Shown here: positions 1-24,000 of the stretch, piece by piece
How positions within the stretch are numbered: position 1 is the stretch's first letter
Layout of the letters: every line of letters begins with the position of its first letter
Origin: Candidatus Aenigmatarchaeota archaeon
GTDB taxonomy: Archaea > Aenigmatarchaeota > Aenigmatarchaeia > Aenigmatarchaeales > JACQIB01
Assembly: GCA_046760225.1 (NCBI GenBank)
Contig: JBHIDR010000002.1
Location: 2,176 to 26,175, forward strand
DNA: 24,000 bases
Reading direction: 5' to 3'
Notes under the pieces: model-generated
The model's database searches: none
Seen by the model: only the letters and a program-made list of their open reading frames with translations
What the model was told of the DNA's origin: nothing
Program-made: the position numbers and the translations under genes

Positions 1-190
1 CAGGGTTAGCAACAATTGTTTTTGCAGACTTCCATTCAGGCAGTTCAGCAGCACGCTTGGCAGCTTCAGACGCGCCAATAAAGTTTGGGATCCTGTTGTG
101 GACGGGCCTAGGGAATGCTGCAATGTTGTGCTCCTCCATGTAGTCCCAGATGCGCTTGCGAAGTTCTGCTTTTTGCTCCTTGACAGGCAT
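1..190 (-). CDS. 5-formyltetrahydrofolate cyclo-ligase (MTHFS/YgfA) family protein, N-terminal part; gene runs off the window start
   Basis: Hand translation of the minus strand from ATG (rc of 188-190) gives MPVKEQKAELRKRIWDYMEEHNIAAFPRPVHNRIPNFIGASEAAKRAAELPEWKSAKTIVANP. The RIPNF-GA-AA pattern is typical of this family. It is absent from the ORF track because it is truncated. Confidence 0.5.
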   Translation of the reverse strand, partial: MPVKEQKAELRKRIWDYMEEHNIAAFPRPVHNRIPNFIGASEAAKRAAELPEWKSAKTIVANP

Positions 191-235
191 ATTAATTAAT
201 TACTTTGCTTAAAAGAAATATTAGGGTGTACTGGA

Positions 236-583
236 ATGAAACTGGGCATGGAGTTCGAGATAAGCTATTCCCACAGCCTTGAAGGGCATTCCAGATGCGG
301 GAAGAAGCATGAGCATACATCAAAGGTTGTTGTGGAAGCAGAAGGTGAAGTGAAAGGTGGTCCTGAGCTTAAGGACAACATGCTAATGGACTTCTTTGAG
401 ATGGGGAAGATATGCAAGGATGTGCTTGCGGGGCTGGACGGCAAGGACCTGAATGAGATTTTCGATTTCCCAACTGCTGAGAACATTGCAAAATGGATTT
501 TTGACAATCTGAAGGACAAGATTCCTGTTGCAAAGGTCGTATTCTTTGAGGAAGATGACAAATGGTGCGTTGTGGAAAAATAA
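236..583 (+). CDS. queD: 6-carboxytetrahydropterin synthase / 6-pyruvoyl-tetrahydropterin synthase family (QueD-like)
   Basis: 115-aa ORF with a family-typical layout: SHSL..H..CGK.HEHT (His/Cys metal site), MLMDFFEM, LDGKDLNE and PTAENIAKWI. Confidence 0.75.
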   Translation: MKLGMEFEISYSHSLEGHSRCGKKHEHTSKVVVEAEGEVKGGPELKDNMLMDFFEMGKICKDVLAGLDGKDLNEIFDFPTAENIAKWIFDNLKDKIPVAKVVFFEEDDKWCVVEK

Positions 584-991
584 TCAGAGAACTGATTTGA
601 GATATGGATACATGCAGCGCCCCATTTTCTCGAACGTCACAGAATCCATCCTTCTCTTTAGCTCTTCAACAGTAACAGAGTTGTCCTCCTCTATTGCTGT
701 TTTATCATAGATATCATCAAGAGCAGCAGCAACAAGCTGCTGGTCACCAAAGCCTGTTATTGTGACCTTTGGGCCTTCACAATCCTTTGAAATCGCAAAG
801 AGTGCCTTGCGTTCGCCTTCAAAGAACTGTGAGACATAGAAGGGGTAATGTCTAATGAGTAAGTCTCTGAAAAAGGCTGTATAGTTGTTGAAGGTGCTGT
901 ATTCCAGAAGCGCTGACTCCAGGTCCCCATCAAGCAGACCCTCGCTGATCACAGAATAGGTGCCATACAGCTTTGTTCCATATCTTGTCAT
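584..991 (-). CDS. hypothetical protein
   Basis: 135-aa ORF convergent with queD; the stop codons abut (583/584). No motif recognised. Confidence 0.55.
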   Translation of the reverse strand: MTRYGTKLYGTYSVISEGLLDGDLESALLEYSTFNNYTAFFRDLLIRHYPFYVSQFFEGERKALFAISKDCEGPKVTITGFGDQQLVAAALDDIYDKTAIEEDNSVTVEELKRRMDSVTFEKMGRCMYPYLKSVL

Positions 992-1024
992 GATATTAAA
1001 TTTGGAAGAAAAAGGATTTAAGGG

Positions 1025-1282
1025 CTATTTCCTGTAGACATATTTTATCCAGAACTTCTTGAAATAGGGCATTGTCAGCGTGGAAAGTAAAAAAGCAACA
1101 GCAGGGACAATTGCATTCAGCCACGGATCAGGGATATTAATGTACCAGAGGTAGACTCCTATTGCAAGGTAGGTGAAGACCGCTATCAGCACTTTCCTTG
1201 TGAAGCTTGTTTCCCATGCCTTGTCAGCCTCGACCCTCCTGTTCCTTTTCTTTATCTTCTGTATCTCTTTTTTCATGTCCAC
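1025..1282 (-). CDS. small basic two-TM membrane protein
   Basis: 85-aa ORF with a Lys/Arg-rich N-terminus followed by two hydrophobic spans (VLIAVFTYLAIGVYLWYI and AIVPAVAFLLSTLTM). It is the last gene of the tight minus-strand string 2703->1025. Confidence 0.6.
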   Translation of the reverse strand: MDMKKEIQKIKKRNRRVEADKAWETSFTRKVLIAVFTYLAIGVYLWYINIPDPWLNAIVPAVAFLLSTLTMPYFKKFWIKYVYRK

Positions 1283-1286
1283 TGTA

Positions 1287-1829
1287 TCACTCGAATTTCA
1301 GGTCATGCGCCCTTTCTACCAGCCCATATTTTTCAAAAAACTCCCTGCCACCAATTGCACAGGTATCCTCCATCTTGAATCCTAGCATCTCAACGCCCTG
1401 CCTTACTTTGTCCATGGTCTCAGCTTCTATTTCAAGTAATGGGGGAGCGCCCGGCCATTCATCGACATTGAAAGTTATACCGTCTTTCTTGAAGGTAACC
1501 CTGTCCTTTTCCTGGTGCCTTGTCGCTACCAGGCCGATTGCCTTTAACAGTTTCTCTATTGCATCTGGATCAGAGACCTTTGTCTCAAACTCGTCCATGC
1601 ATTTGACTCCTTCCTGGTGCTTCATTTTCTTGAAAGTAAGAACAGACCTGTCTCCCTCGTCCCTGAGCCTCAGGAAAGATATTTCCTTGCGCAGCCTCTC
1701 ATCAGGATAGTCGAACATCTTTATCTTCATTCTCACGTCCCTTATCCTTTCTGCACCAAGGCTTTCCAGCTTCTTGATTATCTCATCCTTGTTTATTTCA
1801 AGAATCATTACTTCCAGTTCTTCTGGCAT
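1287..1829 (-). CDS. CYTH-domain protein (class IV adenylate cyclase / triphosphate tunnel metalloenzyme family)
   Basis: 180-aa ORF with N-terminal ELEVMILEI (ExEx-type strand), FLRLRDEG..LTFKK, EFETKV and C-terminal LLEIEAE, the usual CYTH strand pattern. There is a 4-nt gap to the upstream gene. Confidence 0.7.
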   Translation of the reverse strand: MPEELEVMILEINKDEIIKKLESLGAERIRDVRMKIKMFDYPDERLRKEISFLRLRDEGDRSVLTFKKMKHQEGVKCMDEFETKVSDPDAIEKLLKAIGLVATRHQEKDRVTFKKDGITFNVDEWPGAPPLLEIEAETMDKVRQGVEMLGFKMEDTCAIGGREFFEKYGLVERAHDLKFE

Positions 1830-1833
1830 GTAA

Positions 1834-2514
1834 TCACCTAAGCTCTGATTCAGGGGTGTCCTTGAAGCACCTTTCCCTCCAGTCGCACATCCTGCACATC
1901 CAGCCTATGTCCTCCTTCCTTGATGCCCTTGCCTCTGCTTCAGGAAGGATCTCTTCTGTCAGGTGCTTGTGGAGCTCATTGAATCGATTCAAGGCTATTG
2001 CAGCAACTCCCTCGTTGAAAGGTATTGTGAATGACTTTGTCTTGAGGTTCCTCTTGTCAATATAGAGAAGAACGCCGTTGTGAACGCCTGTTGCATGCAT
2101 ATAGAGCTGGAGCTGCATAACATTCTCTGGCTTGGCCTCTGTGACAAAGTCTATCCTTGAGGTGGATTTCACTTCCACAAGGAGCTGCCTGCCGCTGGCC
2201 TTTACAAGAAGAAGGTCATCCACCCTTCCTGATATTGTGAAGCTGTTCATGCTGATCTTGAATGGAAGCTCTGACTTCAGCAACTCCACTTCTGGGTTCT
2301 TCTCGCTCCTCAGCACTTCTGCAACAAAATCATGCAGAATATTGCCCACTTCGAATATCTTCTGGAGATCCACACGTATTGGCCTGGGATCCTTGTAGGA
2401 GTACCAGACCTTTCTCATGCAGCTTCCTATTTCACTAGGGTAGTATCTTCCCTCCTGCTTTGCCCTGAGTTCCCTGGATATGTGCTTGTCTATGAGGTTA
2501 TCGAAGTTGAGCAT
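1834..2514 (-). CDS. Cas4-like PD-(D/E)XK nuclease with 4-Cys Fe-S cluster ligands (stand-alone; no CRISPR nearby)
   Basis: 226-aa ORF with an N-terminal Cys (SEIGSCMRKVWY), RVDD...VEVKST (D..ExK), QLQLY (QxxxY) and a C-terminal CRMCDWRERC (CxxCx5C). Confidence 0.8.
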   Translation of the reverse strand: MLNFDNLIDKHISRELRAKQEGRYYPSEIGSCMRKVWYSYKDPRPIRVDLQKIFEVGNILHDFVAEVLRSEKNPEVELLKSELPFKISMNSFTISGRVDDLLLVKASGRQLLVEVKSTSRIDFVTEAKPENVMQLQLYMHATGVHNGVLLYIDKRNLKTKSFTIPFNEGVAAIALNRFNELHKHLTEEILPEAEARASRKEDIGWMCRMCDWRERCFKDTPESELR

Positions 2515-2703
2515 CTACTCACCCGGATATGCGCAGAGCACTGTGTCAGGCCCCTTTATGCCGCGGAAATGCGGACATATTGAGACTCCCTTGACAGCGC
2601 ATTTCTTGTCTGGTGCCCATGGGCACTTGTCCTGCTCCCATTTTGCTGGGGAGAAATCAATGTCCATGTTTGCTCCCCTGAGCTCCCTTATTGCCTCTGG
2701 CAT
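2515..2703 (-). CDS. small Cys-rich protein, unknown function
   Basis: 62-aa ORF with 4 Cys. Its stop codon directly abuts the start codon of the Cas4-like gene (2515/2514). Confidence 0.5.
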   Translation of the reverse strand: MPEAIRELRGANMDIDFSPAKWEQDKCPWAPDKKCAVKGVSICPHFRGIKGPDTVLCAYPGE

Positions 2704-2802
2704 ATGTATTATGAGAACCAGTAAATCTTAAAGTTTTCTCAATCATAGGGAAAGATTTATATAGCATCACCGCATAATAGTAAATATAGTAAAGGTGGTT
2801 AA

Positions 2803-3252
2803 ATGGAAGGGTATAATAACGGTTTTAAGGACTTGATGGAAAGGGGCAGGCTACAAAAGAAGATGTACAAATATAAGAAGGGAGTGGAAATTGTCAGGGC
2901 AATCTATTGCTTTGAGAAGGCTGTAAAACTATGCCCGGATGATGTTACAGCACGTTATGAGCTTGCTGATTGCTGGCTTGAATTTGGCGGGCCTGATTCT
3001 GTTAAAAAGGCTATTGAGTATTTTGAGCCCACGTTCAATATAAGCAGAGAGACAGCAACCGAATATGCAGACATGCTGGCTCAGAGGCGCATGAATGTAG
3101 AGGATCCTGTTGGAGCAAGAAAGCTCTGGAGATTAATAATGGAATACAACCCTGAAGATTCTTTTGAAAGAAAGAACGCAAAAAAGAACGTAGAAGAGCT
3201 GACAGAGCTGATCAACCAGGGAAGATTCAGGACCCCGACCATGATGCGTTAA
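2803..3252 (+). CDS. hypothetical helical (TPR-like) protein
   Basis: 149-aa ORF with an SD-like AAAGGTGG upstream and a TATA-like TTTATATA near 2755. The repeat-like helical sequence is A..YFEKA..L.P.D. Confidence 0.55.
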   Translation: MEGYNNGFKDLMERGRLQKKMYKYKKGVEIVRAIYCFEKAVKLCPDDVTARYELADCWLEFGGPDSVKKAIEYFEPTFNISRETATEYADMLAQRRMNVEDPVGARKLWRLIMEYNPEDSFERKNAKKNVEELTELINQGRFRTPTMMR

Positions 3253-3262
3253 TTCAGATTAG

Positions 3263-3574
3263 TTAAAAATCTACATCCACTGCTTTTTTGAATTTTTTAA
3301 GAATTTTTTTAATTCTCTCTGGCTTGACTTTCAGCTTGGATATTATTTTTTCTTCAGAGAGAGGTATATATGCACCATCTCTTTTGTGAAGGATTAGAGC
3401 AGCTGCAAGAGCTTCATCATCTGTTACTTTCCTTATGCCTATTCTTTTACCGCTTATTAACATTGTTTGATTTATTGCAGCACCGTCCTCAACTTCTTTT
3501 TTATCTTTACCAAACAAATTTTCGCATTTTTTAATAAGCCTTAACCATCTTTTGTAGGCTTTACCAACAAGCAT
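3263..3574 (-). CDS. hypothetical small basic protein (AT-rich island gene 2)
   Basis: 103-aa ORF whose start abuts the stop of the upstream gene (3574/3575). A hand count of the adjacent island line 3601-3660 gives about 30% GC. Confidence 0.5.
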   Translation of the reverse strand: MLVGKAYKRWLRLIKKCENLFGKDKKEVEDGAAINQTMLISGKRIGIRKVTDDEALAAALILHKRDGAYIPLSEEKIISKLKVKPERIKKILKKFKKAVDVDF

Positions 3575-4597
3575 TTATCTTCTCCACCATCTAATTTTTA
3601 CTGTCCTTTTAGTTGGTGTTGATTTGGTTTTTGTTTTCGATTTAAAACCAAAAATAGAAGGCAATACTTTTCCTGCTTTTTTTGCTGCATTTGCAAATTT
3701 CTGCACGCTTTTTGCAAATGTTCCTATGGCCCTGCTGCCTGTTGTTCTTGCTTCTGTTTTCAATGTGCTTATTAGCCTGTTTGTGGCTGTAAATGGTCCT
3801 CTTGTCCTATCTGCTTCTGAGAGGAGTTTCATATTATTTTGGTATTTTGCTGTTGTGAGTATATCTGTAAATCTTTCATTAATCCATTTGTTATATTTTG
3901 TCCTTTTTGTAAGAAGATTTCTTGCGGGTTTTGAGAACTTTCCGAATCCTCTCAGATAGCCGTTGCTTGCCCTGATAGCAGCATGGGTTGCCTCATGCCT
4001 CGATACAAATTTTAATACGTCATCTTTCAATGCTTTCGACATAATTCTTATCTGCTGCGTGTCCAATAATATTTTTTTAGGCAATCCTTTTTTGTCAGGT
4101 ACGGTTTTTCCCAATGTGCCCAACTCGAGTCTTGCATTTTTTATTCTTATATTAAGCTTGACGCCGAGGTCTGTGAGTTCTTTTTTGACTGCTGCTTCTG
4201 CTGCTTTCTTTTGTGCATTGATTCTTGTGAAAAATGGCTTGATTTTTTCTATTAATGGCTTCTGGCCTTTGCTTGCCTTTATGTTCTCAGGCAGCTTCTT
4301 TACTTCGGCTTCTGGATTCTTTATTTCCGGGGCCTTGGGCTCGTATGGAGTGGCTGATTTCGGCTTTTCCCTTACCAGGAGGTCGTTTGGGTTCTCAGGA
4401 ACCTTGATTGCTCCTGGCATTTCCTGGGGTGTTTTGGGCCTTGGCAAGCTTATTTTGCCTGTTGGTATTTTTGGCGGGCGAAATTTGAGATAGGCCAGGC
4501 CTCCTGCCGCAGCAATTGTACCAGCAATGGCTGCAATTTCTACTGCACCCAGTTCAGCTACAATTGCGCCACCAGCAGCAACAAAGGGCAGAGGCAA
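3575..4597 (-). CDS. membrane-anchored Lys/Pro-rich protein with an HExxH motif (AT-rich island gene 1)
   Basis: 340-aa ORF starting at TTG, with an AGGTG SD 5 nt upstream. It has a Gly/Ala-rich N-terminal TM segment, a Pro/Lys-rich linker, SRHEATHAAI (HExxH) and a very basic C-terminus (KRTVKIRWWRR). Confidence 0.55.
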   Translation of the reverse strand: MPLPFVAAGGAIVAELGAVEIAAIAGTIAAAGGLAYLKFRPPKIPTGKISLPRPKTPQEMPGAIKVPENPNDLLVREKPKSATPYEPKAPEIKNPEAEVKKLPENIKASKGQKPLIEKIKPFFTRINAQKKAAEAAVKKELTDLGVKLNIRIKNARLELGTLGKTVPDKKGLPKKILLDTQQIRIMSKALKDDVLKFVSRHEATHAAIRASNGYLRGFGKFSKPARNLLTKRTKYNKWINERFTDILTTAKYQNNMKLLSEADRTRGPFTATNRLISTLKTEARTTGSRAIGTFAKSVQKFANAAKKAGKVLPSIFGFKSKTKTKSTPTKRTVKIRWWRR

Positions 4598-4690
4598 GAA
4601 AGCACCTATTAAATATTGGGCTGAGGAAATATTTAAACCGGTCGTTTTCTTGAGACCAAAAATAAATGCTGTTGGGGGGTATAGGTTTTA

Positions 4691-4888
4691 ATGGCTGCCC
4701 GTATGGATGCAATGTGGTAGAACAGGGAACTTCATGAGTACACCTCAAAGCTCAAGAAGGAAAACAAGGGAAGGGGAGAGTACGTATGTGACGGCTGCAA
4801 GGCAAGGCATATTGCACCGTGCGATGGGAAGGGTAACTGCGACTTTACAGGATATGTTTCTGAGGTATATGAGAAGGTCTTTGGCTGA
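4691..4888 (+). pseudogene. small Zn-ribbon-like ORF interrupted by an in-frame TAG (4718-4720)
   Basis: Hand translation in one frame gives MAARMDAMW-stop-NRELHEYTSKLKKENKGRGEYVCDGCKARHIAPCDGKGNCDFTGYVSEVYEKVFG-stop. There is no ATG/GTG/TTG downstream of the TAG. Its stop abuts the convergent trmB stop (4888/4889), as real gene pairs do elsewhere in this window. Confidence 0.3.
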
Positions 4889-5602
4889 CTATTTCTTTGC
4901 TATTTTCCAGAGCATGTCAAAATAGTGCTTGTAGGCTTCTGCTGCTGACTTGTTCTTTATGAGCACTGCCTCAGGAGGGTCTGACCACACTATTATGGCT
5001 ATCTTGTCGCCGTAGATGTTGGTGGTTGACTGTGACTCGAACTTCTCGTCAAAGTACCTGAGCTCTGTTGTCTTTGAAAGCTGGATCTTCACGCCCCTCC
5101 TCACAATGTGCTTCACAGGTATCCTGTACTTCTCAAGCATCCTTATGAGCTGGGGCACGAAGTAAGGCATCCTTATGTTCAGCATGCCCTCAACATCAAG
5201 AACCCTGTTCTCCTTCTTTTCCTTTATCATGTCCCTGAAGAGGGTCTGTATGCCCTTGTAGCCATAGAAAAGGGTTACGTTGTGCTTTTCCTTGGGCTCC
5301 TTGTAGATCCTCTTCAGCTCAGGCATTATGTCCCTTGCCTCGTCCTGCATATTCTTCAGGAAATAAAGCAGCCTTTCAGGCGGGGTGGACTGGTACCACT
5401 TCACATTGGCCTTGACCACATAGGTTACCAGGCCCTTTTCAAGCAGCCTCTTCAGCGCATCGTATGTTGTTGTCCTGTTCAGCGTGCACTGCTTGCTTAT
5501 CCTTCCTGCCCTGGCCTCCCTGAGGCGGAGAAGCGCCATGTATACCTTTATCTCTGTGCTGCTGAGGCCTACCCTCTTCAGCACGTCCTTGATGTCTGCC
5601 AT
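4889..5602 (-). CDS. trmB: TrmB-family transcriptional regulator
   Basis: The N-terminal wHTH (LGLSSTEIKVYMALLRL..ARAGRISKQCTLNRTTTYDALKRLLEKGLV) is typical of TrmB. The ORF is open to 5653, but MADIKDVL (start 5602) fits the family N-terminus. Confidence 0.85.
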   Translation of the reverse strand: MADIKDVLKRVGLSSTEIKVYMALLRLREARAGRISKQCTLNRTTTYDALKRLLEKGLVTYVVKANVKWYQSTPPERLLYFLKNMQDEARDIMPELKRIYKEPKEKHNVTLFYGYKGIQTLFRDMIKEKKENRVLDVEGMLNIRMPYFVPQLIRMLEKYRIPVKHIVRRGVKIQLSKTTELRYFDEKFESQSTTNIYGDKIAIIVWSDPPEAVLIKNKSAAEAYKHYFDMLWKIAKK

Positions 5603-5671
5603 GATTATACTTGGGTCGCAAAGGTTTATAAATGTTGTTGTAAGGAAACTCACAACATCTCTTTAAGTGTC

Positions 5672-5700
5672 CTCACCACCTAGTAGTGATTGGTGAGAGG
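5672..5700 (+). promoter_or_regulatory. hairpin that would sequester the SD of the downstream ATPase gene
   Basis: CTCACCA (5672-5678) is the reverse complement of TGGTGAG (5691-5697), with a 12-nt loop. The 3' arm is part of the SD-like GGTGAGAGG, which lies 3 nt before ATG 5704. A TTTATAAA box at about 5623-5630 lies in the divergent intergenic region. Confidence 0.3.
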
Positions 5701-5703
5701 CAG

Positions 5704-6228
5704 ATGCCGAAATACGTGATAACAGGCGGGCCAGGAACAGGAAAGAGCACCACAATAAGGCTGCTGGAAGAAATGGGATACCAGATTGTGCACGAGGCAG
5801 CCATGGAAGTGATAGAATACGAGCAAAGAAACGGAGGAGAGGACCTGCCCTGGAAGAACAGGAAAAGGTTCCAGCAGAAAGTGATGGAGCTGCAGAAGAG
5901 AATGGAAAACGAGCTGGACCCGGAAAAACAAGCCTTCCTGGACAGGGGAATGCCTGATGGACTGGCCTACTACAGGCTGGACGGGGTGGAAACACCTGAA
6001 GAGTTCCAGAAGGAACTGGGCAAGAACGGCTACAGGAAGATCTTCCTCCTGGACAGGCTGCCAAGATATGAGAAAGATACAGCAAGAACAGAGGACAAGG
6101 AAACTGCCAGGAAGATACACAGCCTGATAGAAGAGGTCTACAGGGAGCTGGGATACGAGATAGAAAAAGTGCCTGTGCTGCCGCCTGAGGAAAGGGCAAG
6201 ATACATAGTCGAGAGGACAAAGAGGTGA
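5704..6228 (+). CDS. AAA_28-like P-loop ATPase (NadR-C-terminal/ATPase-kinase type)
   Basis: Walker A GGPGTGKST directly follows MPKYVIT, and FLDRG follows later. The ORF is open from 5686, but ATG 5704 has the SD. Confidence 0.7.
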   Translation: MPKYVITGGPGTGKSTTIRLLEEMGYQIVHEAAMEVIEYEQRNGGEDLPWKNRKRFQQKVMELQKRMENELDPEKQAFLDRGMPDGLAYYRLDGVETPEEFQKELGKNGYRKIFLLDRLPRYEKDTARTEDKETARKIHSLIEEVYRELGYEIEKVPVLPPEERARYIVERTKR

Positions 6229-6234
6229 ACAGAG

Positions 6235-6744
6235 ATGAGAGAAGACTCGAGAATTGCCAGCTATCATGCAAAGAAAGCAGTGAAGCGCTACAAGAAGGAC
6301 AACAACTATGTCTTCAGGCCAAGAAGGTTCATGAAGGATAATGAAGGAAGCATGGATGGAGATGACCTTATTGCAATGGCTATTGTAGGATTTGCTGCAG
6401 TGTCACTTGCCATAGCAGCATGCGCCTTGACTGATGAGGTGGAAGTTGAGCCTTCTGATGAGGACAAGGTGGCAGAAGGTGACACAGTGTACCTGAGAGG
6501 AAGCGTGCTGGACGAGGCGCACTATGGTGGAGAGGATGAAAAGTATGGCACAGATGACGACCTGTACCAGATACACATGAGCTCAAGAAGCGGGAAGAAA
6601 GCAGTTGACTTCAACGGATACAGATGGAACTGCACTGAGATGAACGAGAAGATAAACCCTGGATATGAGCTGGAATTAAAAGCAATGAAGAAAAGCAGAG
6701 GGCACTACGAGGCAATGGAAGTCAAGAAGATAAAGAAAAACTGA
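6235..6744 (+). CDS. hypothetical single-pass membrane protein with an acidic ectodomain
   Basis: 169-aa ORF with one hydrophobic span (LIAMAIVGFAAVSLAIAACAL). No motif recognised. Confidence 0.55.
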   Translation: MREDSRIASYHAKKAVKRYKKDNNYVFRPRRFMKDNEGSMDGDDLIAMAIVGFAAVSLAIAACALTDEVEVEPSDEDKVAEGDTVYLRGSVLDEAHYGGEDEKYGTDDDLYQIHMSSRSGKKAVDFNGYRWNCTEMNEKINPGYELELKAMKKSRGHYEAMEVKKIKKN

Positions 6745-6747
6745 AAA

Positions 6748-7176
6748 TCAGCCTAGTTCCTTTGTGAGAGCTGCACGTATTTTCTGGAACAGCTCACCTG
6801 ATATCTTATAGTCCCTAGGATATGGAACATAGTTCTTTCCCCATCTTTCGTCAAGGAACTTTTGTCCTTCGAACTCCCTTTGTGTCTGGTACCTTGGTAT
6901 CATGTGCATGTGAACATGCCTTGTGACGTTCATGAGAACAGCATAGTTGAAGAGATCAGGCGAGAAAAGGTTTGTCAGGCCATGGTTGACCTTATGCATG
7001 ATATCCCAAAGTTCCTTGTGCTCGTCTTCTGAAATCTCCAGATAGTTTTCCAGATGCCTGTTCAGAACAATCATGTTTCTCCCAAGATAATACTGGTTGT
7101 AGTTCAAGCAAACTGTCCAGTGATCGTACTTCTTTATCACTGATTTTTCATCCAGGGCACAAAGCTCGCATTCCAT
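6748..7176 (-). CDS. HIT-family nucleotide hydrolase/transferase
   Basis: Histidine triad HVHMHMIPR and an N-terminal CxxC (MECELCA). Confidence 0.85.
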   Translation of the reverse strand: MECELCALDEKSVIKKYDHWTVCLNYNQYYLGRNMIVLNRHLENYLEISEDEHKELWDIMHKVNHGLTNLFSPDLFNYAVLMNVTRHVHMHMIPRYQTQREFEGQKFLDERWGKNYVPYPRDYKISGELFQKIRAALTKELG

Positions 7177-7207
7177 GGTAAACTATTGTGGCAACAAGAA
7201 TAAAATA

Positions 7208-8380
7208 TTATTCCTTTACCATTGATTCCTCTACTTTGGAGAAGAATGCCATTGCTATGAGGACTGCACCAAGTATCATCAGCGTGTAGCTGAAGTTCCA
7301 GTCAGTCAGCATGCCTATGAAGGGATAGATTGCTGCAATTATGAATCTCCGGAGCATTGATACTGTTGACAGCACTGTTGCCCGTTTTGGCGTGGGTATA
7401 TACCTGTTCATGTGGTGACCGAAAATCGGCTCCCTGATTGCCTTGAATCCCATTATCAGCAGGGGTGCTACAATCACTACCGGCAAAAAGTTTGTGAGCC
7501 CTGCTGCAACAAAGCACAGGCCAGGAACAATTGTTGAAACGAAGATTAACTTCCTTGTTCCAAAGAACTTTTCAATCTGGTCAATGTAATGCAGTAGCGC
7601 TATTGCAACTATGTTCATCCCAACTGTCATGAAACCGAAATAGAAGATACCCACGCCTGCGTTTGTTAGCATTGGCTGGTAGAACCAGAATATGAAATGC
7701 GTTATTGCTGCCACGAGCGCCATGTCAAATGCAAGTATCTTGAGCGTGCCGTGCTTTGTGAAGTATTTTATGCCCTCCTTCATTATTTTCCAGTACCTCG
7801 TGGTTTCAATCTTCCTTCTTGTCAATGGCTCTGCAAGTGTGAGCGCTATGAGCCCTGCAACAGTCAAGGGCAAAGCAGAGAGAAGAACAGGCATCCTGAG
7901 TGTTGTTGCAGCAGCTATCATGCTTCCTAGCGGGGCCCCTAATATTATTCCTATGGAGCCCGCCTGCTGGTAGCGCGCAAAAACCTTTTTCGCTATCTTC
8001 TGCTTCCTTATCTTCTTCAGCGTATCGTATAGTAGTGCCTGGTCTGCGCCTGAAAGCAGTGCAAAGGCAGTTGCCCAGAGGAACTCGGCAAACATGAACA
8101 CGAAAAAATTCGTTGTGTTGGCATAAATCAGGGCAGCTGCTGCATTAACAAATGCTGCCAGTGCTATTGAGGCCTTCCTGCCATACCTGTCTGCTATTGT
8201 TCCTGTTGGTATTTCCAAAAAGAATATGGATGCCATGAACCATGCCTGCAGCAGGAATATCTGGGTGAAGTTGAAGCCTATCCATTCTGTGAAGAAGGGT
8301 ATGATTATGGCTGCGAAAAGGTGCATCATCAGGAACAAGTTTATTGCATACATCTTCCACAGGTTTGCCTTGTAGCCCAT
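7208..8380 (-). CDS. MFS transporter
   Basis: 390 aa with about 12 hydrophobic spans and the MFS loop motif GTIADRYGRK between TM2 and TM3. Confidence 0.85.
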   Translation of the reverse strand: MGYKANLWKMYAINLFLMMHLFAAIIIPFFTEWIGFNFTQIFLLQAWFMASIFFLEIPTGTIADRYGRKASIALAAFVNAAAALIYANTTNFFVFMFAEFLWATAFALLSGADQALLYDTLKKIRKQKIAKKVFARYQQAGSIGIILGAPLGSMIAAATTLRMPVLLSALPLTVAGLIALTLAEPLTRRKIETTRYWKIMKEGIKYFTKHGTLKILAFDMALVAAITHFIFWFYQPMLTNAGVGIFYFGFMTVGMNIVAIALLHYIDQIEKFFGTRKLIFVSTIVPGLCFVAAGLTNFLPVVIVAPLLIMGFKAIREPIFGHHMNRYIPTPKRATVLSTVSMLRRFIIAAIYPFIGMLTDWNFSYTLMILGAVLIAMAFFSKVEESMVKE

Positions 8381-8419
8381 GATATCACTTTATATTGCGA
8401 ATAAACTAGAATAAATATT

Positions 8420-8752
8420 ATGCGAAAAATTGCTCTTTTACTTGTGCTGGTTGTACTTGCATCAGGATGCATTGGACAGGCTGCTGACACAGAAAGGGTC
8501 CTTACAGAGGCTGACGACGTGAAGATACATGCGTGCAGGGACCTGTGCGAAGATGCAAAAGCAAAGGGGACTGACCTGAGCAACGGGCCTTGCCTGTCGA
8601 ATGATTTGGGTGACGGCTGGGTCTGTGATGTTGCTCACTGGCCAAGGCAGGCTGTTGATAATGATCCTGCGAACCAGTGTCCTGCATATGGGATAACAGC
8701 AAGCCATTTTGTTGAATTTGATGAGAACTGCGAGTTCATAAGAGCTTCTTGA
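8420..8752 (+). CDS. secreted Cys-rich lipoprotein-like protein
   Basis: Signal peptide with a lipobox-like LASGC (MRKIALLLVLVVLASGCIG) and 7 Cys in the mature part. Confidence 0.6.
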   Translation: MRKIALLLVLVVLASGCIGQAADTERVLTEADDVKIHACRDLCEDAKAKGTDLSNGPCLSNDLGDGWVCDVAHWPRQAVDNDPANQCPAYGITASHFVEFDENCEFIRAS

Positions 8753-9287
8753 TTTTTTCTAGAAGAAAGGGGAACTCTGTATAGCCGGCTGCCTTGTTGA
8801 AATGGCCTGCATCCTTGACCATTATGGGTTCTACTCCGAGGTTTCTTGCAAGCTCGTTTGTCTTTTCCAAGGGAACATATGGGTCATTGTCTGAACCAAT
8901 AACAAAAATATTTTTGCAGTTGTTTTTTATTGCATCCCAGTCAAATGGATCCTTGAAAAATGAGGAGTTTATTTCATCGACTTCCTCGCTGTCCAGTGCT
9001 CCCAAGAATCCTGCAACCAGAAATGCAGCCCTGAGCTTTTGCTTTTCAAGAATCCTCAATATTAGCGCAGGACCAATGCTGTGCCCTATCATTACTGTGT
9101 TCTCATCAATCGGATGTTTATTCATTACTTTCATCCAGTTCTCCAAAGACTGTCCTTCAGGTGTCGGGAACCTTGGTACAAGAACTTCATGCCCTAGCCC
9201 TTCCAGTTCCTTCTTCAGCCAGGGGAACCAGTTCTCTTCAGGATGTCCATAAGCACCATGGATTATTATGAACATCATTTTACTCAT
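8736..9287 (-). CDS. alpha/beta serine hydrolase, RBBP9/YdeN family
   Basis: IIIHGAYGHPEENWFPWL, nucleophile elbow GHSIG, SDNDPYVP and GHFN match the family layout. Confidence 0.8.
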   Translation of the reverse strand: MSKMMFIIIHGAYGHPEENWFPWLKKELEGLGHEVLVPRFPTPEGQSLENWMKVMNKHPIDENTVMIGHSIGPALILRILEKQKLRAAFLVAGFLGALDSEEVDEINSSFFKDPFDWDAIKNNCKNIFVIGSDNDPYVPLEKTNELARNLGVEPIMVKDAGHFNKAAGYTEFPFLLEKIKKLL

Positions 9288-10503
9288 ACCTCAGTGCATC
9301 AACAGGATTCATTCCTGCTGCTCTTCTTGCAGGAAGAACTCCTGATGCAACCCCTATAAGGAACGAGAAGCCAAGGCCAAAGGCAATGAGCTCTGGCGTT
9401 ATTGAAGCCTTCAATATTCCATAGCCTGCTTCTGCTGCAATCACTTCAATTCCTAAGCTAAGGGAAAGGCCAAGTATGACCCCTATTATGCCACCGACCA
9501 GGCCCAGAATACCGGACTCAAAGACGAATATGAACATGATGTCACTGTTGGTGGCCCCGACTGCCTTCATCACGCCTATCTCCTTTGTCCTTTCCATTAC
9601 AGATGTGTACATTGTGTTCATTATTCCCACGCCACCCACAAGGAGTGCTATTGAGGCTATACCAACAAAAACCAGCTGGACTATGCCTAATACGTTGCTT
9701 ACGCTTTCAGATATCTGTGTTGTTGTAAGGACAGAAAAATCATCCTGGCCCCTGACGTCCTCAAGCTCTTCAGCTATTTCATCAGCAACCTTGTCCACAT
9801 CGGCTCCGCTCTTCACATTCAGGCTTATAAATGATACCTCATCAGGCTCATCAAAGACCTCCCTTGCCGTATCCATATGTATCCAAAGGCTATTGTCATC
9901 CTGCGGATTCCCAACTTCACTTAGGAATCCCCTTACCTTGAAGGTCTTGCCTGCTATCTCTATCCTGTCGCCTATGTTTACATTGTTCTCAAAGAGCTCG
10001 TCCTGGACAGAGGTGCCTGCAACAAGCCCGTAAGTATCTGATTCAGAAGGGAGCCTTCCCTTCTCTATGTGCAGTCCCTGGATATCAAAGAATACTTCTT
10101 CAACCTGCTTTGCTGGTGTGCCGGTGACCCATGTATACTTGCTTTCGCCGCGGTACTTCACTTCCTGCATGCGGAAAATCATTGGCACAACAGTATCCAC
10201 ACCCCTGACACCCTTGATGACATCAACATCATCTTCAGTGAAGTCTGCTGCTCCGAAGCCAGGAGGTCCTGCACCGAACTTGCCTGGCATGATGGTTATG
10301 GTATCTGTGCCAAGAAGCTCGAACTGCTGGGCTATTGCCTCGTTCATTCCCTGGCTTATTGATATGAGCCCTATGACAGCTGCTATTCCTATGAATATGC
10401 CCAGTATGGTAAGCCAGCTTCTCAATCTCCTGTACCTAAGCGTCCTCAATGAAAAGGAAAAGTAATCAGATATCATCTCCTCAACCTCCTGTTGGCGGCC
10501 CAT
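9280..10503 (-). CDS. ABC transporter permease, MacB/FtsX type
   Basis: 407 aa with an N-terminal TM, a large periplasmic-type MacB domain and a C-terminal FtsX 3-TM bundle (KEIGVMKAVGAT motif). It overlaps the ATPase gene. Confidence 0.85.
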   Translation of the reverse strand: MGRQQEVEEMISDYFSFSLRTLRYRRLRSWLTILGIFIGIAAVIGLISISQGMNEAIAQQFELLGTDTITIMPGKFGAGPPGFGAADFTEDDVDVIKGVRGVDTVVPMIFRMQEVKYRGESKYTWVTGTPAKQVEEVFFDIQGLHIEKGRLPSESDTYGLVAGTSVQDELFENNVNIGDRIEIAGKTFKVRGFLSEVGNPQDDNSLWIHMDTAREVFDEPDEVSFISLNVKSGADVDKVADEIAEELEDVRGQDDFSVLTTTQISESVSNVLGIVQLVFVGIASIALLVGGVGIMNTMYTSVMERTKEIGVMKAVGATNSDIMFIFVFESGILGLVGGIIGVILGLSLSLGIEVIAAEAGYGILKASITPELIAFGLGFSFLIGVASGVLPARRAAGMNPVDALRYE

Positions 10504-11336
10504 AGGTATTTCTTTGCAAGCACATGGTCATGCAGAAGCTTGCCGTCCATTATGTTCATCATCCTCTGCGCATGGCCTGCTATGTAAGGGTCATGGGTCA
10601 CTATGACTATTGTCTTTTTGTCTCCTCTATGGAGCTTCAGGAGAAGGTTCATTATCTGCCTGCCTGTTGCTGAATCAATGTTTCCTGTTGGCTCATCAGC
10701 AAGTATTATGTCAGGGTCGTTTGCAAGTGACCTTGCAATTGCAACCCTCTGCTGCTCACCGCCTGACATCTCAGTCGGCCTGTGTTTGGCCCTTTTTGCT
10801 ATGCCAACAGAGGCAAGCAGTTTCCTTGCCCTTTGCCTTCTTTCCCTTTCCTTCACTCCCTGGAAGATCATTGGAAGCATGACATTGTCAAGCGCCGTGA
10901 GATTGGGCATGAGGTTGAACTGCTGAAACACAAAACCTATTTTTTTACCTCTCAGTTTTGCCAAGGTATTTTCAGGCAGAGCTGATATGTCCTTTCCTTC
11001 AAGGAATACTTTGCCCCTTGTGGGGACATCCAGGGCACCTACGAGATGCATTAACGTACTTTTTCCTGATCCGCTGGGGCCCATTATTGCAATGAACTCA
11101 TTCTTGAAAATGGTCATGCTGAGGCCCTGCAGTGCGTTCACCCTTGCCCTGCCCATTGTGTATGTCTTCCAGACTGAATCGAGCCTTATGATGGGCTCCT
11201 CTACGAGGAACTTTTCAGGATTCTTCAGGAATGACTTCCTGCAATCAGGACTGCAGAAGTAATGTTTCTTTCCCCTATACTTGTAAGGAAACTTTCTTGT
11301 GCTTACCTCCATTCCGCATACAGGATCGAACGGCAT
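10473..11336 (-). CDS. ABC transporter ATP-binding protein (MacB/LolD-like) with an N-terminal YHS/TRASH-type domain
   Basis: Walker A GPSGSGKST, signature LSGGEQQR and Walker B ILADEPT. The first 45 aa or so (DPVCGMEV....YFCSPDCRKSFLKNPEKF) match the YHS domain pattern. Confidence 0.9.
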   Translation of the reverse strand: MPFDPVCGMEVSTRKFPYKYRGKKHYFCSPDCRKSFLKNPEKFLVEEPIIRLDSVWKTYTMGRARVNALQGLSMTIFKNEFIAIMGPSGSGKSTLMHLVGALDVPTRGKVFLEGKDISALPENTLAKLRGKKIGFVFQQFNLMPNLTALDNVMLPMIFQGVKERERRQRARKLLASVGIAKRAKHRPTEMSGGEQQRVAIARSLANDPDIILADEPTGNIDSATGRQIMNLLLKLHRGDKKTIVIVTHDPYIAGHAQRMMNIMDGKLLHDHVLAKKYLWAANRRLRR

Positions 11337-11340
11337 TCAA

Positions 11341-12468
11341 TCACTTTTTGGATTTCCACCACCATATGCCTCCTGCTATTACTACCAAAAGAATTATCCA
11401 TGCCCAGGGCAGTTCAATCGGAGCTGCAGTCGGGGTGACAGACACTGTCCTTGTAACAGTGAAGGGATTGTTGTAGCTGTCCCTGTAGCTGAGCTCAATT
11501 GTTATGTCATAGATCCCTGTTGCGGCTTTGAGGTCCTGCTCTATGTCAACTGTCTCAGTATCATCAGGCTCCAGCTTACCTATGTATATTTCCTTTGAGC
11601 CGTAGTCAGATGTTACCTTGGCTGTAAGGAACTCAGCAGAGCCGGTGCCGCTGTTCGATATTGATATCGTTGCTATGCCTTTCCTTCCGAAGTAGAAATC
11701 ACGGGTCTCATCAAGCGTCACAACGAACTCGGCCTGGCCTGAAATCGGAAGGCCTATGTTCTTTGTCTCGTTGTAGCTTGTTGTCTTTGCCTCGTCATAA
11801 TAAATCAGCTTCACAGGGATAAGCTGTGTGCCCACTGATGCTGCAGGGTCTATTGTTATCTCAAATGAGAAGGGCTCCCTACCCTTTGCTCGAATAGTGG
11901 TCACAAAGCTCTCTGAAGAGCCAGAGACCGTGAACAGGCCGCTGCTCTGGGTAAGTGAAACTGAAACATCCTTTGCAGGGCCATTACCATTGTTAACAAG
12001 GTCAAAGTTCAGGATGACTGATGAACCGGGTGTTGGTGGTGATGAGAAATTCACATTTGAGACCTGCAAGAGGGGAGGGCTCCTGATTGCTATTGGGACG
12101 TTTATCCTTGTCTCCTTTGTTGCAGAGTTCACGCCATAGCTGGCCAAAACAGAGATATAGGACTGCTGTGACTTGGCTGTAGATGAAGCAGTAACAACAA
12201 CAGAGGCCTGCTGGGAAGAGCCTGCACCAAGTGTTCCTATCTGCACACTGGATGTGGAAACAGAAAGATCAGGGCCAGCTGTGATTGTGACCCTGAGATT
12301 TGTCACATCAGTTGTTGTGCTCGGGTTTGTGAAGGTAAGGATCACTGTTGTCTGGCTGCCTGGCCTGACATAATCCTCCATAACCTGATAGGTTATTGTG
12401 AGCGATGCTGCAACAACAGGCACTGCAAAGAGCGAAAATATGGTGAGTAGCAAAAACAACCTTTTCAT
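11341..12468 (-). CDS. secreted, C-terminally TM-anchored beta-rich repeat protein (S-layer-domain / CARDB-like)
   Basis: Signal peptide, Thr/Ser/Val-rich Ig-like repeats and a C-terminal TM plus basic tail (WAWIILLVVIAGGIWWWKSKK). It is the first gene of the ABC operon. Confidence 0.65.
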   Translation of the reverse strand: MKRLFLLLTIFSLFAVPVVAASLTITYQVMEDYVRPGSQTTVILTFTNPSTTTDVTNLRVTITAGPDLSVSTSSVQIGTLGAGSSQQASVVVTASSTAKSQQSYISVLASYGVNSATKETRINVPIAIRSPPLLQVSNVNFSSPPTPGSSVILNFDLVNNGNGPAKDVSVSLTQSSGLFTVSGSSESFVTTIRAKGREPFSFEITIDPAASVGTQLIPVKLIYYDEAKTTSYNETKNIGLPISGQAEFVVTLDETRDFYFGRKGIATISISNSGTGSAEFLTAKVTSDYGSKEIYIGKLEPDDTETVDIEQDLKAATGIYDITIELSYRDSYNNPFTVTRTVSVTPTAAPIELPWAWIILLVVIAGGIWWWKSKK

Positions 12469-12543
12469 GAAATTACCTTGATTTGTATTATTTTTTGGAT
12501 ATTAAAAATTTAAGCTTTTAAACTCTTCCTGCGATTTAGTGTT

Positions 12544-13272
12544 ATGGGACTTAAGCCAGACAAGAAAATAAGGTGGTCAGACCTCAGAAAGACCTGGGGA
12601 GGGGTATTTGACAACCAGACAATACTTGCCATCTACAAGCTGATGAACAGGGGGGACATAAAGGAGGTTGTGGGTGTTGTCAAGGAAGGAAAGGAGTCCA
12701 AGGTCCTTGCAGCAAGAGGAAGAAAGGGCACAGTGGCAATCAAGGTCTATGCAATTGAGGCTGCAAACTTCAAGAGGATGCTGCCCTACCTTATTGGTGA
12801 CCCAAGGTTCGGGAGGATCAAGAAGGACAAGAGGAGCATTATTTTTGCATGGGCCAAGAAGGAGTTCAAGAACCTTGAAAGGGCCAGGAAAGCCGGAGTG
12901 CACTGCCCAAGGCCCATTGCATTTGAGAAGAACGTGCTGGTGCTGGAGTTCATAGGTGATGATTTCAAGCCTGCGCAAAGGCTGAGCCATACAAGGCCGA
13001 AGGATCCTGAAAAGGTATTTAAAGTTGTAATTGGTGATATGAAGAGGATGTGGGTGAAGGCAGGAATAGTGCATGGTGACCTTTCAGAATTCAATATACT
13101 GCTGCACAAGGAAAGGCCATGGATAATAGACTTTTCACAGTCAGTTGTGAAGGACCATCCCCATGCGCTAGGGTTTTTGAAAAGGGACATAAATAATGTG
13201 TGCATATATTTCAGGAAGCTCGGGGTGGAATGTGAAGATGAGGAAATATACGAAAAACTTTTAAAAAGGTGA
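12544..13272 (+). CDS. rio1: RIO-type serine/threonine protein kinase (Rio1)
   Basis: G.V.EGKES.V, AIKVY, catalytic HGDLSEFNIL and metal-binding IIDFSQS. Confidence 0.9.
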   Translation: MGLKPDKKIRWSDLRKTWGGVFDNQTILAIYKLMNRGDIKEVVGVVKEGKESKVLAARGRKGTVAIKVYAIEAANFKRMLPYLIGDPRFGRIKKDKRSIIFAWAKKEFKNLERARKAGVHCPRPIAFEKNVLVLEFIGDDFKPAQRLSHTRPKDPEKVFKVVIGDMKRMWVKAGIVHGDLSEFNILLHKERPWIIDFSQSVVKDHPHALGFLKRDINNVCIYFRKLGVECEDEEIYEKLLKR

Positions 13273-13751
13273 AGCACATTAAAGAGATTGTACTTGTTCC
13301 GTCAGAAAGAATAAGGATAGTGAAGTCAGCAAGGAGGGAGATCGAGGAAAGTCTGGATGTCAAACTGGATTTTGTTGACAACTCTGTTGAGGTTGATGGT
13401 GAAGGTCTTAAGCTTCTCCAGGCAAAGAACACTGTGAAGGCAATAGGAAGGGGCTTCTCGCCTGAAAGGGCATTCAGGCTGTTTGATGAGGAGCAGACAC
13501 TGGAAGTGATTGACATAGGAAGGAACGAGAGGATAAAGGCAAGGATAATAGGGACCAGTGGCAGGACAAGGGAAGAGATAGAAAGATGTACAGGGGCTGC
13601 TGTCTCGGTCTATGGAAAGACAGTATCGATCATCGGGGACTGGGACCAGCTGAAAAATGCAAAAGAAGCAATAGAAATGCTTATAAGCGGTGCAAGGCAT
13701 ACAACAGTTTACAGGCACCTGGAAAAAATAAAAAGGGGGAAGGTGATCTGA
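13269..13751 (+). CDS. KH-domain RNA-binding protein (archaeal Dim2/Pno1-like)
   Basis: GTG start overlapping the rio1 stop (GTGA). There are two KH-like modules (IGRGFS, IIGTSGRTREEIE). The Rio1-KH neighbourhood is conserved in archaea. Confidence 0.8.
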   Translation: MKHIKEIVLVPSERIRIVKSARREIEESLDVKLDFVDNSVEVDGEGLKLLQAKNTVKAIGRGFSPERAFRLFDEEQTLEVIDIGRNERIKARIIGTSGRTREEIERCTGAAVSVYGKTVSIIGDWDQLKNAKEAIEMLISGARHTTVYRHLEKIKRGKVI

Positions 13752-14056
13752 TGCAGGAGAAAGTAAAAAGGTTTGTTGAAGAAAACAAACTGCAGATGTC
13801 ACCAGAGCATGCTGCACTTGACCTCATATCAGAACTTGGAGAGGTTGCAAAGGAGATATTGAAGGCAACAGATTATGGAAGACATCCACCCAAGAAGAGA
13901 GAAGAAATAAAATCAGAACTTGGAGACGCATTATATTCATTAATAAACCTTGCAAACACCTTGAATGTAGATATTGAGGAAGCGCTTGAACTTGCAATGG
14001 AGAAATACAAGAAAAGAATACAGAAAGGTTCAACACCAGACTCGAGGAATGAATAA
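13751..14056 (+). CDS. MazG-like nucleotide pyrophosphohydrolase
   Basis: ATG overlaps the stop of the KH gene. The EhxxLxSELGEVAKE ... ELGDALYSLINLAN pattern (EExxE/D helices) is present. The longer track ORF from 13586 is an out-of-frame overlap with the KH gene. Confidence 0.8.
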   Translation: MQEKVKRFVEENKLQMSPEHAALDLISELGEVAKEILKATDYGRHPPKKREEIKSELGDALYSLINLANTLNVDIEEALELAMEKYKKRIQKGSTPDSRNE

Positions 14057-14057
14057 A

Positions 14058-14111
14058 ATGGCGAAAAGAATAGCAGCAAAGACAGCAGAGATAATGGTAG
14101 CGGAGCAAAGA
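14058..14111 (+). pseudogene. relic copy of the first 18 codons of top6B, positioned 1 nt after the mazG stop
   Basis: MAKRIAAKTAEIMVAEQR aligns with the functional top6B start MTKKRETFRTAEELALEQR (9 of 18 identical; ACAGCAGA and GAGCAAAGA are shared at DNA level). After codon 18 the frame continues into AT-rich non-homologous sequence (track ORF 13974..14261). Confidence 0.45.
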
Positions 14112-14203
14112 TTAACTTATAAAAATGACGAGCTAGTTCAAGAAAATGTGATAACCATTAAAAAATCGACATATCAAAAACAAAGAAATACATATTATTT
14201 TAA

Positions 14204-14232
14204 TTCCGATATACTATCGGAACTTTTTAAAT
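14204..14232 (+). terminator. perfect 8-bp hairpin followed by a T-rich tract
   Basis: TTCCGATA (14204-14211), loop TAC, TATCGGAA (14215-14222), then CTTTTTAAATTTTTATT. Confidence 0.4.
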
Positions 14233-14267
14233 TTTTATTCGAGTATAAAAAACCATGGTGAGGTGAT
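14224..14267 (+). promoter_or_regulatory. promoter-like AT-rich boxes plus a strong SD for top6B
   Basis: TTTTTAAATTTTTA (14224-14237) and TATAAAAAA (14244-14252) are TATA candidates. GGTGAGGTGAT (14257-14267) lies 9 nt upstream of ATG 14277. Confidence 0.4.
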
Positions 14268-14276
14268 TAGGAAAAA

Positions 14277-14360
14277 ATGACAAAGAAAAGAGAAACGTTC
14301 AGGACAGCAGAAGAACTAGCACTCGAGCAAAGAGCAATCTCTGTGGCTGAATTTTTCGAA
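14277..14360 (+). CDS. top6B: DNA topoisomerase VI subunit B, exon 1 (28 codons)
   Basis: Hand translation gives MTKKRETFRTAEELALEQRAISVAEFFE, which matches the conserved Top6B N-terminal strap up to the middle of the AEFFEKN motif. Confidence 0.75.
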
Positions 14361-14390
14361 ATCCTTTGATTGAAAAATCAGGGACGAATT
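14361..14390 (+). other. candidate 30-nt bulge-helix-bulge (BHB) intron in top6B mRNA
   Basis: In-frame insert containing TGA (14367-14369). The fold is a 4-bp central helix 14355-14358/14385-14388 flanked by 3-nt bulges 14359-14361 and 14389-14391. The inner stem 14362-14371/14376-14384 carries a GAAA loop, and the outer stem is 14348-14354/14392-14398. Canonical cleavage after bulge nt 2 gives exactly 14360^14391. Confidence 0.7.
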
Positions 14391-16157
14391 AAGAATCGCC
14401 ACCTGCTCGGCTTTGACAACCCTGCAAAGGCTTTGCTCACTGTTGTGCGTGAGGCTGTTGACAATTCGTTGGATGCCTGTGAGGATGCAAGGATACTTCC
14501 TGAGATAAAGATAACAGTGCAGGAGCCAAGGGAAATATACTCTATAATGGATGAAGAAGGCGACATCATAGGCGAGTTCATTGTTGAAGGAAAGAAAGTA
14601 AAGTTCATATCAGAAGGCTCGACCCTGCCTCTGGAGAAAAAGGAAGAAAAACGAAAGGGCAATGTCTATGTGTTTGAAAAGGAAGGAAAGAAGATAAAGG
14701 TAAAGGAAATCCTGACTGGTGATGAAAGGCTGATAGAGGTTTCAAGGGGAAAGACAAAGTACAAGGTAACAAAGGCGCCTGTTGACAGGTTCAAGATAAT
14801 TATTGAGGACAATGGCCCTGGAATAGTGAAGGAGCAGATACCGAGCATATTCGGAAGGCTGCTCTATGGTTCAAAGTTCTACAAGCTCAGGCAGAGCAGG
14901 GGCCAGCAGGGTGTGGGAATATCAGCTGCTGTGCTTTATTCCCAGCTCACAACAGGCAAGCCGACCATAATCTATTCAAGGACAGGACCGAAAAAGCCTG
15001 TCAACATAATGCACCTGAGAATCAATGTCACAAAGAACAGGCCTGAAATAATAAAGGAAGAGACAATGAAAGACGGTTTCCGGGAAAGGGGAGTAAGGAT
15101 AGACATGGAAATAGAGGGCAAGTACATGAAGAGGTACCATTCTGTTTTCGAATATCTCAAACAGACAGCAACTGTCAACCCATTTGCGCACATCATATTC
15201 AATTCACCTGACGGCACAAAGCACGAGTTCCCAAGGACAGTGAAAGAGCTGCCCAAACTACCCAAGGACATCAAGCCACACCCGCTCGGAGTGGAAGTGG
15301 GCATGCTTGAAAGGATGTCAAGACTGACAAGGACAAGGAATGTTGTGGGTTTTCTGTCGGGTGACTTCTGCAGGGTAGGTCCCGGGACAGCAAAGAAAAT
15401 TGTTAAGCGAGCAGGAATAAAGGGATCAACAAGCCCGAAGGCACTGACACATGAACAGATCAACAAGCTATGGAGGGCAATACATGCAACTGACTTCATG
15501 AAGCCTCCTCTTGATTGTCTGAGCCCAATAGGTTCGGGTAAACTGGAAGAAGGAATGAGAAAGGAATACAGTCCTGAGTTCGTGTTTGCGGTCTCCAGAC
15601 CACCTTCTGTTTACAGGGGCATGCCCTTCAAGATAGAGGCTGCAATAGCGTATGGTGGCGATGTATCAAAGGAAGGAGCTGTGAAGATTATGCGCTTTGC
15701 AAACAGGGTGCCTTTGCTTTATCAGGCAAGCTCATGCGCAATAACAAAGGCTGTGCACAAGATTGACTGGAAGCACTATGGTCTTGACATGCACGGAACC
15801 ACTCCTTATGGTCCTGCTGTTATAGCAGTTCACATGGCATCTGTATGGATACCTTATACTTCCGAGTCAAAGGAAGCAATAGACCCGTATCCAATAATAA
15901 AAAAGGAAATAAGGCTTGCCCTGCAGGAATGTGGAAGAAAACTGCAGAGATTTGTTTCAGGAAGAAGGAGGGCGCAGGAAGTGCAGAAAAGAATAAGCCT
16001 TTTCGAGAAGTACATACCTGAAATTGCCTTTGCCTTGTCAAACCTTACAGGAGAGAAAAAGGAAAAAATAGTAAAAGATTTTGAAAAGATGCTGAAAAGG
16101 GGGAAGAAAGAAGATGAAGAGGTCGAAAAAGAAAAAGGAGAAGAAGCCAAAGGATAA
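14391..16157 (+). CDS. top6B: DNA topoisomerase VI subunit B, exon 2 (GHKL ATPase, H2TH, transducer)
   Basis: KNRHLLGFDNPAKALLTVVREAVDNSLDA (N box), EDNGPGI (G1), FGRLLYGSKF..SRGQQGVGISAAVLYSQ (G2) and VPLLYQ...WIPYTSESKEAI. The track ORF 14370..16157 uses a TTG inside the candidate intron. Confidence 0.9.
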   Translation, partial: KNRHLLGFDNPAKALLTVVREAVDNSLDACEDARILPEIKITVQEPREIYSIMDEEGDIIGEFIVEGKKVKFISEGSTLPLEKKEEKRKGNVYVFEKEGKKIKVKEILTGDERLIEVSRGKTKYKVTKAPVDRFKIIIEDNGPGIVKEQIPSIFGRLLYGSKFYKLRQSRGQQGVGISAAVLYSQLTTGKPTIIYSRTGPKKPVNIMHLRINVTKNRPEIIKEETMKDGFRERGVRIDMEIEGKYMKRYHSVFEYLKQTATVNPFAHIIFNSPDGTKHEFPRTVKELPKLPKDIKPHPLGVEVGMLERMSRLTRTRNVVGFLSGDFCRVGPGTAKKIVKRAGIKGSTSPKALTHEQINKLWRAIHATDFMKPPLDCLSPIGSGKLEEGMRKEYSPEFVFAVSRPPSVYRGMPFKIEAAIAYGGDVSKEGAVKIMRFANRVPLLYQASSCAITKAVHKIDWKHYGLDMHGTTPYGPAVIAVHMASVWIPYTSESKEAIDPYPIIKKEIRLALQECGRKLQRFVSGRRRAQEVQKRISLFEKYIPEIAFALSNLTGEKKEKIVKDFEKMLKRGKKEDEEVEKEKGEEAKG

Positions 16158-17214
16158 GGTTGTCGGTATAGGAAAGGGAATAATAAGTGATGTACGTAAA
16201 GGAATGAATCCGAAACTTGATGTTCCCATAAGGGCACTGAGCAATGTGATATTTGATGCCAAGAAAAAGCTTCTGGTTATGGGTGACAAGACATCAAGCA
16301 GGTTCTTCTTCAATGTCGCACATGTAAGGAAGTTTGTACAGACCATGGAGGTCGCAGCAACAGCAAAAGAACTTCTTGATGCAAAGAAGCACATCAGCCT
16401 GAGGCAGGCATTTTATAAAATGAGGAGGACAATACCTGGAACCAATATCGACATTGTTGATGAGCAGAAGGAATCAAATGATGCAGTGGAAGACCTTGAG
16501 CTGCTCACAGGCCTTTCCAGGGAACAGCTTCACATCAATGCCAACAAGAACGGCGCTGCAGCAGGAAAGATTGTAATTAAGGACAAGGGAGACCTGATAA
16601 ACTGGTCAAAGCTTGGAAGCGGTGGATGGGCAATCCCGTCCAATACAGAGGACATAGAGTTCAAAAAAGTAGATGCAAAATTTATCATCTATATGGAAAA
16701 AATGGCCATGTGGGAAAGGCTGCATGAAGACAGGGTATGGGACAAGATGAACTGTGTGATAATCGCTTCACAGGGACAGGCAACCAGAGGCATCCGCAGG
16801 CTGCTGCAGAGGATGAACAAGGAGCTAAAGCTTCCTGTTTATGTGTTAGTCGACAATGATAGTTGGGGGGTATATATTTATTCTGTTTTGAAATTCGGTT
16901 CAATCTCTCTTGCATATGCTTCTGATAAACTAGCAATACCAAGTGCAAAGTTAATTGGTCTTACTTGTGATGATATTATAAAATACAATCTTAAAAAACA
17001 TATAATTAAGTTCAAAGATGTCGATAAAAAAAGATTGGAACAAATAGGAAAATATGACTGGTTTAAAGACAATAAAGCATGGCAAAGACAGTTTAAGATG
17101 ATGAAACAACAAGGCGGAAAGGTAGAATTGGATGCCCTTGTTGCAAAGGGAGTTAGTTTTATATCAGATGTTTACCTTCCAGAAAAAATAAAGAAGAGAG
17201 ATTTTTTGGATTAG
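16114..17214 (+). CDS. top6A: DNA topoisomerase VI subunit A (Spo11 family)
   Basis: SLRQAFY (catalytic Tyr region), Toprim VLVDNDSWG and a C-terminal VELDALVAKG..YLPEKI. It overlaps the top6B end by 44 nt. From about 16855 the codon composition drops to about 30-35% GC. Confidence 0.9.
   Translation: MKRSKKKKEKKPKDKVVGIGKGIISDVRKGMNPKLDVPIRALSNVIFDAKKKLLVMGDKTSSRFFFNVAHVRKFVQTMEVAATAKELLDAKKHISLRQAFYKMRRTIPGTNIDIVDEQKESNDAVEDLELLTGLSREQLHINANKNGAAAGKIVIKDKGDLINWSKLGSGGWAIPSNTEDIEFKKVDAKFIIYMEKMAMWERLHEDRVWDKMNCVIIASQGQATRGIRRLLQRMNKELKLPVYVLVDNDSWGVYIYSVLKFGSISLAYASDKLAIPSAKLIGLTCDDIIKYNLKKHIIKFKDVDKKRLEQIGKYDWFKDNKAWQRQFKMMKQQGGKVELDALVAKGVSFISDVYLPEKIKKRDFLD
17146..17214 (+). repeat. top6A C-terminal tail, copy A (AT-rich, in the expressed gene)
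   Basis: KGVSFISDVYLPEKIKKRDFLD-stop is homologous at protein and DNA level to 18431-18490. Confidence 0.7.
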
Positions 17215-17222
17215 AATTTTCT

Positions 17223-17329
17223 GATTTCGCTTGTTCCACCTCGCAAATGAATTCGGAACCTGAACCCCAATCCTAGCAGAGGGTTCAGAACCCTCACAAA
17301 TCCAAGCGAGGTGATAAATGTGCGAAATC
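17223..17329 (+). other. 107-nt nested-helix RNA element between top6A and the homing endonuclease gene
   Basis: Three perfect 8-bp helices: GATTTCGC 17223-17230 / GCGAAATC 17322-17329; CACCTCGC 17237-17244 / GCGAGGTG 17306-17313; CTGAACCC 17260-17267 / GGGTTCAG 17281-17288. An alternative local hairpin is GAGGG 17279-17283 / CCCTC 17291-17295. The second helix sequesters an SD-like GAGGTGAT. Confidence 0.45.
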
Positions 17330-17370
17330 AATTAGAAAATTTAAATAAAAATAACTCAAATATTTATTGT

Positions 17371-18490
17371 ATGAAAATAATAACTAAGAGCTTTATTCCA
17401 ACATCTATTGATAAAAGAGTGTTCTTTTTTGAGGAGCTAAAGGATAAAATCAAAGTTTTTTTCTAAAAGAACTGGAAGCGGAAGTAACCCCAAACCATTT
17501 ATACTTCCTAAAGAAATTGAAATTGATGAGGTTTTCACTGAAGCTGTTGGTTTATATGTTGGTGATGGAAAATTAACAAAAAATGATTTAACACATGCAG
17601 GATTTGTAAATAAAGACAAGGATATTATAAAGTTCATGTTTCAATTTTTTAGAAATGTAATGAATGTACCTATAGAAAGAATGTGTATAACAATAGGATA
17701 TAAAAATGAAGACGAAGAGAAAATAAGAGAGAAATGGTCAAAAATACTTGATATTAATGAAGCAAAATTCAGATTTCAAAAATCAAATAGACATAAATTT
17801 GAAACGGTAGATGTTCAGATTAACAGTTTCGTTTTTAGAGTAATTTTTCAGAACATCCTTGAACATTCCCTACAAGTAATAAAAAGAAATAAAAAGTTAA
17901 GAAGAGGGTTTCTAAGGGGTTACTTTGCTGCTGAGGGTACAATTGGTTTTAAAGAAAAAGATAATTGCATTGAATATATAGGCTTTTCTTATAATCCTTT
18001 GGGTGAAGGTTGGTTAAGAAATTTTTGCATAGATTGTCTTAGAATCGAAGGAATAAAAGCAAAATACAAAGAAAGAGATGGAAACAGGGCAGAAATTATA
18101 ATTAATAAATGGAAAAATTATTCGAAATTATGGGAAATTAGAATTTTTGACAGATGTGAAAGAAAAAAACAGAAGTTCACAAAAATACTTAACTCAAGAG
18201 AATTTTATTGTAAACTTAATGATGAATTTAGACTTGAGTTTTTTGATTCAATAAACCTGTATCAAAGGGATATTGCAAAAATAATAAATTCATGGCAAGG
18301 AAATGTATGCAAAACTATACAAGGAAAACATTTAATGACAATAAACCAAATAAAAAGGCTTATTCCGTATTCAAAATTCTCAAAGGAGGATATAAATAAA
18401 AATATAGAAGGTGTAAGAATAGGTAATATGAGGGGGTTTGTCTCTGACAAGTATCTTCCTGAGAAAAATAAGGAAGAAGGACTGGATTGA
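17371..18490 (+). CDS. double-motif LAGLIDADG homing endonuclease, frameshifted at a T7 run (17456-17462); its last ~20 codons are the relic top6A tail
   Basis: Motif 1 is AVGLYVGDGKL (17543-17575) and motif 2 is FLRGYFAAEGT (17909-17941), about 124 aa apart. The frame-1 part MKIITKSFIPTSIDKRVFFFEELKDKIKVFF stops at 17464-17466. The frame-2 part is open from 17441, and removing one T joins them. The track ORF is 17636..18490. Confidence 0.75.
18431..18490 (+). repeat. top6A C-terminal tail, copy B (GC-richer, presumed native remnant fused to the endonuclease ORF)
   Basis: RGFVSDKYLPEKNKEEGLD-stop. Its stop abuts the convergent downstream gene (18490/18491), as native gene ends do elsewhere in this window. 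Confidence 0.65.
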
Positions 18491-18871
18491 TTAATGTATA
18501 ACGCGCTTGATTGCTTCTTTAATCATTTCTTTAGGAGGATAGGGATATTGCTTTCCTTTGAAGAAATAGGTTCGGCATCCGCACATGCATTCCTGTTTTA
18601 CAAATTCAGTTGTCCCCTTTGTTTGTTCAGCAAGCTCTTCGCATGACATACATCTTCCTTTGCTAACTTCTTCCTGGATATCTTTTCCATTGATTGTAAC
18701 AGAAGGCGAGCCTACAAAATTGTACTTTTTTGCCCTTTCATCAGAATCAATCAATGTTTCCTCTACTTCAGCCTTAACTCCAAGTTCCTTCAAACTTTCT
18801 TTAACCAGCCCTTTGGTCTTGACACAATGAGGGCAATTGAGTATATACAGTATCTGTATTTTCATAACCAT
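18491..18871 (-). CDS. thioredoxin-fold protein (CPHC active site) with a Cys-rich C-terminal extension
   Basis: ILYILNCPHCVKTK ... VGSPSVTING (cis-Pro region), then CMSC and CMCGC. Confidence 0.7.
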   Translation of the reverse strand: MVMKIQILYILNCPHCVKTKGLVKESLKELGVKAEVEETLIDSDERAKKYNFVGSPSVTINGKDIQEEVSKGRCMSCEELAEQTKGTTEFVKQECMCGCRTYFFKGKQYPYPPKEMIKEAIKRVIH

Positions 18872-18911
18872 AATTCAGCGCAAGCACTTAAATAACTAAG
18901 CCAGGCAAAAC

Positions 18912-18920
18912 AATTTAAAC
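18912..18920 (+). promoter_or_regulatory. TATA-like box upstream of the structured RNA candidate
   Basis: AATTTAAAC is centred about 26-29 nt upstream of the GGGG at 18945. Confidence 0.3.
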
Positions 18921-18943
18921 GCTTAGATTTAATCAGATTAGTA

Positions 18944-19182
18944 TGGGGCTGGCCGTATAGGCTGGGGCAGTAATCCTTTTGGAGGACTGCATGCTCAGCC
19001 CGGGAGAGCGCTACATCCGATTGGAGGCGAACCTGAAGACTCGGATGAGCGGCAAGGTAGACACCGGCACTTTTGTGTTGATGGCTCATTTGTCGCGTGC
19101 GTGCATCAGGTACCTCTGGTGTGCCGCGAATTCAAATGGGAGTTAGGTCTCCTATCTTCCTGAAGCTCACGCCTGCCCCACC
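18944..19182 (+). ncRNA. GC-rich structured RNA candidate of unknown class (strand uncertain)
   Basis: A block of about 240 nt, much GC-richer than its flanks, lies in a 548-nt gap with no convincing ORF. Terminal pairing is TGGGGC-T-GGC 18944-18953 with GCC-T-GCCCCA 19171-19180. Hairpins are 18967-18990 (GCAGT..ACTGC), 19014-19047 (CATCCGA / TCGGATG, 7 bp), 19065-19126 (CGGCAC / GTGCCG) and 19139-19152. Confidence 0.5.
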
Positions 19183-19236
19183 AAATTTCTTCGTCGAACA
19201 GATGAAGTCTTTGTACATTGATAGGAGGTGGAGCAA

Positions 19237-19395
19237 ATGCACATAAACTATACAAACAAGCCAGAAGGCTGGAAAATGAAAGAATGGGGAAAGATATACG
19301 TAGACAAACCAGGACATTACGAATTTGATGCACCGTCAAACAGATGGATATATAAGGGTGATAAAAATGAAGGAGAAGATAAGCGTATTCTTTAA
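19237..19395 (+). CDS. small hypothetical protein (52 aa)
   Basis: Hand translation gives MHINYTNKPEGWKMKEWGKIYVDKPGHYEFDAPSNRWIYKGDKNEGEDKRIL. A strong SD AGGAGGTGG lies 5 nt upstream. The ORF is below the track length cut-off. Confidence 0.45.
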   Translation: MHINYTNKPEGWKMKEWGKIYVDKPGHYEFDAPSNRWIYKGDKNEGEDKRIL

Positions 19396-19419
19396 ATCTT
19401 TGGAGGACAATCATATTGC

Positions 19420-19995
19420 ATGAAAATAGGCATCATAGGGACATTCAATACAGGAAAGACGTCTCTTTGCCATTCCCTTGTGGGTGCACTGAAGGAGAAG
19501 GGGGTGAGGGCCGAGTTTGTTCCAGAATCAGTAAGGAACTGCCCAATGCCTGCTGGCACAGAGGGCAACAGCACACTGGATTCCCAGATGTGGATAATAG
19601 CAAAGCAGGTAGCAAATGAGATGGAGGCTGAGCACAACAATGATGTCATTGTATGCGACAGTAATATAGTGAACATCTATGCATACTTTCTTTCAATTCT
19701 CAAGAACACACCTAACCCCAAAGAGGAGTTTGTCAGCATTGCAAAATCAGTGCTTGAAGAGTGGCACAAGACATATGACTTCCTCTTCAAGCTCACAATA
19801 CCAAAGGAGAAGCAGATGATGATAACAAATGACGGCTTCAGGTCAGTGAACCTGAAATGGCAGAAGGAGATTGATGTATTAATTGACCAGATCATCAGTT
19901 CTCTGGGTATAAAGGTATATGAAATACCGCTTGATTCTAATCTGGAGAGGGTAAGAAAAATAATGAGAATAATAGAGGAGAATAAGCCTTTTTAA
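19420..19995 (+). CDS. AAA_28-like P-loop NTPase
   Basis: Walker A GTFNTGKTS, Walker B-like VIVCDS and a GGAGG SD upstream. Confidence 0.65.
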   Translation: MKIGIIGTFNTGKTSLCHSLVGALKEKGVRAEFVPESVRNCPMPAGTEGNSTLDSQMWIIAKQVANEMEAEHNNDVIVCDSNIVNIYAYFLSILKNTPNPKEEFVSIAKSVLEEWHKTYDFLFKLTIPKEKQMMITNDGFRSVNLKWQKEIDVLIDQIISSLGIKVYEIPLDSNLERVRKIMRIIEENKPF

Positions 19996-20017
19996 CATTA
20001 GGAACCAAAATATTATT

Positions 20018-20569
20018 ATGCTCATCAGGATAATACCTGTGGGTAATCCTCCACAGAAGATTCTTGAAACAATAAAGGCATCACTCCCGGACATATTCAA
20101 TTCTGAAGTCAGGATGATGCCAGCGCTTGATGTGCCGCAGGACTCGTACAACCACTGGAGAAAGCAGTACAATGCTGAGAAGATCATAGATATTCTTTCA
20201 AAGGAAAAGGCTGCAAAGTTCATTGACAGGAGCATTCCTTCCCTCTTCATAATAGACCAGGACATCTACTATGACGGCCTTAACTTTGTGTTTGGCGTGG
20301 AGGATCCCATACACAGTTCTGCAATAATATCATTGACAAGGCTGAAGCCGGAGTTCTATGGGAAGGGCGTGAACCTGTTGGTCCTATCAGACAGGGCAGT
20401 AAAGGAAGCTGTGCATGAGATAGGCCACCATCTTGGTTTGGGGCATTGCAGGCATCCGTTCTGTGTTATGGCATTCTCGCCGAGTGTTGAGGATGTTGAC
20501 AATAAGCAAAGGTATTTCTGCAGGGACTGTAAAGTCAGGGCTGCAACAAGAGGAATCAGCCTTGAGTAA
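20018..20569 (+). CDS. amzA: archaemetzincin (zinc metallopeptidase)
   Basis: HEIGHHLGLGHC..PFCVM plus C-terminal CRDC, the archaemetzincin signature. Confidence 0.9.
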   Translation: MLIRIIPVGNPPQKILETIKASLPDIFNSEVRMMPALDVPQDSYNHWRKQYNAEKIIDILSKEKAAKFIDRSIPSLFIIDQDIYYDGLNFVFGVEDPIHSSAIISLTRLKPEFYGKGVNLLVLSDRAVKEAVHEIGHHLGLGHCRHPFCVMAFSPSVEDVDNKQRYFCRDCKVRAATRGISLE

Positions 20570-20614
20570 TTCTTATTTATAAAGTCCTAGGTTGATTTTA
20601 ATTAGAGTGGTCCT

Positions 20615-21106
20615 ATGGAAGCTGAAGTCAAGGAAGACAAGGTTATTGTAGAGGAAGGGGAAGAGCTGTATGAGCAGGGATGGTATGGCAATCTTGAGGG
20701 AAAGAAGCTGATACTTGACCTGGTCGAGGCAGTGCTGCTCATGGAAAGGGCAAAGATAGAGCTCAAGGACATGGACTTCAAGGAGTTCTTCCACTACTGC
20801 TCCAAGATTGACCCCAGATTCACAGCCAGATATGCTGTTTACAGGGACCTCAGGGATAGGGGGCTTCCTGTGAGAACAGGTTTCAAGGGAAGTGATTTCA
20901 GGGTTTATGAAAGGGGGGCAAAGCCGAAAAAGCAAGGGAAGGTCAAGTGGATAGTTTTTGCAGAAGCAGAGGACTATCCCTGTGAAATGGAAAAGCTCGG
21001 AAAGGCAATAAAGCTGGGAAAGAACATAAGGGCTGTTGCACTCTGGGCTATTGTGGATAATGATTTAGATGTGACATATTATATAATTAATTCGATTTCA
21101 CCGTGA
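20615..21106 (+). CDS. endA: tRNA-splicing endonuclease paralog lacking the catalytic His (structural-type subunit)
   Basis: RYAVYRDLRDRGLPVRTGFKGSDFRVYERG ... WAIVDNDLDVTYY matches the EndA C-terminal domain. The loop after YERG reads AKPKKQGKVKW, with Gly where the catalytic His is expected. Confidence 0.8.
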   Translation: MEAEVKEDKVIVEEGEELYEQGWYGNLEGKKLILDLVEAVLLMERAKIELKDMDFKEFFHYCSKIDPRFTARYAVYRDLRDRGLPVRTGFKGSDFRVYERGAKPKKQGKVKWIVFAEAEDYPCEMEKLGKAIKLGKNIRAVALWAIVDNDLDVTYYIINSISP

Positions 21107-21672
21107 TTGATATGAGTGTTATAGAGACTATCAAAAAAAGAAGGAGTATAAGAAAATTCAAAAGGAAAGAGGTGCCTGAATATATTATAAAGAAAATCTT
21201 GAACGCTGCAAGGCTTGCTCCTTCAGGTAACAATGCCCAGCCTTCAAACTATATCATAATCAAGGATAAGAAAACAAAGGAAATGCTAAAGAAAAACAAG
21301 ATATTTGTGCAAAATTTGGTGTATGATGTCCCATTGATAATAGCATGCTGTGCGAATCCCGATGCTTATCCCAAGACCAAATTTATTGAAGGTGTTGATG
21401 ACCCTAATGTTGCAAGGGCTTTAAGAGACCTTTCAATTGCCTCTTCATATCTTGTATTAGCAGCAACAGAACTGGGTCTTGGTTGTTGTTATATAGGATG
21501 GATGAACAAGAAAAAGGCGAAGAGAGTGTTGGGAATACCTAAGAATTTCATCTTTCCTTATGTCATAATATGTGGCTACCCCAATGAAAAAAGGAAAAGG
21601 AGCAAAAAGAAGTCTCTTAAAGAAATACTACATCATGAGAAGTGGTGGTATGATAAAGGCGCAACTTGCTGA
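21103..21672 (+). CDS. nitroreductase-family protein
   Basis: RRSIRKF..., ARLAPSGNNAQP and the typical FMN-binding pattern. The start is GTG 21103 (overlapping the upstream stop) or ATG 21112. Confidence 0.85.
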   Translation: MIDMSVIETIKKRRSIRKFKRKEVPEYIIKKILNAARLAPSGNNAQPSNYIIIKDKKTKEMLKKNKIFVQNLVYDVPLIIACCANPDAYPKTKFIEGVDDPNVARALRDLSIASSYLVLAATELGLGCCYIGWMNKKKAKRVLGIPKNFIFPYVIICGYPNEKRKRSKKKSLKEILHHEKWWYDKGATC

Positions 21673-22180
21673 GGACAGGGTGATTGTATGGGAAAAGAAG
21701 GCAGCTGAGAAGCTGTACGGTGAAGGCACTTTCGGGAAGATGAGAAACGAGAAGCTTGAGCTTGCGCTCATAGAGGCAGCCTATCTGGTTGATAAGGGAA
21801 AGATAAAGATTGTTGAAGATAGAAAGAAGATTGACAAGGAAAGGTTCTTTGATTATTGCAAAAAGCTTGACAAGAGGTTCGATCACAGGTATGCTGTTTA
21901 CAAGGACCTCAGGGAAAGGGAACTTGCTGTCAGAACAGGCTTCAAGTTCGGCTGTGATTTCAGGGTATATGCAAAGGGAGTCAGGCCATTGAAGAGGGGT
22001 CCAAAAACAGCACGGGAGCACACAAAATGGGTTGTTTTCGCAGTGCCTGAGAAATATGTTTTCAGCTTTCCAGAGCTGTCCAGGGCAGTGAGGCTTGCGC
22101 ACAACATAAGGGCAAATATGTTATGGGCAATTGTGGGAAAGAAGATAAAATATGTTCAGGTTCAGTTTTTTAAACCTTAG
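21650..22180 (+). CDS. endA: tRNA-splicing endonuclease, catalytic-type subunit
   Basis: RYAVYKDLRERELAVRTGFKFGCDFRVYAKG....REHTKWVVF....RLAHNIRANMLWAIV, with the Tyr and His of the triad present. The start was chosen at ATG 21650 (GGTGGT upstream). The track ORF from 21572 overlaps the nitroreductase gene. Confidence 0.85.
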   Translation: MIKAQLAEDRVIVWEKKAAEKLYGEGTFGKMRNEKLELALIEAAYLVDKGKIKIVEDRKKIDKERFFDYCKKLDKRFDHRYAVYKDLRERELAVRTGFKFGCDFRVYAKGVRPLKRGPKTAREHTKWVVFAVPEKYVFSFPELSRAVRLAHNIRANMLWAIVGKKIKYVQVQFFKP

Positions 22181-22223
22181 AAACTATAAATAACTGAGCA
22201 GAAAATATCATAGGGGCGTTAAG

Positions 22224-23384
22224 ATGTTTGTAAGAGACATAATGTCAACAAGGGTTCTCAGTCTCAAGCCATCTGACACTGTGAACAAGTTCATAGCGCT
22301 CATGGAAAACAAGCACGTGCATGAGGTGCCCATAATAGAGGACAAGAAGTTTCTTGGCATGGTAAGGTTCAAGGCCCTTGTGAGCAGGGGGGTTTCCAAC
22401 CCGGTGAAGCAGAAACTAAGGAGCCTGATGGACTTTCCTCCGCCCACGCTCGAGCCCGACATGTCTATTGAGGAAGCAGCCGAGCTGATTTCCAAGACAG
22501 GACTCAGGGCACTGCCTGTGCTGGAAAAGAAGAAAGTCGTGGGCATTGTGTCTATATTCGATATACTTGAGCTTGCTTCAAAATCAAAGGAATTCAGGCA
22601 GACCCCTGCAGAGAGCGTGATGTCCATTGCTCTTGTGACATCGCAGAATTCTGACATAGGCACAGTAAGGGTGATGATGAGGGAAAAGGCAATATCAAGG
22701 ATACCCCTTGTGGATGATGAGGGAAAAATCGTGGGAATAGTTGCTGCATTTGACCTCATGAAGGCAGTGAAGCAGTCAAAGGAAAAAATGACATGGTACA
22801 ATATGGCTGCTGAAATGGAAAGGGTTTCTGCAATGCCCATAAGCAACCTCATGAACAGGAAGCCGCCGACTGTAAGGAGAAGGGACAGCCTGAATGATGT
22901 TGTGAACAAGATGCTGAAACATAAGTGCTCGGGCATCACTGTTGCTGACAAGGGGGTGCCAGTGGGTATTGTGACTGTAAAGGACCTGCTGGAGGTCTTT
23001 GTTGCAGGCGGCGTTCAGAAAGGGGTCTATTACCATGCAATCGGGCTTGAGCATGAAAACGATTTCGTGGTGAGCACTGTGCACAGGATGATAGGCGACA
23101 GCATAGAAAAGATAGCCTCCATATACCCCATCCAGTTCATGTTCATACATTTCAAGAAATACAAGTACAGGGGCCTGAAGGCAAAGTGGTCTGTGAGGAT
23201 AAGGCTCATGACTGACAAGGGACTGTTCATGTCCAAGGCATGGGGCTGGGACCCAAGAGATGCTGTTGGAGATGCCCTGTACAGGCTGGAAAGGAACCTG
23301 ATAAAGAGGAAAAAAGAACTTAAAGATAAGATAAGGTATAATATAAGAAAACTAAAGGAATCACTAGGGCCCCAGACCAAATAA
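22224..23384 (+). CDS. four-CBS-domain protein with an HPF/RaiA (S30AE)-like C-terminal domain
   Basis: Four CBS repeats lie in aa 1-260. The C-terminus (IEKIASIY..FMFIHFKK....WSVRIRLMTDKGLFMSKAWGWDPRDAVGDALYRLERNLIKRKK) follows the beta-alpha-beta-beta-beta-alpha pattern of ribosome hibernation factors. Confidence 0.7.
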   Translation: MFVRDIMSTRVLSLKPSDTVNKFIALMENKHVHEVPIIEDKKFLGMVRFKALVSRGVSNPVKQKLRSLMDFPPPTLEPDMSIEEAAELISKTGLRALPVLEKKKVVGIVSIFDILELASKSKEFRQTPAESVMSIALVTSQNSDIGTVRVMMREKAISRIPLVDDEGKIVGIVAAFDLMKAVKQSKEKMTWYNMAAEMERVSAMPISNLMNRKPPTVRRRDSLNDVVNKMLKHKCSGITVADKGVPVGIVTVKDLLEVFVAGGVQKGVYYHAIGLEHENDFVVSTVHRMIGDSIEKIASIYPIQFMFIHFKKYKYRGLKAKWSVRIRLMTDKGLFMSKAWGWDPRDAVGDALYRLERNLIKRKKELKDKIRYNIRKLKESLGPQTK

Positions 23385-23391
23385 GTTTCCG

Positions 23392-23532
23392 GTGTTTTTT
23401 ATTCAGACCAAATGCGACAAGTGCAGAAAATCCATAAAGGAAGTTGGCAGGCTCAACAAGGTAAGGCGAAAAGGGGTCACGCAGAAAATATGCAAGCACT
23501 GCAGAAGGATAATAAGGCTTTCTTACAGATAA
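23392..23532 (+). CDS. possible small Zn-ribbon protein (46 aa, GTG start)
   Basis: Hand translation gives (M)FFIQTKCDKCRKSIKEVGRLNKVRRKGVTQKICKHCRRIIRLSYR, with CxxC...CxxC. Its stop abuts the convergent rhomboid stop (23532/23533). There is no clear SD. Confidence 0.3.
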   Translation: MFFIQTKCDKCRKSIKEVGRLNKVRRKGVTQKICKHCRRIIRLSYR

Positions 23533-24000
23533 TTACATCCATCTCTTTTCCCATTCCTCAATCTCTTCATTGCTCACAGAAGGTCTCTCCCTTGGTTGCC
23601 TTTTCTCACCGAATTCCTTGATCAGTGTGAAGCCGTATATCAGACCGAAGGCCAGGCCGAAAAGATGGGCTGCATTTGCTGTTTCTCCTGGAGCAAACAT
23701 TCCCATGATGTCTATTGCTGCCCATAGAATTGCTGCAACAAACATTGGCATTGGAATCCCTCCTATCCATACCATCATCCTTGGCCTGAGCACTGTTAGG
23801 GCGCCCAGTATGCTGAACAGTGCTCCGCTTGCTCCTAATGAAGCAGGATAAAATATTGCTGCACCAATGCTGGCAAATATTCCTCCTGAAAAGAAGAGTA
23901 TGAGGAACCTCCTGCTTCCGACTATTCTTTCGAGGATGAAGCCGAAAAGGGCAAGTGCGAACATGTTGTACATGAGGTGCTCTATGGAGCCATGGAGAAA
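23533..24000 (-). CDS. rhomboid-family intramembrane serine protease (N-terminus beyond the window end)
   Basis: HGSIEHLMYNM (H..H..N), catalytic GASGAL and AHLFG. The frame stays open to position 24000. Confidence 0.85.
   Translation of the reverse strand, partial: FLHGSIEHLMYNMFALALFGFILERIVGSRRFLILFFSGGIFASIGAAIFYPASLGASGALFSILGALTVLRPRMMVWIGGIPMPMFVAAILWAAIDIMGMFAPGETANAAHLFGLAFGLIYGFTLIKEFGEKRQPRERPSVSNEEIEEWEKRWM

Follow-up and report, generated by a model that had tools for sequence, protein, structure and literature searches.

A LAGLIDADG homing-endonuclease cassette as the probable source of a chimeric top6A and a displaced gene end in an Aenigmatarchaeota archaeon

Why does the base composition of top6A, a core DNA-topology gene, change abruptly within an intact reading frame, and why does a second copy of the end of the gene lie beyond a neighbouring LAGLIDADG gene? 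Both questions are raised by a stretch of 24,000 nt from a Candidatus Aenigmatarchaeota archaeon, which was analysed as a whole (the window). The reading we prefer, with a probability of roughly 0.8, is that a free-standing cassette with a LAGLIDADG homing endonuclease, specialised for the top6A 3' end, occupies the locus. An invasion of this kind had been proposed in an earlier note on the same DNA. It is supported by the chimerism of top6A, by a native tail downstream of the endonuclease and by the linkage of the endonuclease family to top6A. The features of the locus are as follows.

14370..16157, + strand: top6B (context), with Pfam Topo-VIb_trans (E = 3.2e-61) and HATPase_c; overlaps the start of top6A by 44 nt
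16114..16836, + strand: native 5' two-thirds of top6A; 44% GC; 83% nucleotide and 93.6% amino acid identity to L004/P0002
16837..17214, + strand: foreign AT-rich 3' third of top6A; 31% GC, GC3 23.5%; rest of the Toprim domain and tail 1
17146-17214, + strand: tail 1, the replacement end of top6A, with the stop codon TAG at 17212-17214
17198..17358, no strand assigned: long, imperfect spacer hairpin between the top6A stop and the endonuclease start; folding z = -5.9
17371..17466, + strand: N-terminal 31 codons of the endonuclease, ending in a stop through a T7 frameshift (17456-17462)
17462..18436, + strand: main open frame of the endonuclease, with both LAGLIDADG motifs and a C-terminal helix-turn-helix (HTH)
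18437..18494, + strand: tail 2, the native end of top6A, now displaced and read in frame with the endonuclease ORF; from alignment to L004 top6A
18491..18871, - strand: convergent thioredoxin-like gene (context), with Pfam DUF2703 and Thioredoxin_3; missing from the syntenic relative L005

The region 16855-18490 had a GC content of 29.5%, compared with 45.0% upstream and 43.7% downstream. The drop to 29.5% was placed at about 16836-16855, within the intact top6A, and position 16836 is also the start of the lowest-GC stretch of 1636 nt in the whole window. The hand counts on which the earlier note had based an abrupt fall inside the gene were exact (53.3% at 16741-16800, 35.0% at 16861-16920 and 30.0% at 16921-16980). 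Its figure of 23% GC for the endonuclease gene was too low, the recomputed value being 27%. No tRNA genes were found in the window.

The top6A frame (16114-17214) is uninterrupted and encodes 366 aa. Its Toprim domain is complete (Pfam PF21180, E = 2.5e-56, residues 190-359), and both the reading frame and the Toprim match run on through the foreign AT-rich third. The amino acid identity to P0002 was 93.6% for residues 30-247 and 68.1% for residues 248-366. As a control, we used Top6A pairs with at least 90% N-terminal identity, in which the C-terminal identity had a mean of 92.5% and a minimum of 73%. The split in the window protein thus falls below the control minimum, in keeping with the proposal that the 3' end of the gene is a foreign replacement. 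The maximum chi-square breakpoint was 16836, and nucleotide identity to L004 fell from 83% to 65% across it. The identity drop coincided with a step in GC3 from 51.8% to 23.5%, and the crossover was located at the conserved Toprim motif VLVDNDSWG.

The AT-rich 3' region is not found in relatives without the endonuclease. In L004 and L005, the last 240 nt of top6A have a GC content of 43–50% and show no dip. A search for the endonuclease gave no match at L004, the closest relative (94% N-terminal identity), or at the syntenic L005. By these comparisons, top6A in the window is a chimera.

The donor of the foreign third was searched for with the C-terminal 127 aa. Nothing above 72% identity was found, and the Top6A proteins of all endonuclease-bearing loci reached at most 72%. 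The best identity of the foreign third to any sampled Top6A was 72–75%. Because the donor was not found, a direct co-transfer of the foreign third with this particular endonuclease is putative. Nucleotide identity between donor and recipient top6A would be ~65–70%, which is low for ordinary homologous repair; the crossover must have relied on short conserved patches. The foreign tract of ~360 nt looks like a donor flank that was co-converted during repair, rather than a designed recoding.

The true start of the endonuclease is the ATG at 17371, and the N-terminus (MKIITKSFIP...EELKDKIKV) can be aligned with those of intact homologues of 370 aa. The T7 run at 17456-17462 causes a frameshift that splits the gene, and deleting one T restores the frame. 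The main open frame has no in-frame start codon upstream of motif 1, and a full-length protein from the window copy requires slippage at the T7 run. An assembly error appears improbable as the cause, as three other assemblies of this population have the very same frameshift. The LAGLIDADG gene beside top6A described earlier was thus recovered, in a frameshifted form. The gene lies in neither an intron nor an intein: top6A has its own stop (17212-17214), and neither a Pfam Intein_splicing match nor an Rfam intron was found.

The family comprised 32 homologues, of which 31 came from other genomes (33–56% identical, ~370 aa long). In about 55 DPANN loci, a homologue with 31–56% identity was located at the top6A 3' end, and all homologues with at least 31% identity adjoin this gene end, with only two exceptions. 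About 39 were convergent with top6A and 20 co-directional. A second tail beyond the endonuclease was present in at least 20 loci, with scores of 42–100 against a background of 22–34. The idea of a cassette, formed on a single locus, is thus backed by about 55 related ones and by the duplicated tails among them. GC dips at the 3' terminus of top6A were also seen in L011, L015, L017 and L027. The N- and C-terminal identities of Top6A were discordant in L043 (95% vs 76%), L009 (89% vs 73%) and the pair L014-L054 (88.5% vs 95%). The pattern of a co-converted top6A flank was seen in the window and in L011, L043, L009 and L014/L054; the mechanism behind it we infer.

The endonuclease of L062 is 54–59% identical to endonucleases whose hosts have a Top6A that is only 36–41% identical. 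Its Top6A is 80–82% identical to that of hosts whose endonucleases are only 29–33% identical. Judged by these identities, endonuclease and host phylogenies are incongruent, and L062 is a clear cross-lineage transfer. Decayed copies were found elsewhere as well (L026 split by a frameshift, L033 with an internal deletion). The alignments across the sampled loci show a family that is linked to top6A, recurrently associated with duplicated tails and patchily distributed. No published description of such a top6A-linked family was found in the literature searched.

In the closest sister elements, the endonuclease is encoded on the other strand, and the switch in orientation relative to them is real. 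An in-place inversion of a convergent cassette through the FVxDK similarity predicts a minus-strand remnant of the endonuclease C-terminus in the spacer. An apparent 'ARIG' motif there was unsupported, as a search with the family HMM gave ~0 bits in all six frames, and the idea was rejected.

The same observations could be read as ordinary horizontal transfer with homeologous or illegitimate recombination. The endonuclease would then be a passive or long-dead passenger, with no induced break and no homing. Such a reading is in line with the frameshift in the window copy, the donor-recipient nucleotide identity of only about 65%, the crossover at a short conserved motif and the lack of a donor for the foreign third among the sampled Top6A. 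We nevertheless consider it unlikely. In about 55 loci, a member of this family is found at this one gene end, tails have been duplicated repeatedly and 3'-specific chimerism recurs; all this is hard to explain without a site-specific driver. Moreover, apart from the one homopolymer frameshift, the ORF in the window is open for 349 codons at 27% GC, so the inactivation of the endonuclease was recent.

Motif 1 (EAVGLYVGDGK) is encoded at 17540-17572 and includes the catalytic D65 (17564-17566), which is invariant in the family. Motif 2 (FLRGYFAAEG) is encoded at 17897-17941 and includes E188 (17933-17935); with the scan pattern FLRG[YHL]FAA[ED], this position was E or D in 26/26 family members. 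An XRE/lambda-repressor-like HTH follows at about 18221-18400 (lambda-repressor-like chain match, E = 0.0015). The window protein scored 19.3 bits against LAGLIDADG_3, which is below the cutoff of 22.5, while the same profile matched 25/26 family members (best E = 4.5e-12). HTH_3 and LAGLIDADG_WhiA each matched 6/26. The AlphaFold2 model of the endonuclease had a pLDDT of 92.9 and a pTM of 0.86, and the top Foldseek matches were I-DmoI, WhiA, I-AniI, I-Tsp061I and I-SceI, all with a probability of 1.00. Alignment and model together show a predicted LAGLIDADG fold with conserved catalytic residues. The assignment as a double-motif LAGLIDADG gene thus holds, with two acidic-ended motifs and an I-DmoI-like predicted fold.

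I-DmoI and other archaeal monomeric double-motif LAGLIDADG enzymes were the best structural matches (target-normalised TM-score 0.66–0.70), and they share the two motifs with conserved acidic residues. Unlike this group, which is encoded in rRNA introns, the present protein is not intron-encoded. Its identity to them is only 11–15%, and with ~370 aa it has an N-terminal extension of roughly 55 aa and the C-terminal HTH. The bacterial regulator WhiA has a double LAGLIDADG scaffold followed by a C-terminal HTH, too. WhiA, a conserved regulator of its hosts, is not known to retain the catalytic acidic residues, whereas D65 and E/D188 are kept in the present family, whose behaviour is that of a mobile element.

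The likeness to WhiA bears on a second alternative, in which the host has domesticated the LAGLIDADG-HTH protein as a factor of its own (a WhiA-like DNA-binding regulator or a partner of topo VI) and the linkage of this protein to top6A is functional. The shared LAGLIDADG core and C-terminal HTH agree with this, as do the presence of full-length WhiA (3hyi) among the best fold matches, the LAGLIDADG_WhiA match in 6/26 members and the top6A linkage kept across DPANN lineages. However, the family has kept D65 without exception, and 26/26 members have the acidic residue of FAA[ED]G. The gene has a higher AT content than the host, its distribution is patchy, with even the close relatives L004 and L005 lacking it, and it occurs in both orientations. 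Some copies are frameshifted or deleted, the duplicated tails are insertion scars, and the endonuclease and host phylogenies are incongruent. Hence, we regard a host factor as quite improbable.

The homing-endonuclease reading also accounts for the second copy of the top6A tail, which the earlier note had pointed out and which was confirmed here. Tail 2 comprises 58 nt (18437-18494) and matches the native top6A 3' end including the stop codon. When 17215-18520 was compared with L004 top6A, a single local match was obtained, at the 3' end, with a score of 60 (maximum of 200 shuffles: 32). Compared with the top6A 3' end of L005, tail 2 scored 51 (shuffle maximum 32). Its likeness to native top6A ends is thus well above chance and, with the GC comparison of the relatives, neither of the two observations that the earlier note had named as refuting its reading was borne out. 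The repeat finder independently detected the direct repeat D2 (17184-17213 vs 18464-18493, 73% identity). In its native frame, tail 2 reads FVSDKYLPEKIRKKDWID and agrees at 16/18 positions with the tails of P0002 and P0003, which are the closest relatives. According to these alignments, tail 2 is of native origin; tail 1 completes top6A, and tail 2 downstream is a native-like, frameshifted remnant. The weakest alternative is that nothing here is foreign, the AT-rich third being a fast-evolving native segment and tail 2 the endonuclease C-terminus or chance; the family C-terminus does have an xF(V/I)xDK motif at the aligned position and tails 1 and 2 are only 73% identical to each other, but tail 2 matches the closest relative over 58 nt including the stop (60 vs 32), the identity drop lies exactly at the GC/GC3 step (51.8% to 23.5%), the N/C identity split is outside the control distribution and endonuclease-free relatives have no GC dip, so that on these comparisons it is extremely improbable and already refuted.

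Tail 2 is decaying. It has one extra A (A5 run 18464-18468), which causes a +1 frameshift. The native frame reads EKIRKKDWID-TAA with the native stop at 18492-18494, and the stop in the endonuclease frame is the TGA at 18488-18490. Because the A5 run shifts the frame of tail 2, the "EEGLD-stop" ending is accidental. The earlier note had the second copy end at the convergent gene (18490/18491), as native termini do; this has to be given up, since the TGA is incidental and the native stop is the TAA. The fusion of the native tail to the endonuclease is in frame at this locus but is not a conserved trait: in L068, a stop codon lies between the endonuclease and tail 2, and in L071 and L076, tail 2 is in other frames. 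The exact junction between endonuclease and tail 2 is blurred, as the top6A tail (TFVSDKY) is similar to the C-terminus of the endonuclease family (RIGNMRSFVYDKT). Depending on the locus, tail 2 begins 30 to 105 nt before the stop, and therefore no single insertion or cleavage site is definable.

The spacer hairpin (17198-17358) had a minimum free energy of -48.5 kcal/mol with z = -5.9, and 0/200 shuffles folded as well. For the spacer core alone (17215-17321), z was -3.1 on the + strand and -4.9 on the - strand. The spacer of 107 nt was thus rightly described as structured, but not in its extent, as the imperfect hairpin covers 17198-17358. The repeat finder placed an inverted repeat (I1) in the spacer. 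No Rfam family matched it at gathering or relaxed thresholds, and a BLAST comparison with the spacers of related loci gave no match; a known RNA or a shared part of the cassette was therefore rejected. The sigma-70 and terminator scans of the spacer used models that are not applicable to archaea. The hairpin could be a terminator, an insulator or a small palindromic insertion. The host-like GC content of the core (44.9%) and the strong hairpin fall outside the account given by the cassette model.

In the proposed mechanism, the mobile unit would be made up of the endonuclease gene and a replacement tail for top6A that brings its own stop codon. The endonuclease, modelled as a monomeric double-motif LAGLIDADG core plus a C-terminal HTH, would cut endonuclease-free top6A near the stretch coding for the conserved ...F(V/I)S(D/E)KY(L/I)PEK... 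sequence. The break would be resected and then repaired from a cassette-bearing donor, and the repair would copy the cassette plus a variable length of the donor's upstream top6A. Here, the upstream return to native sequence would have taken place about 360–380 nt before the stop, at the most conserved Toprim motif, and the return on the other side inside the tail. The outcome would be a chimeric but intact top6A and a displaced native tail of 58 nt, now decaying. The endonuclease ORF reads into the native tail because it lies on the same strand as top6A, unlike in the closest sister elements. The frameshift would have been acquired later, as expected of a homing endonuclease after fixation. 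From the sequence pattern, we infer that the native site is cleaved, that the resident copy resists cleavage and that entry was by break repair (homing).

Parallels are known from two other settings. In the mitochondria of Endoconidiophora resinifera, cob and atp6 have partial C-terminal duplications with LAGLIDADG or GIY-YIG ORFs (PMC6279837). The fungal mitochondrial cases share with the present one a LAGLIDADG ORF at the 3' end of an essential gene, the completion of that gene by a C-terminal segment that is foreign or duplicated, and the persistence of the displaced native end downstream. The present case differs in being on an archaeal chromosome, in its target (top6A) and in the extra HTH on the endonuclease. 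Moreover, the endonuclease is found in both orientations, in most cases antisense to top6A and with stop codons that overlap, and the family spans several DPANN phyla. Allomyces atp6/ORF360, from the work of Paquin et al. in 1994, is reportedly another case of a duplicated gene end.

In T4-like phages, intronless homing is carried out by the free-standing seg and mob endonucleases, and flanking markers are co-converted (PMC2988022, PMC2790892, PMC2330249). The likeness is that the endonuclease gene lies beside its target gene and is patchy among relatives, and that its spread drags flanking host-gene sequence along, giving mosaic genes. Unlike the present LAGLIDADG protein, the phage enzymes are GIY-YIG or HNH, and the phage elements are without a replacement gene end. 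Phage homing takes place during co-infection. To judge from its architecture, the locus is a variant, in an archaeon, of the intronless homing with a duplicated gene end known from fungal mitochondria and T4 phages.

We give about even odds to the wider view that this top6A-specific LAGLIDADG-HTH family is still active and acts as a gene-drive-like element across DPANN archaea. If so, intronless homing would be described for the first time from archaeal chromosomes, and the family would be a catalytically competent counterpart of the WhiA architecture. With each invasion, donor sequence would replace as much as the last third of an essential Spo11-family gene, namely its Toprim domain, and top6A of the affected DPANN lineages would be a recombinant mosaic.

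Intronless homing with a self-supplied gene end would thus reach beyond fungal mitochondria and phages to archaeal chromosomes and a core DNA-topology gene. About 30 intact and diverse monomeric LAGLIDADG-HTH enzymes with a known natural target region (the top6A 3' end) are predicted, and they may serve as material for meganuclease engineering. An essential phylogenetic marker (Top6A/Spo11 family) can be mosaic in DPANN archaea through a selfish element, and this mosaicism bears on tree building and on the quality control of metagenome-assembled genomes. For homing, the DNA of donor and recipient must come together in the same cell, and therefore the family would be evidence of DNA exchange among DPANN lineages.

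The genes around the break in base composition, in this Candidatus Aenigmatarchaeota (DPANN) metagenome-assembled genome, are arranged as follows.

14370–16157, top6B
16114–17214, top6A
18491–18871, thioredoxin-like gene, convergent
downstream of the thioredoxin-like gene, an AAA_28 ATPase gene, a peptidase M54 gene and two tRNA-splicing endonuclease paralogues

The GC content was 29.5% in 16855–18490 and ~45% on both flanks, and this was the lowest-GC stretch of the window at that length. The three GC values counted by hand in the earlier note were exact on recount. The top6A frame was open across the drop, as had been described, and the full Toprim domain was kept. The spacer, the LAGLIDADG gene and the second top6A tail were all present downstream.

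The 120 best Top6A homologues were aligned. Over residues 30–247, the window protein shared 93.6% identity with its closest relative, P0002, but over residues 248–366 only 68.1%. Control pairs with ≥90% N-terminal identity (n=125) had a mean C-terminal identity of 92.5% (sd 6, minimum 73%), so the window value falls outside the range of the controls. At the DNA level, the identity to L004, the endonuclease-free contig of P0002, fell in one step from 83% to 65%. By maximum chi-square, the breakpoint was at 16836, in the stretch that encodes the conserved Toprim motif VLVDNDSWG, and it coincided with a drop in GC3 from 51.8% to 23.5%. The AT-rich 3' region was not shared by endonuclease-free relatives: L004 and the syntenic L005 showed no GC dip. 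The 3' third of the window top6A is foreign. The search for its donor lineage gave no hit, and the highest C-terminal identity to any Top6A was 72–75%.

All sequence after the top6A stop (17215–18520) was searched against the L004 top6A and gave one match only. Positions 18437–18494 (tail 2) aligned with the last 57 nt of the gene, stop codon included. The score was 60 (maximum of 200 shuffles: 32), and against L005 it was 51 (shuffle maximum: 32). In the alignment to L004, the A run at 18464–18468 was one base too long in tail 2. Read without the additional A, tail 2 is FVSDKYLPEKIRKKDWID-TAA with the stop at 18492–18494, and in the corrected frame 16 of its 18 residues agreed with the tails of P0002 and of P0003 (another close relative). 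Tail 2 is the displaced native top6A end, as the earlier note had proposed. That note had also taken the exact abutment of its stop to the convergent gene as a sign of a native terminus, and this part did not stand: the extra A shifts the frame, so both the 'EEGLD-TGA' ending and the abutment are by-products of the frameshift. Tail 2 is a remnant no longer under selection. As the C-terminus of the endonuclease family, RIGNMRSFVYDKT, is similar to the top6A tail TFVSDKY, the junction between endonuclease and tail 2 was placed only to 18434–18449. The family C-terminal motif RIGN(M/G)(R/K)xF(V/I)xDK (18428–18455 in the window) resembles the Top6A tail (K)GxxF(V/I)SDKY, and this may be coincidental, may go back to an old fusion or may be microhomology that served in recombination.

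The LAGLIDADG ORF was present, but not as a single open gene. The ORF listing puts its start at 17636, past motif 1, because there is no start codon before motif 1 in that frame. A 31-codon ORF in a different frame runs from the ATG at 17371 and ends in a T7 run (17456–17462); deletion of one T in this run fuses both pieces. The homology search with the joined protein (355 aa) gave 31 homologues in other genomes, all of them DPANN metagenome-assembled genomes, with 33–56% identity. Since these were mostly intact proteins of ~370 aa aligned from the first residue, the frameshift is a lesion particular to the window copy. Another three assemblies (SRR29324583, SRR29324586 and SRR29324587) had the same frameshift.

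LAGLIDADG_3 was matched by 25 of 26 family members, and the acidic residues of both LAGLIDADG motifs were kept family-wide (D65 invariant, E or D at position 188). A C-terminal HTH of the XRE/lambda-repressor type was present. The AlphaFold2 model was confident (pLDDT 92.9), and the solved structures that matched it best were I-DmoI (target-normalised TM-score ~0.66–0.70), WhiA at full length, I-AniI, I-Tsp061I and I-SceI. The enzyme is a monomeric double-motif LAGLIDADG endonuclease to which a WhiA-like HTH has been added, but its catalytic residues are retained.

Four homologues were inspected individually, followed by a family-alignment scan of one genome per species and of JGI metagenomes, which yielded ~90 loci. 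All homologues of at least ~31% identity with sufficient flank were located at the top6A 3' end, except in L018 and L021; homologues below 30% identity had no linkage to top6A. About 39 loci were convergent with top6A, their stop codons overlapping by 4–55 nt, and 20 (window included) were co-directional, 90–320 nt downstream of top6A. At least 20 loci carried a second copy of their own top6A tail beyond the endonuclease, on the top6A strand, with protein scores of 42–100 (22–34 in loci without duplication). The best examples were L068 and L076 (co-directional) and L045, L017, L080, L061, L057 and L053 (convergent). The second tails often extended a few bases beyond their stop codon, and internal stops or frameshifts were frequent. 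With duplicated tails and top6A linkage recurring in this way, the window arrangement is one instance of a recurrent cassette, namely a replacement tail and an endonuclease gene that can point either way, with the insertion 10–35 codons before the native stop.

In L018 (1–2549), the endonuclease was upstream of and divergent from top6A, and in L021 no top6A was found within 4 kb; these are one sub-clade off the usual site. L010 had a second, shorter LAGLIDADG_3 ORF (631–1302, 223 aa) ~2.7 kb from the top6A-associated endonuclease, beside the peptidase M54 gene. A genome labelled Nanoarchaeota, which carries the closest sister of the window endonuclease, had an intein in top6B that contains a LAGLIDADG domain of its own (Intein_splicing and LAGLIDADG_3, product >1000 aa; L006 6137–9116, L007 2330–5309). 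Hence, both topo VI subunits are parasitised there by different endonuclease-bearing elements.

The endonuclease was absent from the two closest relatives of the window. The search for an empty site found L004 and L005 without it, and L005 retained the surrounding gene order (RIO1, KH, top6B, top6A, peptidase M54, two splicing-endonuclease genes). Decayed copies were frameshifted (window, L026) or had an internal deletion (L033). GC dips were limited to the last 240–360 nt of top6A in L011 (from 44–52% to 23–26%), L015, L017 and L027. Among bearers, N- and C-terminal Top6A identities were discordant in both directions. The C-terminal part was less similar in L043 compared with its nearest relative (95% N-terminal, 76% C-terminal) and in L009 (89% and 73%), and more similar in the pairs L014–L054 (88.5% and 95%) and L052–L019 (68% and 80%). 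L062 is a clean transfer case. With L052, L057 and L059 it shared 54–59% endonuclease identity but only 36–41% Top6A identity; with L073 and L076 it shared 80–82% Top6A identity but only 29–33% endonuclease identity. The endonuclease family is mobile and carries top6A sequence along.

In a neighbour-joining tree of the endonucleases, orientation was mostly clade-specific. The window endonuclease was nested within a convergent clade, with L006 and L045 as sisters, so its co-directional orientation is derived. An inversion model for this flip predicted an antisense remnant of the endonuclease C-terminus in the spacer, which was absent. Between the stop of top6A and the start of the endonuclease, the spacer folds into a long imperfect hairpin (17198–17358, MFE −48.5 kcal/mol, z = −5.9). 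Its core (17215–17321, 107 nt) had a host-like GC content of 44.9%, within a cassette otherwise at 27–31%. No Rfam family matched the spacer, and no counterpart was found in related loci or cassettes. It may serve as a terminator or insulator, or else be a small insertion of palindromic sequence.

Gene content varies in the interval that separates top6A from peptidase M54. The window has two genes there (18491–19995), the thioredoxin-like/DUF2703 gene on the minus strand and the gene for the AAA_28 ATPase; L005 lacks both and has one unrelated 120-aa ORF at that place. A nitroreductase gene (21103–21672), in a low-GC patch (36% at 21001–21600), is located between the tRNA-splicing endonuclease paralogues (20615–21106 and 21572–22180). 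As these are immediate neighbours in L005, it is probably another insertion. A further low-GC stretch (3001–4200, 34–38%) had two minus-strand ORFs of 340 and 103 aa, neither with a Pfam match.

The endonuclease would cut endonuclease-free top6A alleles close to where the conserved tail is encoded. The break would then be resected and repaired with a cassette-bearing donor as template, and this would copy in the cassette and, by co-conversion, donor top6A sequence of variable length upstream of it. In the window genome, the repair tract would have ended at the Toprim motif in one direction and inside the tail in the other. The resident replacement tail differed from the native one at 9 of 27 nt over the FxSDxYLPE codons, about one in three as counted from the sequence, which could make it cleavage-resistant. 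The 5' limit of tail 2 varied across loci and did not point to a single cut site.

The pattern matches known systems. At Allomyces atp6, a duplicated C-terminal segment is likewise found beside a free-standing endonuclease ORF. The cassette also matches fungal mitochondrial cob and atp6, where duplicated C-terminal segments flank free-standing endonuclease ORFs (PMC6279837), and the intronless homing with co-conversion of T4-type phages (PMC2988022, PMC2790892). The published literature describes inteins in topo VI subunits, and it describes phage and organellar endonucleases that are free-standing. For top6A or for DPANN archaea, a literature search of incomplete coverage found no description of a free-standing LAGLIDADG endonuclease, which is absence of evidence only. 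The type of mechanism is known; the host domain, the target gene, the domain architecture and the breadth of the family are new.
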